Origin: an uncultured Syntrophomonadaceae bacterium
Lineage (GTDB): Bacteria > Bacillota > Dethiobacteria > DTU022
DNA length: 64,000 nucleotides
Direction: 5' to 3'
NCBI GenBank assembly: GCA_964463285.1
Contig: CAYXBB010000002.1
Span: forward strand, 3,628-67,627
Shown here: positions 1-64,000 of the stretch, piece after piece
Numbering within the stretch: position 1 is the first letter of the stretch
Layout of the letters: each line of letters opens with the position of its first letter
The notes under the pieces: model-generated
Databases searched by the model: none
What the model was told of the DNA's origin: nothing
Seen by the model: the letters and a program-made list of their open reading frames with translations, nothing else
Made by a program: the position numbers and the translations under genes

Positions 1-261
1 TTTTAGAAAAGCGAATCCCCGGCGGTTGCCCCGTATGGTCCCGGTTAAATACCCGGAATTCCGGCCGGATATGGGATCAACTATAATGCCTTTGGACCAA
101 ATTTGTTCCAACTGCTTCTGTAAAACCAGTTTGTCTTCTCCCGGGATCAGAATAGAATTTAGCAACTGGCTATAGGTGAGCGCCCGTTTTCGGGGTTTGG
201 AAAGCACGCGTATTAACCTGGAGGTTACCGGTGACAAGGTTTTAGTTTTTTTTAAACCCAT
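1..261 (-). CDS. rnr: Ribonuclease R, N-terminal fragment (gene continues beyond window start)
   Basis: ATG at 261 (minus) preceded by HD gene stop; translation MGLKKTKTLSPVTSRLIRVLSKPRKRALTYSQLLNSILIPGEDKLVLQKQLEQIWSKGIIVDPISGRNSGYLTGTIRGNRRGFAFLK has HTH then cold-shock-like G..G..GFAF motif typical of RNase R N-terminus; secG-rnr synteny as in Firmicutes. Confidence 0.5.
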   Translation of the reverse strand, partial: MGLKKTKTLSPVTSRLIRVLSKPRKRALTYSQLLNSILIPGEDKLVLQKQLEQIWSKGIIVDPISGRNSGYLTGTIRGNRRGFAFLK

Positions 262-262
262 A

Positions 263-814
263 TTAAAGCCCTAAATCCCGATCGATACCTTGCATGGCAA
301 CAAGGCTTATATTTATAAATTCCTCCAAAGAAAGCCCCAGTTCCCGGCAACTTTCAATTTGCTCCCGGCTGGCTCCCCGGGCAAAACTTTTTTCTTTAAA
401 GCGGTTTAGAACAAAGTCCACATCGACCGCCGACAGTTTTTTTTGAGGGTGAATCAAAGCCGCCGCCACCAGCAGCCCGGTCACCGGATCCACCGCATAC
501 AGCGCCTTGTCCAGCAAGGTTTTTCTTTCTTCACCCAAGGCCGCATTATGGGCTTTTACCGCCTGCACCAGTTCCGCCGGCAATCCTTTATCTTCCAATA
601 TCTGCGCCCCTATCAACCCGTGTTTTTCCGGCTGATCGGCGGTCTGATCGTAATCCAGATCATGCAACAGGCCGGCCAGGGACCAGAGCGATTCATCCTG
701 ATCAAATCTTCCGGCCAGGCTGGACATTACCGCTTCCGTGGCCAGCATGTGTTTGATCAAATTTTTATTTTTTACCTGGCTTTTTACAAGCGCCAGAGCA
801 CTTTCTCTATCCAC
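263..814 (-). CDS. HD-domain phosphohydrolase (HDIG-like)
   Basis: 183 aa ORF with H..HD (LLHDLDYD) metal-binding signature of HD superfamily. Confidence 0.6.
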   Translation of the reverse strand: MDRESALALVKSQVKNKNLIKHMLATEAVMSSLAGRFDQDESLWSLAGLLHDLDYDQTADQPEKHGLIGAQILEDKGLPAELVQAVKAHNAALGEERKTLLDKALYAVDPVTGLLVAAALIHPQKKLSAVDVDFVLNRFKEKSFARGASREQIESCRELGLSLEEFINISLVAMQGIDRDLGL

Positions 815-1048
815 TGGCTTCCTCCTCTGTAATTTCTCTCACTTATAATAGCCCAAAAGGCCTCTAATAAAACGGAACCGGGCGCCTGAACCGATATTAT
901 TTGCCGCCACTCCGGAACGAACAAATAATCTAGTGCGCAGGAAAATTTAAGATCCCTTGCTATCAATAAAATTGACCGCCAGAGAGGTCCCTGCAGTTCC
1001 CGGCCGGCATTTTTCTCCAGTTAATTGGTGACAGAGAAGTAGTGAAAC

Positions 1049-1312
1049 TTAGCGCAGAACTGTTAACAAGATGCACAAGGACATCCAGGCCACTGCCAGC
1101 CAGGTGGTAAACCGGCTTAACTTATCATCCAGCCCCTTTTTTTTCCCAAACAGAGTCTGCGCTCCCCCGGCGATCGCCCCCAGGCCGGTACTTCGTCCCG
1201 ATTGCAGCAGCACGATGGCGATCAAGCCCAGGCAAACAATAATAAATATTATCTGTAACACAAATACCAACATGGCCTTACCTCCGCAATAGCTGTAAAA
1301 CGATTGTATCAC
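1049..1312 (-). CDS. secG: Preprotein translocase subunit SecG
   Basis: 87 aa, two TM segments and LLQSGRSTGLG..GG glycine-rich SecG signature; downstream of eno as in Firmicutes. Confidence 0.7.
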   Translation of the reverse strand: MIQSFYSYCGGKAMLVFVLQIIFIIVCLGLIAIVLLQSGRSTGLGAIAGGAQTLFGKKKGLDDKLSRFTTWLAVAWMSLCILLTVLR

Positions 1313-1496
1313 AAAACAAACCGATTTGTTACTACCTGCTTAAACCGCTGAAAATTTTTAAATAAGAGCCGAACAGAAGACCACCCGTTAACCGGATAGC
1401 CCTCTCACCCCACACCACTGTACACACCTTGTTTATAAATGCCAAATTTTAATCTTTTTCCTTACCGGCGGCGTTGTCAATGCAATTACCCGTTCT

Positions 1497-2789
<1,293 letters not shown>

Positions 2790-4355
2790 TTATTTATCTG
2801 TTTCGCTCCGACAACTGCAGGCGGTTGATAAAATAAGGTTTCGCCCGGTCATCTGGGGTGGGCAATCAACACCGGCCAGCCCCAGCACGGTGGGGGCGAT
2901 ATCCGCCAGTATCCCCTCCCGATTTAGGATCACCGGTTCCGGGGTCAAAACTATAGCCGGAACCGGGTTGGCGGTATGGGCGGTATGCGGTGACCCTTGA
3001 TCGTCGGTCATCTGTTCTGCATTGCCGTGATCGCCGCAGATCACTGCTCGCCAACCCCGGGAAGAAGCCTCTTCGGCAATCAATCCCACCGAATCATCCA
3101 CCGCCTCCACAGATTTAACTGCCGCAGAAAAATCCCCCGTATGCCCCACCATATCGGCATTGGCAAAATTGGCCACGATAAACGGCAGCTCCCGATTGCG
3201 CAGAGCGGAAACTATCTCCACGGCAACACCCCTGGCACTCATTTCTGGCTGCAAATCGTAGGTTGCCACCTGCGGGGAGGGGATCAGCACTCGCTTTTCT
3301 CCGGGGAAGGGCTCTTCCCGGCCTCCATTTAAAAAAAAGGTGACATGGGCATATTTTTCAGTCTCCGCCACCCTTAGTTGCGGATATCCTAAACTGGATA
3401 CCACTTCCCCCAGGGTCCCCTCCAGGTATTCTGGGGGGAAAGCTATCTTTACCGGCAGAGCCCGGTCATATTCGGTAAGAGTTACATAGCGGGGCCGGGG
3501 AGCCTTCGGACCGCGATTAAAAGCGGTAAATACCTCGTCTGCCAGAGCGTGGGTTATTTGTCGGGCTCGGTCGGGTCGGAAATTGAAACAAATTATGCTG
3601 TCCTGGGAACGGATAGTGCTCAATGGCAAGCCTTCCTCGTCCACTATCACCACCGGGGTAACAAATTCGTCCGTTTCCCCCCGTCCGTAAGCCGCCTCCA
3701 GGGCGGAAAGGGGATGGGTAGCCGTTATGCCTTCTCCGTAAACATAGGCCCGGTAGGTCTTTTCTGTGCGTTCCCAGCGCCGGTCCCGGTCCATGGCATA
3801 ATAACGTCCACAGATGGAGGCTATCACCCCCGGATTGTTGGGTTCAATACTGTGCCGGTAAAGTTGTTCCAAAAAAGGCCGGGCACTGGCCGGCGGGGTA
3901 TCCCGGCCGTCTAATATGGCATGGATATATACCCGGGCCAGCCCTTCCTGTTGGGCCATTTTGAGCAGGGCCAGCAGGTGGGTAAAATGGCTGTGTACCC
4001 CTCCGTTGGAGACCAGGCCGATCAGGTGAAGAGCGCTACCGGATTTTCGCGCCTCGACCATGGTTTCGATCAATATCCGGTTTTGAAAGAACTGTCCGTT
4101 TCGAATAGATTGTGAAATACGGGTTAAATCCTGGTAGACAATCCGTCCGGCACCTATATTCAAATGCCCCACTTCCGAATTTCCCATCTGGCCGGAAGGC
4201 AGGCCCACCGCCTCCCCGGAAGCCTGTATTACAGCCCAGGGGAACTGCTTGCACAGGCGATCCATGCAGGGAGTGGAAGCCCGGGCTATGGCGTTGCCCG
4301 GTAATTTTTGACTGTACCCCCAACCGTCAAGTATTAACAGCAGGACCGGGTTCAA
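2790..4355 (-). CDS. gpmI: 2,3-bisphosphoglycerate-independent phosphoglycerate mutase
   Basis: 521 aa, MNPVLLLILDGWGYS N-terminus and length typical of iPGM. Confidence 0.9.
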   Translation of the reverse strand: MNPVLLLILDGWGYSQKLPGNAIARASTPCMDRLCKQFPWAVIQASGEAVGLPSGQMGNSEVGHLNIGAGRIVYQDLTRISQSIRNGQFFQNRILIETMVEARKSGSALHLIGLVSNGGVHSHFTHLLALLKMAQQEGLARVYIHAILDGRDTPPASARPFLEQLYRHSIEPNNPGVIASICGRYYAMDRDRRWERTEKTYRAYVYGEGITATHPLSALEAAYGRGETDEFVTPVVIVDEEGLPLSTIRSQDSIICFNFRPDRARQITHALADEVFTAFNRGPKAPRPRYVTLTEYDRALPVKIAFPPEYLEGTLGEVVSSLGYPQLRVAETEKYAHVTFFLNGGREEPFPGEKRVLIPSPQVATYDLQPEMSARGVAVEIVSALRNRELPFIVANFANADMVGHTGDFSAAVKSVEAVDDSVGLIAEEASSRGWRAVICGDHGNAEQMTDDQGSPHTAHTANPVPAIVLTPEPVILNREGILADIAPTVLGLAGVDCPPQMTGRNLILSTACSCRSETDK

Positions 4356-5119
4356 CAGGCCGCCTCCCTGGCAGCTTTAATCAATGCTAGAAATGTATCG
4401 GGTTGTAAACTGGCCCCTCCTACCAGGGCGCCGTTAATCACCGGCAGGGATACAAATTCGGAGATATTTCTTTCGTTTACACTGCCTCCGTATTGAACCT
4501 GCAGTCGTTGCAAGATTTCCGGGGCCAGGGCCTCCGCGGCAATTTCCCGGATCAGCTGTGCCGCCTGCCCGGCATCGTCGGCAGAAGCAGCCACTCCGGT
4601 ACCGATAGCCCATACCGGCTCATAGGCAATAATAAGACGCTTTATCTTCCCCAAGGCAACCCCCTTTAAAGCCTCTTCCACCTGGCTGCGGAGCACCTGT
4701 TCCGTAGCCCCTTCCCGGCGTTCCAGGGCGGTCTCTCCCACGCACAGCACCGGGATCAGCCGGTGTTCCAACGCCGCCAACATTTTTTTATTAACTGCCG
4801 GGTTGTCCTCCCCCAGAATATGGCGGCGTTCAGAATGGCCGATAATTACATGGCTAACCCCCAGTTCCGACAGCATGGTCGCCGAGATCTCTCCGGTAAA
4901 AGCTCCGGAGGCAGCCCAGTGCATGTTTTGCGCTCCCAATTTAACCGGACTGCCGGAAAGCCCTTGCCGTACCGTCAACAGAGCGGTAAATGGAGGGCAG
5001 ATTAGGGTCTCCACATCCTCCATCAAACAGTCTCCGGCTTCTACCAGGCGGCGGCAAAAATCCGCAGCCTCCTCCATAGTTTTGTGCATCTTCCAGTTGG
5101 CGGCAATGATCAGTCCCAC
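4352..5119 (-). CDS. tpiA: Triosephosphate isomerase
   Basis: 255 aa, IAANWKMHKT motif, IGHSERR catalytic motif. Confidence 0.92.
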   Translation of the reverse strand: MGLIIAANWKMHKTMEEAADFCRRLVEAGDCLMEDVETLICPPFTALLTVRQGLSGSPVKLGAQNMHWAASGAFTGEISATMLSELGVSHVIIGHSERRHILGEDNPAVNKKMLAALEHRLIPVLCVGETALERREGATEQVLRSQVEEALKGVALGKIKRLIIAYEPVWAIGTGVAASADDAGQAAQLIREIAAEALAPEILQRLQVQYGGSVNERNISEFVSLPVINGALVGGASLQPDTFLALIKAAREAAC

Positions 5120-5132
5120 CGGTTGATCCCCC

Positions 5133-6350
5133 CTAATTCCGTTCTTTTAACACTGCAATCCCCGGCAACTCTTTACCCTCCCAAAATTCCAGGGTGGCCC
5201 CGCCGCCAGTAGAGATAAAATCAATCTCCCCGGTCAGACCGAACTTATCTAAAGCCGCTACAATATCTCCCCCACCTACTACTGAGTAAGCCCTACTGCC
5301 GGCGATCGCCCGGGCCACCTTTTCAGTGCCCCGGTGAAAGGGGGTGATTTCAAATACCCCCAGCGGCCCATTCCAGATCACCATTCCGGCTCCATAAATT
5401 ATTGAAGCATACTCTTCCGCGGTAGCCGGGCCTATGTCTAGTGCTTTCCATTTTAAAGGAACTGTTCCCGGAGGTACAGAAATCACCCGGGGAGGGTTTT
5501 CCGGCTGCAGATCCCCAGCCACCACCAGATCTATCGGCAACAACAGGCGACAACGGCTGTGGCGGCTACGCTCCCAAAGTTCCCGGGCTATCCCCGCCAG
5601 ATCGGGTTCAAACAGCGAGTCCGCCAGCTCGTTGCCGAGGGCCGCCAAAAAAGTATTGGCCATCCCTCCCCCAGTTAACAGGTAATCGGCCATGGTTAAA
5701 AATTGCCTTATAACCCCCAGCTTGTCCGATATTTTGGCTCCTCCCAATACTACCACCAGTGGGCGGCCGGGGTTTGCCAGACATCGTCCAAGGGTTTTTA
5801 TTTCTTTTTCCATCAGTAATCCCGCCACTGCCGGTATATAATCAGCAACCCCGGCAGTAGAAGCATGCGCCCGATGAGCGGTGCCAAAAGCATCATTAAC
5901 AAATATATCCGCCGGCTCCGCCAGCTGCCGGGAAAATTCCGGGCTATTTTCTTCCTCACCCGGCTCAAATCGCAGGTTTTCAAGAAGGAGCACGCTGCCC
6001 GGCTCGGAGGTAGAGACCGCTTCCCGAACCGATGGGCCGGTTACCTGATCCAAATCGATAACCGGCCGGCCCAACAGCGCCTCCAGACGGCGAGCTACCG
6101 GATGCAGCCTCAACTCCGGTACCACCATCCCCCGGGGGCGGCCCAAATGAGAAGCAATTATTACCTGGCGCACCCCCTGTGCCAGTAAGTAGCGGATAGT
6201 AGGTAGCGCCGCCCGGATGCGGGTATCATCGGTCACTTTCCCCTCCCTCAGGGGAACATTAAAATCAACCCGTAGCAGGATCCGCTTTCCGGAAAGGCAA
6301 ACCTGTTCTACACTTAACTTGTTAAAATTCACCGGTATCACCAAACCCAA
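5133..6350 (-). CDS. pgk: Phosphoglycerate kinase
   Basis: 405 aa, KRILLRVDFNVPL N-terminal PGK signature; start may be at an internal Met. Confidence 0.9.
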   Translation of the reverse strand: MGLVIPVNFNKLSVEQVCLSGKRILLRVDFNVPLREGKVTDDTRIRAALPTIRYLLAQGVRQVIIASHLGRPRGMVVPELRLHPVARRLEALLGRPVIDLDQVTGPSVREAVSTSEPGSVLLLENLRFEPGEEENSPEFSRQLAEPADIFVNDAFGTAHRAHASTAGVADYIPAVAGLLMEKEIKTLGRCLANPGRPLVVVLGGAKISDKLGVIRQFLTMADYLLTGGGMANTFLAALGNELADSLFEPDLAGIARELWERSRHSRCRLLLPIDLVVAGDLQPENPPRVISVPPGTVPLKWKALDIGPATAEEYASIIYGAGMVIWNGPLGVFEITPFHRGTEKVARAIAGSRAYSVVGGGDIVAALDKFGLTGEIDFISTGGGATLEFWEGKELPGIAVLKERN

Positions 6351-6473
6351 TGTACCAAAAGATTTTTATACTTTAACCCGGCTCTATTTTACCACAAAAC
6401 CCTATTTTTACCCGAAAGCCGCTCAAAAAAACCACCTCGAAGGTGGTTTAACAACAAATCCAGCCGGGGAAGG

Positions 6474-7868
6474 CTAAATCCGGCGCCGTTTATAAGAGGG
6501 GGGAATACCGATCTCCTCCCGGTATTTAGCTATCGTGCGGCGTGAAATAATAATCCCATTCTCTTTTAATCTGCCGACCATCTGCTGATCACTAAGCGGT
6601 TTTAACGGGTTTTCCCGTTCAATCATCTCTTTTAAATAATTCTTAATACTGTGGGACGAATAATCTTTCCCTCTGTCGCCGGAAACTCCGCTGGAAAAGA
6701 AAAATTTCAGCGGGAAAAGCCCCCGGGGGGTTTGAATATACTTGTTGGAGGTAGCCCGGCTAACCGTAGATTCATGGATCCCCAGCCTCTGGGCAACCTC
6801 TCTCAAGGTAAGCGGTTTAAGATGCTTAATTCCCTGATCCAGGAATTCTCGCTGGAATTCGACAATCTGCGAAGTTACCCGGTAAAGGGTCAGTCTGCGC
6901 TGTTCAATGCTTCGGATAAGCCACAGGGCGCTCTCCATCTTGCCTTTAACAAAGCTGACCAACTGCTCATCGTCGGTCCCGGTGCGCAATAGCCGTTGAT
7001 AAAAAGGACTGATGGTCAGGCTGGGGGTACCGCCGTCACTGGCAGTAATTATATATTCTTCACCCACCTTTTCCACCATTAAATCAGGGGTAATATAACG
7101 GGTTTCCTCTCCTTCCCCGTAAATGTTTCCCGGTTTGGGATTAAGGTGATTGCGGATAAAATCGATGGCCACTTGAACCTGTTCCGGCTCGCAGCCCAGC
7201 CGGGAAGATATGTAGCGATAACGGCTGTCGGCAACCGCCGGAAGGTAATTGGTTATTATCTCTTCCACCAGGGGAGGAGGAGATAAGAGAATCCGGTGCA
7301 GCTGTAGCAACAGACATTCCCGGATGTTTCGCCCCCCTATTCCCGGAGGTTCCAGGCCTTGCAAGATATCTAGACCGGCGGTCAGTTCCTTTTCCGTAGC
7401 CCCTATGGAGAAGGCCAGTTCAGCCAGATCACCCCGCAAATAACCGTTGCTGTCAAGATTCCCCACCAAATAGGAGGTAATATTATATTCTTCCCGGGAA
7501 AGCGGCATCAGGTGGAGTTGCTCCATTAGATCACCCTGCAAGGTTTTCCCTTCTCGGGCATAGTTATCAATAGACGGAGGATCCTCTTTGGGGTAAAACG
7601 AGGCAAAACTATTATCAAGGTTGCTATCCCGAAGATATTCCTCCCAGGGAAAATCGTCTGCCTCCGTTTTATCCGGGGTGGTAATATCCTCTTCCTCTTT
7701 TTCCCCGTTCTCCTGGATCTCCAGCACCGGGTTCTCCAGCAACTCTCGCTGCACATATTCTTGAAGTTCTATCCGGGAATACTGCAACATGGAGATAGCC
7801 ATCTTCAGTTGTGGGGTCATGATTAGCTTTTGGGTTTGTTCCAGTTTCAAATGAAAATCTAATCTCAA
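6474..7868 (-). CDS. rpoN: RNA polymerase sigma-54 factor
   Basis: 464 aa, N-terminal region LKLEQTQKLIMTPQLKMAISMLQ and C-terminal RpoN box ARRTIAKYRE. Confidence 0.9.
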   Translation of the reverse strand: MRLDFHLKLEQTQKLIMTPQLKMAISMLQYSRIELQEYVQRELLENPVLEIQENGEKEEEDITTPDKTEADDFPWEEYLRDSNLDNSFASFYPKEDPPSIDNYAREGKTLQGDLMEQLHLMPLSREEYNITSYLVGNLDSNGYLRGDLAELAFSIGATEKELTAGLDILQGLEPPGIGGRNIRECLLLQLHRILLSPPPLVEEIITNYLPAVADSRYRYISSRLGCEPEQVQVAIDFIRNHLNPKPGNIYGEGEETRYITPDLMVEKVGEEYIITASDGGTPSLTISPFYQRLLRTGTDDEQLVSFVKGKMESALWLIRSIEQRRLTLYRVTSQIVEFQREFLDQGIKHLKPLTLREVAQRLGIHESTVSRATSNKYIQTPRGLFPLKFFFSSGVSGDRGKDYSSHSIKNYLKEMIERENPLKPLSDQQMVGRLKENGIIISRRTIAKYREEIGIPPSYKRRRI

Positions 7869-7967
7869 GCCTCTTCACCCCCCTTACCAGTATTATATTT
7901 CGACGAATAACATAATACTCCTGCTATTTTTGCAAACAAGTCTGACAGATTGCTTTTAAGGGCAGAT

Positions 7968-8918
7968 TTATGAGGGGATGGTCTTTCGGGCCAGGCGAGC
8001 CAGCTGCCGGAAACGGTGATTCATTCCCGACTTTCCCAGGGGCGGGTTGAGCATCTCTCCCAGCTCTTTTAAGGAGGCCTCCGGGTGTCTTTTCCGTAAG
8101 CAGGCTGCTTCCCGCAAGTAGGGAGGCAGGTTGGGTATACCGATTGACCGTTCTATTTTGGCAATGGTCTCTATCTGCTCCCGTGAAGAGGTCACTATTT
8201 TGTCAAGGTTGGCGGTATCACAGTTTACCAACCGGTTAATCCGGTTGCGCATGTCTTTAATAATCCGAATGTTTTCCAGTTCCAGCAAGGCATTATGGGC
8301 GCCGATCACCCGTAAAAATTCGGCAATCATCTCCCCGTGTTTTAAATATACATAATGGGCCTGCCGGCGTTCACGGATAAAGGCCCTGACTTCAAACCTT
8401 TGCAGAAGCTGTTGTATCAAAAAAGTGTCCTCCCGATAACCACAACTAATTTCCAGGTGGTAACCGGAAGGTGATATGCTCAGAGAGCCGCCGGCCAAAA
8501 ATGATCCCCTTAAGAAGGCCCGCTGACAGCAGCGTTTTTTTATCTCCCGGTGGGCTTTCCGGGAAAGACTGGGCTGTCCTTGAACAGTACAAAAGCCGAG
8601 GTAGCCCAGCAGTTCATCCACCGCCTCCTTGCCTTTAATCTGAACCAGGTAGTTAACCTTGCCCAGACGTCGACCCTGTTGCTTGATTACCTGGGGAGAG
8701 TTGAATCCGGCTCCTTTAATAAGTTGAAATAAATAACGGGCCAGAAAACTGTAACCGACTGCTATTTCCAGGTGGCGGTGCCCATCACTCAGGACCAGAA
8801 AACCCCGTAGCAGAACCAGGGCAACAAGCTCGCTGCGCCGGCAGCAGCGGGGATATTCCGGGTGCATGATTAATTCCTGATCGATCTCACGGGTAAAAGT
8901 CATGGAAACCTCCTGCAA
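7968..8918 (-). CDS. whiA: Sporulation/cell-division DNA-binding regulator WhiA
   Basis: 316 aa, conserved CCRRSELVAL near N-terminus, C-terminal HTH; probable true start at internal Met (about 8903). Confidence 0.85.
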   Translation of the reverse strand: MQEVSMTFTREIDQELIMHPEYPRCCRRSELVALVLLRGFLVLSDGHRHLEIAVGYSFLARYLFQLIKGAGFNSPQVIKQQGRRLGKVNYLVQIKGKEAVDELLGYLGFCTVQGQPSLSRKAHREIKKRCCQRAFLRGSFLAGGSLSISPSGYHLEISCGYREDTFLIQQLLQRFEVRAFIRERRQAHYVYLKHGEMIAEFLRVIGAHNALLELENIRIIKDMRNRINRLVNCDTANLDKIVTSSREQIETIAKIERSIGIPNLPPYLREAACLRKRHPEASLKELGEMLNPPLGKSGMNHRFRQLARLARKTIPS

Positions 8919-8960
8919 CTTTGCCGGTTGTATTACCTCCGGGAAGCCACATTTTACGCA

Positions 8961-9836
8961 TTACACCTTGTTAATGTCGCGGTGCTCAATGCTTACTGAA
9001 TACTGGTCCTCAAGAAAACGCCCCAGATCATTGGCAATAACTACTGAACGGTGCCGCCCCCCGGTGCATCCTATGGCCACCACCAGGCTGCTTTTCCCCT
9101 CCCGCACATAGTAAGGGATAGTAAATTTCAGCAGATCACGAAGCTTTTGATAATACTTGTGGCTAACCGACCAGCGGTAAATATATTCACTTATCAGCGG
9201 GTCATCGCCTTTCAAATATTTCAGGTGTTCCACGTAAAAAGGGTTGGGCAAGAATCGCACATCAAATACCAGATCTGCTTCCAGGGGAAGGCCGTATTTA
9301 AATCCGAAAGAAACCAGCTGAATCAACATTTTACGATCTCTAAGCTCGGGTTCGGCATAAACCAGGGCAATTTTTTCTTTCAGCTCAGCCGGCGATAACT
9401 GCGAGGTGTTGATAATATAGTCCGCCCTTCCCCTTAGACCGCTTAGCATTTTTTTTTCCTTGTGCAACAGCTCGCTAAGAGTCCCCCCGGAAAAAGGGTG
9501 ACGCCGGCGGGTCTCCTTGAAACGGCGGATCAGAATCTCTTGCTCGGCTTCCAGAAATAGGATCTCATAGTTGACCCCGGTTCCTTCCAACTCATCAAGG
9601 ACCTCAAACAAATCCTCAAAAAAAGCCCCACCCCGGATGTCACAGACCAAGGCCACCTTGTTGATTTTACCTTCGGAATGGGTACAGAATTCGGCAAACT
9701 TGGGGATAAAAGTGGGCGGCAAATTGTCCACACAAAAATACCCCAAATCTTCAAAGCAGTTAACCGCATTGCTTTTGCCCGCACCCGAAAGCCCGGTAAT
9801 TAGCACCAGCTTTAGAGGTTGTTCAAACCCGGTCAA
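8961..9836 (-). CDS. rapZ: RNase adapter / nucleotide-binding protein RapZ (YvcJ)
   Basis: 291 aa, P-loop LVLITGLSGAGKS, length and motifs of RapZ. Confidence 0.85.
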   Translation of the reverse strand: MTGFEQPLKLVLITGLSGAGKSNAVNCFEDLGYFCVDNLPPTFIPKFAEFCTHSEGKINKVALVCDIRGGAFFEDLFEVLDELEGTGVNYEILFLEAEQEILIRRFKETRRRHPFSGGTLSELLHKEKKMLSGLRGRADYIINTSQLSPAELKEKIALVYAEPELRDRKMLIQLVSFGFKYGLPLEADLVFDVRFLPNPFYVEHLKYLKGDDPLISEYIYRWSVSHKYYQKLRDLLKFTIPYYVREGKSSLVVAIGCTGGRHRSVVIANDLGRFLEDQYSVSIEHRDINKV

Positions 9837-9897
9837 TCAGATCACCCCTTTCAGTTCCGATGGTACCCCTGGCGCACTGCAGTTAACAGCCCGGCCT

Positions 9898-11784
9898 TTA
9901 TCCCCCGCCGTGTAAGAAATCATAAACCCGGGTAGCCAGTTGTTCGCTAAACCCCGGTACCAATTTAATCTCCTCCAGGGAAGACTGCCGCAACTTGTCT
10001 ACGCTTCCAAAATAGCCGAGAAGGGTTATCCTTCGTTTGGGCCCGATACCCGGGATGTCCTCCAACCGGGAGTGCCGGCTCCGGGCCAGGCGACGGCGCT
10101 GGTGGTAAGCCAGGGCAAACCGGTGAGCCTCGTCCCGGATCCTCTGCAGCAACTGCAGCAGCTGCGAATGGGCCGGCAAAATAATCGGAGAGGCGGCTCC
10201 TTCCAAAAAAATATGTTCCGGGCCTTCGGCCAACGCCAGCAAGGGGAGTTCGAATTTCCCTGCCAGGTTTAGGGCCCGCCGAGCAGCGGTCAGCTGGCCT
10301 TTACCGCCATCAATCAATATCAAATCCGGTTCCGGCCAATCCTGACGGGGAAGGCGACGCTGCAGCACCTCCTGTATAGCGGCGTAATCATCACCGGGAG
10401 GTGTTTCGCGCAACAAGAACCGCCGGTAATTGTCGGTGCAGGGTAGAGCCTGTTCAAATACCACCATCACCCCCACCGTCTCCTCTCCCCGTAAATGGGA
10501 GATATCATAACCTTCAATTCGCTGAGGCACCTGCTTCAACCCCACCAGTCTTGACAGTTCCAGCAAGGGTTCCTCCTCTCGCCTCCGGGAGCGCAGGGCT
10601 TGTTCCTGCAAGGCCAGGCGGCCATTCCGGCCGGCCAGTTCCAGCAGGTCTTTCCGTTTCCCCCGGCGGGGGACCTTTAAAAAAACCTTGCCCTTCTTTT
10701 TTCGGCTTTGTAACCACTGCTGCAACAGTTCCGCCTCCTCGGGCAGGCAGGGAACGATAATTTCTACCGGTAAGCTCTCCACCCGACTGTAATAGGTTTT
10801 TATAAAGCCGGTTAGAATTTCCCGGTCTTCAAGGCCGACAGTTCCGGTTAGAGGAAAATGTTCCTGGCTTAACAGCTTGCCTTCCCTAATTTTAAACAGG
10901 TGAATTGCCGCTCGCTGTTCCTGCCTGACCAGGGCCAGCACATCCTGATCTAAACCCCTCGGTGTCAGCACTTTTTGTTCCTGGGTCACTACCTCCTTAA
11001 GCGCCAACAGCTGGTCCCGCAGCCGGGCCGCCTGTTCAAAGGCCTGTTGTTTTGAAGCCTCCTCCATTCGCCGGGTAAGATCGTTTTCCAGAGAGCGGAT
11101 CCTCCCTTCCAGGAATAGCACTGCCTGCTCCACCATCTGCCGGTATTCCTTGAAAGGAACCTGATCTTTCCCCCGACAGGGTGCCAGGCAGCGGTTCATC
11201 TGGTAGTTCAGGCAGGGACGCTTGGTAGAAGGATCCCCGGTAAGGGCCTGCCGACACCGTTTTAATGGGAAAATCCTGCTCAACAGATGCAGGGTATCGC
11301 GAACCGCCCCGGCCCTGGTAAAGGGTCCAAACCAGCGCTCTTTACCGGTGGTGGGACCGTAGTTTTTCTTTTGGGAAAGGCGCAGCATCTCCAGGCGTGG
11401 GTAGGGCTCTGCCGTAAGCAACAGATAGGGATAATCTTTGTCATCTTTTAAGTTTACGTTGTACCGCGGGCGATGTTTTTTGATCAGGTTGCACTCCAGC
11501 ACCAACGCTTCCGCCTCGGTGTCGGTTACCATATATTCAATATCGGTCATGTGGGATTGTAGCACTTGAATCCGCGGAGGCAGGCCCGCCTTGGCCAGAT
11601 AATACCGCACCCGCTGTCTGAGTGCTTTGGCCTTGCCCACATAGATAATCTGTTGCCGGGCATCCTTGATCAGGTATACCCCCGGAGAGCCCGGAAATCG
11701 CTTTACCTTTTCTTCCAGCTCTTCCAATACCTCGGCCATACCCGTCTCCTCTGTGTTAACCTTTTTCTTTTCCGGAGCCGGCAA
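9898..11784 (-). CDS. uvrC: Excinuclease ABC subunit C
   Basis: GIY-YIG motif (GVYLIKD..IIYVGKA..YY), UvrBC-interacting and C-terminal HhH; start probably internal Met near 11739 to avoid overlap with uvrA. Confidence 0.9.
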
Positions 11785-14629
11785 GGGCTAAACCTCCTTC
11801 CAGCACCTTCTTAAGCCATTTTCCGGTATAGGAGCCTTTTACTCGGGCTACCTGCTCAGGAGTCCCCTGGGCTACCACCTGTCCGCCCCCCTCCCCGCCC
11901 TCCGGTCCCAAATCGATCAGGTAATCGGCTCTTTTTAATACATCGGGGTTGTGCTCGATCACCAGCACGGTATTCCCGGCCCCGGTTAATCTATTTAAAA
12001 TAACCAGCAGTTTGTTGATATCCTCCAGATGGAGTCCGGTAGTAGGTTCATCCAAGATATAGAATGTGCGCCCCTGACTACGCCGGGAAAGTTCGGTAGC
12101 CAGTTTTACCCGCTGTGCTTCTCCGCCGGAAAGAGTGGTGGCCGGCTGGCCCAACCGTATATATCCCAATCCTACATCCTGCAAAGTTTGTAACTTGCGC
12201 ACAATCCGGGGAAAAGGTTCAAATAGCTCTACGGCTTCCGATACAGTCATATCCAGGATATCGGCAATATTTTTCCCTTTGTAATGTATTTCTAGAGTTT
12301 CCCGATTGTAGCGCTGTCCGCGGCAAACCTCGCAGGGAACATAGACATCGGGCAGAAAGTGCATTTCTATGCGCAATATGCCGTCTCCCCGGCAGGCTTC
12401 GCACCGGCCCCCTTTTACATTAAAGCTGAATCTTCCCGGGCGGTAACCCCGCTTACGGGATTCCACCAGCTGGGAGAAAAGTTCCCGGATCCCGTCAAAC
12501 AGCCCGGTGTAAGTAGCCGGATTGGAGCGGGGGGTTCTCCCGATAGGAGCTTGATCGATCACCACCACCTTGTCCAGATAGTTCAGCCCCTCGATCCGAT
12601 CATGATCCCCGGGCTGTTCCCGGGAGCGATAAAGGTGCCGAGACAGGGCCCGGGCCAAAATCTGGTTTACCAGGGTGCTTTTTCCGGACCCGGAAACCCC
12701 GGATACGCAGACGAATAGCCCCAAGGGTATCCCTACATCAATATTTTTTAAATTATGCTCGCGGGCACCCTTGATCCACAGCCAGCGTTCGTTGGGAGTT
12801 CGTCTTTGATCCGGAAGGGGAATAGACTTTCGTCCAGACAGGTAATCTCCGGTAACCGATCCCGGGGTGCTTATGATTTTCTCCAGGGTCCCCTGAGCTA
12901 CTATATTGCCACCCCGAGCGCCGGCACCGGGGCCGATATCCACTATATGATCCGCCCGCAGGATGGTCTCTAGATCATGTTCTACTACAATTACCGTGTT
13001 ACCCAGATCGCGTAAGGCCTCCAAAGTGTCCAGCAGGCGAGCACTATCCCGCAAATGGAGGCCGATGCTGGGTTCATCCAGGATATAGATCACCCCGGTC
13101 AAACCGGAACCGATCTGGGTCGCCAGCCGAATCCGTTGGGCCTCCCCTCCGGAGAGGGTTGCCGCCGGGCGATCCAGGGTCAGGTAACCCAGCCCGACAT
13201 TGATCAAGAACTGCAGGCGGGCCCGGATCTCTTTTAACACCTGGTGGGCGATCTTCTGCTCCCGTTCGGTCAGTGAGAGTTCTATTAAACGCCGCTCCGC
13301 TTCCCCCACGGTTAATGCCGATGTCTGGGATATGTTGTACCCCCCCACCAACACCGACAGGCTAGACTCCTTTAAGCGGCGTCCCCCACAGGCCGGACAG
13401 GAGCAATCAACCTGGTAACGGGCCAACTCCTGACGTACCTCTTCAGACTCGGTGGTCTCAAGGCGGCGCTCAAGCAGCTTGATGATTCCCGGGAAGGGCT
13501 TGCGGTAATTGCGCACCCGGCCGAAGCTGTTAACATAACGGAATCTTATCGGCTGGGAAGATCCATAAAATACAATCTGTTTATGTTCCGGAGGCAGATC
13601 TAGGAACCGGAGATCAAGATCTATTCCGAAGGCATCGGCAGCCGCCTCCAGAAACTGCCGGTAATAAAGGGTGCTTCCTTTATAAGGGTGAATGGCCCCC
13701 TCGGCGATGGTCAGCTCGGGATAAGGTACAATCAGTTCCGGCGAAAATTCAGCCCGCTTACCAAGCCCACTGCATTCCGGGCAGGCGCCGTAAGGGCTGT
13801 TAAAAGAAAAAACCCGGGGGCTTATCTCCTCGAAACTGAATCCGCAGCGGGGACAGGAAAAAAGCTCGCTGAACAAGTGCTCTTCTCCGTCAACCTCCTG
13901 GACCAGAGCCAGCCCCTCACCTAATTTCAGGGTAATCTCCAGGGAATCGGCCAATCGGGTTTGAATCCCTTCCCGGACCACCAGCCGATCCACCAGCACT
14001 TCGATGGAATGCTTTTTCATTTTGTCCAAAGTGATCTGCTCTTCCAGCTCATAGATCTGCCCGTCTACCCGAACCCTTACATAACCCCGACGGCGCATCT
14101 CCTCCAATAGGCGAAGATGTTCCCCTTTGCGCCCCCTGACCAGGGGAGCCATAACCTGCAAACGAGATCCTTCCGGCAAAGCCATGATTTGATCCACCAT
14201 CTGCTGAACAGTCTGCCGGTCAATAGGTTGACGGCAGTGAGGGCAGTAGGGTCTGCCGATCCGGGCATACAGCAACCGCAGGTAATCATAAATCTCGGTA
14301 ACTGTACCTACCGTGGATCGGGGATTGCGGGAGCTGCTTTTCTGATCTATGGAGATGGCTGGAGAAAGTCCCTCAATATGATCCAGATCCGGCTTATCCA
14401 TCTGTCCCAAAAACTGGCGGGCGTAGGCGGACAAAGACTCCACATACCTACGCTGTCCCTCAGCATAGATAGTATCAAAAGCCAGAGAGGATTTCCCCGA
14501 ACCGCTCAGCCCGGTAAATACAATAAGCTTGTTTCGGGGAAGGGTTAAATTGATGTTTTTTAAATTGTGTTCCCTGGCCCCACGTATTTTAATCTCTCCG
14601 GAGATCATCTTCCTCACCTTGAATTTCAA
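11756..14629 (-). CDS. uvrA: Excinuclease ABC subunit A
   Basis: 957 aa, two ABC ATPase modules, zinc fingers, [11 protein letters not shown]-terminal signature. Confidence 0.95.
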
Positions 14630-14662
14630 TTATTTTCAACAGGCGGGCGATGTCGTCCGCCC

Positions 14663-16732
14663 CTACAACATTTTCCGCAGATCCCTCCCCTTTGGTAAAG
14701 GAGGACCGGGAAGGATTTTCCCCTGGCCCCGGGAGGCGCTGGTCTGTTCCAGATCAAATATAATATCTCTTAACCCGGCTGCTCTTTCAAATTCCAGATC
14801 CCGGGCTGCCTGTTCCATTTCTCTTCGCAATCGGGCAATCGTTTTTTTTCGCTGAGAGGGTTCAAGATCAACCAGTTTTTCCGGACCGTATTCACCGCTT
14901 TCCTCTGCTGTCACGGTAGCCTCGATCAGGCTGCGCACCGGCTTGACCACGCTGCGGGGGGTAATCTGGTAAGTGCGGTTGTGGGCCATCTGTTTTTGAC
15001 GGCGCCGCTCTGTCTCTTCTAGGGCCCGGCGCATTGAATCGGTTATTATGTCGGCATACATGATCACCCGGCCGGAAATATTGCGGGCAGTCCGGCCGAT
15101 AGTTTGAATCAGTGAACGCTCCGATCTCAAAAAACCTTCTTTGTCCGCATCAAAAATGGCTACCAGGGCCACTTCGGGGAGATCCAGTCCTTCCCTAAGC
15201 AGGTTGATCCCGATCAGAACGTCAAATTCTCCTAAACGTAAACCCCGAATAATAGACATCCGTTCCAGGGCGTCGATATCGGAATGCATGTAGCGTACCC
15301 TTAAGCCCATTTCGCGATAATATTCGGTGAGGTCTTCGGCCATCCGCTTGGTTAAGGTGGTTACCAGCACCCGCTGGTTGGATTTGACTACTGACCGAAT
15401 TTCGCCATATAGATCATCTACCTGTCCACCCGCCGGTCGAACAAAAACCCGGGGATCCACCAGGCCGGTAGGACGGATGATCTGCTCAACCACCGCCTGG
15501 CTTTGCTCCAGTTCCCAGGGGCCGGGGGTGGCAGAAAGAAAAATGGCCTGTTTTATCAGCTGTTCAAATTCCTTGAATATAAGCGGCCGGTTGTCCAGCG
15601 CCGAGGGCAGACGGAACCCATGTTCCACCAAGGTGCTTTTACGTGAGTAGTCGCCGCGGTACATACCGTTTATTTGGGGAATAGTAATGTGGGATTCATC
15701 CACTATCAACAGAAAATCCTCCGGGAAATAATCGAGCAGGGTATAGGGCCGGCTTCCTTCCGGGCGCCGGTCAAAATGCCGGGAATAATTTTCGATTCCG
15801 GAACAGAAGCCCACCTCGGTAAGCATCTCCAGATCATAACGGGTACGTTGTTCAAGCCTCTGGGCCTCCAGCAGCCGCCCCTGTTGCCGCAGCGCTGAAA
15901 GACACTGTTTTAGTTCCTGCTGGATATCCGCTACCGCCAGGGGCAACAGCCCGGGAGAGGTAACATAGTGGGTAGCCGGAAAAACAGCGGCATGGGTGCG
16001 TTCTCCAATTACCCGGCAGGTCAGGGGATCTATCTCCCGAATCCGTTCAATCTCATCGCCAAACATCTCCACCCGCAGGGCCGCCCCGGTAAATGAGGCC
16101 GGGAAAATTTCAATCAGCTCTCCCCGGGCCCGGAAAGTTCCCCGTCTGAAATCAATTTCATTGCGCTGGTATTGAATGGATACCAGCCGGGAAAGAATTT
16201 CGTCCCGGCTAATCTCCGCTCCCACACGCAGTGAAAGCAGCTGTTCACCATACTCCCGGGGAGACCCCAATCCATAAATGCAGGACACGCTGGCTACGAT
16301 GATTACATCACGCCGTTCCAGCAGGGCACTGGTAGCAGAGTGGCGCAATTTGTCTATCTCGTCGTTAATAGAAGAATCCTTCTCAATATAGGTATCGGTC
16401 TGGGGGAGATAGGCCTCCGGCTGATAGTAATCATAATAGCTGATAAAAAATTCCACGGCATTGTCGGGAAAAAATTCTTTAAACTCGCTACAAAGCTGGG
16501 CAGCCAGGGTCTTGTTGGGGGCCATCACCAGGGTGGGACGCTGAATCTGTTGAATGATATTGGCCATGGTAAATGTTTTTCCGGAACCGGTTACCCCCAG
16601 CAGGGTTTGGTAACGAAAACCCTTGTTCAGTCCCTTTACCAGGCTTTGAATGGCCCGTGGCTGATCTCCGGCAGGAGTATAGTCGGTTACCAGTTTAAAT
16701 GGTTTTCCCGCAGGCATCTGTCGCACCTTCAT
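14663..16732 (-). CDS. uvrB: Excinuclease ABC subunit B
   Basis: 689 aa, helicase motifs [13 protein letters not shown]-terminal UVR domain. Confidence 0.95.
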
Positions 16733-16858
16733 ACGTATATTTCAATATTTCATTATACCATAACCCGACAAGCGGTTCCTGTACCGGGTTGTATACAAAA
16801 CCGGTAGTCTACCCTTAAAGTGGCAGGTTGTCGTTCTATTTGACACTTAAAACATTGT

Positions 16859-17422
16859 CTACAACAGCCGTCCCCTGGAGAGGATCAGGACCAGGCCGAT
16901 CACCATAAATAATATCGCAGTGCCGATTTTCATATACCGGGGATTGAACCGGGATAACAGGCGAGATCCCAAATAAACGGCCAGGGCGTGGTTGGCGGCC
17001 ATGGCCAGCATGGCTCCGGTGAGCACAGGCAGCGGTCGGCCGAGGTTGGCAGCCAACAACATGGCCGCTATTTGGGTTTTATCTCCGATCTCCGCCAAAA
17101 ATACCATCCCCAGGGTCTGGTAGAAACCGGTCTTTCCGGAAGGAAGATCAGAATCCCTTTCCTTTTTAACTGCGGTGTACAGACCCATTAGGATAAATGC
17201 TCCCCCGGAAGCGGCTATCAGCACCGGTTGGGGAAAATAAGTTGCCATCATCTTTCCAGCAAGTATAGCCATGCTCAGCACCAGGAATAAGGCGGAAAGG
17301 GCACCGCCAAGCACCTGCAGGGGAGGGTGGCGGCCGGCCATGGACAGGGATACCAGCTGGGTTTTATCGCCGAACTCGGCTATGAATATGGTGATAAACG
17401 CCGTGAACAAAGCAGAAACCAT
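16859..17422 (-). CDS. GDT1/TMEM165 (UPF0016) family putative Ca2+/Mn2+:H+ transporter
   Basis: 187 aa, two E-x-G-D-K-T motifs (EFGDKTQ, EIGDKTQ) in antiparallel TM repeats. Confidence 0.7.
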   Translation of the reverse strand: MVSALFTAFITIFIAEFGDKTQLVSLSMAGRHPPLQVLGGALSALFLVLSMAILAGKMMATYFPQPVLIAASGGAFILMGLYTAVKKERDSDLPSGKTGFYQTLGMVFLAEIGDKTQIAAMLLAANLGRPLPVLTGAMLAMAANHALAVYLGSRLLSRFNPRYMKIGTAILFMVIGLVLILSRGRLL

Positions 17423-17433
17423 AAACGCCTCCC

Positions 17434-18795
17434 CTATCTCTTATCCCGCTGCCCAAACAAACGTCGCAAGGGGTTTAAAAAGGTGGGAGTTTTTATCTCC
17501 ACATATACCGGACAATCCGGGGGAGGGGCAGCGATAATTCCCAGCTCCGCTCCCCAGTGTAAGGTGGAAAAATAGCTCGGGGGGGTAGGACACCGATGGG
17601 GCCTGCTCTCTATCTCTCCGGAAGGGGGCTTTTTGAGAACCACCGAAAATATCCGGCCTTTGCGGTCTATCTCCATAAGGGTCATGAAATAGCTGCGTTT
17701 GATCAATGAAAACAGATCCGGGCTGCCCCCGGGCAGCTCCTCGCCATTTATTTTAAGTATGATATCCCCTGATTTGAGGCCGGCCTGATCAGCGGCGGAT
17801 CCGGGTATTACCATCATTACTCCCGTCCCTCGGGGGGGTGACAAATAAATTGGGCGTTTTGATGATTCTCGCCGTTGGCCATGAATGATAACCCATTCAT
17901 GGCCCAGGGGAGCCAGCAATATACCGGGCAGGGTTAGCCAGGAGTTAAGCTCTGCTGCTATCGCCACCGCCAGCAACACCAGGCTATATATCGCCAGGTA
18001 ACGGGCTGAAACGACAGATTTTTCTCGCGGCGAACTCGATACAGCCAGATCGGCATAACCAAGACCGGCTACCACCGGTACCGCCATGTATTGCAGGGTT
18101 TCGCCGGGACCGGGTTTCAAAGCAGCCTTAATAATCGGCCACCACTCCGGCATACTAACCCCGGCAATTTCCGAAGATAGAACCGCCGTTACCATCAATG
18201 CCACCAGGGGCAGCGGCCAGAACCGCTGTAAAGTAAATCCCCCCACCACCTGCCCCTCCGGTTTTTTAAAATATACCGGGCTGGAATTCCAGTGACCTCC
18301 AAGATAGATCAGCAAAGATTCTATCAGGTGCAATAGCGCGATCAGGGCCAGCAGAGCCGGTACATGAATTTTAAACAACCCTTCTGTTAATGGAAAAGTA
18401 GCTAAGGAGGGGGAATACAAAGAAAGCAGCTTTACCAGCACGCCAAACAAGGCTACGATCCCACCGGCATAAGAAAAACAAAGATAACGAGGGTTTACAA
18501 ACAACAGCAAAATTGCTACCGGCCAGATATATATCAACCCCATCTGCTCCAGCGACAACCCCAGTAAAACAAACATCAGGCTGGCTAGAAACCCACCGGC
18601 GGCCCCCAACCCTATGGAACCATAAAGTTGCGGCCAGATCCTGTTAATTGTCCGGCCAAATAGTTTTTTTTCCATACCCGCCATGCGCCGATGCTGAATA
18701 AAAATCAAAATCAGCACCATCCAGTAAAACGGGGTGAGAAAGGTGTAAGAAAAGGTGGTAATGATAACCTGGCCCAACTCAAGTATCAATTCCAC
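17434..18795 (-). CDS. Polytopic membrane protein with C-terminal PDZ domain
   Basis: 453 aa, many hydrophobic helices, PDZ-like GSAADQAGLKSGDIILKINGE; no HExxH so not an obvious S2P. Confidence 0.5.
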   Translation of the reverse strand: MELILELGQVIITTFSYTFLTPFYWMVLILIFIQHRRMAGMEKKLFGRTINRIWPQLYGSIGLGAAGGFLASLMFVLLGLSLEQMGLIYIWPVAILLLFVNPRYLCFSYAGGIVALFGVLVKLLSLYSPSLATFPLTEGLFKIHVPALLALIALLHLIESLLIYLGGHWNSSPVYFKKPEGQVVGGFTLQRFWPLPLVALMVTAVLSSEIAGVSMPEWWPIIKAALKPGPGETLQYMAVPVVAGLGYADLAVSSSPREKSVVSARYLAIYSLVLLAVAIAAELNSWLTLPGILLAPLGHEWVIIHGQRRESSKRPIYLSPPRGTGVMMVIPGSAADQAGLKSGDIILKINGEELPGGSPDLFSLIKRSYFMTLMEIDRKGRIFSVVLKKPPSGEIESRPHRCPTPPSYFSTLHWGAELGIIAAPPPDCPVYVEIKTPTFLNPLRRLFGQRDKR

Positions 18796-18803
18796 GTTTA
18801 TGT

Positions 18804-20288
18804 TCAGCTCCCTTCCGGGATGATCTGCACGGTATTTAACAACAAATCCATGGCCAGGTTCAACTGGGGATCTGTCTGTACAAACAGCCGCTCCATCGCC
18901 TGGCGCAGTTTAAGGCAGGTTAAGCTGTCCAGTAAACCGCTGGCTTCCAATCCACAGTCGGACTGAAAATCCGCCAGCGCCCCGGCAGTGTCCCGATCAA
19001 AATAACCGGTGGGGGTTACCTGGCTGTAAGCGAGCTCCCATAACATCTGTTGCAGAAGCTTTACCTCCATCCCACAATCTCCTTCTTTTAATTTGCCCGG
19101 AAAAAATTCAGGGTAGTATTTGAAAGCCTCCGGCAGTTCCAGATAATAATCGGGTTCCAACCCCTTTCCGTGTAAATCACGGCCGGAAGGAGTTAAATAT
19201 TTGGCCACAGTAAGCCGTAAGGCGCCTCCCCCGGCAAGATGGTGCTCCAGGGTCTGTACTGTTGCCTTGCCGTAGGTTTTCTCACCTACCAGAAGCGCTG
19301 CCCGTCGATCCTGGAGCGCTCCGGCAATTACCTCTGAAGCGCTGGCCGATTCCTCGTTGATCAACACAACAATGGGGTATGGTTTGCTTTTGGCATAGGA
19401 ATAATGAACATCCTTAACCTGTTCCCGGCGATTCACCAACCGGGTAATTTCTCCTTCCGGGATCAGTTGCCCGGCCACCTCAAGCGCTTCCTCCAAAAGT
19501 CCGCCGGAATTGTTGCGTAAATCCAGAATCAATCCCCGGCAAAACTTATCGGTTGTCTCCAGGGCTTCCAACTGCCGGATAAAACTTTCTCCGGTGGACC
19601 GCTCAAAATCGGTAATTTGAATATAACCGATTCCCGGTTCTTTAATACTTGAAAACACCGTTTCCACCTTCACCTCCTCCCGTCGAATAACCACCTCCAG
19701 GGGCTCTTCTACACCCGGGCGCTCCAATACCATCCGGACAGTGGTTCCGGCGGGCCCTCTCAACAGATCTGCCGTTCGCTGCAAATCTTGCCCGGGAATT
19801 GCGATCCCCTCAACACTGATGATCCGATCTCCCGGGCTAAGGCCGGCTTTTTCGGCCGGGGAATCAGGAAATAGCCGGAGTATCCAGGTCTCATTGTCTA
19901 TACTAGCCAGACGAGCTCCGATACCCGAAAAAAGACCGGTGGTCTCAATCATAAAATTTTCCAGCTGCTTGGGGCTGTAGTAACAGGTCTGGGGATCCCC
20001 CAGCACCCCAAGCATTCCCTCAATGGCTCCTTCCAATAACCGATCAAGAGGCACCGGTTCCAGGTAGTCTTGAGTAATTTTTTCAAGAATCTGGACAAAC
20101 AGTTCCATCTTCTCGGGAAGTTCATCGCCGGAATGCGGCTCCTGATTTTCACCGACGGAAGTCTCCGGTTCCACTACCATCGGCTTGGCACCGGATATAC
20201 GGTAAACCGCAAAATTGCTGGCAACCAGGATGACAATAAATACCACTAACACGGCGGCATGTTTTTGACTCCACTGTTTTAAATTCAT
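18804..20288 (-). CDS. S41 C-terminal processing peptidase (CtpA/CtpB-like) with C-terminal peptidoglycan-binding domain
   Basis: 494 aa, N-terminal TM, PDZ, S41 catalytic region, C-terminal PG_binding_1-like segment. Confidence 0.8.
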   Translation of the reverse strand: MNLKQWSQKHAAVLVVFIVILVASNFAVYRISGAKPMVVEPETSVGENQEPHSGDELPEKMELFVQILEKITQDYLEPVPLDRLLEGAIEGMLGVLGDPQTCYYSPKQLENFMIETTGLFSGIGARLASIDNETWILRLFPDSPAEKAGLSPGDRIISVEGIAIPGQDLQRTADLLRGPAGTTVRMVLERPGVEEPLEVVIRREEVKVETVFSSIKEPGIGYIQITDFERSTGESFIRQLEALETTDKFCRGLILDLRNNSGGLLEEALEVAGQLIPEGEITRLVNRREQVKDVHYSYAKSKPYPIVVLINEESASASEVIAGALQDRRAALLVGEKTYGKATVQTLEHHLAGGGALRLTVAKYLTPSGRDLHGKGLEPDYYLELPEAFKYYPEFFPGKLKEGDCGMEVKLLQQMLWELAYSQVTPTGYFDRDTAGALADFQSDCGLEASGLLDSLTCLKLRQAMERLFVQTDPQLNLAMDLLLNTVQIIPEGS

Positions 20289-20617
20289 CTATTCACCACC
20301 ACCCTTGGTTCGGGAATTTAATCCGGCAAATATGGTGATCTTTAAAATGCACATAATTAATTATATCGTCAGCCCCATAAAAAAACCACCTTCGGGCAAG
20401 ATTGAAAATAACACTGCATTAGGCCGTCCTTAAGGGCGGTTTACCCTTGAAAATTACATGGGGGAGGGTGAGTCTACTCTTGAGGAAAGAGCGAATTTAG
20501 GAATGGCTGAAATTAAACCAGGGCCTGCCCGAAAGGAATTACAGGCCCAAAATGTTTGCTACCTGTAAAGTTAAATCGGGCTGAGCCGTATTTACTGTAG
20601 ATGGATCGTCAACAAAA

Positions 20618-20650
20618 AGATAACAGGTCTGAAATAACCTGTCACCTGTA
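20618..20650 (-). terminator. Probable intrinsic terminator downstream of M23 peptidase gene
   Basis: Hairpin CAGGTtatttcagACCTG followed on minus strand by TTATCTTTTTGTT. Confidence 0.4.
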
Positions 20651-20715
20651 GATAATTTCCGGATGCGTATTTACCGGCCTACCGGGAAATTCATTTTTTA
20701 AGGATGTTGTTAAAC

Positions 20716-22002
20716 TTATTTTATATAGGGCAAGGGATCAATCCGTTCGCCATTTTTGCGAACTTCAAAATGCAGGTGGGGGCCGGTGCTATTTCCAGTG
20801 GAGCCCACCACCCCGATCCGCTGGCCGCGAGACACCGTCTGCCCCTGGGCAACCAGGCGGGAATGGCAGTGTCCATAAACTGTCTGCCAGCGATTGCCCG
20901 AGCTATCGGTGCCGTGATCGATGATCACCAAAACACCGTAAGCGCCGGGCGATTTGTACTGGGGAAATTGAAACTCATCCCGCCCCGGAGCCTTCTGATA
21001 ATTGTTTGAGCTGCTGATGTAAATACCGGAGAAGATCACTGTCCCGCCCTCCGCGGCCAATATGTAGGAGGGGGTGCCGCAATAGTAGGACGAGAGTGGC
21101 CAGTTAGCGGTGTAAATTGCTATATCCAGCCCCCCATGATAGGAGGAATAACCGGTAAAAGGATCCCTTCTCGCCCCGAAGTAGGAGGAAATATAGGCGT
21201 ACCGATCCGTAGGCCAACAAACCCGGCCGCTGATACCTGCGAAATTACCGGTCCCGGGCTCCAAAAGCCTCAGAATCAGCTGTTCCAGGGCGGCGGCTTC
21301 CCTTTCCATCTCCTCTATAGCTTTCAGGCGCCGGTTTATCTCCTGCTTGAGCTCGGTTAATACCTGGCCCCGGGAAGCTAGGGTAACCTTTACTTCTTGC
21401 TCATGACCCAGCGTTTGACGGCGCAAAGCCTCCAGGCCGCTCTTTTTTTCCTCCAGTTCTTCTTTGCGGGCCTGAATCTGATCCCTCTCCGCGGTTACCT
21501 CTTCCAGCAGGAGCAGATCATTATCGGCAATGGCTTTCAAGTTTACCAAGCGGGTTAAAAAATCTGAAAAATTACTTGACTCCAGAAGCACTTCCAGGTA
21601 GGTTATCTGGCCTCGTTCATAGATCACCCGCAGGCGACGTTTCAACAGGTTATCACGATACTCAAGTTGTTCCTCGGCCTGGGCCAGTTCTTCCTCGGCC
21701 ACCACTATCTCGCCCTCTGTACGGGAGATCTCTCCGGCCAGGCGGTTTAGCTCTGACCGCAGCTCCCTCAGCCGGCTGTCCAACCGGTTGAGTTCCGCCT
21801 TCAGGGTTTCTTCTTCACCCTTCTGCTGCTTTAACTCCTGCTTTTCTTGCTGCAACCGTCTATCAATTTCAGCCTGCTCCTGCCTTTTTTCCTCAACCAG
21901 GGAACTGTTAGTGGCATCCGTGTAGGGAGCCCTTATCGTCATAACTATCAACATCACTGCCAGCAACAACAACCCGTAGCGCCTCAAAAGCCTCATAAGC
22001 AT
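20716..22002 (-). CDS. M23 family metallopeptidase with N-terminal coiled coil (EnvC/PcsB-like FtsEX-associated hydrolase)
   Basis: 428 aa, long heptad/coiled-coil N-half, C-terminal HxxxD...HxH LytM/M23 motifs; directly downstream of ftsEX. Confidence 0.75.
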   Translation of the reverse strand: MLMRLLRRYGLLLLAVMLIVMTIRAPYTDATNSSLVEEKRQEQAEIDRRLQQEKQELKQQKGEEETLKAELNRLDSRLRELRSELNRLAGEISRTEGEIVVAEEELAQAEEQLEYRDNLLKRRLRVIYERGQITYLEVLLESSNFSDFLTRLVNLKAIADNDLLLLEEVTAERDQIQARKEELEEKKSGLEALRRQTLGHEQEVKVTLASRGQVLTELKQEINRRLKAIEEMEREAAALEQLILRLLEPGTGNFAGISGRVCWPTDRYAYISSYFGARRDPFTGYSSYHGGLDIAIYTANWPLSSYYCGTPSYILAAEGGTVIFSGIYISSSNNYQKAPGRDEFQFPQYKSPGAYGVLVIIDHGTDSSGNRWQTVYGHCHSRLVAQGQTVSRGQRIGVVGSTGNSTGPHLHFEVRKNGERIDPLPYIK

Positions 22003-22039
22003 CCTCCCATCTGCACGGTAAGGGCCGCTCAGGGCAGCC

Positions 22040-22966
22040 TTATACTTTCAGATAACGACCCATGGAAAACATGCTCCCCAGCACGCCCAGCCCAATGCCC
22101 AGCGGTAAAAGAAGTTTCGCCAGCTCTCTCATAATTTCGGCCGAAGGAATCATGTTTATAAAATGGAGATTGGTTCCCACCCAGCCGATAGTGGCCCCGT
22201 AAGTATAATAGAATGCAATCAGCGGTAACACCGCCCCCAGAAACCCTAAAGTCAGTCCTTCCAAAATAAAAGGTCCACGGATAAACCAGCCGGTAGCTCC
22301 CACATAGCGCATGATCATAATTTCTTTTCGCCTTAACAGCACCGCCAACCTGATAGAATGGGAGATCAAAAACACAGCGGTAACCGCCAGAGCGGCCATC
22401 AGCATTAGGCCGACCATCTGCAACGCGCGGGTAGTGGTAAACAGGGTTTCCACATATCCCTGACCGTAAAACACTTCACCTACCCCCGGATAACCCTGAA
22501 CCTTTCCGGCTATTTCGGGGACATCTTCCGGAATCACGGTGCGGATTTCATAAGAATCCCGCAAGGGATTTTGTTCGGCACTATCGTAGGGTTCCAGGAA
22601 ATTGCCCCGATCCCCGAACTGGTATTTAAGCCTTTCCAGCGCCTCCTCCTTGGGCACAAACCTAACTTCCAACAGATTGGGGTCGCCGGCCAGTTGCCGG
22701 CGCAAGGCGTTGCGCTCACCCAGCCCGGCCTGATCGTCGATATAAACCACGATTTCCACCTGCTGTTTTACTGTCTCGGTGATATGTTCTATATTCCGAT
22801 TAATGGCCACCAGGGTCCCCAGCATTAACAAGGTAACCACCACCACCCCGATTGAAGCCAGGCTTATCCAGAAATTCCGATAAAAGCTTTTGAGGGCTTC
22901 TCCCCAGAAATACGCCAACCGTCTAAAGAGCAAAGCTATAGGCCCCCTTTTGTTCATCGCCCACAA
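22040..22966 (-). CDS. ftsX: Cell-division ABC transporter permease FtsX
   Basis: 308 aa, 4 TM with large extracellular loop, follows ftsE with 4-codon overlap. Confidence 0.85.
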   Translation of the reverse strand: MWAMNKRGPIALLFRRLAYFWGEALKSFYRNFWISLASIGVVVVTLLMLGTLVAINRNIEHITETVKQQVEIVVYIDDQAGLGERNALRRQLAGDPNLLEVRFVPKEEALERLKYQFGDRGNFLEPYDSAEQNPLRDSYEIRTVIPEDVPEIAGKVQGYPGVGEVFYGQGYVETLFTTTRALQMVGLMLMAALAVTAVFLISHSIRLAVLLRRKEIMIMRYVGATGWFIRGPFILEGLTLGFLGAVLPLIAFYYTYGATIGWVGTNLHFINMIPSAEIMRELAKLLLPLGIGLGVLGSMFSMGRYLKV

Positions 22967-23609
22967 GTTTGCCTTTTTTCAAATAAATCACTCGTTGCTT
23001 GCAATAATCTACAATATCCCGGTCATGGGTGGCAATGATCACGGTAGTTCCCTGGATATTGATCGTGCGGATCAGGTCAATAATTTCTATGGAAGTAGCC
23101 GGATCCAAGTTCCCGGTAGGCTCATCGGCCACAACCATTGCCGGGCGGTTAACAATGGCCCGGGCTATACCTACGCGCTGTTGTTCCCCTCCAGAAAGGT
23201 CGCATACCCTTACCTTAAATTTTTCCTTTAAGCCTACCAGTTCCAGAACCCTGGGTACTCTTTTCACGATTTCCTTGCCGGGGGTCCCCACAGCGTACAT
23301 GGCAAAGGCCACATTGTCATAGGTGGTACGATTTTCCAGCAACCGGAAATCCTGAAATACCATACCGATATTGCGGCGCAAAAACGGTATCTTCCGCTGG
23401 GAAATAGTAGATAAATCCTGGCCCAGCACCCTTAGTTTCCCACTGGAAGGAGCAATTTCCCGGATCAAAAGCCTTAAAAAGGTGGATTTGCCCGCCCCAC
23501 TGGCTCCGACAAAAAACACAAACTCTCCACGATTAATGGCAAGATTTACGTTCTCCACTCCGATACAACCGCCGACATATTTTTTTGTCAAATTTTGTGC
23601 TTCAATCAT
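22923..23609 (-). CDS. ftsE: Cell-division ABC transporter ATP-binding protein FtsE
   Basis: 228 aa, Walker A GASGAGKST, ABC signature LSGGEQQR. Confidence 0.9.
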   Translation of the reverse strand: MIEAQNLTKKYVGGCIGVENVNLAINRGEFVFFVGASGAGKSTFLRLLIREIAPSSGKLRVLGQDLSTISQRKIPFLRRNIGMVFQDFRLLENRTTYDNVAFAMYAVGTPGKEIVKRVPRVLELVGLKEKFKVRVCDLSGGEQQRVGIARAIVNRPAMVVADEPTGNLDPATSIEIIDLIRTINIQGTTVIIATHDRDIVDYCKQRVIYLKKGKLVGDEQKGAYSFAL

Positions 23610-23780
23610 ATCTACCCTTTATCCTGATTGACATAAAATCATGCTATGAATGTTCGACAGATTGTCTGCAAATCCTTTATATGGACCCAATTAATTTACC
23701 TTTTTGCTAAAATATGTTTTCAGGGGATATATTGACTAAAAAGAAATAAAACGATTGATATCTACAATATTGGGAAGATC

Positions 23781-23823
23781 AAAAAACCATGCCCGGAAAA
23801 GAGATCCCAGGGCATGGTTTTAA
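23781..23823. terminator. Bidirectional intrinsic terminator between ilvC and ftsE
   Basis: AAAAAACCATGCCCggaaaagagatcccaGGGCATGGTTTT: 8-bp stem flanked by A-run and T-run. Confidence 0.6.
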
Positions 23824-23869
23824 GGTCCAAGCGGGCTTGCTTTGGAATATAAATGTTATGTAAATTCGG

Positions 23870-24862
23870 CTATTCCTTTTTGATCCAGGGGATCATTGAG
23901 CGCAGTTCTTGACCAACCTGTTCGAGAGAATGCTCCTTTTCCAGTTCCCGGAGGCGGTTAAACACCGGTCGGCCCACCTGGTTCTCCACAATCCATTCTC
24001 GGGCAAATTCCCCGCTCTGGATTTCGGCCAAAATATCGGCCATATTTTCTCTGACCTGCTCGTCGATCACTCGCGGACCCCGGGTAAGATCACCATATTC
24101 AGCGGTATCACTAACCGAGTAACGCATCCGGGCCAGGCCTCCCTCATAAATGAGATCCACGATCAATTTCAGCTCATGCAGACATTCAAAATAGGCAACG
24201 TGGGGCTGGTAACCGGCCTCTACCAGGGTTTCATAAGCAGCCTTGATCAAGGAAGTAACTCCTCCGCACAAGATGACCTGTTCCCCAAACAGGTCGCTCT
24301 CAGTTTCCTCCTGGAAACTGGTTTCAATTACTCCTGCCCGGGTAGATCCTATGGCCCGGGCATAAGCCAAGGCTAAGGAATGCGCCCGGCCGGTATAATC
24401 CTGATGCACCGCCAGCAGCGCGGGCACACCCTGGCCGCTTACATAAGCCCGCCTTAACAGATGGCCGGGGCTTTTGGGGGCCACCATAAATACATCCACA
24501 TCTGCCGGGGGGATAATTTGACGGTAAAGGATGTTAAAACCGTGCGAGAAAGCTAATGCTTTCCCTTCTTTTAGCTGGGGCAGCACTTGGCGGTAAACCT
24601 CCGGCTGCACCCCGTCATCCACCAGGAACATGATGATATCCGCCTCTGAGGCCGCTTCCACCAGCCCGGCCACCTTTAGCCCATCAGCCCGTGCTTTTTC
24701 CTTGCTTTTGCTGCCCTCGTACAACCCTACCACCACCGAAACCCCGCTGTCCTGCAGGTTTTGAGCCTGGGAATGACCCTGGCTGCCATATCCCAGGACG
24801 GCTACTGTCTTGCCCTCCAACAGTTTTAAATCTGCATCCTGATCGTAATAAACCTTGACCAT
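23870..24862 (-). CDS. ilvC: Ketol-acid reductoisomerase
   Basis: 330 aa, [20 protein letters not shown] Rossmann/KARI signature. Confidence 0.92.
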
Positions 24863-24923
24863 AATTCTTTACCTCCTAAATAAATAAATTGGTTATTGAG
24901 CTGATACCGACCCGGTTCGATTA

Positions 24924-25097
24924 CCCTTCCAGGCGGGGATGGAACCCCGCCCCTACAACACGTTTCAGGTTGATACCGCCTTCCACTTCAGGGGCCCCTT
25001 CCGAGCGGGGATGGAGCACTGGTGGCGCTGATCGACTTCGGTAAGGAGTGAGCGGCCCCTTCCGAGCGGGGATGGAGCCCCGCCCCTACAACACGTT
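24924..25097. repeat. Cluster of about 41-bp direct repeats with embedded GCGGGG-N6-CCCCGC hairpins (two full copies 24924-24964 and 25057-25097, one 5' half-copy 24996-25017)
   Basis: cccttccRRgcggggatggaRccccgcccctacaacacgtt present twice with 3 mismatches; truncated middle copy; flanking gataccg also repeated. Confidence 0.7.
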
Positions 25098-25114
25098 ATC
25101 TCCCCGGCCCCGGT

Positions 25115-26050
25115 TCAGATACCCTTATTTCTCACCATCCCCTCGGCGACATCCGCCACCCGGGAGGGGGTTAAACCGTAATGCGCCAGCAGGGCCTCTG
25201 GAGAGCCCGACTGGCCAAAACAATCTTCCATTCCCAATCGTTTGAGGGGAGTGGGCTGATATTCCCCCAGCACCTCGGCCACTGCACTGCCCAGGCCCCC
25301 GATAATGCTATGTTCCTCCAGGGTTATCACCGCCCCGGTTTGGCCTGCTTCTTCAATTATAATCTCCTTGTCCAGGGGCTTTATAGTCGATAAGTGGATT
25401 AAGGAAGGGCAAATTTTCCGGGAGAGCAATATTTCTACAGCCCGGAGGGTTACCGCAGTCATAGAACCGGTGGAAACCAGGCAGATATCGCTACCGCGCT
25501 TTAGTAAAATACCCCGACCAATCTGAAACGGCGTGCCTGCTGGTAGTACCTCGGGAATTTTGGGTCTTCCCAGGCGCAGGTAGACCGGCCCCTGCCAATC
25601 AGCAGCCGCCAGAGTGGCCCGGAAGGCCTCCGGGGCATCGGCCGGTGCAATAACAGTCATCCCCGGTAAGGAGCGCATTAAAGATATATCTTCCAATGCC
25701 TGATGGGAGGCACCATCTTCGCCCACTGTAATCCCGGAATGGCTGCCGGCAATCTTCACATTTAGCCCGGAATAAGCCACTGAATTGCGAATTTGATCGT
25801 AGCTCCGGCCGGTAGCAAATACAGCAAAGGTGCTGGCAAAGGGAATTTTGCCGGCGGCAGCCAGACCGGCAGCGGTACCGATTAGATCCGCTTCCGCCAC
25901 TCCTAAATTAAAGAAGCGATCTGGAAAGGCCTCTGCAAATTTGGCAGAATAAGTTGATTTGGAGAGATCGGCATCCAGGGCCACTACCTGGGGATTAGTC
26001 CGGCCCAGTTGCAGCAAGGCCTCACCGTAGGCTTCTCTGGTTGCCTTCAA
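25115..26050 (-). CDS. Transketolase, C-terminal (pyrimidine-binding/C-terminal domain) subunit
   Basis: 311 aa, transketolase Pyr and C-terminal domains; 4-nt overlap with upstream N-terminal subunit gene. Confidence 0.85.
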   Translation of the reverse strand: MKATREAYGEALLQLGRTNPQVVALDADLSKSTYSAKFAEAFPDRFFNLGVAEADLIGTAAGLAAAGKIPFASTFAVFATGRSYDQIRNSVAYSGLNVKIAGSHSGITVGEDGASHQALEDISLMRSLPGMTVIAPADAPEAFRATLAAADWQGPVYLRLGRPKIPEVLPAGTPFQIGRGILLKRGSDICLVSTGSMTAVTLRAVEILLSRKICPSLIHLSTIKPLDKEIIIEEAGQTGAVITLEEHSIIGGLGSAVAEVLGEYQPTPLKRLGMEDCFGQSGSPEALLAHYGLTPSRVADVAEGMVRNKGI

Positions 26051-26889
26051 TTGCTATCGGCCTCCTCCCCTTTCAGCCCGGCCAGGGCCTGTTCCAGCTG
26101 TCGGCGGCTGGGAGCGGCTCCGTGCCATTCTATCCGGTTCTCCATAAACGACACCCCTTTCCCTTTTACAGTTTCTGCGATAATCATGGTGGGTTGCCCC
26201 CGGCAAGCACGGGCTTCCTCCGCCGCCGCTATAATTTCCGGAAAGCTATGCCCGTTGATTGCCAGCACGTTCCACCCGAAAGCCTTCCATTTTTCCGTCA
26301 GCGGCTCCAAATTTTTTATCTGGTCGACGGGCCCGTCAATTTGTAGCCGGTTGTGATCCAAAAAGGCGGTCAAATTATCCAGCCGGTAATGAAAGGAGGT
26401 CATGGCTGCCTCCCAGATCTGCCCTTCCTGACATTCCCCGTCCCCCAGAATTACGTAGACCCTCCAGGGAGATCCGTCTAACCTGGCGGCCAAAGCCATC
26501 CCGTTGGCCACGGAGAGTCCCTGCCCCAGGGATCCGGTGGAAATCTCCACCCCAGGCAGTTGATTGCGGGCCGGGTGCCCTTGCAGGGGGGAACCCAACC
26601 GGCGCAGACTGGAAAGGGTGCTTCGGGGAAAAAATCCCCGGGAGGCCAGGGCGGCGTAAAGAACCGGGGCGGCGTGTCCCTTAGAAAGGATCAGACGATC
26701 CCTATCTGCCGCCTCCGGACGGTGCGGATCAATGTTCATGATTTTAAAATAAAGGGCGGTGATAATTTCTACCAGGGAAAGTGAACCTCCCGGGTGACCC
26801 GATCCGGCAGCAGCAATCATGGACAGGATATCCATCCGAAGGATTCGGGCCAGTTCTTGTAAACGGGTTACTTCTTTCGCAGCCAACAT
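26047..26889 (-). CDS. Transketolase, N-terminal thiamine-diphosphate-binding subunit
   Basis: 280 aa, GSGHPGGSLS and GDG..EG TPP-binding motifs. Confidence 0.85.
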   Translation of the reverse strand: MLAAKEVTRLQELARILRMDILSMIAAAGSGHPGGSLSLVEIITALYFKIMNIDPHRPEAADRDRLILSKGHAAPVLYAALASRGFFPRSTLSSLRRLGSPLQGHPARNQLPGVEISTGSLGQGLSVANGMALAARLDGSPWRVYVILGDGECQEGQIWEAAMTSFHYRLDNLTAFLDHNRLQIDGPVDQIKNLEPLTEKWKAFGWNVLAINGHSFPEIIAAAEEARACRGQPTMIIAETVKGKGVSFMENRIEWHGAAPSRRQLEQALAGLKGEEADSN

Positions 26890-26916
26890 TGGGGCAACTC
26901 CTTTGCCATATATATT

Positions 26917-27786
26917 TTAAGGGGATAGCCGGCGAAAACCTTCCCCATGAACCTCATTGGCACTGCCGACAATAAAGAATGCTTCCGGGTCACTTTCCTG
27001 GACAATCCCTTTTAGCTGGGCCACCTGAAGACGGTTAACCACACAAAGCAAAAGTTCACGGGGTTCACCGGTATAGCCCCCCTGGGCCGAAAGCCTGGTA
27101 ACCCCCCGGTTTAGCTCTGTAAGCAGGCGATCTGATAAAAGCCGGCCCCGGGAGGTGATGATAAGCACCGACTTGGCCAGGCCCAGTCCTTCCTGGACTA
27201 TGTCTATTACATAGCTGCTTATAAACAAGGAGAGAGCGGCATACATGGCCACCTCCCCTCCGAATACAAATAACCCCAGGACAATGATTATCAGATCACT
27301 ATAAAGTAACCCCTGCCCGGTGCTAAAACCGATCAACCGGTGCAAAATTAAGGAGATTAAGGAGGTCCCCCCGGTAGAACCCCGGAACCTAAAGACCATC
27401 CCCACCCCGATCCCCATCAGGACTCCCCCGTATACCGAGGCCAGCAAGATATCCCGGGTGGCCACCAGGGGAAAATAAACCAATATCAGTTCCGAAGCCA
27501 CTGAAAAAATTATTGTCCCCACCAGGCTGCGGATAATTACCCGAAATCCCAGAATAAAGTAGGAAGCTATAAACAGTGGCAGATTAAGTAACAATATACT
27601 TAAACCTACCGGCACATTAAATAGATAAAACAATATTACCGCCAGTCCGCTTATTCCTCCCGCCGCCAGGCGGTGAGGAATTAAAAACAGCACCAGGGCC
27701 AGAGCCATTAATACCGTTCCGGCAGTTATTCCCAGGATTTCTACCGCGGTTTTTTTAAGCCGATCTTTGTTTAAAATACTTCGCAT
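26917..27786 (-). CDS. YitT-family (DUF161/DUF2179) membrane protein
   Basis: 289 aa, 5-6 TM N-domain plus C-terminal DUF2179-like soluble domain; positional equivalent of B. subtilis yvjA next to prfB. Confidence 0.65.
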   Translation of the reverse strand: MRSILNKDRLKKTAVEILGITAGTVLMALALVLFLIPHRLAAGGISGLAVILFYLFNVPVGLSILLLNLPLFIASYFILGFRVIIRSLVGTIIFSVASELILVYFPLVATRDILLASVYGGVLMGIGVGMVFRFRGSTGGTSLISLILHRLIGFSTGQGLLYSDLIIIVLGLFVFGGEVAMYAALSLFISSYVIDIVQEGLGLAKSVLIITSRGRLLSDRLLTELNRGVTRLSAQGGYTGEPRELLLCVVNRLQVAQLKGIVQESDPEAFFIVGSANEVHGEGFRRLSP

Positions 27787-27809
27787 ATTAACTCCTTACC
27801 ATGGTCCGG

Positions 27810-28917
27810 TTACCGGCGACCCATTTTCCGGCGCAGGTAGGAATCTATAAACAGGTCCAAATCGCCATCCATTACCGCCTCTACCTGTCCCATCTCTACA
27901 CCGGTGCGATGATCCTTCACCAGGGTAAAGGGATGAAAAACATAAGAGCGAATCTGGCTTCCCCAGGCGATATCTTTTTGCGGGCCCCGCAAGTTCTTTA
28001 TCTCCTGATCCAGCTCCAGCCGGTGAAGTTCCGCCAGCCGGGCCTGCAAGATCCGCAGTGCCTGTCGGCGGTTGCTATGCTGGGAACGATCCTTCTGGCA
28101 AGTGGCAGATATACCGGTGGGCAGATGGATAACCCGCACCGCCGAATCAGTCTTGTTTACATGCTGTCCCCCCGCTCCGCTGGAGCGGAACGTCTCCACC
28201 TTCAAATCGTCGGGATCCAACTCATACTCTTCCTCTTCCACCTCAGGAATTACATCTACCGATGAAAAAGAAGTATGACGCCGGTGGGCGGTATCGAAAG
28301 GAGAGATCCGCACCATGCGGTGCACCCCTTTTTCTGATTTAAGAAGCCCGTAAGCGCGGTAGCCTCGGATAATAACGGTAGCGCTTTTGATCCCCGCTTC
28401 ATCATCTGTTAGCAACTCTGCCAGTTCCACCCCAAATCCCTTGTTTTCAGCCCACCGGCAATACATTCTAAGCAGCATCTCCGCCCAGTCCTGCGATTCC
28501 AATCCCCCCGCCCCCGGATGAATTGAGAGAATGGCATCACTGGAATCGTGTTCGCCTCCAAACAGGGTTTCCATCTCCAGCCTGTCCAGCTGCTTTATAA
28601 TTAAATTTAGCTTGTCGCCGGCCTCTAGGCGAGCTTCCTCGCGCCCGAACTGTTCCTCTTCAGCCAGTTCCAGCAAGATCTCCACCTCTTCCAGAAGCCG
28701 GTTAAGTTCGGACAACGGGCGGACCTGTTCGGTAAGGCTGCCAATCTCTATTAACAGTTGTTTGGCCCGGGGGGCATCCTCCCAAAACCCTGGGAGCGAC
28801 GCTTCTTTCTCCAGCCGGCATAGGCCGGCTAACTTCTGTTCATATTCAAAGGGAAGCCCTCATCTCTTGAAAACGACGGGTTTGCAGTTCCCACTCTTTC
28901 CGATATTCCCTGGTCAC
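27810..28917 (-). CDS. prfB: Peptide chain release factor 2, requires programmed +1 ribosomal frameshift at CTT TGA A (28851-28845)
   Basis: Frame 0 GTG at 28917 encodes MTREYRKEWELQTRRFQEMRASL then in-frame TGA; +1 frame continues EYEQKLAGLCRLEKEAS...SPF..GGQHVN..; SD-like AGGG precedes the slippery CTT TGA. Confidence 0.85.
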
Positions 28918-28933
28918 AATCTCCACCCTTTCC

Positions 28934-31900
28934 TTATTTCCCACAACAACGCTTGTATTTTTTTCCGCTGCCGCAAGGGCAGGGTTCGTTGCGCCCTACC
29001 TTGGTCACCGTCACCGGTTTTTTTTCTGTCGGTTCTGTCGGCGCACGGGCAGGCGCCTTTATGTTTCCAGCGCCTCCACCTACCGGAGCCACCCGCTGGT
29101 GAGAGGCGGTAGCCGTGGCAATTACATCCCGACGTTGGGTGCGGGTGGCTACCCGCAACAAATAGATTAACCGGGACACTTCTTCCTGAATGGAGCTGAT
29201 CATGGCCTCAAACATATCGAACCCTTCGTGGCGGTACTCCACCAGCGGATCCTGCTGCCCGTAAGCCCTAAGCCCGATACTTTGGCGCAGCTCATGCATG
29301 GCATCAATATGATCCATCCAGTGACTGTCCACTGTGCGCAGTAACACCACCCGCTCCAGATCCCGCATATTTTCAGGGCCGATCTCCTTTTCCCGTCGCT
29401 CGTAATAGGCCAGTGCTTCCTCCAGAAGCAGTTGTTTTGCCGGCTCCAGATCCAGATCTATCAACAAAGAAGGATCCATCTTCCCCGGGGGCAAATAGAA
29501 ACGTTCCCCCTCCCGGACCAGCGCTTCCGCCTGGTCTTGTTCTAGAAACGGTTGTTCCATAAAATAAGTTTGTACCCGGCGGGAAATCACCTCTTCCACC
29601 ATATCCAGGATCGGTTGGCGCATATCTTTCTCTTCCAGTACCTGTTGCCGCTGTTCATAAATCACCCGCCGCTGTTCATTCAAAACATCATCATAATCCA
29701 ACAGGTGGCGCCGGATTTCAAAATTCCGGGATTCCACCTTCTTTTGAGCCCGCTCAATTGCTCCACCGATCAAGGGGTGTTCGATCGGCATATCCTCCTC
29801 CATGCCCAGCCGATCCATAATGGAGGCAATATTACCTCCCCCAAACAGGCGCATCAGATCATCCTCCAGGGAAATAAAAAACTGGGATGAACCGGGATCT
29901 CCCTGCCGCCCGGAACGGCCCCGGAGTTGATTGTCAATTCGCCGGCTTTCATGGCGCTCGGTGCCCAGGACATGCAGTCCCCCTAAACTCAGCACCTCTT
30001 CCCGCTCGCGAGAAGCCAGCGCCTGTGATTTTCCTATCAGCTCATCGTACCGCTGTTTGCGCTGTAGAATTTCTTCCGGTGATAATTCATCCCGCCCGGC
30101 ATATTCCTTGTGGAGTCGCTCACGAGCCAGGAACTCGGGATTGCCCCCCAGGATGATGTCGGTTCCCCGTCCGGCCATGTTGGTAGAGATGGTTACCGCT
30201 CCTTTGCGGCCGGCCTGGGCAATAACCTGGGCCTCCATATCATGGTTTACCGCATTTAACACCTGGTGGGGTATCCCCTGGCGTTTCAGCATCTTGCTGA
30301 GCATTTCGGATTTTTCCACAGAAATAGTCCCCACCAGCACCGGCTGACCGGAAAGGTGACGCTGTTCGATTTCCTCCATCGCCGCTTTAAACTTGGCCCG
30401 TTCGGTTTTAAAAATCATATCTGCCAGATCCTGGCGGATCATAGGTTCATTGGTGGGAATAACCACCACATCCATCCCGTAGATCTTCCGAAATTCTTCC
30501 TCCTCGGTAGCCGCGGTGCCGGTCATTCCGGATAGTTTCTCATACATCCGGAAATAATTCTGAAAGGTGATAGAGGCCACCGTGCGGCTGTCAGCCTGCA
30601 TTTCCACTCCTTCTTTAACCTCGATCGCCTGGTGGATCCCCTCCGAATAACGGCGGCCCCACATCAGCCGGCCGGTAAATTCATCCACTATAATTACTTT
30701 TCCTTCCTGCACCACGTAATCTACATCGCGCTCATAAAGGGAATAGGCCTTTAACAGCTGATGCAGGTAATGGAGATGTTCACCTGCTTCCTGATCCTCA
30801 CTCTCCGGTCCTTCGCCGGTACTGCCGGTGTTTTTAAAACCCAGAACCTGTTCCAGTTCGGCGTTCCCCCGCACCAGCTCCCGGTACCCCTGCTGAGAAA
30901 TGGAAACAGCCCGGGTAATTTCATCGATGGAAAAGTAAAGCTCTTCCTCCAAAACTTTGTCATCTTTATCGGCTTTCAACCGCTGCCTGACCCGTTCTAC
31001 CAACTTCTCCGCTCCCGGCTCTTTCAGCATATTCAGCAGCCGCCTGTTTTTGGGTGCACCCCGGCGGGCCAGGAACAACTGCTCTCCGGCCTCCTCTTTT
31101 AGTCCCTGTTCCAGATATTGCTGTGAGCGGTTCAGCAGCTCACTGATCTGGCGTTGCTGTTTTTTGATGAGGCGCTCCACCTCTCCCTTCCAGCGCCCGT
31201 ATTCGGACTTCGACTCCACCGGGCTGCTGATAATCAGCGGGGTGCGAGCCTCATCTACCAGAATGCTGTCTACCTCATCCACAATGGCATAGTGCAACTC
31301 CCGTTGCACCTGCTGATTTTTTGACAGCACCATATTATCGCGTAAATAATCAAACCCAAATTCGTTGTTGGTCCCATACACTATATCTGCAGAATAGGCA
31401 ATTTGGCGCTGCTCCCGGTTAAGGCCATGAACAATCAGGCCCACTTCCAGGCCCAGAAGGCGAAATATCGGGCCCATCCATTCACTGTCTCTTCGAGCCA
31501 GGTAATCATTGACAGTGATGATGTGAACTCCTTTGCCGGTCAAAGCATTGAGATAAGCCGGCATGACTGCTACCAGGGTCTTCCCTTCTCCGGTTTTCAT
31601 CTCGGCAATACGTCCCTGGTGAAGAACGATTCCTCCCAGTGCCTGCACATCAAAGGGGCGCATCCCCGTAGCCCGGCGAGAAGCCTCTCGGACTACGGCA
31701 AAAGCCTCCGGAAGAATTTGATCCAGGGTGCTCCCATTCCGCAACCGCTCCTTAAAGTGGGCAGTCCTTTGTGGAAACTCTTCGGTGCTTAAAGAGACAA
31801 CCGTCTGTTCCAACTCATTTATCTGTTCCACTATCTTTTGCAGACGTCGAACTTCTTTTTCGTTGGAGTCTCCGAAAAATTTTTGCAGGATGCCAGCCAT

Positions 31901-31942
31901 AAACCAGGGCCTCCTTTTGCTACCTAATACGATTATTTCCAA
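28934..31942 (-). CDS. secA: Preprotein translocase ATPase SecA
   Basis: 1002 aa, DEAD-like motor, C-terminal zinc-binding [14 protein letters not shown]. Confidence 0.97.
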
Positions 31943-32099
31943 TACTACAAAAGGAACCCTGCGGTTCCTTGAATTTTTTTCCCGTAGCAGTATAATATTT
32001 TACCATAGCCAAAAGCCTGTACACAAGGGTTTAAGCGCAGGAACCATTTGCGGGGTAAGCGAAAACCACAGTAAAAAAAATATTACCCTTTCTTGCCGG

Positions 32100-32888
32100 C
32101 TAGTTGATCGGAACACAAAACTTAATAGTTGTTCCGGTTACCGGGCTATCGGCAGTTAAAATTGCACAACCTATCCCATAAGTTTCTTCCAATCTTTTTT
32201 CAGTTATAACATTTTCAACATCGCCTACCGCCAAAATTTTTCCGCCGCTCATCAGGGCTACTTTGCCCGAGAGCAAAAGAGCATGATTAGGAAGATGAGT
32301 TGTCATTAATACAGTCAATCCCTTTTGTGATAATTTGCTGATTATCTTGAGAACAAGTGCTTGGTTTTTGAAATCAAGATGGGAGCAGGGTTCGTCAAGC
32401 AAAATTACATCCGGAGTTTGGGTCAGCGTCCTGGCTATAAGAATTAATTGCCTTTCACCACCGCTTATCTTTGTATAGGGTTTGTCTTTGAGATGAAGCA
32501 TGCCGACCATTTCAAGCGATTGCTCGGCAATATTAACATCTTTGGGCGAAGGCGATTCAAAAAAACCAAGGTAGGGTGCTCTGCCCATGCTTACCACTTC
32601 CAGAACTGAAAAAGGGAAAGGAGCACTGTGTTCCTGAAAAACAAAACCCATCCTTCGTGCCACATCAACCACACTCATATTATAAAGATCAAGCTTATCC
32701 AGAAAAACATGGCCCCTTGCAAGCCGCAAACTACCGTTCAGGCAGCGCAGTAAAGTTGTTTTACCACAACCATTGGCACCCAGAATGCATAGTATTTCAC
32801 CCGGCAAAACATCCAGGGTAATATCACTAAATATTCTTTTATCCCCATAACTAAATGTACCATTTCTAAGGGAAAGAAGCGCTCCCAT
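32100..32888 (-). CDS. ABC transporter ATP-binding protein (FecE/FepC/BtuD-type)
   Basis: 262 aa, Walker A GANGCGKTT, signature SGGERQ; AT-rich gene. Confidence 0.8.
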   Translation of the reverse strand: MGALLSLRNGTFSYGDKRIFSDITLDVLPGEILCILGANGCGKTTLLRCLNGSLRLARGHVFLDKLDLYNMSVVDVARRMGFVFQEHSAPFPFSVLEVVSMGRAPYLGFFESPSPKDVNIAEQSLEMVGMLHLKDKPYTKISGGERQLILIARTLTQTPDVILLDEPCSHLDFKNQALVLKIISKLSQKGLTVLMTTHLPNHALLLSGKVALMSGGKILAVGDVENVITEKRLEETYGIGCAILTADSPVTGTTIKFCVPIN

Positions 32889-33910
32889 TATTGCCAGCCC
32901 CCCTTGGTTTTGCGTATCAAATAGGCAAAAAAAGGTGCTCCGATAAGGGCGGTTAGTATCCCAAGTGGAATTTCTATTGAAACCGAAGCACGGGCTAAAA
33001 CATCAATAATAAGAAGGTAGGTAGCCCCTATAGAAATGCATGCCGGTATCAGCACTCTGTGATCCGGGCCAACCAGCATCCGCCCAATATGAGGAATCAC
33101 TAACCCAACCCACCCAATCATCCCACTGACTGAAACCGCTGAAGCGGTCATTATAGTAGCGCATAATATGATAAATGCCTTTAAAGATTCTGTTTTTATC
33201 CCCAAAGAACGAGCTTCTTCATCTCCCATTGCCAAAATATTTATCCGCCAACGCACCAACAAAAGACCAACCATTCCACAAATAATCCCTGGTAAAGCAG
33301 TAATAACATTTTTAATTGAAGCAGAGTTAAGGCTACCCATAAGCCAGAAGGTAATTGCAGGAAGTTTTTCGTATGGATCGGCCAAATATTTCGTTAACGA
33401 TACCAGGGCAGAAAAAAAAGCCGAGGTAACAACTCCTGAAAGAACAAGCATAATTACGGGGGTGGTTTTATATATACGGCTTATAGAATAGGTTACGATC
33501 ATTCCTATGATACCAAAACCCAATGCGAAGGCCTGGATCATCCCACGGTTGCCGGACAAAAGAATTGCCAGGGCTGCCCCGAAACTGGCCGCCGAAGACA
33601 CCCCTAATATATCCGGGCTGACCAATGGATTTCGGAACATACCTTGAAATGCCGCACCGCTAACAGAAAGAGCCGCCCCAACCAGAGCAGCCAAAAGAGC
33701 GCGGGGTATCCTAATCTGAAATATAACCGTTTCTGTCATGGTTGGCCAATTAGGGGCAAATTTGATTGAGGGAAATATTTTAGTAATTATAATCTGAATC
33801 ACCGTTTGCATAGAAATAGCATATCGGCCTAAAAAAAGGGTGAAAAGAAAAACAAAAATAGGTAAAATAATCAAAGCTACGATCTTTTTTTTAGACATTA
33901 GATCCTCCAA
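32888..33910 (-). CDS. FecCD-family ABC transporter permease
   Basis: 340 aa, about 9-10 TM, FecCD/BtuC-like. Confidence 0.8.
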   Translation of the reverse strand: MEDLMSKKKIVALIILPIFVFLFTLFLGRYAISMQTVIQIIITKIFPSIKFAPNWPTMTETVIFQIRIPRALLAALVGAALSVSGAAFQGMFRNPLVSPDILGVSSAASFGAALAILLSGNRGMIQAFALGFGIIGMIVTYSISRIYKTTPVIMLVLSGVVTSAFFSALVSLTKYLADPYEKLPAITFWLMGSLNSASIKNVITALPGIICGMVGLLLVRWRINILAMGDEEARSLGIKTESLKAFIILCATIMTASAVSVSGMIGWVGLVIPHIGRMLVGPDHRVLIPACISIGATYLLIIDVLARASVSIEIPLGILTALIGAPFFAYLIRKTKGGWQ

Positions 33911-34086
33911 CAGATCATCCTCTGCTGCTTTACAGGGCTAGATTTTTATACCAATGCAGATTTCGCTAGTAGTTGCCGTATTGCGGCTATAAGCTTAATA
34001 CAACACTGGGAGCAGTAAAACTATTATTACTACCCCCAGCACCTTAACCCCGTTCACATTAGACAACCGCCTGCAATGCTATTCGC

Positions 34087-34911
34087 TTAACCCTTTTTCC
34101 ACCATAGGAAAGCCCAACGACAGTTCAATTCCATATTAAGAAAGCCATTGTTGCGAACAAAATATTTAAGCAGATGGTTTTCTAAACGATTCTTTTGCCC
34201 ATCGTTTTCCGGTCTGATCCTCCATACCCAGTCATCCATGGCAATATCTATGTTCTGATAATGTAACTTCTCAACATAATTTACATATTCGACATTCGCA
34301 AAAATTCCTTCTTGGCAAAGCATATTATAAACATAGATATAATCAGGTGCAGAAAGGTACTTTTTCCCGATATTTCCGTAGGTCAATCTAAAAAAATTCT
34401 CATATTCATCACCATTTGCCCACATAACGATATACACATATTTTGTTGCCGCGTTATTCATCAATTTAATCGCTTGTAACGGATCGCGTTCGGGAAAAGC
34501 ACGAGAACAAATAACTACATCATGTGGGTTTACATCTTTTCCAACTATTACATCTTCCCAATTTTTTTTTAGGCATGTTATATTGTTTAAACCCTCTGAT
34601 TTAGCGTTTTTTGCCACATATTGCAACATCTCCCCTGACAAATCCAGGGCAGTAACAGCCTTTACCCGCTTTGCCAAGGGAATGGCTAGAGTCCCGGGGC
34701 CGCAACCGATATCCAACACGGTGGAATCGGGTGTAATGTCGACTTTTTCAAGCACCTCATCGATATATTCTTTGTTTTTTATGTTTCGATCAAAGGCTTC
34801 AGCCCTTTTGTCCCACCATTGTTCACCATCCTTTGTCCAGGAGGATAGGAGCATTTGTTCTTCCCATATTTTCTTCCAATCTATTGAACTGAGGTTTTCT
34901 TGTATTGCCAT
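34087..34911 (-). CDS. Class I SAM-dependent methyltransferase
   Basis: 274 aa, motif I VLDIGCGPGTLA, motif post-I ALDLS. Confidence 0.7.
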   Translation of the reverse strand: MAIQENLSSIDWKKIWEEQMLLSSWTKDGEQWWDKRAEAFDRNIKNKEYIDEVLEKVDITPDSTVLDIGCGPGTLAIPLAKRVKAVTALDLSGEMLQYVAKNAKSEGLNNITCLKKNWEDVIVGKDVNPHDVVICSRAFPERDPLQAIKLMNNAATKYVYIVMWANGDEYENFFRLTYGNIGKKYLSAPDYIYVYNMLCQEGIFANVEYVNYVEKLHYQNIDIAMDDWVWRIRPENDGQKNRLENHLLKYFVRNNGFLNMELNCRWAFLWWKKG

Positions 34912-34914
34912 TTT

Positions 34915-35988
34915 TTATTCTCCCAATAGATCTTTAATTGTTGAATCAGACATATTTTGATTGTAGAATGTCGAATAAAAATCCCTGATTTCTTGTTCCA
35001 TCGTAAAATCAACTTGATCCGGGTGCAATTTGTATATTGTCCACTGCATGCCCAGAATAGATTCGGGAACACCAACATACCAGCAGAATATATAGCCGGG
35101 CATTTGAAAAATTTGCTTGTTTTTGACAGCCTCTATATCAGCGAAGCGTGGGTCAGTAAGCAACTCATCTTTAGTGTCACTGGAACAATAGGTATTAATA
35201 AAAATAACATCCGGGTTCCAATTTAATAATTGTTCTGCGGTAATCTCGGGATATAATTCGCCGACTGTACTGCTGCTACCATCAATTTCTGCAGCAACAT
35301 TTATTCCTCCACCAACCCCCAAAATAAAATCTTCAATTGATGCAGCAGTACATGTTTTTAATATGTCGTGGCTGGTCATATAAACACGGCATTTTTCATT
35401 TTCAGGAATTTGCGAAGCCATATCTTCAATGTTGTTCATCTTGTCTTTGTAGTAAGAAACAAGTTCCTGTGCACGTGCATCTTTGCCCAACACTTTTCCC
35501 ATAAGCTGCATAGATTCGTTGAGATCTTCGATAGTATTCACATCGACATATACTACAGGACAATACTCTTCAATACCCGCAAATCTTTCCCGGTGTATTT
35601 TCCCGGCAAAAACAACATCCGGTTCCAGTTTCAACAATTCTTCTTTGTTATCACCTTCAATATCTCCAAAGCACGGCAAATCTTTAATCCTTGGATCCAT
35701 ACTATGTAAAACTTCACTATTAACATTTAGCATATCTATTCCCACAAAATGCTCAGTTCCATCAATGGCAATAACCATTGCAGTTGATGGTGGAAAAACG
35801 GTGACTACCCTTTCTACCTTGGCTGGAATTTCTACAGTTCTGCCGGCCATATCAACTACTGTTATGGTTTCGTCCCCATCTTCTAGTGCTCCACCGCCTC
35901 CCTGCTCATTGGAACACCCGGCTAAAACGCCTGCAAGCAAGGTGACAAGTAACAGAAAAACCATTGCCTTGTAAATGTTTTTCTTCAT
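34915..35988 (-). CDS. ABC transporter substrate-binding lipoprotein (PF01497-like siderophore/heme/corrinoid-type PBP)
   Basis: 357 aa, lipoprotein signal LLAGCSNE, periplasmic binding protein type III fold hallmarks. Confidence 0.75.
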   Translation of the reverse strand: MKKNIYKAMVFLLLVTLLAGVLAGCSNEQGGGGALEDGDETITVVDMAGRTVEIPAKVERVVTVFPPSTAMVIAIDGTEHFVGIDMLNVNSEVLHSMDPRIKDLPCFGDIEGDNKEELLKLEPDVVFAGKIHRERFAGIEEYCPVVYVDVNTIEDLNESMQLMGKVLGKDARAQELVSYYKDKMNNIEDMASQIPENEKCRVYMTSHDILKTCTAASIEDFILGVGGGINVAAEIDGSSSTVGELYPEITAEQLLNWNPDVIFINTYCSSDTKDELLTDPRFADIEAVKNKQIFQMPGYIFCWYVGVPESILGMQWTIYKLHPDQVDFTMEQEIRDFYSTFYNQNMSDSTIKDLLGE

Positions 35989-36118
35989 CTTAATTTTTGT
36001 TGTTAGTTAATTTGCTGTTCAAAAACCCGGTTTTTTCAATTTTATTGGTTATCCCCCCCCTATGGCAGTGGTTGTCCGGGCCAAGACAGCATCCACATCT
36101 TATTGCTTTATTTTAAAT

Positions 36119-36275
36119 AAAAAAAGGCAATTCCTGGAAGGGAAGTGCCATTTTTTGCAGCATTCTCCTTTCCAAGTTATGGGAGGCAATACCATTTCTA
36201 GTATTACCCTTTGGTTATACCTCGGTTACAAGCCATGCCTTCCGGTTTAGGCGCGTAACTCGGAGCGCTTTTAAT
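36119..36275 (-). promoter_or_regulatory. Structured 5' leader with intrinsic terminator upstream of the ABC-transporter operon; candidate Moco/Tuco-type riboswitch (unverified)
   Basis: Minus strand: GCGCTCCGAG ... GGTAATACtagaaatgGTATTGCCTCCC ATAACTT GGAAAGGAG ... GGCACTTCCcttccaGGAATTGCC TTTTTTT; terminator hairpin plus U7 at 36150-36119, about 130 nt before the start codon. Confidence 0.35.
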
Positions 36276-36468
36276 ATTCAGCTTTGTGTTTACGCTATCA
36301 TGGGTCAATATTTCTGTCAACACAGGGCAAGGTTTTTTTCGCCATCAAAATTAAAATCTGTTGTAAAAAAATCTTTATCATTACCCGGGGATAATCAAAC
36401 AACAAACAAGTGTTTTATTTTAACCCAGCCAAAAAACTAAAGGTCTACAGGCACTGGTTTGGGTTCGG

Positions 36469-37590
36469 CTAAACCTGGATATTGCCGGCAGCCAGTTCCT
36501 CGGCAATCGTCCACAGGCTGCCCGATACCAGGGAATGCCCCCCTAACATTACCGGGATCGGGCAGGAGACAGCCTCCCGGGTAAAACTTCTTAACCAGGG
36601 ATGATCAATCTCCTGGTACCTGCCCAAATCCGAAAGAAATCGTTCCCGATCCGAAAAGCTGTAACGGTAATGGGCCATCAGCACCCGAGTATCAATGAAT
36701 GCCGCCCCGACTATCCGGGAAAGGTAGTCGAAGAAGTTAGGTATCCCCGCATGGTCAATAAGGCAGCCCATTAAAGAGACTACCTGCTTTGCCTTCACCC
36801 GGCCCAGGGCCTTCATACCTCGTTCCTCGGAAAACACCCGCAGCCGGATTTTTAAGCTGGAATTAAGACGTTCAATTGCCGGGGCTCCTACCCGACCAAT
36901 AAGTGCTACCTCCTGGTAGTAGCCACTTAAAACCTGTTTGGCCCGCCGCAACCGGGAATAATCCCAGTCCAAGCCCGACAGGCAGGCCCTGGTTTGGGGA
37001 CCGGCAAAGGGGCTATCCCCCAGCACCAGGCCGTCAGCAGGAGTATCCAGATCAAATAACAAGCCCGAAGTAAAGGGCATCAATGCAAGTTCCAGTCCTA
37101 GCTGATCACGAAGGGTAGTTGCCAGGGTATTATCCATAGCCGGTAAGTCTATTCCGGAAAAATCCCCGGTTACCGTAAAAGCTACCAGGTCCGCAGACTG
37201 AACATTGTTGGCATAAAGCAGGCGAGTGCTGTTCAACAGGCGCCGGCAGATTGAAGACACCTCATCCTCCCTTACCAGGGGGCAGCCGGCGCCGCTAAAA
37301 TAAAACACTTTGGATAGGCGATGTTCCAGGATCAACCTTTTTAGTTCCGTTCCGAAATTAAATGAACCCGGAGAAAGGTGATTGAGAATTACCGTGGCTC
37401 CCTTCGCCCGGGCCAGTTCCGCCAGTTGGCGGTCATTGGTAGCCAGGTAAATCATACCGATCTCGGTTACCCGGTTGAGTTTATCCAGGTTGTCCAGCAG
37501 GGCGGCGGTACGTATCGAAGTAAGTTCCAACTCTACCGGGCTGGCCGGAGAGGTCCCTTCAAATATTACTGCGCTAACCTGTTCTAACAT
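36469..37590 (-). CDS. Conserved hypothetical protein (373 aa), unassigned
   Basis: Long ORF with high coding GC unlike adjacent AT-rich island; no motif I can assign. Confidence 0.4.
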   Translation of the reverse strand: MLEQVSAVIFEGTSPASPVELELTSIRTAALLDNLDKLNRVTEIGMIYLATNDRQLAELARAKGATVILNHLSPGSFNFGTELKRLILEHRLSKVFYFSGAGCPLVREDEVSSICRRLLNSTRLLYANNVQSADLVAFTVTGDFSGIDLPAMDNTLATTLRDQLGLELALMPFTSGLLFDLDTPADGLVLGDSPFAGPQTRACLSGLDWDYSRLRRAKQVLSGYYQEVALIGRVGAPAIERLNSSLKIRLRVFSEERGMKALGRVKAKQVVSLMGCLIDHAGIPNFFDYLSRIVGAAFIDTRVLMAHYRYSFSDRERFLSDLGRYQEIDHPWLRSFTREAVSCPIPVMLGGHSLVSGSLWTIAEELAAGNIQV

Positions 37591-37617
37591 ACACCGTTCC
37601 TTCCCGGTAATTTTAGC

Positions 37618-38184
37618 TTAACTCTCCGGATCAATTAAACCATAATTGCCATCCCGTCGCTGATAAAGCACATTTACCCTGTTATTGGAAGCATTGGCAA
37701 ACACAAAAAAAGTATGCCCCAGCAGGTTCATCTGCAAGATGGCCTCTTCCAGATCCATCGGTTTTAAGGGGAATCGCTTGGTCTTTACAATCTTTTTTTC
37801 CTCATATTTTTCATCGTACAGAGAGGAGACCAGTTTCTCATTGGCCGCCCGCAGCCCCTTGTGGCGCATGGATTTGGTTAAGCGAGTTTTATACTTGGCC
37901 ACCTGCTTTTCCAGCTTTGCTACCACCATGTCGATAGAAGCATACATGTCGCCGGTGGATTCTTCCCCGCGTAGGATCAAGCCGTTAATATTCACCGTAA
38001 CCTCCACGATATGGCTTTCCCGAACCACGCTCATAACCACTTGGGCGCCGGTTTCTCTCCCAAAAAATTTCGAAAGTTTCCCTAGTTTTTTAGTAGCATA
38101 ATCAACCAACGCCGGAGTAACTTCGATGTTTTTTCCCCTAACCGTAATATCCATGAGCATCCTCCCTTTCCTTGCTCTTACCAT
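37618..38184 (-). CDS. hpf: Ribosome hibernation-promoting factor (long HPF, YvyD-like)
   Basis: MDITVRGKNIEVTPAL..; N-terminal S30AE domain plus C-terminal dimerisation domain; true start likely Met at 38154. Confidence 0.85.
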   Translation of the reverse strand: MVRARKGRMLMDITVRGKNIEVTPALVDYATKKLGKLSKFFGRETGAQVVMSVVRESHIVEVTVNINGLILRGEESTGDMYASIDMVVAKLEKQVAKYKTRLTKSMRHKGLRAANEKLVSSLYDEKYEEKKIVKTKRFPLKPMDLEEAILQMNLLGHTFFVFANASNNRVNVLYQRRDGNYGLIDPES

Positions 38185-38324
38185 TACTATTCCCCGACAG
38201 GTATAAAATTCCTACCTGAATGCTCATTAAATTGGGCGCCAGTTTACAAAGATAACAGTCTTAATGACCAGTATTATAAAGCAAGAGCGGCGGTGGTAAT
38301 CAGTTTGCTTTAAGAATCGCCTTG

Positions 38325-39044
38325 TCAGGTGAAAGCTTGAAAGGCCGCTACCGCCCCGTATACTTTCACCTCGGAATAACTCAACACCGCAGCCGCCTCT
38401 CTCATGGTAGCTCCGGTGGTATAGATATCATCTACCAGCAAAACAGAACTGCCGGGAGCAAGAGCCCTATTTAGCAAAAACGCTCCTGCGGCATTCTTGA
38501 AACGTTCCCGACGAGAAAAGCCGGTTTGCGAAGGAGTGTCTTTTACCTTCTTTAAAACCGGGATCAGCGGTAACCCAAGCACCTTGGCCACCCGGCGGGC
38601 TAGCAGTTCCGACTGGTTATACCCCCTTTCCAAAGCCTTGCGGGGGTACAGGGGTATAAAGGCTACCGAGTTTAAAACCCAACCGGTTTTTTCCAGCAAA
38701 GCTGTTCCCAGCCAGTCTCCCAGGGGGCGAGACAACTGCCGCTGCCCTCGGTATTTCAACCGGTGCAACATTTTCCGGAATTCACCCTGGTAAAAGGATA
38801 AAACAAACAGGGATCTCAAGGGGCCGTCTCCGGAGCAACATTCTCCCGGGCCTTTGTAAAAACAACCACACCAGGGACAATAAAGCCCTGCTAAGGGAAC
38901 ATCGTTCCGGCATTTGAAGCAGCAAGGAGACCCTGAAGAATCCCAATCAGTCAACACTGCTTCACAGATCAAACAGCGGGGAGGGTAAAGCAGCCGCAAA
39001 GCCGCCTCCGGCCAGCACCGGATATTTTTATGAGGCTTATTCAA
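38325..39044 (-). CDS. comFC: ComF-family competence protein (ComFC; zinc-finger + phosphoribosyltransferase fold)
   Basis: 239 aa, N-terminal CxxC...CxxC, C-terminal PRTase motif VLLVDDIYTTGAT. Confidence 0.75.
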   Translation of the reverse strand: MNKPHKNIRCWPEAALRLLYPPRCLICEAVLTDWDSSGSPCCFKCRNDVPLAGLYCPWCGCFYKGPGECCSGDGPLRSLFVLSFYQGEFRKMLHRLKYRGQRQLSRPLGDWLGTALLEKTGWVLNSVAFIPLYPRKALERGYNQSELLARRVAKVLGLPLIPVLKKVKDTPSQTGFSRRERFKNAAGAFLLNRALAPGSSVLLVDDIYTTGATMREAAAVLSYSEVKVYGAVAAFQAFT

Positions 39045-41268
39045 GACCTGTTCCGGCCGGCTTCATTCCTTCCGAAAACTGCAACCGGCGGCTCAGGTTA
39101 CTGTATCGCTGAAGCACCTGGTCGTTGTTTACTGCAATGGCCAGGGCCTTCCAGCTCCCCACCAGCACCACCATCCGGCGGGCCCTGGTGATGCCTGTAT
39201 ATAGCAGGTTGCGCTGCAACAGGGGGTAATGCTGGGTTAGAACCGGCATTATAATTACCGGGTACTCGCTGCCCTGGCTTTTATGAACGGAGACGGCATA
39301 AGACAGGGCCAATTCGTCTATTTCCCGTATATCATAACCCACCTCTCGCGGTTTGCCCAGATCCGGATAGCTGACGATTAATTCTCCTTCCTCCAGATCC
39401 AGGGAGGTAATCCGGCCGATATCTCCGTTAAAGATCTCCTTCCGGTAGTTGTTTTGAATTTGCATAACCTTGTCACCCAGGCGAAAATTAATCCCCTGCA
39501 CACGGATTTCAGGTTTTTGGCGGTGAGCCGGATTTAAAGCCTGCTGAAGCAGGGCATTTAACTTTTCTACCCCGGCAGCGGTTCGCCGCATGGGAGTGAT
39601 AACCTGGATATCGTTCAGGGGATCAAACCGACCATAATTGGGAATCTTCTCCCGGCAGAGCTGTACTACCAGTGAGGCTACATGTTCCGGATCCTCCGCC
39701 TTAATGATAAAAAAATCGGTAGAACGGGCTCTGGCTAAAGGCAACCGCCCCCGATTAACCCGGTGGGCATTGAGTACAATCATGCTTTGACCGGCCTGGC
39801 GGAAGATGTTTTTCAACCGCACTGCCGGAATTTTTTCGGAATCAATGATATCCCGGAGCACGCTTCCCGCTCCCACTGATGGAAGTTGATCCACATCCCC
39901 TACCAGAATAAGCCGGCAGCTTTCAGGAATAGCCTTTAATAAGGAGTGCATTAAATGCAGATCCACCATGGAGGCCTCATCAATAATCACTACCTGGGCA
40001 TTGATAGGGCGCTGTTCATGCCGCTGGAAACGAAGACCCGTTCCCTCCTGGTAACCATATTCCAGCAACCGGTGGATAGTGGAAGCCTCTCCCCCGGTAG
40101 CCTCGGTAACCCGCTTGGCGGCCCTGCCGGTAGGAGCGGCCAGCAACACTTTTTGCCCCAACTGTTGAAACAACTCAAGCAGGGCTTTTATGATAGTAGT
40201 TTTGCCGGTACCCGGCCCCCCGGTAACCACCAACATCCCGCAGTTCAAGGCCTGTTCCAGTACCTGGAACTGGTCCGGCGTGAGCCGGATCGGGCCCCGG
40301 GTAGCAGTCTTAAGAGCAGCCTTCACCTGCCCATTTTCCCAGCAGGTTTGGAGATTTTTAAGTAACTGTATCCGTTTAGCCACTCCGGTTTCAGCATAAT
40401 AAAAGCCGGCCTTGTAGATCGCCTCCCCGGATTCCAAGGGAACATTGAATATCCGTTGCCTGTCAGCAAGTTCCGACAGCAGCCTGGTAATGAGGTCTGC
40501 CGACATTGCCGCCTTCTCTGCCGGGTCGGAGATCAGATCCTCCACCATCGAGATCAGCTTTTCCCGGGGAAGATAGACATGGCCGCTGTCTGCTGCCCGG
40601 TCCAGGCTGTAGATAATCGCCGCCTCAATCCGCTGTGGGGATCCGGCCGGTAAACCCAACTGCCGGGCAATCTTATCGGCAGTTTTAAACCCGATGCCAT
40701 AAATCTCTTCTGCCAGCCGGTAGGGATTTTCTTGCACTTTATCCACTGTCTTTGCCCCGTAATGCCTGTAAAGGCGGAGTATAACTCCGGGGTTTATGCC
40801 AAAGCCCTGTAAAAAAACCATGACCTGTTGAATTTCCCGGTGCCGGGCCAGCCCGGCAACAATAAGGTCGGCTTTCTTTGATCCAATTCCGGGCACCTCC
40901 AACAGGCGCTGCGGCTCCTGTTCAGCAATTGTTAGTGCTTCCATCCCGAGGTGATCTACTATGCTGTCTGCGGTCACCGGCCCAATTCCCTTAATCAGCC
41001 CTGAAGATAAATAACCTTTAAGCCCCGCCGGGGTAACCGGAAGAAGACGCTCCCACCGTTCCACCGCCAACTGGCGGCCGTAACGGCGATGAACTTGCCA
41101 GGAGCCAATCAGCCTGAGCTGCTCTTCTTTCTGAAGAGGAGGAAAGCTACCCACAAACGGGATCCCTTCGCCCCCCGGGCAGCGCAGACGACCCACCAGA
41201 AAACAGCTTTCTTCGTTATAGTAAACAATCCGTTCCAGGCTTCCGGTGAATTCCTCCAGCATGCTCAC
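39037..41268 (-). CDS. recD2: ATP-dependent RecD-like DNA helicase (RecD2)
   Basis: 743 aa, N-terminal HhH region, SF1B motifs GGPGTGKTT, DEASMVD. Confidence 0.85.
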   Translation of the reverse strand: MSMLEEFTGSLERIVYYNEESCFLVGRLRCPGGEGIPFVGSFPPLQKEEQLRLIGSWQVHRRYGRQLAVERWERLLPVTPAGLKGYLSSGLIKGIGPVTADSIVDHLGMEALTIAEQEPQRLLEVPGIGSKKADLIVAGLARHREIQQVMVFLQGFGINPGVILRLYRHYGAKTVDKVQENPYRLAEEIYGIGFKTADKIARQLGLPAGSPQRIEAAIIYSLDRAADSGHVYLPREKLISMVEDLISDPAEKAAMSADLITRLLSELADRQRIFNVPLESGEAIYKAGFYYAETGVAKRIQLLKNLQTCWENGQVKAALKTATRGPIRLTPDQFQVLEQALNCGMLVVTGGPGTGKTTIIKALLELFQQLGQKVLLAAPTGRAAKRVTEATGGEASTIHRLLEYGYQEGTGLRFQRHEQRPINAQVVIIDEASMVDLHLMHSLLKAIPESCRLILVGDVDQLPSVGAGSVLRDIIDSEKIPAVRLKNIFRQAGQSMIVLNAHRVNRGRLPLARARSTDFFIIKAEDPEHVASLVVQLCREKIPNYGRFDPLNDIQVITPMRRTAAGVEKLNALLQQALNPAHRQKPEIRVQGINFRLGDKVMQIQNNYRKEIFNGDIGRITSLDLEEGELIVSYPDLGKPREVGYDIREIDELALSYAVSVHKSQGSEYPVIIMPVLTQHYPLLQRNLLYTGITRARRMVVLVGSWKALAIAVNNDQVLQRYSNLSRRLQFSEGMKPAGTGLE

Positions 41269-41277
41269 CTCCCCAAC

Positions 41278-42462
41278 CTATCCTCGTTTCAAATCCGAGA
41301 TCCGGTCCGTCCTTTCCCAGGGCAGATCCAGGTCAGGGCGGCCAAAATGCCCGTAAGCTGCCACCTGCCGGTAAATGGGACGGCGAAGATTGAGTTGCTC
41401 TATAATGGCCGCGGGGCGAAGATCAAACCTTTGTCGGATCAGTTCCTCAATATAGTTGTCCTTTTCCAACCCTGTCCCAGAAGTATCTACCGTTAAAGAT
41501 ACCGGTTGGGCCACCCCGATGGCGTAAGCCACCTGAAGTTGACACTTTTTAGCCAACCCGGCTGCCACAATGTTTTTAGCTACGTAGCGGGCGGCATAAG
41601 CCGCCGAGCGATCAACCTTGGTGGGATCTTTGCCCGAAAAAGCCCCTCCACCATGGGGAACATACCCACCATAGGTATCAACCATCAGCTTGCGACCGGT
41701 TAGACCGGCATCCCCCTGCGGCCCACCTATTACAAACCTCCCGGTGGGGTTAATTAAGATTCTGGTGTCCGGGGTTATCAATTCGGCGGGAACGGTTTCC
41801 AAAATAACTTGCCGGGTGATATCCTCCCGAATTGTTTCCAAATCAGTTTCGTTGGAATGTTGAGCCGAAACCACTACCGTCTCCACGCTAACCGGTCGCC
41901 CCTGTTCATAAAGCACGGTGATCTGGGTTTTGCCATCGGGGCGCAGATAATCCAGGATTTCCTGTTTGCGCACTTCGGCTAGACGCCTGGCCAGCCGGTG
42001 AGCTAAAGAGATCGGCAATGGCATCAATTCCGGGGTTTCGGTACAGGCAAACCCCATCATCATCCCCTGATCGCCCGCTCCCAACAAATTATAATGATTC
42101 TTTTCATCACCGGTTTTAGCCTCCCGGGAATGATTTACCCCCAGGGCAATATCCGGCGACTGCTCGTCTATAGAACAAAGAACTGCACAGGTATCCCCAT
42201 CGAACCCAAATTTGGCCCGGGTATAGCCGATCCGCTTTACTGTTTTCCGGACCAGATGGGGGATGTCTACATAGCAGTCAGTTGAAATTTCACCACAAAC
42301 AAATACCATGCCGGTTGTGACCATGGTCTCCGTAGCCACCCGGGCTACCGGATCCTGGCCGATAATCTCATCCAGAATTGAATCGGAAATCTGATCCGCC
42401 AGCTTATCCGGATGGCCTTCTGTAACTGATTCCGATGTGAACAGGTGCCGCCGTGATGTCAA
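41278..42462 (-). CDS. metK: S-adenosylmethionine synthetase
   Basis: 394 aa, [19 protein letters not shown] signature; TTG start with AAAGGAGG RBS. Confidence 0.95.
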
Positions 42463-42494
42463 TTTGTATTTCCTCCTTTGGTGTATTACGGATA

Positions 42495-42640
42495 AAAAAC
42501 AAAAAACCTCTTTAAAGATTGAGGCCTGAAATAGAACCTCTCATCTCCCGGAGCAGATCACTCTCCCCGCAGGAATTGGCACCGCAATCTAAGATCCGGT
42601 TGCCGGGATTCATCGGGCCCGTCCCTCCTCCACTCAGGAT
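42495..42640 (-). promoter_or_regulatory. SAM-I (S-box) riboswitch with terminator, leader of metK
   Basis: Minus strand CTCTTATCCTGAGTGGAGGAGGGACGGGCCCGATGAATCCCGGCAACC...GGTGCCAATTCCTGC...AGAGTGA matches S-box consensus; followed by hairpin and TTTTTTGTTTTTT. Confidence 0.85.
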
Positions 42641-42850
42641 AAGAGCTAAATTATAGAAATTATTAACATCAAAATACACTAAAATAATCCGGGTGTCAAA
42701 TAATAGTGAAGGAGGACCAGGCATTCCGTAAATGCCCTGTGATTAATTGTCGGCTTGGCGAATAAATATATCACGGGTGATTCCTTTCTTAAATATTTCA
42801 GTTATAAATATAGGCAGGAATTGCTAAAAATCAAATTGGAGGTGTTCTAT

Positions 42851-43207
42851 GTGTCGGATTTCAACCCCCACGGACAACCTGAGAACAACCGGGTACCGAC
42901 CTTTGATCAGTCAGATATCGAGGCGAATAAAACCATGGCGGGGTTGGCCTACATTCTTTTTTTTCTACCTCTGGTAGTATCCCCCAATTCCCCGTTCGGA
43001 AGGTTTCATGCCAATCAAGGACTGCTGCTGCTCATTTTGGGTATTGCCGGAAATATTATACTTACTTTCTTGCCTTTAATTAACCTGATTCTTTGGCCGA
43101 TTTTCGGATTGTTCGTTCTGGTGTTGTTTGTTATAGGATTGGTAAACGGGTTTGGCGGTAAAGCAAAAGAGCTGCCACTTATCGGTTCCATAAGGTTGAT
43201 AAAATAA
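42851..43207 (+). CDS. Small membrane protein (DUF4870-like), start uncertain (GTG 42851 after GGAGG, or upstream 42755)
   Basis: Three hydrophobic helices, FHANQGLLLLILGI motif; only plus-strand gene in this area. Confidence 0.5.
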   Translation: MSDFNPHGQPENNRVPTFDQSDIEANKTMAGLAYILFFLPLVVSPNSPFGRFHANQGLLLLILGIAGNIILTFLPLINLILWPIFGLFVLVLFVIGLVNGFGGKAKELPLIGSIRLIK

Positions 43208-43338
43208 TCCGTAGGTGAAACCCGGTATGATATCACAGGAAACAGATGGAATATCAATTAGAAGACATTGAAGACATGGGAGAAAAAAACTGGGGATAAA
43301 CCGGCCGGAATAATAGAATGGTAGCCGGGAAATGAAAA

Positions 43339-43376
43339 CCGGGAGAGGGTGAACAATCACCCCTCCGGTTTTTTTA
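43339..43376. terminator. Bidirectional intrinsic terminator between convergent membrane-protein gene and fabZ
   Basis: gaaaaCCGGGAGAGGGTGAacaaTCACCCCTCCGGttttttt. Confidence 0.6.
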
Positions 43377-43445
43377 TACCATGTCTGCTTTACTTTTTTT
43401 ATGATCAGGTTAACCAATCTTACCCAAAATACATTACCGGTGCCT

Positions 43446-43922
43446 TTAACTTTTGTTTGTCTTTTCTATTAAAGCAAATGTGAGCTCCCCGGAGGCAACC
43501 AACTCGCCGTCTACCTTGGCCACCGCTTCCCCTTTACCTACCGGGCCCCGTTTCCGTATCAGGATTACTTTTAGTTCTAGGCGATCACCGGGGATAACCA
43601 TTTTTTTGAATCTGAATTTATCGATTCCTGCAAACAGGGCCAGTTTCCCGGCATTTTGCGGCTCGCTTAACACCACCAACGCCCCCACCTGGGCCAGGGC
43701 TTCTACAATCAGCACCCCGGGCATCACCGGCTCGCCGGGAAAATGTCCCTGAAAAAAAGGCTCGTTTATGGTAACGTTTTTATATCCGGCAGCAGTTTTA
43801 CCAGGAACCAGTTCAATAATTCGATCGACCAGCAAGAAGGGATAGCGGTGGGGTAAAACCGAAAGGATTTTTTTTAGGTCAAGTTCCAAAGGTGACATGC
43901 CACAACCCCTTTCCAGAAACAA
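43446..43922 (-). CDS. fabZ: 3-hydroxyacyl-ACP dehydratase FabZ
   Basis: [13 protein letters not shown]..., hot-dog fold HFPG.PVMPGVL; real start probably Met at 43898. Confidence 0.85.
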
Positions 43923-44085
43923 GATCCCGGGAACTGGAAATAAAAAGTCAAGCGTTTTTGGCCTTGTTAACTATCCCCATCATTCAGCGGGGTAATTGTC
44001 CTCTCCTAGGATCGTAATTTGCTATATTGGCATCCGTTTATAATTATTCTATCCTGTTTCCGGCCTCTTGTTTCTTGTTTCCTGA

Positions 44086-46302
44086 TCAGCATTCGCTATA
44101 GCCGCAGGCTTCGCATTTGGCGCAGCCCTCCACCCGAATCAGGGCGCCGGTGCCGCATTCCGGGCATATTTCTCGTGAATTGCAATGGTTGTTATCTTCT
44201 GCAGAATTTGCTTTTACCAGCTGAGCCAGAGCCCGTCCGATGGCATCAGGGACGCTCATGATCCGGTTGGGACCAAATCCCACCGAGCGATATCCACCGA
44301 TTCCTTCAAGCTGAGCAGTTATCTCTTCTACACCCACACCACAGCGCAGGGCCAGCGAGATTAGCCGGGCAATGGCCTCAGTAAAAGCCACCACATCGCT
44401 CCCGGCCTTGCCGATCTGGGCAAACAGCTCAAAAGGTTTTCCTGCGGCGGTATTGACCGTCACAAACAGATTCCCCAAAGGGGTCTTGATGCAGGTGGTA
44501 TGGCCGGTCAGGGTTGCGGGGCGACTGCTTGGCCGAAGGGTTTCTTCCTCTTCAACTCCCACGTTTAAAACCTGCTTTTCCCGGGATCCGTCCCGATAGA
44601 CAGTAATGCCCTTGCAACCCGTCTCCCAGGCAAGAATGTAAGCGTTTTTAACATCATCCACAGTGGCATCTCTTCTCAGATTTATAGTTTTGCTTACCGC
44701 ATTGTTCGTATATTTTTGAAAAACCGCCTGATGACGGATGTGCCACTTAGGATCGATCTCCAGGGCTGTTTTGAAAAGCGCCTTTATACGAGCCGGCACC
44801 GCCGCTTCACCAATTGGGATATATCCGCAGCAGGCAATATTGTGGATCAGCTCTTCGGAATAAAAACCCTCCCGGGAAGCTATCTCCAAAAAAAGAGGAT
44901 TTACCTCGGGCAGATCCATCCCTCCCAGGATATTTTTCCGTAAAAAAGCCAGACCAAAATAGGGTTCAATCCCGCTACTGGCTCCGGCTAGAATTGATAT
45001 GGTTCCGGTAGGAGCAATGGTGGTGCGAGTAGCGTTACGGACCCGCTCTTCCGGCCTGCCGGTATCGTAGATGCTGCCGGCAAAATTGGGAAATACCCCC
45101 CGCTCGGCAGCCAGATCCACAGAACATATTTGAGCCTCCTGGTTAATAAAGCGCATCACCTTCCCGGCAACCTCCAGAGCTGTCTCGCTATCGTACGGAA
45201 GGCCCAGGCGGACCAGCATATCGTGCCAACCCATCACCCCCAGTCCGATTTTCCTGTTGCCCTCTTTGTGCATCCGTGCGATCTCCTCGATCACGTAGCT
45301 GCTGCTATCGATGGCGTTGTCAAGAAAGCGAACGGCGCTCCGGGTTATTTCGCGCAGTTTCTCCCAATCCACCTCTCCCTCGTCTGTAACAAATTTGCCC
45401 AGGTTGAGGGAAGCCAGGCAGCAGGCCTCATAGGGCAACAGCGGCTGTTCTCCGCAGGGGTTCGTAGTTTCGTATTGGCCGATGTGGGGAGTGGGGTTAA
45501 AGCGGTTCATCTGGTCAATAAATATGATCCCCGGATCGCCTTTGCCCCATGCCTTTTCGACCATCAGGTCAAACACTTCCCCGGCATGCAGTTTCCCGAT
45601 CTCTCCCGTTTCCGGATCGATGTGCGGTTCACCGGTACGCGGATTGATCAACGTATAATAGGGATCCGGATCCTCCCCGGTTGCTTTCCGCATGAACCCA
45701 TCGGAAACGGTAACCGAAAGGTTGAAATTGGTAACCTCATCTTCTCTCTCCTTGCAGCAAATGAATTTTAGAACATCGGGATGATCGTAGCGCAGTGAGC
45801 CCATGTTTGCGCCCCGTCGGGTTCCCCCCTGTTTGACCGCCTCCGTGGCCGCGTCAAAAATTTTTAAAAAAGATAGGGGGCCGCTGGCTACCCCGTTGGT
45901 GGTGCGCACCCGGTCACCGGCGGGCCGCAACCGGTCGAAAGAAAAACCGGTGCCCCCCCCGGTCTTCTGTACCAGGGCCATATATTTCAAGGAGGTGAAA
46001 ATCCCCTCCATGCTGTCTTCCACCGGTAAAACGAAACAGGCGCTAAGCTGCTGTAGATCACGGCCGGCGTTCATCAGCGTGGGGGAATTGGGCATAAAAT
46101 AAGCCTCGGCCATTGCCTGGTAAAATTCTTCTTCTGTCCTTTTTACTTCGGCCTCATCCTTGCCGTATTCCCGTTCCACCGCAGCCATGTTTGAAGCTAC
46201 CCTTCTGAGCAGATCGACCGGTGTCTCCAGGAGATTCCCTTCGGGATCTTTTTTTAAATATCTTTTTTCATAAGTAATCCGAGCATTTTCTGTTAGCTCC
46301 AA
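44086..46302 (-). CDS. nrdJ: Adenosylcobalamin-dependent (class II) ribonucleotide reductase
   Basis: 738 aa, class II RNR catalytic core, C-terminal Cys4 zinc ribbon; TTG start. Confidence 0.9.
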   Translation of the reverse strand: MELTENARITYEKRYLKKDPEGNLLETPVDLLRRVASNMAAVEREYGKDEAEVKRTEEEFYQAMAEAYFMPNSPTLMNAGRDLQQLSACFVLPVEDSMEGIFTSLKYMALVQKTGGGTGFSFDRLRPAGDRVRTTNGVASGPLSFLKIFDAATEAVKQGGTRRGANMGSLRYDHPDVLKFICCKEREDEVTNFNLSVTVSDGFMRKATGEDPDPYYTLINPRTGEPHIDPETGEIGKLHAGEVFDLMVEKAWGKGDPGIIFIDQMNRFNPTPHIGQYETTNPCGEQPLLPYEACCLASLNLGKFVTDEGEVDWEKLREITRSAVRFLDNAIDSSSYVIEEIARMHKEGNRKIGLGVMGWHDMLVRLGLPYDSETALEVAGKVMRFINQEAQICSVDLAAERGVFPNFAGSIYDTGRPEERVRNATRTTIAPTGTISILAGASSGIEPYFGLAFLRKNILGGMDLPEVNPLFLEIASREGFYSEELIHNIACCGYIPIGEAAVPARIKALFKTALEIDPKWHIRHQAVFQKYTNNAVSKTINLRRDATVDDVKNAYILAWETGCKGITVYRDGSREKQVLNVGVEEEETLRPSSRPATLTGHTTCIKTPLGNLFVTVNTAAGKPFELFAQIGKAGSDVVAFTEAIARLISLALRCGVGVEEITAQLEGIGGYRSVGFGPNRIMSVPDAIGRALAQLVKANSAEDNNHCNSREICPECGTGALIRVEGCAKCEACGYSEC

Positions 46303-46872
46303 CGATGGTCCACCCCCGTAAAATGCTGATAAACTAAATAAAAACCAAAGAAGGTATGTTCATAATCCTAGACAGCCGATACGTTAATATTCTCTCTAAA
46401 GGGTTTCTTTCCTTCCTAAAATCGCCAATAAAAACACCCCTGTTCCGGTATAACCGGCCCTTGGATAATCCCCTGATGGAACCCGGAAAAACCTGAAAAC
46501 TTTTAAAAAAGGCCGATTTATGTCGTATCCACGAAAGGCCCTTATTTGTCACCCTGAAGGCAAAGCCAAAAAGATCTTAAAATTTTCCCGGTTCCTTATG
46601 CTCCTCTCGAATGAAAGTAAAAATTTTAATTTATCGATGGTAACCCTCCCTGAAACGAGCTGCTGCTTTTCAAAAAAAAACACGGTTATTTTGCCTACCG
46701 GTTTAAAAAGATCGAATTGCCTGGGTTTAAATTGCATTTTAAGCGCAGGGGCAAAGGGAAACAGTAAAAGATGTTGTAAACAGCCTGAAAAAAAAATAGG
46801 GTGGACGATTTACAGCATAGAAGCTGTTTTTCATATTCCCCCGACAGCACAAAAGAACCGTCCCTCCGTTTT

Positions 46873-47511
46873 TTAGGGGTCCCAGGCTTCTTGGAGGGCT
46901 GCCGTGACCTCGCTGTCGTCAACCTGACTGAAATCACGGTAAAATTGGCCCACCGCGGCGAAATGCGGGGGTGCTTCTAACCAATATATCTCATCAACCT
47001 CCCGGCCCAGGCATTCCAGAGTTTCCGGTGGCCCTACCGGAATGGCCAGGATCAATTTTAGCGGACGTTTTTGTCTGATTCCCTGCAGGGCGGCACGCAG
47101 GGTAAAACCGGTTGCCACTCCATCGTCAACCAGGATGATTAACCTACCCGTAATATCCGGAAGCGGTTTCTGCCCGCGGTAAAGCCGCAAGCGGCGCTTA
47201 ATTTCGACCTGCTCTTCTAATGATCTCCGTTCCAGATACCCCGCAGGTAAGTGCAACCTGTCCACCAGGATCTCATTGATCAGCAAGGAGCCGTTCCCGG
47301 CAACCGCACCTATAGCCAGCTCGGGCTGTCCGGGTGCACCGATTTTTCGGGTGATAATTAGATCGAGTTCTCCCCCCAGGCTTCGCCAGAGCGGTAAAGC
47401 CACAGAGACCCCGCCGCGGGGAACCGCCAGGATCAGCGGTAAAAACCCGCGGTAAGCAGATAATTTCTTGGCAAGAAGTTCTCCGGCATGCCGGCGATTT
47501 TCAAACAGCAC
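46873..47511 (-). CDS. Phosphoribosyltransferase-family protein (COG1926-like)
   Basis: 212 aa, PRTase motif LIILVDDGVATGFT. Confidence 0.6.
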   Translation of the reverse strand: MLFENRRHAGELLAKKLSAYRGFLPLILAVPRGGVSVALPLWRSLGGELDLIITRKIGAPGQPELAIGAVAGNGSLLINEILVDRLHLPAGYLERRSLEEQVEIKRRLRLYRGQKPLPDITGRLIILVDDGVATGFTLRAALQGIRQKRPLKLILAIPVGPPETLECLGREVDEIYWLEAPPHFAAVGQFYRDFSQVDDSEVTAALQEAWDP

Positions 47512-47534
47512 CGCCAGTCCCTCCCCGCAAAAAT

Positions 47535-48290
47535 TTATATCGCCAACCCTTCAAATAGCTTATCGGCGGCCTTTACCGCCGCAATCCCGGCTGACAGTTC
47601 CAAAAGCGCTTTCCCGGCAATATCATAATTCACAATCGCAGGCTCGAAGGGAATTTCCCCTAACAACTCAAGACCGGTACGGGCGATCTCCTCAGAAAGC
47701 TGCTCCACTTCCCCGGCCCGGCTGCGTGAGATCACCAGGCCCATCCGGCCTATTTCCAACCGCAGGCTACCGGCTATTTCGCGGATCCGGCCGGCAGTGC
47801 GCACGCCCCTGGCAGTGGCATCGCTGGTAATCAAGAGCAAATCGGCCTGGGGCAAGACCCGCCGGCTTATATGTTCCATTCCCGCCTCGTTATCCATGAT
47901 TAAATAATCATAGTTAACACTCAACCTCTCCAGGAAACGACGCAATAGATCATTGGGGTAACAGTAACAACCAGGGCCCTGGGGATTGCCCATCACCAGC
48001 AAATCAAAATGTTTTGTCTCCACCAGAGCTTTATTGAGATTGTATTCTATAAAAATATCCTTGGTCATCCCAACCGGAACACCACCAGGCTTTTTGGTTG
48101 TTTCCAGGATTGTGGCAATAGTTTCCTCAACAGCCAAACCAAGGGCTTCATTAAGATTTGCGTTGGCATCGGCATCCACGACCAGCATTGTTTTGTCGGG
48201 ATGCTTTTCCTGCAAATAGCGGATCAACAGGGCAGCCAGGGTGGTTTTTCCGGTGCCCCCTTTACCTGCAATAGCAATGCGTTTTGTCAT
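47535..48290 (-). CDS. cooC: CooC/AcsF-type nickel-insertion ATPase (MinD/ParA superfamily)
   Basis: 251 aa, deviant Walker A GKGGTGKTT, conserved metal-binding C-x-C (GPGCYCYP) typical of CooC. Confidence 0.75.
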   Translation of the reverse strand: MTKRIAIAGKGGTGKTTLAALLIRYLQEKHPDKTMLVVDADANANLNEALGLAVEETIATILETTKKPGGVPVGMTKDIFIEYNLNKALVETKHFDLLVMGNPQGPGCYCYPNDLLRRFLERLSVNYDYLIMDNEAGMEHISRRVLPQADLLLITSDATARGVRTAGRIREIAGSLRLEIGRMGLVISRSRAGEVEQLSEEIARTGLELLGEIPFEPAIVNYDIAGKALLELSAGIAAVKAADKLFEGLAI

Positions 48291-49645
48291 CAGATCACTG
48301 CCTCTCGATCAAAAAATAGGGTGGTGGCAAACAGCCGTCCCGCGACCGCCTTTTCCAGTTGGGCGATGGTATTGCAGGGCCACATTTCCACAAGTTCACT
48401 GAACGCTGCCACCGAGCGATGGCGGGACCACTGTTCCGGCGGCAGGGGGTTCAGCCAGATTATTTTCCGAACCCGCTCTTTCAGCCTTTGCAGCTCCGGC
48501 AAAGCCGTATCCAATTTAATCGTCCGGGTATCGCTGACCACGATTACTATCGTCCGGGAGGTGAGCAGCTCACGATAATAACCGTTAAGTTCTGCCAGGG
48601 CAGCACCGATATTGGTGCCGCCTCCCCAGGATCTTCCATGTAGAATTACGCGCCCCAGGAGCTGATCCAATCCGGACTGCTGTTCAAGAGCAGGGGTGAG
48701 ATATTCCAGGGTGTCCGCAAAGGAAAAAAGCTCCAGGTTGGATACCGCCGCCTGCAGGCCATAGATAAACTGCAGTACAAAACTACTGTAACGTTCCATG
48801 GAAGCAGAAAGATCGCCGATAAAAAGCAACTGTAGTTTTGAGCGCCGTTTCCGCCTATATTTTAGCAAAAAGGGTTGGCCACCGTGGCGCATGTTCATCC
48901 GAACCGTGCGGCGAAAATCGAGCGCCCCCCGGGACGCATCCCTTTGGCGGCGTTGCACCAACCGGCGAGCCAGCTGTTGAGAAAGTCGGTTGATCAACGC
49001 TTTGGCCGCCGGAAGGTCCGCCTGGCCGAGCATCTGCATGTCAGACTCACACAACCGCTTATCCTCTTTCCCAGCAGCCCCACAACTGCCGGCTCCTCCT
49101 GCGGCAAAATTACCTCTTGAAAAGATCTGATCCCTTCGGCTATGCCAGTAGCGCAACTGCCCTTTGACCACAGTCTCTAAAAGAGGTCTAAGGGGACGCA
49201 TTTCTTTTTCGGCTGCCTCAGTTTCTCGCACAAAACGGCACAGGCTCCGCTGCTCTTTTTCAGGCAAAGCGGTATAAAGCAGCATTTCTTCGTTAGAAAG
49301 ACACAGCGGTTCTCCCTTGAAAGAAAGCTCATCAGCAGCGCTTTTCAATCTCATTTTTTGTTCCTCCTGCTGTTGCCGGGCCTCCCGAAATTGCCGGTTC
49401 CGGGTTTCCAATGGAACAAAATATCGCTCAAAGGCCTCTTCAAAAACCTGCAAGTCGTGATAACTTTTTACCAGGGTGGCCCGAAGGGCATCTTTGAAGG
49501 CTGTACGATCGGCAATATCGATATGTTCCAGTGCCCGCAAAGCGTCCAACAATTCCGCTGTTCCCAAGGGAAGACCCTCAGCTCGCAGCAGTGCAGCAAA
49601 AATAGCCATGTTCTCTTCAAAAGAGCAATCCGCCGGTGCGGTCAT
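48290..49645 (-). CDS. VWA-domain protein, CoxE-like
   Basis: 451 aa, C-terminal VWA with MIDAS DxSxS (GDLSASM); overlaps MoxR gene by 4 nt. Confidence 0.75.
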   Translation of the reverse strand: MTAPADCSFEENMAIFAALLRAEGLPLGTAELLDALRALEHIDIADRTAFKDALRATLVKSYHDLQVFEEAFERYFVPLETRNRQFREARQQQEEQKMRLKSAADELSFKGEPLCLSNEEMLLYTALPEKEQRSLCRFVRETEAAEKEMRPLRPLLETVVKGQLRYWHSRRDQIFSRGNFAAGGAGSCGAAGKEDKRLCESDMQMLGQADLPAAKALINRLSQQLARRLVQRRQRDASRGALDFRRTVRMNMRHGGQPFLLKYRRKRRSKLQLLFIGDLSASMERYSSFVLQFIYGLQAAVSNLELFSFADTLEYLTPALEQQSGLDQLLGRVILHGRSWGGGTNIGAALAELNGYYRELLTSRTIVIVVSDTRTIKLDTALPELQRLKERVRKIIWLNPLPPEQWSRHRSVAAFSELVEMWPCNTIAQLEKAVAGRLFATTLFFDREAVI

Positions 49646-50580
49646 GGACAGGTATACTCTCCTTCCCCGTTTACGGGATTTCGCAATAACCGATCTATGC
49701 CTGTTTTTCCGATTTTTCTGTGAAACAGCAACTGGTCCTGGCGATTTTTCAACAACAGGTTAAGGGTATCGGTTACCAGTACGCCATCAAGTCTCTTCTT
49801 ACCCAAGGTCATCAAGGCCTGCGTCCAGTCAAGAGTTTCAGCAATCGAAGGTTTTTTCCGCAAATCTTCTTGGCAACGAAGATGGGCAATCACCCGGGCA
49901 ATCTCTGTGGCCAGACGTTCCCCCACCTCCGGGATCCGGGCCTGGATGATCTGGGTTTCTCTGGCGATATCCGGGAATTCGAAATACAGGTAAAGACAAC
50001 GTCGTTTCAGGCCGTCGGAAAGTTCTCGCTCGCTGTTGCTGGTTAGAACCACTACGGGGATATTTTCCGCCTTCAGCGTACCCAGTTCGGGAATTGAAAC
50101 CTGGAAATCAGAGAGGATTTCGAATAAAAAGGCTTCGAATTCGGGATCGGTTTTGTCAACCTCATCAATCAAAAGAACCACCTGACGGAGGGAGCGAATG
50201 GCTTTTAACAGGGGCCTCTCAAGCAGATAGGAGAGAGAAAATAGATCCTCTTCCCCAACTTGTGCCCCCTCAAGGCCGCGCTCAATCTGGATCCGCAATA
50301 GCTGTCGCTGGTAATTCCATTCGTAAAGTGCTTTGGTCTCATCAAGACCTTCATAACATTGCAAGCGGATCAACTCCGTCTCCAGGATCTCCGCCAGCAC
50401 CTTCCCCATTTCTGTTTTTCCCACGCCCGGAGCACCCTCAATCAATAGCGGTTTCTGTAGCCTCAGGGCCAGGAAAACGGTAAGAACGGCACTTTGATCA
50501 ATGATATATCCGCTGGCAGCAAAGCGCTGCTGCAACTCAGCCAGGTTTACCTGCACGGTTAGCCTCCCTTTTTGTAACAT
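49642..50580 (-). CDS. MoxR-family AAA+ ATPase (CoxD-like)
   Basis: 312 aa, Walker A GAPGVGKTE, Walker B LLIDEVDK, MoxR-type helix-2 insert. Confidence 0.8.
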   Translation of the reverse strand: MLQKGRLTVQVNLAELQQRFAASGYIIDQSAVLTVFLALRLQKPLLIEGAPGVGKTEMGKVLAEILETELIRLQCYEGLDETKALYEWNYQRQLLRIQIERGLEGAQVGEEDLFSLSYLLERPLLKAIRSLRQVVLLIDEVDKTDPEFEAFLFEILSDFQVSIPELGTLKAENIPVVVLTSNSERELSDGLKRRCLYLYFEFPDIARETQIIQARIPEVGERLATEIARVIAHLRCQEDLRKKPSIAETLDWTQALMTLGKKRLDGVLVTDTLNLLLKNRQDQLLFHRKIGKTGIDRLLRNPVNGEGEYTCP

Positions 50581-50857
50581 GACCTGTTCAACTTATCATA
50601 CTATAAATTTTTTTTTGCAGCAAACCCGGCCGTTCTATTCTGCCCATAGCCCGCAAACCCCGGAGGGCATTATAAGACCAGGGCCTGTTGTAGCCGCGGG
50701 AGCTGCTATTCCGATCCGGCAGGCCCCCACGCCGGGTGCTCATCAAATGATTATAAAAATCGGGGCAAGAAATGAGGCGGTAACTGTAACCTCCGAAGAA
50801 AAAACAAAGGTCGGCAATTTTTTAGATGGCTGTTGCCCATTTGAAACCTATCGTTCC

Positions 50858-51031
50858 TTAAAGCTGTTCCCGCGGGTGAGAAAGTGTACGGCGGATCTTT
50901 TCGGCGGCAATCTCTTCTTCCAGTTCTAAAATTCGGGCCAGGACCTTTGCCCGACCGGTTCCCCTGGTAATGTGGTATTCCCGCAACAGATTTTCCCGCG
51001 TTTCGTTGAGATTTACTAGCACGTCGGGCAT
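50858..51031 (-). CDS. Candidate small protein (57 aa) upstream of MoxR-VWA-CooC module
   Basis: ATG with strong RBS AAGGGGG 9 nt upstream; MPDVLVNLNETRENLLREYHITRGTGRAKVLARILELEEEIAAEKIRRTLSHPREQL; below ORF-track size cutoff. Confidence 0.3.
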   Translation of the reverse strand: MPDVLVNLNETRENLLREYHITRGTGRAKVLARILELEEEIAAEKIRRTLSHPREQL

Positions 51032-51103
51032 AAAGTAATTCCCCCTTCGATCAATTAAACTCTATTTTAAACAATTTCCAGGCAAATATGTATTTGCCCG
51101 CTC

Positions 51104-51131
51104 TTAAAAAATCCGGGGCTTCGGGCCCCGG
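51104..51131 (-). terminator. Intrinsic terminator ending the symporter transcript
   Basis: Minus strand CCGGGGCCCGAAGCCCCGG ATTTTTT. Confidence 0.65.
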
Positions 51132-51174
51132 ATTTAGGTGTACAAAGGAATCTCTTGGGGGATAAATCTGTAAA

Positions 51175-51285
51175 CTACAGCTCTTTGATTTTTTTCCTGG
51201 CTTCCTCAAAGTACCAAAAGGCAACGGCTACCGCACCGATTATGGAAATTGCCCCGAAAATATTATTTAAAACATTCCAGATCAT
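51175..51285 (-). CDS. Candidate 36-aa single-TM micro-protein translationally coupled to the symporter (ATGA overlap)
   Basis: MIWNVLNNIFGAISIIGAVAVAFWYFEEARKKIKEL; start ATG overlaps symporter TGA stop; terminator 44 nt downstream. Confidence 0.35.
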   Translation of the reverse strand: MIWNVLNNIFGAISIIGAVAVAFWYFEEARKKIKEL

Positions 51286-52796
51286 GCTTTAACCCCCTTC
51301 TGTTCTACCACTTCTTTGCCCAGGGCATTGGCAATCAGATATACTACCAGCGCGATCGGCGTAATTATAATAATTCCGTATTCTTGCCAAAGCTCGATGT
51401 TCCCAATCTGGATAACATATACCTCATAAAATTCATTCCAGGTTCCAAAGAAGTTGGTCCAGATATACCAGACAATGGAGCAGATCACACCCACGGCAGT
51501 GGACAAGGTGCCTGCTATTTTTTTGGGGGGAGTTTTGGAAAATGTCCCGAAATAAACCGGGATCAAAGAGGTGGTGATAATTATAGTGGCCTGGAATACC
51601 CAGGCTTCCATCATCCGTTCGAAAAACAAGGCCAGGGCCAATGATATAACCGCCGATATTACAACGCCGATTTTGGTCATCCGTTCGGTCTCTCGGGAGG
51701 TGGCCTGCGGTTTAAAAACTCCCTTGTACAGATCATACCCAAGCACTCCGCCGGCTACCAGAAAATAAGAATCGGCGGTTGACATGGCACAAGCCAGCAC
51801 CCCGGCCAGAAACAGTCCCATCACTCCAACCGGCAAATATTGCCCGGCAATGGCAAACAGTGCCTGATTGGGGGCAACCTCCGGGATAATTTCTAATCCA
51901 ATCGCCGCCGCTCCCAATATTCCTAAAAAAGTTACAATCCAATCAAATGACAACCACAGGGGAATTCCTACAAAAAAAGCCTTCTTGATTTCTTTCGGGC
52001 CTGCAGAAGCAAATATTCTTTGGAAAAAAGCCGGTTCCGCCAATGCTGCAAATGCGGTTAAGGAATAAGCTACCAGTATCCAGGGGGTTAGATAACCTAC
52101 CTCCGCCCGGAAAAAATATTCAAATTCACCGACGTAATTTTCCAGACCTATTATCACCTGGTCATACCCGCCTACCCCGTTCCAGCCCAAAATTAAGGCC
52201 AGGCCTACCGCGATCATCATTACAAAAAACTGAATAAAATCGGTCATAATTACCGCCCACAAGCCCCCGGTCCAAGTATATATTACAATTACCACTGACC
52301 CGATTAAAATTCCCACCCAGATGGGAATCCCGGTAAGCAGGTGTAATAAAAACCCTATGGCCATCATTTCCAGAGAATTGTTGGAATATAGGAATGCTGC
52401 AATGGAGGCAAAGATCCCGGCAACTTTACCATAGCTGTTAAACACAATGTCTTGCATGGTACAATCTTCGGGAAATTTTTCTTTAAATTTGGGGGCTAAA
52501 AAGGCCATGGCAAAATAAAGAGCGGTGAACGGTAAGGCGTAGAAATAGAAAGAGGATATCCCTTCGAAAAAAGATACCTCAGAATCGCCAAACAAAGTAT
52601 CCAACCCGTAAAATGTAGATACCAGGGTAGCCACCAGGAGCGGAGCAGTGATGTTTTTACCGGCCATAAAATAATCGTCAAACCCCTTGGATTTTTTGGA
52701 AAAATAAAATCCCACCCCCAGCATGCCGGCAATGTACAAAACAACGATAATCCAGTCCACTGCATGCAACCTGACTACAATTTCATCCACCTGCAA
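51282..52796 (-). CDS. Sodium:solute symporter (SSF family)
   Basis: 504 aa, about 13 TM, SSF N-terminal signature GxxxxxFxxAGR-like region (YFMAGKN). Confidence 0.85.
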   Translation of the reverse strand: MQVDEIVVRLHAVDWIIVVLYIAGMLGVGFYFSKKSKGFDDYFMAGKNITAPLLVATLVSTFYGLDTLFGDSEVSFFEGISSFYFYALPFTALYFAMAFLAPKFKEKFPEDCTMQDIVFNSYGKVAGIFASIAAFLYSNNSLEMMAIGFLLHLLTGIPIWVGILIGSVVIVIYTWTGGLWAVIMTDFIQFFVMMIAVGLALILGWNGVGGYDQVIIGLENYVGEFEYFFRAEVGYLTPWILVAYSLTAFAALAEPAFFQRIFASAGPKEIKKAFFVGIPLWLSFDWIVTFLGILGAAAIGLEIIPEVAPNQALFAIAGQYLPVGVMGLFLAGVLACAMSTADSYFLVAGGVLGYDLYKGVFKPQATSRETERMTKIGVVISAVISLALALFFERMMEAWVFQATIIITTSLIPVYFGTFSKTPPKKIAGTLSTAVGVICSIVWYIWTNFFGTWNEFYEVYVIQIGNIELWQEYGIIIITPIALVVYLIANALGKEVVEQKGVKA

Positions 52797-52834
52797 TCTA
52801 CCTCCTTGCGTTTAAAAATCGACCATCGGAACCT

Positions 52835-54133
52835 TTATTTTGGTTCGTTAGAGGAAGCTGAGAGCAATTTTTTCATAGCCTCCCGGTCTAGCTTACGCTT
52901 ATATTCCGACTCCATCTCCAAGAGAGCATAAGGATAACTGTATTCATCCATTAGCCGTAAATATGGCTCAGGAGCAAAAGCCTCCGGCCCGAACACCCCC
53001 CTTCCCTGCCATACCCCTTTGCCGATCAGTTCCAGGGTAATAGCCGTTCCGTATGCGGTTTGAGCCACCACTACCTGGGAACCCAAACGCTCCATGGTCT
53101 CCTGGTTATCCAGGCTCTGGTAAATAAAGACTTCCCGATGCAGCCCGTCTTTTTTACCGGTAACATGCACTCCTACGCACATTTTTCCTTTAAGCTTATC
53201 TCCGATATAGGCGGGATTTGGAGCTACCGCTTCCACCACATCCCGAGGTGATAGTTTAATCCCCTGAAAATCTATTTTTTCCTTACGATCCAAACCCAAA
53301 GCTCTCAGAACCTTCATCGCATTTATAATATCATCGCCCAGGGCAATTTTAAACGAAACTTTTTTTAGCCCTTTGTCAATATAGCGCGGCATGAGCACCA
53401 CTTCTTCATGCTCCACCTTCATTAATTTAACCGGGCCGATGCCTTCGGGAAAATAAAATATTTCCGGATCAGCAAACGGTTCCTGAACGTACCAGCCTTT
53501 TTCTCTCTCCCAGGTAACCGGAGGATTTAAAGTTTCATCGATCATGGTCCAGATTGAAAATCCAAAAGCAATTTCCAGCCCTTCGGCGGTTAGATTACCC
53601 CCATCTTTAACTGCAATCTCGTCAAGCTCGTCAAAACAATGTATCTCGGCAAACTTTGCAAACACATCCACCACGCCGGGATCAATGCCGGCTCCAATTA
53701 CCGCCATCAACCCTTTCTGCTGCCATTTGGAATCGGCCTGGAAATTGTAGGAGGCCATCAGTTCCGTATATCCCCGACCGATCGGATCTTCCGGATGAGG
53801 TTCCGACCAGGTCCCTAAATTTATATAATGACAACCCGCCTCAAAAGCAGCATCAAATAAATTTTTGGTCACAAACGGCGCCGCCGTATCCAGGATTAAA
53901 TCCACGCCATGTTTTCGGGCCAGGGCAACTACTTCTGAAATTTCTTGAGCATTAACCGGTTCCGCCGGAAATCTTTCCGGATCACCCACTTTTTGGGCTA
54001 CCTCCCCGGCTCTTTCCAGGTTGTAATCCGCCAATACCATTTTCTGTAACCAGTTACCCCTCTGATCCCGATCCCGAATTATCATGGCGATGGCTTCGCC
54101 TACCCCGCCTGTACCTACCAGCAACACTCTCAT
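52835..54133 (-). CDS. Saccharopine-dehydrogenase-like NAD(P) oxidoreductase, paralog 1
   Basis: 432 aa, N-terminal Rossmann VLLVGTGGVGEAIA, Sacchrp_dh_NADP-like plus C-terminal alpha/beta domain. Confidence 0.75.
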   Translation of the reverse strand: MRVLLVGTGGVGEAIAMIIRDRDQRGNWLQKMVLADYNLERAGEVAQKVGDPERFPAEPVNAQEISEVVALARKHGVDLILDTAAPFVTKNLFDAAFEAGCHYINLGTWSEPHPEDPIGRGYTELMASYNFQADSKWQQKGLMAVIGAGIDPGVVDVFAKFAEIHCFDELDEIAVKDGGNLTAEGLEIAFGFSIWTMIDETLNPPVTWEREKGWYVQEPFADPEIFYFPEGIGPVKLMKVEHEEVVLMPRYIDKGLKKVSFKIALGDDIINAMKVLRALGLDRKEKIDFQGIKLSPRDVVEAVAPNPAYIGDKLKGKMCVGVHVTGKKDGLHREVFIYQSLDNQETMERLGSQVVVAQTAYGTAITLELIGKGVWQGRGVFGPEAFAPEPYLRLMDEYSYPYALLEMESEYKRKLDREAMKKLLSASSNEPK

Positions 54134-54316
54134 TTTTTAAATCCCTCCTTATCAGTTATTGGTGGTATTGGGAAGCATTTGCAATAAGATCTAAACTAAT
54201 AATCTCGTTGGCATCGGGGGACATTTACAACTAGTCTTAAGTATGACAGTTTAGTGATGCGGTTTAACCTTTCAGGCAAGATCATTATTCGATAAATGTT
54301 CGAAATACCCTACTAT

Positions 54317-55639
54317 TTAGTTAATAGAATCTAGCACCTCATCGGTGGAAACATCGGGAAAAGCTGATAACATTTTTTTCATAGTCCCCTGATCTTGCTT
54401 GCGCTTATACTCCGAATCCATTTCCATCAGGCGGTAAGGATATCTGTATTCATCCATGAGTTTTAAAAAAGGTTCCGGGGCAAAAGCCTCCGGCCCAAAC
54501 ACTCCCCGGTCCCGCCAGATCCCTTTGCCAACCAACTCCAGGGTAATGACCGTCCCGTAGGCAGTTTGGGCCACCACCACTTGAGAGCCCAAGCGTTCCA
54601 TGGTCTCCCGATTATCCAGGCTCTGGTAAATAAATACTTCCCGGTGCAGTCCGTCTTTTTTACCAATTACATGTACCCCTACGCACATCTTGCCTTTTAA
54701 TTTGTCTCCAATATGAGCAGGATTTGGAGCTACCGCTTCCACCACATCCCGGGGTGAAAGTTTGATCCCCTGAAAGTCTATTTTTTCTTTGCGATTAAGG
54801 CCAATGGCTCTCAGAACCTTCATGGCATTAACAATCTCATCGCCCAGAGCAATTTTAAACGTGACTTTTTTTAGCCCCTTATCTATGTATCGCGGCATGA
54901 GCACCACTTCTTCGTGTTCCACTTTCATCAGTTTAACCGGACCTATGCCTTCCGGAAAATAAAATATTTCCGGATCAGCAAACGGTTCCTGAACGTACCA
55001 GCCTTTTTCTTTTTCCCAGGTGACCGGGGGATTTAAAATCTCGCCAATCATAGTCCAGATTGAAAAACCAAAAGCAATATCCAAACCTTCGGCGGTCAGG
55101 TTCCCACCATCTTTAACTGCAATTTCCTCCAGCTCATCAAAGCAGTATATTTCAGCAAACTTGGCAAATACATCCACCACGCCGGGATCAATGCCGGCTC
55201 CGATTATTGCCATCAATCCTTTTCGTCGCCACTTAGAATCGGCCTGGAAATTGTAGGAGGCCATCAGTTCCGTATATCCCCGACCAACCGGATCTTCCGG
55301 ATGGGATTCAGACCAAGTCCCCAGGTTTATGTAATGGCAATTCGATTCAAAAGCCGCATCAAATAAATTTTTGGTCACAAACGGCGGTGCCGCATCCAGA
55401 ATCAGGTCCACATCATGCTTGCGGGCCAGGGCTGCTATTTCGGAAACCTCCCGAGCATCAACCGGTTCTGCCGGAAATCTTTCCGGCTCACCCACTTTTT
55501 GAGCTACCTGCTTAATTCTTTCCGGATTATAATCCGCCAGCACCATTTTTTGTAACCATTTGCCCCCACGATTCCGATCGCGAGCTATCATGGCGATAGC
55601 TCCGCCCACCCCGCCTGTACCTACCAGTAGCACCTTCAT
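54317..55639 (-). CDS. Saccharopine-dehydrogenase-like NAD(P) oxidoreductase, paralog 2 (tandem duplicate)
   Basis: 440 aa, about 85-90% identical to paralog 1 over full length; long identical nucleotide runs. Confidence 0.75.
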   Translation of the reverse strand: MKVLLVGTGGVGGAIAMIARDRNRGGKWLQKMVLADYNPERIKQVAQKVGEPERFPAEPVDAREVSEIAALARKHDVDLILDAAPPFVTKNLFDAAFESNCHYINLGTWSESHPEDPVGRGYTELMASYNFQADSKWRRKGLMAIIGAGIDPGVVDVFAKFAEIYCFDELEEIAVKDGGNLTAEGLDIAFGFSIWTMIGEILNPPVTWEKEKGWYVQEPFADPEIFYFPEGIGPVKLMKVEHEEVVLMPRYIDKGLKKVTFKIALGDEIVNAMKVLRAIGLNRKEKIDFQGIKLSPRDVVEAVAPNPAHIGDKLKGKMCVGVHVIGKKDGLHREVFIYQSLDNRETMERLGSQVVVAQTAYGTVITLELVGKGIWRDRGVFGPEAFAPEPFLKLMDEYRYPYRLMEMDSEYKRKQDQGTMKKMLSAFPDVSTDEVLDSIN

Positions 55640-55830
55640 TTTTAGGATCTCTCCTTATAGTTGTTGGTTGTGTTGGAAACGCCTACAACTAAATCCCGGC
55701 AGTAAAACTGTAGTAGTATAGCTCAATATATTGGATCAATATTCGATAAATATTCTGTAAATATTTGAAATATCCTTTAAAAGCCATGTAAATCCCTTAA
55801 TTTAACGCCCATTAGTGATAGATCCGCTTC

Positions 55831-55846
55831 GGCAAAATATTTACCA
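55831..55846 (-). promoter_or_regulatory. Weak candidate sigma-54 promoter upstream of SDH-like genes
   Basis: Minus strand TGGTAAATATTTTGCC has GG-N10-GC spacing but poor -24 (TGGTA vs TGGCAC). Confidence 0.2.
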
Positions 55847-55955
55847 TTCCAATTTCCGTAATAAATAGCAGGAACCTTTCTCTACAGTATAGAATATTGC
55901 TTTAAAAAAGAAAAAGACGGTTTATTTACAAGTACAACCCAAGGAGGCGAACAGT

Positions 55956-56429
55956 TTGACAATGACGGCCCGGGATATTATGAGCACTGAGGTAATAAGC
56001 ATAAATGAACAACAAACCCTGCAGGAGGCAATTGTACTAATGGCCCGGCACAACATCAGCGGGTTACCGGTAACAAACGAGCAGAACGTTGTTATAGGCA
56101 TTATTTCCAACACCGATATTATCCGCTATTCTCAGCAGGTAAACGTGATTCCACTGGTGGACCTTTCAGGGTGGGTTTCCCCCCATACCAATATCACCGA
56201 CATTGCATCTTTGCGTAAGGGGATCGATCTTCTGGCCAATACTACAGTTATAAGCCTGATGAAGAGGAAGGTATATACTGCTTACGAAAACACCGGGATC
56301 ATTGATCTGGCCAGATTAATGAGCCAGCGCAAGATAAACCGCATCCCCGTTCTTGATGCTGCTCATAGGCTTGTAGGCATAGTGACCCGTGCCGACCTGG
56401 TAAAAAGTCTGGCCAAACAGGAACAATGA
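55956..56429 (+). CDS. CBS-domain pair protein
   Basis: 157 aa, two CBS repeats (ISGLPV...GII; INRIPV...GIVT); AAGGAGG RBS. Confidence 0.75.
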   Translation: MTMTARDIMSTEVISINEQQTLQEAIVLMARHNISGLPVTNEQNVVIGIISNTDIIRYSQQVNVIPLVDLSGWVSPHTNITDIASLRKGIDLLANTTVISLMKRKVYTAYENTGIIDLARLMSQRKINRIPVLDAAHRLVGIVTRADLVKSLAKQEQ

Positions 56430-56588
56430 TCTAAAGCAAACATTAATGATGAGAAGAAAACGTAAAACCATCATTTTTTGCCACCACCCTGGTTAGGCCG
56501 TTGCCCCATTATTATATATATTTAAAAAGACTGGGGTATTTAACTAGTTCCAATTTAATAACTGATACAATTTAGTTCCTGCTACCGA

Positions 56589-57908
56589 TCAGGTTTTTAT
56601 AAATTCATCCGCCAAATTCAAACTTTCGTCTACCGCATCCATCCCCAAATTCAATTCCTGTTCATTGATGGAAATCGGCGGAGCTATAAACATGATATTC
56701 CAACGCGGATAGACATAGATGCCCTTTTCGTTCAGAAAATTATTGATCCGGCCCATAATTCCCGGATCGGGGCCATTCCAGGGAGCTATCGGCTCCTTGG
56801 TCCGGCGATCTCTTACCAGCTCTATCGCCGAGAACAGGCCGATGGAGCGCACATCGCCCACCGAGGGATGTTTTTCTTTTACATTTTCCAGCCGTTTTTT
56901 CAGCAACTGCCCCATTTTTGCAGAATTCTCGATCAGGTTCTCTTCTTCGTAAACCTGAACGGTTGCCACACCAGTGGCACAGGCCAGAGTATGGCCGCTA
57001 TAGGTTAAACCGCACCACAGCATGCGGTCGTCAAAATGATCGGCAATTTTCTCGTTAACCACTACCGCCCCCAGGGGGACATAACCCTGGGTAATCCCCT
57101 TGGCCATGGTCATAATATCGGGGATTACATTCCAGTTGTTCACCCCAAACCATTTGCCGGTTCGACCCCAACCGGTCATTACCTCGTCGGCAATCAGCAG
57201 TACACCAAATTCATCACAGATCTCCCGAATCCGAGGCAAATATTCGGGGGGCGGAACAAATATACCGTTGGTTCCGGTTACCGGCTCCACAATAAAGGCG
57301 GCTACGGATTTAGGATCTTCATACAACATAATTTCTCGAACATGCTCCGCGCACTCCAGCCCGCAGCCGGGGTAGGTGTGCCCAAAGCTACAGCGATAGC
57401 AATAAGGTTCAAACACATGGACCACCCCGGGAATCCCCGGCTCTACCGGCGGGCGGCGGGGATCGCCGGTCAGGGTAATCGCTCCAAAGGTAGCCCCGTG
57501 GTATGAGCGATAGCGGGCGAGTATTTTGAATCTTCCGGAATACAGTCGGGCAACCTTTATGGCATTATCATTAGACTCGGCTCCGCCCAGGGTAAACAGT
57601 ACTTTGTTCAAATCTCCCGGGGTGTGTTCAGCCACCTTCTGAGCCAGTCTGGCCCGGGGTTCACTGGCATAAGAAGGACTAATATAACAAAGCTTATCAG
57701 CCTGCTCCTTTATAGCTTCAATTACCCGGGGATGCTGGTGTCCGATGTTGGTATTTATTAGTTGGGATGAAAAATCCAGATATTTTTTGCCCTCCCGATT
57801 CCAGAACCAACACCCCTCACCACCTACTATCTCCTCATAAATGTTTTTGCTCTGGACAGACCACGATCTCAACACATATTTTCGTTCCAGTTCTCCGACG
57901 GAATTCAT
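56589..57908 (-). CDS. Class-III (omega) aminotransferase, PLP-dependent
   Basis: 439 aa, DEV..G.GRTG and PLP-lysine region MTMAKG; resembles amine:pyruvate / GABA-type aminotransferases; 4-nt overlap with AOR gene. Confidence 0.85.
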   Translation of the reverse strand: MNSVGELERKYVLRSWSVQSKNIYEEIVGGEGCWFWNREGKKYLDFSSQLINTNIGHQHPRVIEAIKEQADKLCYISPSYASEPRARLAQKVAEHTPGDLNKVLFTLGGAESNDNAIKVARLYSGRFKILARYRSYHGATFGAITLTGDPRRPPVEPGIPGVVHVFEPYCYRCSFGHTYPGCGLECAEHVREIMLYEDPKSVAAFIVEPVTGTNGIFVPPPEYLPRIREICDEFGVLLIADEVMTGWGRTGKWFGVNNWNVIPDIMTMAKGITQGYVPLGAVVVNEKIADHFDDRMLWCGLTYSGHTLACATGVATVQVYEEENLIENSAKMGQLLKKRLENVKEKHPSVGDVRSIGLFSAIELVRDRRTKEPIAPWNGPDPGIMGRINNFLNEKGIYVYPRWNIMFIAPPISINEQELNLGMDAVDESLNLADEFIKT

Positions 57909-59809
57909 TTCGAGCCTGCCTCCTTAAAATTTGATCGCTTTTCTGCTCCCAGCCAACCTAGTTTCAATCCCTGGAGGGTTTCCGGGCGGGGGATACCCTC
58001 CACGGTCCATCCTCTTAATCCGTAATATTCGAACAACATTTTACCCAGATGGGGCAGGCTGCCGGCAGCTGCTCCTTCCAGGCGGTCATGCACCAGCAAG
58101 CGGGGAGGCAGGGTATCATTTTTGCGGCTGATGCCTAGTTTCACGTTTATGGATCTTTTCAGGTTAAACAACCGTTCCCCGGTGTTCAGCAGTTCCTTGC
58201 CGTCTACATCCCACCCGGTTACCCTGGACAACCAGGCGGCGATTTCGTCGGGAATTACATGACCCCTGATCAAGAACTTACACAACCCCAGGGCGTTAAA
58301 TATGATCATGTAATCCTGCATGGTCTTAGCCAGCAGAGGCTTTCCCTCCATGCTATGGGGATCATATTCCGCAGGAATTCCAATCAATGTGCCCGGATAA
58401 CTTAAATTTTCATTAAAATAGGTAAGTCCCTCCAGGTGACAGGCTCCCCGGTTGCCGGTAGCATAAACAATGGCCATGCTGGTGAACGCCCGGGGATCAT
58501 GAAACGGGAATTCCAGTCCCTTGCTCTCTACAACAAATTCTGCTGCCAGTGAACCGAAGTGCGATGCCGCCCGTTTAACTCCCTCCGCCAGGTAAAAACC
58601 CAACTTTTCCCGGCGGGCTATCTGTTGTATGAGAACCAGTATTGCTTCTCCGCTTCCCCAGGACAAATCGAGCCCCCCGGTATCCACTCCCTTCAAAAGA
58701 CCATGCTCATTAAGTTCCATAGCAAACGCAACCGCATTGGCAGTGGAGATCACGTCCACTCCCAGGCGGTTACACAGGTCATGGGCGGCAATAATGAAAT
58801 TCGGGTCATCGTTTAAACAAAGTGCTCCGAATCCGGCAACGGTTTCATACTCCGGCCCGTGAGCAATGGTGCCCTGGTGAGGTCCCACCAACACTTTCAT
58901 ATCCTTGCCGCAACGGATCGGGCAGGCAAAGCAGGTCACATGTTTTACCCGCAAGCCTTTCGCCACCATGGCCTGACCGGATACTCTTGCCGCTCCTTCC
59001 TCCCAGCTGCCGCCGGTCCAGTTGCGAATAGGAAGATCACCCAGTTTTTCCACCGCCACCACCCCGCCGGCGGTCCCAAAATCGGTAAGTCCCCTGGCTT
59101 TTTCTCTGATTTTAGACAGAGATTCTCTCCTGGCTTCAGCCAGGCCCCGGCTGTCGAAAATAGCCGGTACCGGACCGGAAGGAAGCACGGCGATCGCCTT
59201 TAAATTCTTGGAACCCATTACTGCGCCCAGACCGCAGCGGCCGGCAGCCCGGGAATCCTTTCCGTCAATAATGATGGAAGCAATCAGCACCCGGTTTTCC
59301 CCGGCTGGGCCGATAGCAGCGGTATTTATCTTTTCCCCCAGTTCCTGTTGAATTTTCTCCTGCGTGCGGTAAGTGTCCTCTCCCCAAAGAGCGGTAGCAT
59401 CTTTAAATTCCAGCCCCTGTTCCCCGAAGTAAAGGTAAACCGGGCGATCCGCCTTGCCGGTAATGATCAGGCCATCGTAGCCGACAGCCTTAAAATCCGC
59501 CGGCCACCGCCCCCCTACAATGGCCTCCGCCCATATCCCGGTAGCCGGGGATTTCCCACAAAACGCTGCCTTGCTGGCTGCAGGTACATTTAATCCGGTC
59601 AGAATCCCTGAAAAGACCAGTAGTGCTGCCTGTTCACTTAAAGGATCCGGTTCGTAATAACCCCGTTCATAAAACAGCTTGGCAGATAAACCGCTGCCTC
59701 CCAGGTAATCCCGGTAATCCTGTTCTGGAATAATTGTTTCAGTTACCTCACGAGAGGTTAAATTAATTTCCAGGATTTTTCCATAATATCCATATCCCAT
59801 AGCCCTCAC
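57905..59809 (-). CDS. aor: Tungsten-containing aldehyde:ferredoxin oxidoreductase (AOR family)
   Basis: 634 aa, AOR N-terminal domain and [4Fe-4S] Cys motif region; AAGGAG RBS. Confidence 0.9.
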   Translation of the reverse strand: MRAMGYGYYGKILEINLTSREVTETIIPEQDYRDYLGGSGLSAKLFYERGYYEPDPLSEQAALLVFSGILTGLNVPAASKAAFCGKSPATGIWAEAIVGGRWPADFKAVGYDGLIITGKADRPVYLYFGEQGLEFKDATALWGEDTYRTQEKIQQELGEKINTAAIGPAGENRVLIASIIIDGKDSRAAGRCGLGAVMGSKNLKAIAVLPSGPVPAIFDSRGLAEARRESLSKIREKARGLTDFGTAGGVVAVEKLGDLPIRNWTGGSWEEGAARVSGQAMVAKGLRVKHVTCFACPIRCGKDMKVLVGPHQGTIAHGPEYETVAGFGALCLNDDPNFIIAAHDLCNRLGVDVISTANAVAFAMELNEHGLLKGVDTGGLDLSWGSGEAILVLIQQIARREKLGFYLAEGVKRAASHFGSLAAEFVVESKGLEFPFHDPRAFTSMAIVYATGNRGACHLEGLTYFNENLSYPGTLIGIPAEYDPHSMEGKPLLAKTMQDYMIIFNALGLCKFLIRGHVIPDEIAAWLSRVTGWDVDGKELLNTGERLFNLKRSINVKLGISRKNDTLPPRLLVHDRLEGAAAGSLPHLGKMLFEYYGLRGWTVEGIPRPETLQGLKLGWLGAEKRSNFKEAGSK

Positions 59810-59938
59810 TCCTTATGTTTCTTCGGGAAGCATCCGAATAAAAGTAGGAAATAATATTCCTAATTCCATAAGATGCCAAAGACTATACTCGAAGAAGCTA
59901 TGTTCTCGATTTTAAAAATTTAAGTCCAATTATATATC

Positions 59939-59955
59939 TTGCAATTACTATGCCA
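59939..59955 (-). promoter_or_regulatory. Sigma-54 (-24/-12) promoter for the AOR-aminotransferase operon
   Basis: Minus strand TGGCAT-AGTAA-TTGCAA: GG and GC exactly 10 nt apart, about 118 nt upstream of AOR start; sigma-54 gene and a bEBP are in the window. Confidence 0.6.
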
Positions 59956-60018
59956 CCCCCGAGCAGCTCTTTTCCAACAAAGCCCGGCTACAAGCGCACT
60001 GCAGGGGGCTGCAAATAA

Positions 60019-60031
60019 AATTCCACTGGAA
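60019..60031. promoter_or_regulatory. Perfect 13-bp palindrome ATTCCACTGGAAT, candidate enhancer (UAS) for the sigma-54 activator
   Basis: Located about 65-90 bp upstream of the -24 element; second imperfect dyad GAACTGG-N7-CCAGCTC at 60119-60143. Confidence 0.4.
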
Positions 60032-60454
60032 TATATCTAATGCCAGTAAAAAAAAAACCCTTGCAGCAATATCGCTTCAATCCCACAAACTAACCCGAGC
60101 ACTATTGTAATCTTTTTTCCGAACTGGGTTTGTTCCAGCTCGGTAGCGTCTTTCTCAACATATTTTGTATAAAAATCAACTGTAAATAACACCTGCGCCT
60201 CAAACCTTGAAAATATGTGTGGGAAGAAGATTAAACTCAATTTTAGATCCCCGTTTCCATTTCACTACCGATCTCTTTGATGCTTACAAAAGCCGAGTGT
60301 AAACTTTAAATATATCAGTTACAGTTATAACCAGAACTGTTTATAAACAATTCTATTTATAAAATTGCTACGAAGGTAGGCTAAAAAGTGTACAGATATC
60401 CTGACATCAAATAATATCAGACTTGCCACAACTCAGTTATGACTTGCTTGATGG

Positions 60455-62131
60455 CTATTTGCTTATATTTTTTTTATTTGAGAAAAATGTACGGCGCAGG
60501 TATTTTCGGATCTTGCGATTGGCACTACTCTGGCTAATACCTAAAGCATGTGCAACTTTGTACGAGCTTCCTAGCTCACGATAGCTCTTAATAATCAGAT
60601 CCTGTTCAACTGCAGCAAGGATTTCCGCCAGAGTTTGCCCTGGGGGGGCTGCATGGGAGATAATATGGGCGGGTAATTGTTGAATAGTTACGGTATCGGA
60701 GGAAGACATTACTATAAGATGTTCCATAGTATGTTTTAATTCCCTAATATTACCCGGCCAAGCATAAGAAGAAAGTACTTCCAAAGCTTCTGAACTTAAT
60801 TGCAAAGAGCGCTTATACTTGCGGGCGTATTGGGTAAGAAAATGGTTGATTAATATCGGAATATCCTCCCTCCGCTCATTAAGGGGCGGGATATTTATTG
60901 AAAGAACATGTAAACGGTAGTATAGGTCCTCTCGAAAAGTGCCTTTATAGATCATTTCTCTTAAGTCACGGTTAGTGGCGGCAATAATATGCACGTCAAT
61001 ATGCTTTACCTCGTTGGAGCCAATCGGGGTGAAGGTCTGCTCTTCGATTACCTGCAATAGCTTGGGTTGTAAGTCTCCGGGAATTTCAGCGATCTCATCT
61101 AGAAAAATAGTTCCCCCGTCAGCTAAAGTAAAAAGGCCCGCTTTTCCCCGGGGACTGGCTCCAGTAAAGGCACCAGGTTTATAGCCGAATAATTCCGACT
61201 CCAACAGTTCTCTAGGTAGGGCGGCACAGTTAACTTTTAAATATGGCTTTTCCTTGCGCTCGCTCAGGCGATGAATATATTTTGCCACCAGATCTTTACC
61301 GGTGCCGGAATCCCCTAACAGCAAAACGGTGCTATCGGTGCGGGCTATTTTTTGGGCCATGTTCAGAATATCGACCATGGGGGACTCGGCTGAGAATACC
61401 GGATATTCTCCTTTTCCCCGAGAAACCCGGGGTTGGCGTTTTTCCCTTGTACCTGAAACTATTGCTTTTATCTGCCGGTAGCTATTTTTCATATCGTCTA
61501 AGGCAGTAATATCTCGCGAGTTACAAATAACCATTTTAATTTCCCCTTCTGGAGAAAAAACCGGAGAAGCAGTGATCATCAACCGCTTGCCCAGTGCAGT
61601 TTCTTGCTCAATGGTAATCGATTTCTTCTCTTTTAAAACCAGGGGGGTTACCGCCGGGTGGTAGATGCCTCGTTCTTCAAGCTCCCAAACACTTTTTCCG
61701 ATAAGCTCGTCTACCGGCACACCATAATTTTTCTCGCTAACCGGGTTAGCATATATTGTAATCCCCTGGCCATCAGTAACATAAACCTCGTCACAGGCAT
61801 TATTCATGATCGCCTGGTAGAAGGCTATTTCTTGACGCATCCGGTCAATCTCTAAATCGGTTTTTCTGTTTCCCGGGGAATATTTTTCCACCAGTGCCAG
61901 GTAATAGTTACCGGCCGGGTCTGAAATCTCACTAAGGTCAACATGCCATATTTCTTGCGAATGACAAAAGGAAGCAAAGGCGTTATTTCTAAAAGGAGTA
62001 CCCGGCAACATGGTGTTCCAACCCACCCCATGATCAATCGGTAATATACCCTTCAGCGCTTTATGATATAAGAGCACTTTGCCTTTTTCATCAAACAATA
62101 TAGGTAACAAAGGGTTGTCAACCTTTAACAT
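60455..62131 (-). CDS. Sigma-54-dependent transcriptional activator (PAS sensor + AAA+ + Fis-type HTH; no receiver domain)
   Basis: 558 aa, Walker A GDSGTGK, GAFTGA sigma-54 contact motif, C-terminal HTH. Confidence 0.85.
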   Translation of the reverse strand: MLKVDNPLLPILFDEKGKVLLYHKALKGILPIDHGVGWNTMLPGTPFRNNAFASFCHSQEIWHVDLSEISDPAGNYYLALVEKYSPGNRKTDLEIDRMRQEIAFYQAIMNNACDEVYVTDGQGITIYANPVSEKNYGVPVDELIGKSVWELEERGIYHPAVTPLVLKEKKSITIEQETALGKRLMITASPVFSPEGEIKMVICNSRDITALDDMKNSYRQIKAIVSGTREKRQPRVSRGKGEYPVFSAESPMVDILNMAQKIARTDSTVLLLGDSGTGKDLVAKYIHRLSERKEKPYLKVNCAALPRELLESELFGYKPGAFTGASPRGKAGLFTLADGGTIFLDEIAEIPGDLQPKLLQVIEEQTFTPIGSNEVKHIDVHIIAATNRDLREMIYKGTFREDLYYRLHVLSINIPPLNERREDIPILINHFLTQYARKYKRSLQLSSEALEVLSSYAWPGNIRELKHTMEHLIVMSSSDTVTIQQLPAHIISHAAPPGQTLAEILAAVEQDLIIKSYRELGSSYKVAHALGISQSSANRKIRKYLRRTFFSNKKNISK

Positions 62132-62376
62132 GGCCTGTACTCCCCGTTATATTTTCAGATGCTAGCGGTAAAAATGAGATCGAAAATTATAAGGTAACTA
62201 ACCCTGATCTGGTAGTCTGTCAAAACATTCGGAGCGTTGATGGATGTTGTCGCCGGTGCGCCTAGTGTAAATATTCTAACATGGGCAATCAGCTGAGTCA
62301 ACGGCGGGTTGTCGGAGATGGGGTGTTTCCAGCAAAGCCCGGTTTAAAGCACCGAGCCCGCAAACTTTTTAAAATA

Positions 62377-62452
62377 TGGAGCTGAAGAGGGGATTCGAAC
62401 CCCTGACCTGCTGATTACGAATCAGCTGCTCTACCGGCTGAGCTACTTCAGC
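62377..62452 (-). tRNA. tRNA-Thr (anticodon CGT), 76 nt with encoded CCA
   Basis: GCTGAAGTAGCTCAGCCGGTAGAGCAGCTGATTCGTAATCAGCAGGTCAGGGGTTCGAATCCCCTCTTCAGCTCCA folds as cloverleaf; anticodon loop TTCGTAA. Confidence 0.85.
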
Positions 62453-62752
62453 TTGTATGGAAGATCGGGATCTTTACCCTCATTTTTGCTACAACGGCTT
62501 TATCTTGCTACACAAACATTTAGTGTCCCGTTCCCGTTAATAATTGTTCGGCCGCTTTGCTGTTAAACGTGGCCGACCCGGCAGCAGTATGCCGATCAGC
62601 GTTTATAATTATAGCCCGGCCTAAACACAAAATCAAGGTAAGCATCAAAATTGTGCGGCTTTTTTCCTTCCAGGATGCCCACATACCTGGCGTTATTTCG
62701 TGATCCGATTCCCTGCGTACCATTTGTCTTCCCTTGCAAGCCATTCGGCACA

Positions 62753-63490
62753 TTAAGGCCGGCACAACTTTACCTCTCCCCAGACCGCCATTTTATCCTC
62801 ACAAATGATTAGGGCTCCACTGAGCCCCTCCAGGCGGCGGGCAAATGCCAGCGTCGGCTGCAAATCCTCGCTGCTCTGAACTAGATTGCCCAGGGCGGTG
62901 GCCGCCGCATCGGCCAGCGCCGCCGAGGGAGCAAGGGCCACCGCCGCATCCGCTCTGCCCAGGCTCAGGGAATGGCCCACCGTGCCCGAGGAGGTGCATA
63001 TTCCCAGGGGAGTTTGACCGGGATCGACAGAAATAGCCACTTTTCCGCTCAAAGGAGATTTTCCGGCAAATATTCCCACCGCTACCGGTTCGACAACTTT
63101 TAAAAAAATATCCCCTCCATTTTCAACAATAACCTCTGTCGAAATTTGCCGCAAGCTGTTGCCGACAGATTCCGCCAGAGTACCGGCTACCGCCGCCATC
63201 GGTCCCACCCCCGCCCGGTTGCCGGCCTGGACCATCTTTAAAATCAGGTCGGGAGCCGGTCCTTCTAAAAAATAGGGACGGCAGGTGGTTCTAAAATCGG
63301 GATGCCGGCGGATAAAAGCTTCGATCTGGCGGCGCTGCCGCCAGATCAGTTGTTCGATTTCCCGGGGGAGGGATTCATAAAAGGCCTGCTTGCTGATCCC
63401 TATAAAGAGATCCGTTTCTTTAACCGTAACCGTAAAGGAGGTATGCTTCCGGCCGGCTCCCAGTCGGCAATAGACCCGCGAGGCGTTCAT
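62753..63490 (-). CDS. UPF0280 (ApbE-like, COG2122) family protein
   Basis: 245 aa, glycine/alanine-rich core; adjacency to NIL-ferredoxin as in archaeal homocysteine-biosynthesis clusters. Confidence 0.5.
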   Translation of the reverse strand: MNASRVYCRLGAGRKHTSFTVTVKETDLFIGISKQAFYESLPREIEQLIWRQRRQIEAFIRRHPDFRTTCRPYFLEGPAPDLILKMVQAGNRAGVGPMAAVAGTLAESVGNSLRQISTEVIVENGGDIFLKVVEPVAVGIFAGKSPLSGKVAISVDPGQTPLGICTSSGTVGHSLSLGRADAAVALAPSAALADAAATALGNLVQSSEDLQPTLAFARRLEGLSGALIICEDKMAVWGEVKLCRP

Positions 63491-63906
63491 TTTGGGCTAT
63501 CTAGAAGGATCTCCATGGCCCGCGCCGGGCAGGCTTTGATACAGTGTTCACAGGCCACGCATTTTTCCTCATCGAAGCGGATGGCCATGGAAGGCCTGCT
63601 GATGGCCAGTGCCCCGGTGGGACAGACCAGCGAACAGGCTCCACACTGGGTGCAGCGCTCGGATCTCCAAAAGATCTGCTGCTGCAAATTGGTAATGATC
63701 AGCCCCTGTTCGCGCAGCCAGAGCAGCGCCTGTTGATATTGTTCCCGATCACCGCCGATTTCCAACACCAGCCGCCCCTCTTTGCGGGGGTTGATATCGG
63801 CGCGCAGTATGTTAACCATCAAATCATAATCCTTCACCAGGTGGTAAATAAGCGGTTGCTCCACCACGGAAGCCGGAAAGCGAAAGACCAGTTTATGTTT
63901 AATCAT
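63487..63906 (-). CDS. NIL-domain / 4Fe-4S dicluster ferredoxin protein
   Basis: 139 aa, N-terminal NIL domain, two CxxCxxCxxxCP motifs; GGAGGA RBS. Confidence 0.7.
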   Translation of the reverse strand: MIKHKLVFRFPASVVEQPLIYHLVKDYDLMVNILRADINPRKEGRLVLEIGGDREQYQQALLWLREQGLIITNLQQQIFWRSERCTQCGACSLVCPTGALAISRPSMAIRFDEEKCVACEHCIKACPARAMEILLDSPK

Positions 63907-64000
63907 CGCTGCAAAATCCTCCTAATCTCGCTGCGGAAGCGGCTTCAGTGTTATATTGGCCTCGGTTGAAGGCAGGGGAGCGGCGGGCCTGGTCAACAGA

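Follow-up and report, generated by a model that had tools for sequence, protein, structure and literature searches.

We propose that the aldehyde:ferredoxin oxidoreductase (AOR) gene and the aminotransferase gene that follows it, in the 64-kb stretch of DNA from an uncultured Firmicute analysed here (the window), are probably driven by a sigma-54 (σ54) promoter, with the product of the adjacent activator gene acting from a pair of tandem AAGTC boxes; the proposal is built on comparison of the sequence with related loci. This is a corrected form of an earlier regulatory prediction for this organism, in which the AOR/aminotransferase pair is switched on by a σ54 activator. The evidence favours the AAGTC boxes at 60409-60445 as the predicted enhancer, a position outside the region to which a preliminary description of this DNA had assigned it.

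The predicted σ54 promoter and the surrounding genes

The features on which the prediction depends are as follows.

59940..59955, minus strand: predicted σ54 promoter core TGGCAT-AGTAA-TTGCA, with GG at 59954-59953 and GC at 59942-59941
59801..59929, minus strand: predicted 5' leader of ~129 nt, which would fold so that an upstream stretch is base-paired to the region of the ribosome-binding site and start codon
57905..59800, minus strand: AOR gene, first of the operon (AFOR_N, 3e-67; AFOR_C, 1.7e-122)
56589..57908, minus strand: class-III (omega) aminotransferase gene (Aminotran_3, 2e-94)
60455..62131, minus strand: gene for a σ54 activator (bEBP) of 558 aa, in which an N-terminal region is followed by PAS, AAA+ (with GAFTGA) and HTH_50 domains
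6474..7868, minus strand: rpoN, the gene for σ54

The minus strand reads gggggTGGCATAGTAATTGCAagatatataattgg from 59955 to 59940 and TGGCATAGTAATTGCAA when extended to 59939. Its GG and GC doublets lie 10 nt apart in a context resembling TGGCAC-N5-TTGCW, and the core agrees at 10 of 12 positions with the Clostridiales consensus TTGGCATNNNNNTTGCT (PMC6615313). The pattern TGGCAY-N5-TTGCW has a single match on the two strands of the 64 kb, at 59955..59940, where 0.22 would be expected. This site lies inside a 654-bp intergenic region, points towards the AOR gene and is 140 bp upstream of the AOR ATG at 59800, which is itself preceded by an AAGGAG ribosome-binding site. If the C of the GC doublet is taken as position -12, transcription is predicted to start at ~59929 (the preliminary description gave ~59927). 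Other matches to a relaxed σ54 pattern in the window fall mostly within ORFs; one of them, at 43177..43162, is ambiguous and lies in an ORF-covered region.

The genome also encodes the proteins that such a promoter would need. The RpoN protein scores 438 bits against TIGR02395, above the cut-off of 277, and the gene directly upstream of the promoter encodes an activator with matches to Sigma54_activat (PF00158, 2.3e-66), AAA_lid_14, PAS and HTH_50 (PF18024, 3.5e-09). The activator combines the features of a bEBP, namely a Sigma54_activat AAA+ domain with the GAFTGA loop (near residue 320) and a C-terminal helix-turn-helix, and it is the only GAFTGA protein of the 64-kb window. The promoter before the AOR gene, the activator gene immediately upstream of it and the presence of rpoN had all been put forward in the preliminary description, and each is borne out here, the promoter both by being the unique consensus match in the window and by having equivalents beside the activator genes of related loci (see below). 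We regard the prediction that 59955..59940 is a -24/-12 promoter as well supported by the sequence.

Because the start of the aminotransferase gene overlaps the stop of the AOR gene by 4 bp, the two probably form one operon. The aminotransferase scores 557 bits against the NCBIfam model PRK06062 (cut-off 472), and no moaD/ThiS gene lies between it and the AOR gene. The unit is ended by a convergent CBS-domain gene on the plus strand, beyond which the minus strand carries two saccharopine-dehydrogenase-like paralogues and a sodium:solute symporter. No methyltransferase genes occur within the window. The fold of the 5' leader is modest (z = -2.16), and a riboswitch, including one of the Moco/Wco type, was considered and rejected, as an Rfam scan of 59700-60520 gave two sub-threshold chance matches only. 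The DNA between the activator gene and the promoter yielded little else: the one candidate terminator is a weak site with a 5-bp stem, in no excess over chance; the hairpin that precedes the T10 tract at 60056..60047 is not significant (z = -1.39); a small ORF at 60240/60192..60037 has no family match and is probably non-coding; and blastn and tblastx comparisons of the 650-bp spacer with all loci returned nothing meaningful by way of gene remnants, such as those of a deleted mtbB or transporter gene.

The preliminary description had held that loss of the GG and GC elements in orthologous loci would speak against the promoter. The two AOR orthologues nearest to that of the window, at 89% and 86% identity, do lack them: their genes are laid out as AOR, a ThiS-like gene and aminotransferase, with MFS and SSF genes or the end of the contig in front, and no GG-N10-GC element lies upstream. 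The activator gene, however, is missing there too, and the upstream DNA is unrelated to that of the window apart from the region of the ribosome-binding site. Since the orthologues lack both activator and promoter, the promoter goes with the activator cassette rather than with this lineage of AOR genes, and its absence from these loci is no demonstration that the promoter in the window is spurious.

The activator family and its shared DNA motif

The exact activator protein was found in one NCBI contig and one Logan contig only. Its nearest relatives are 50-62% identical, the closest, at 62%, coming from a collection of 5.8 billion proteins, and a scan of a genome collection with the whole activator returned a single relative, of 38% identity. 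As the protein collection has no orthologue closer than 62%, a true orthologous footprint of the intergenic region is not possible. We therefore compared loci across the family. The first set comprised nine non-redundant homologous loci whose activators are 38-62% identical to that of the window; further loci came from a scan of metagenome contigs in which the alignment was restricted to the family-specific helix-turn-helix.

A TGGCA-N7-TGC promoter lies beside the activator gene in 12 of the 14 other distinct relative loci. In all nine loci of the first set, the DNA that separates the activator gene from the next operon contains a single such element. The promoter is found 145-471 bp past the activator stop codon in L025, L027, L032, L035, L038 and L042, and is divergent in L030; no promoter was seen within the DNA available for L028/L029 and L031.

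The activators of these loci share a recognition helix, SSYKVAxxLGISQSSAxRKIRKY, that is nearly invariant across the family, and the window protein, which has SSYKVAHALGISQSSANRKIRKY, carries the same signature. At the one variable position of the helix the window protein has N, where its relatives have I, S, T, A, V or C. In an unbiased count of 6-mers in the upstream regions of the relatives, TAAGTC ranked first (nine of nine loci) and AAGTCA joint second (eight of nine); a count of nine was reached in 1 of 200 shuffles. The 16-bp motif common to the relatives is AAGTCA-N4-TGACTT, with perfect copies in L003, L010, L025, L027, L032 and L042. Boxes with 0-2 mismatches to it lie 101-381 bp upstream of the T of the -24 element, and the first box follows the activator stop codon by ~25-90 bp in most of the loci. 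Tandem boxes 21 bp apart, a spacing equal to that in the window, occur in L013, L015 and L025.

The window has two boxes of this kind.

60430..60445, minus strand: predicted upstream activator site (UAS), box 1, AAGTCATAACTGAGTT, with 1 mismatch, starting 10 bp past the activator stop codon, at -490 relative to the -24 T
60409..60424, minus strand: predicted UAS, box 2, AAGTCTGATATTATTT, with 3 mismatches, at -469 relative to the -24 T

Box 1 is the only match to AAGTCA-N4-TGACTT with at most one mismatch in the 64 kb (0.13 expected). Box 2, centred 21 bp from box 1, has a good left half-site and a degenerate right half; the right halves of both boxes are in fact degenerate, and the mismatch of box 1 falls in the GACT core. 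The hexamer AAGTCA occurs 7 times in the 64 kb with both strands counted, and the direct repeat GCAAGTCW-N13-GCAAGTCW has no other copy in the window (0.06 expected). The window thus shows one trait of the family, a box or boxes shortly past the activator stop codon, often as a 21-bp tandem, but lacks the other, a box ~100-300 bp upstream of the promoter: its boxes lie at -490 and -469, and no box with three or fewer mismatches is present from -420 to the promoter. A box within ~100-170 bp of the promoter is found in all relatives except L015, which has only a weak one at -163. Predicted Clostridiales UAS sites usually lie 100-250 bp upstream (PMC6615313), and a distance of ~0.5 kb between box and promoter is unusual.

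We suggest that these parts would work together as follows. RNA polymerase carrying the RpoN of this genome would form a closed complex at the GG and GC elements, and this complex would open only once the adjacent PAS/AAA+/HTH_50 activator hydrolyses ATP. The most likely binding sites of the activator are the tandem boxes AAGTCATAACTGAGTT and AAGTCTGATATTATTT (60445..60409), just past its own stop codon, from which it would reach the promoter by looping of roughly 0.45-0.5 kb of AT-rich DNA. Its PAS domain and N-terminal part probably sense an amine-related signal, to judge from the relatives, which appear to control genes for dimethylamine methyltransferase, an amine-type ABC transporter and a CN-hydrolase-like protein.

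Alternative sites and alternative promoters

Two inverted repeats between the activator gene and the promoter had been proposed earlier as the enhancer.

60020..60032: 13-bp palindrome ATTCCA-S-TGGAAT (minus strand ATTCCA-G-TGGAAT), a perfect 6+1+6 repeat
60121..60141: second dyad GAGCTGG-aacaaac-CCAGTTC, which extends to CCGAGCTGG-N7-CCAGTTCGG at 60119..60143

Both are present in the sequence as described, and one could accept the σ54 promoter as real while having the activator bind the palindrome (~-70), the CCGAGCTGG-N7-CCAGTTCGG dyad (~-170) or both. The second dyad lies within the usual 100-250 bp range for a UAS (PMC6615313), its extended form is complementary at 8 of 9 arm positions, and only 0.08 repeats with GC-rich 9-bp arms and at most one mismatch would be expected by chance; the observed count was nevertheless reached in 6.7% of shuffles, which makes the statistics borderline. 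In addition, even the nearest homologue shares no more than 62% identity, and the helix of the window protein differs at one residue, so that specificity could have drifted. The 13-bp palindrome, for its part, is no rarer than expected by chance: 23% of dinucleotide-shuffled versions of the intergenic region contain a perfect 6-1-6 inverted repeat, and perfect repeats with 6-bp arms and spacers of 0-8 bp average 2.1 per shuffle. The palindrome is absent from all 46 other fetched loci; its sole other copy is in L001, the identical contig. With its centre ~71 bp upstream of the -24 T, it is nearer to the promoter than any predicted UAS of the activator's relatives. Inspection of the upstream regions of the relatives revealed no counterpart of either repeat, and the local RNA fold at the second dyad is not significant. 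The relatives, in which the helix is otherwise invariant, share AAGTCA-N4-TGACTT, and the window has that motif elsewhere. The repeats therefore stand as features of the sequence but not in the enhancer role given to them, and binding of the activator to either appears unlikely. They may be chance occurrences, sites of another factor or, in the case of the 13-bp palindrome, part of a weak tandem promoter.

A different doubt concerns the AAGTC boxes themselves. They could be a non-functional remnant that moved with the activator gene, with activation occurring from solution, from unrecognised sites or through an activator encoded outside the window. The unusual 0.5-kb distance, the degenerate right half-sites and the lack of a proximal box would fit such a remnant, as would a gene arrangement unlike that of all relatives, which suggests rearrangement. 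Yet the two left half-sites are kept at the 21-bp phase typical of the family, and no second activator gene is present in the 64 kb. Distal boxes are also found in L025, which belongs to the closest subgroup and in which the promoter lies ~470 bp past the stop codon; this locus has tandem boxes at -381 and -360 together with a perfect box at -114. On this evidence we think it rather improbable that the boxes are relics, and we continue to favour them as the predicted site of activator binding.

The promoter assignment has a competitor in a housekeeping σA promoter, GTGGCA-16 nt-TATAAT (59956..59929), from which the AOR operon might be transcribed, the -24/-12 match then being coincidental or minor. 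A σ70 scan places here a 10/12 match with a perfect TATAAT, overlapping the σ54 promoter, and the closest AOR orthologues do without an upstream σ54 element. The -35 hexamer GTGGCA is poor, however, the spacer is 16 nt, and the scan returned 5 sites in 900 bp against 3.2 expected, and is thus not discriminating. Among the promoter-bearing relatives TGGCA and TTGC, with their GG and GC doublets, are invariant, whereas the AT-rich stretch past -12 reads TATAAT only in some and at shifting offsets, which argues against an overlapping σ70-like promoter. We consider housekeeping transcription of the operon very unlikely, and retain the σ54 reading of 59955..59940.

Finally, a second σ54-like element overlaps the palindrome.

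60010..60025, minus strand: TGGAAT-TTTAT-TTGCA, with one mismatch, 70 bp upstream of the main promoter

The right arm of the palindrome, TGGAAT, is the -24 part of this element (60025..60010), and the two σ54 elements could form tandem promoters, the upstream one giving a longer leader and the palindrome being part of a promoter; despite the single mismatch to the consensus, the shared strand and a scaled estimate of only ~0.02 one-mismatch sites expected on the intergenic strand, the element has A after GG where C is usual and none of the relatives has a tandem promoter, and its use appears very unlikely.

Predicted targets of the family and comparison with known systems

The target usually seen in the relatives is a dimethylamine methyltransferase of the pyrrolysine type (Dimeth_Pyl, split at the amber codon) together with a corrinoid protein (mtbB/mtbC). 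The target in L013 and L015 is a Peripla_BP_6 ABC transporter, and in L025 it is a gene whose product, with the N-terminus MSRSVRVALIQ, looks like a CN-hydrolase. None of the relatives has AOR as its first target gene. A connection with AOR is nevertheless apparent in GCA_033549065.1, in which one strand carries, in order, the activator gene, mtbB, mtbC, a UAS and promoter, an ABC transporter, a gene for a 357-aa protein, an AOR gene and two class-III aminotransferase genes. The UAS-like sequence between mtbC and the ABC transporter is GAGTCAAAAAAGACTC, with the promoter TGGCATGAATAATGCA, and the AOR is 68% identical to that of the window; the window's pair of AOR and omega-aminotransferase is the pair that ends the cluster in L024. 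Given the AOR and aminotransferase genes in the GCA_033549065.1 cluster, this module appears to belong to the neighbourhood of the activator family, and the window has it immediately next to the activator gene.

It is possible that the activator gene, the AAGTC boxes and the σ54 promoter form a portable cassette, and that an undescribed PAS/HTH_50 group of activators recognising AAGTCA-N4-TGACTT has been re-targeted among amine-catabolic operons of uncultured Bacillota, in the present case from ~0.5 kb. We put this forward tentatively, with slightly less than even confidence; the operons concerned would be those of the pyrrolysine-dependent dimethylamine methyltransferase, of the amine-type ABC transporter and of the CN-hydrolase-like protein in the relatives, and that of AOR and the aminotransferase in the window. 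We found no paper describing an HTH_50 group of activators with AAGTCA boxes, although coverage of the literature was partial and this is not proof of absence; a search for σ54 together with mtbB or pyrrolysine likewise gave nothing specific. The comparison ties a single activator family, and with it one DNA motif, to a number of gene sets for anaerobic amine degradation, including bacterial pyrrolysine-dependent dimethylamine methyltransferases, and this connection could help to annotate the substrates oxidised by these AOR enzymes.

The arrangement is ordinary in kind, and σ54 control of both aor genes and methylamine clusters in Firmicutes has already been published. Control of aor-moaD by σ54 has been predicted in Clostridium and Geosporobacter as the AorR regulon (Nie et al. 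2019, PMC6615313), which resembles the window in having, in a Firmicute, an AOR gene behind a σ54 promoter with an activator gene adjacent (PMC6615313). [quoted passage not shown] The window activator is set apart from the AorR group by that group's published description, PF02954 not being reported for it, the motif being different and moaD being absent.

In Sporomusa sphaeroides KIAC, a SigL-dependent betaine/trimethylamine methyltransferase cluster has TGGCA-N6-TTGC promoters and σ54 activators (PMC12456013). The likeness, which is one of promoter and gene content, lies in σ54 control of methylated-amine genes in a Firmicute, and the relatives of the window activator adjoin dimethylamine methyltransferase genes; the window itself, in contrast, is without methyltransferase genes.

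Among named models, the best-scoring for the window activator is PrdR, the activator of proline reductase (NF041552), which shares its PAS-AAA+-HTH layout. The score of 390 bits against an equivalog cut-off of 795, and the different target genes, indicate that the window activator is not itself PrdR.

The predicted boxes of the window resemble the classical enhancers of NtrC and NifA, which are tandem dyads two helical turns apart that lie upstream of a -24/-12 promoter and act through DNA looping. To our knowledge, no IHF site would be expected in a Firmicute. NtrC and NifA act from ~100-200 bp and have a receiver or GAF sensor, whereas the activator of the window would act from ~0.5 kb and carries a PAS sensor.

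Sequence features around the main promoter

The region between the AAGTC boxes, which are the predicted activator sites, and the main promoter, the predicted sigma-54 element before the AOR operon, holds several further features, and a leader is predicted beyond that promoter.

60320-60367: cluster of tightly packed, overlapping inverted repeats of AT-rich sequence; the AAGTC boxes lie on one side and the promoter on the other
60037-60240, minus strand: small ORF, likewise flanked by the AAGTC boxes and the promoter
60010-60025, minus strand: second sigma-54-like element, TGGAAT-TTTAT-TTGCA, with one mismatch to consensus
59801-59929, minus strand: predicted 129-nt leader of AOR

The second sigma-54-like element, with the main promoter 70 bp further downstream, overlaps the right arm of the palindrome (ATTCCA-S-TGGAAT) singled out in the preliminary description; about 0.02 such one-mismatch sites would be expected by chance on this intergenic strand. 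The intergenic region has 12 inverted repeats (9-bp arms, no more than one mismatch) where 1.26 would be expected, and nine of them fall within the repeat cluster, which also contains three TTATAA cores spaced approximately 15 bp apart and could mark bent DNA or be recognised by some other protein. The small ORF would encode 67 aa from a TTG start or 51 aa from a GTG start, has a hydrophobic C-terminus and is among the genes called on the Logan contig; a search of NCBIfam returned no match to it. The leader matches no Rfam family, and in its predicted fold (-34.3 kcal/mol, z = -2.16) CAUAGCUUCUUC is paired with the region of the ribosome-binding site and start codon, a modelled structure through which AOR could be subject to translational control.

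Genes flanking the operon and the activator gene

62753-63906, minus strand: NIL-domain/2x[4Fe-4S] ferredoxin gene and an overlapping 245-aa gene, upstream of the activator gene
55832-55846, minus strand: weak sigma-54-like site, TGGTAA-ATATT-TTGCC
51282-55639, minus strand: two saccharopine-dehydrogenase-like paralogues and a sodium:solute symporter, downstream of the AOR operon

The first of the saccharopine-dehydrogenase-like genes starts (ATG at 55639) approximately 195 bp downstream of the weak site. There is no AAGTC box near this site, and its co-regulation with the AOR operon is thus unsupported. The two paralogues are 87% identical (tblastn, 413 aa) and show weak similarity to carboxynorspermidine synthase (175 bits, against a cut-off of 800). 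Taken together with the omega-aminotransferase, the paralogues and the symporter hint at catabolism of polyamines or other amines. Neither the ferredoxin gene nor its 245-aa neighbour, which has no Pfam hit, shows any evident connection with the promoter.

Loci of related activators

Three of the fetched loci that carry a homologue of the activator show further features.

L025 1696-2090: region of the boxes and promoter that accompany an activator homologue of 60% identity
L004 9119-13293: genes for the synthesis and charging of pyrrolysine
L024 1-12880 (GCA_033549065.1, contig JAWSUE010000008.1): single-strand gene cluster

In L025, tandem boxes at -381 and -360 (bp upstream of the promoter's -24 T), 21 bp apart, are accompanied by a further perfect box, AAGTCAAAGTTGACTT, at -114, and the promoter is followed by a gene with the N-terminus MSRSVRVALIQ that looks like a CN-hydrolase. 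The pyrrolysine genes of L004 (PylS-like, PylC-like ATP-grasp, PylD and radical-SAM PylB-like) adjoin the activator homologue and a divergent mtbB with a predicted sigma-54 promoter; an AFOR_C fragment lies directly 3' of the activator gene. L024 runs from the activator homologue through mtbB (Pyl) and mtbC to a second UAS and sigma-54 promoter (L024 1627-1819), after which come an ABC transporter, a 357-aa gene, AOR and, last, two aminotransferases. The single-strand arrangement ties the AOR-aminotransferase pair to the dimethylamine methyltransferase cluster.
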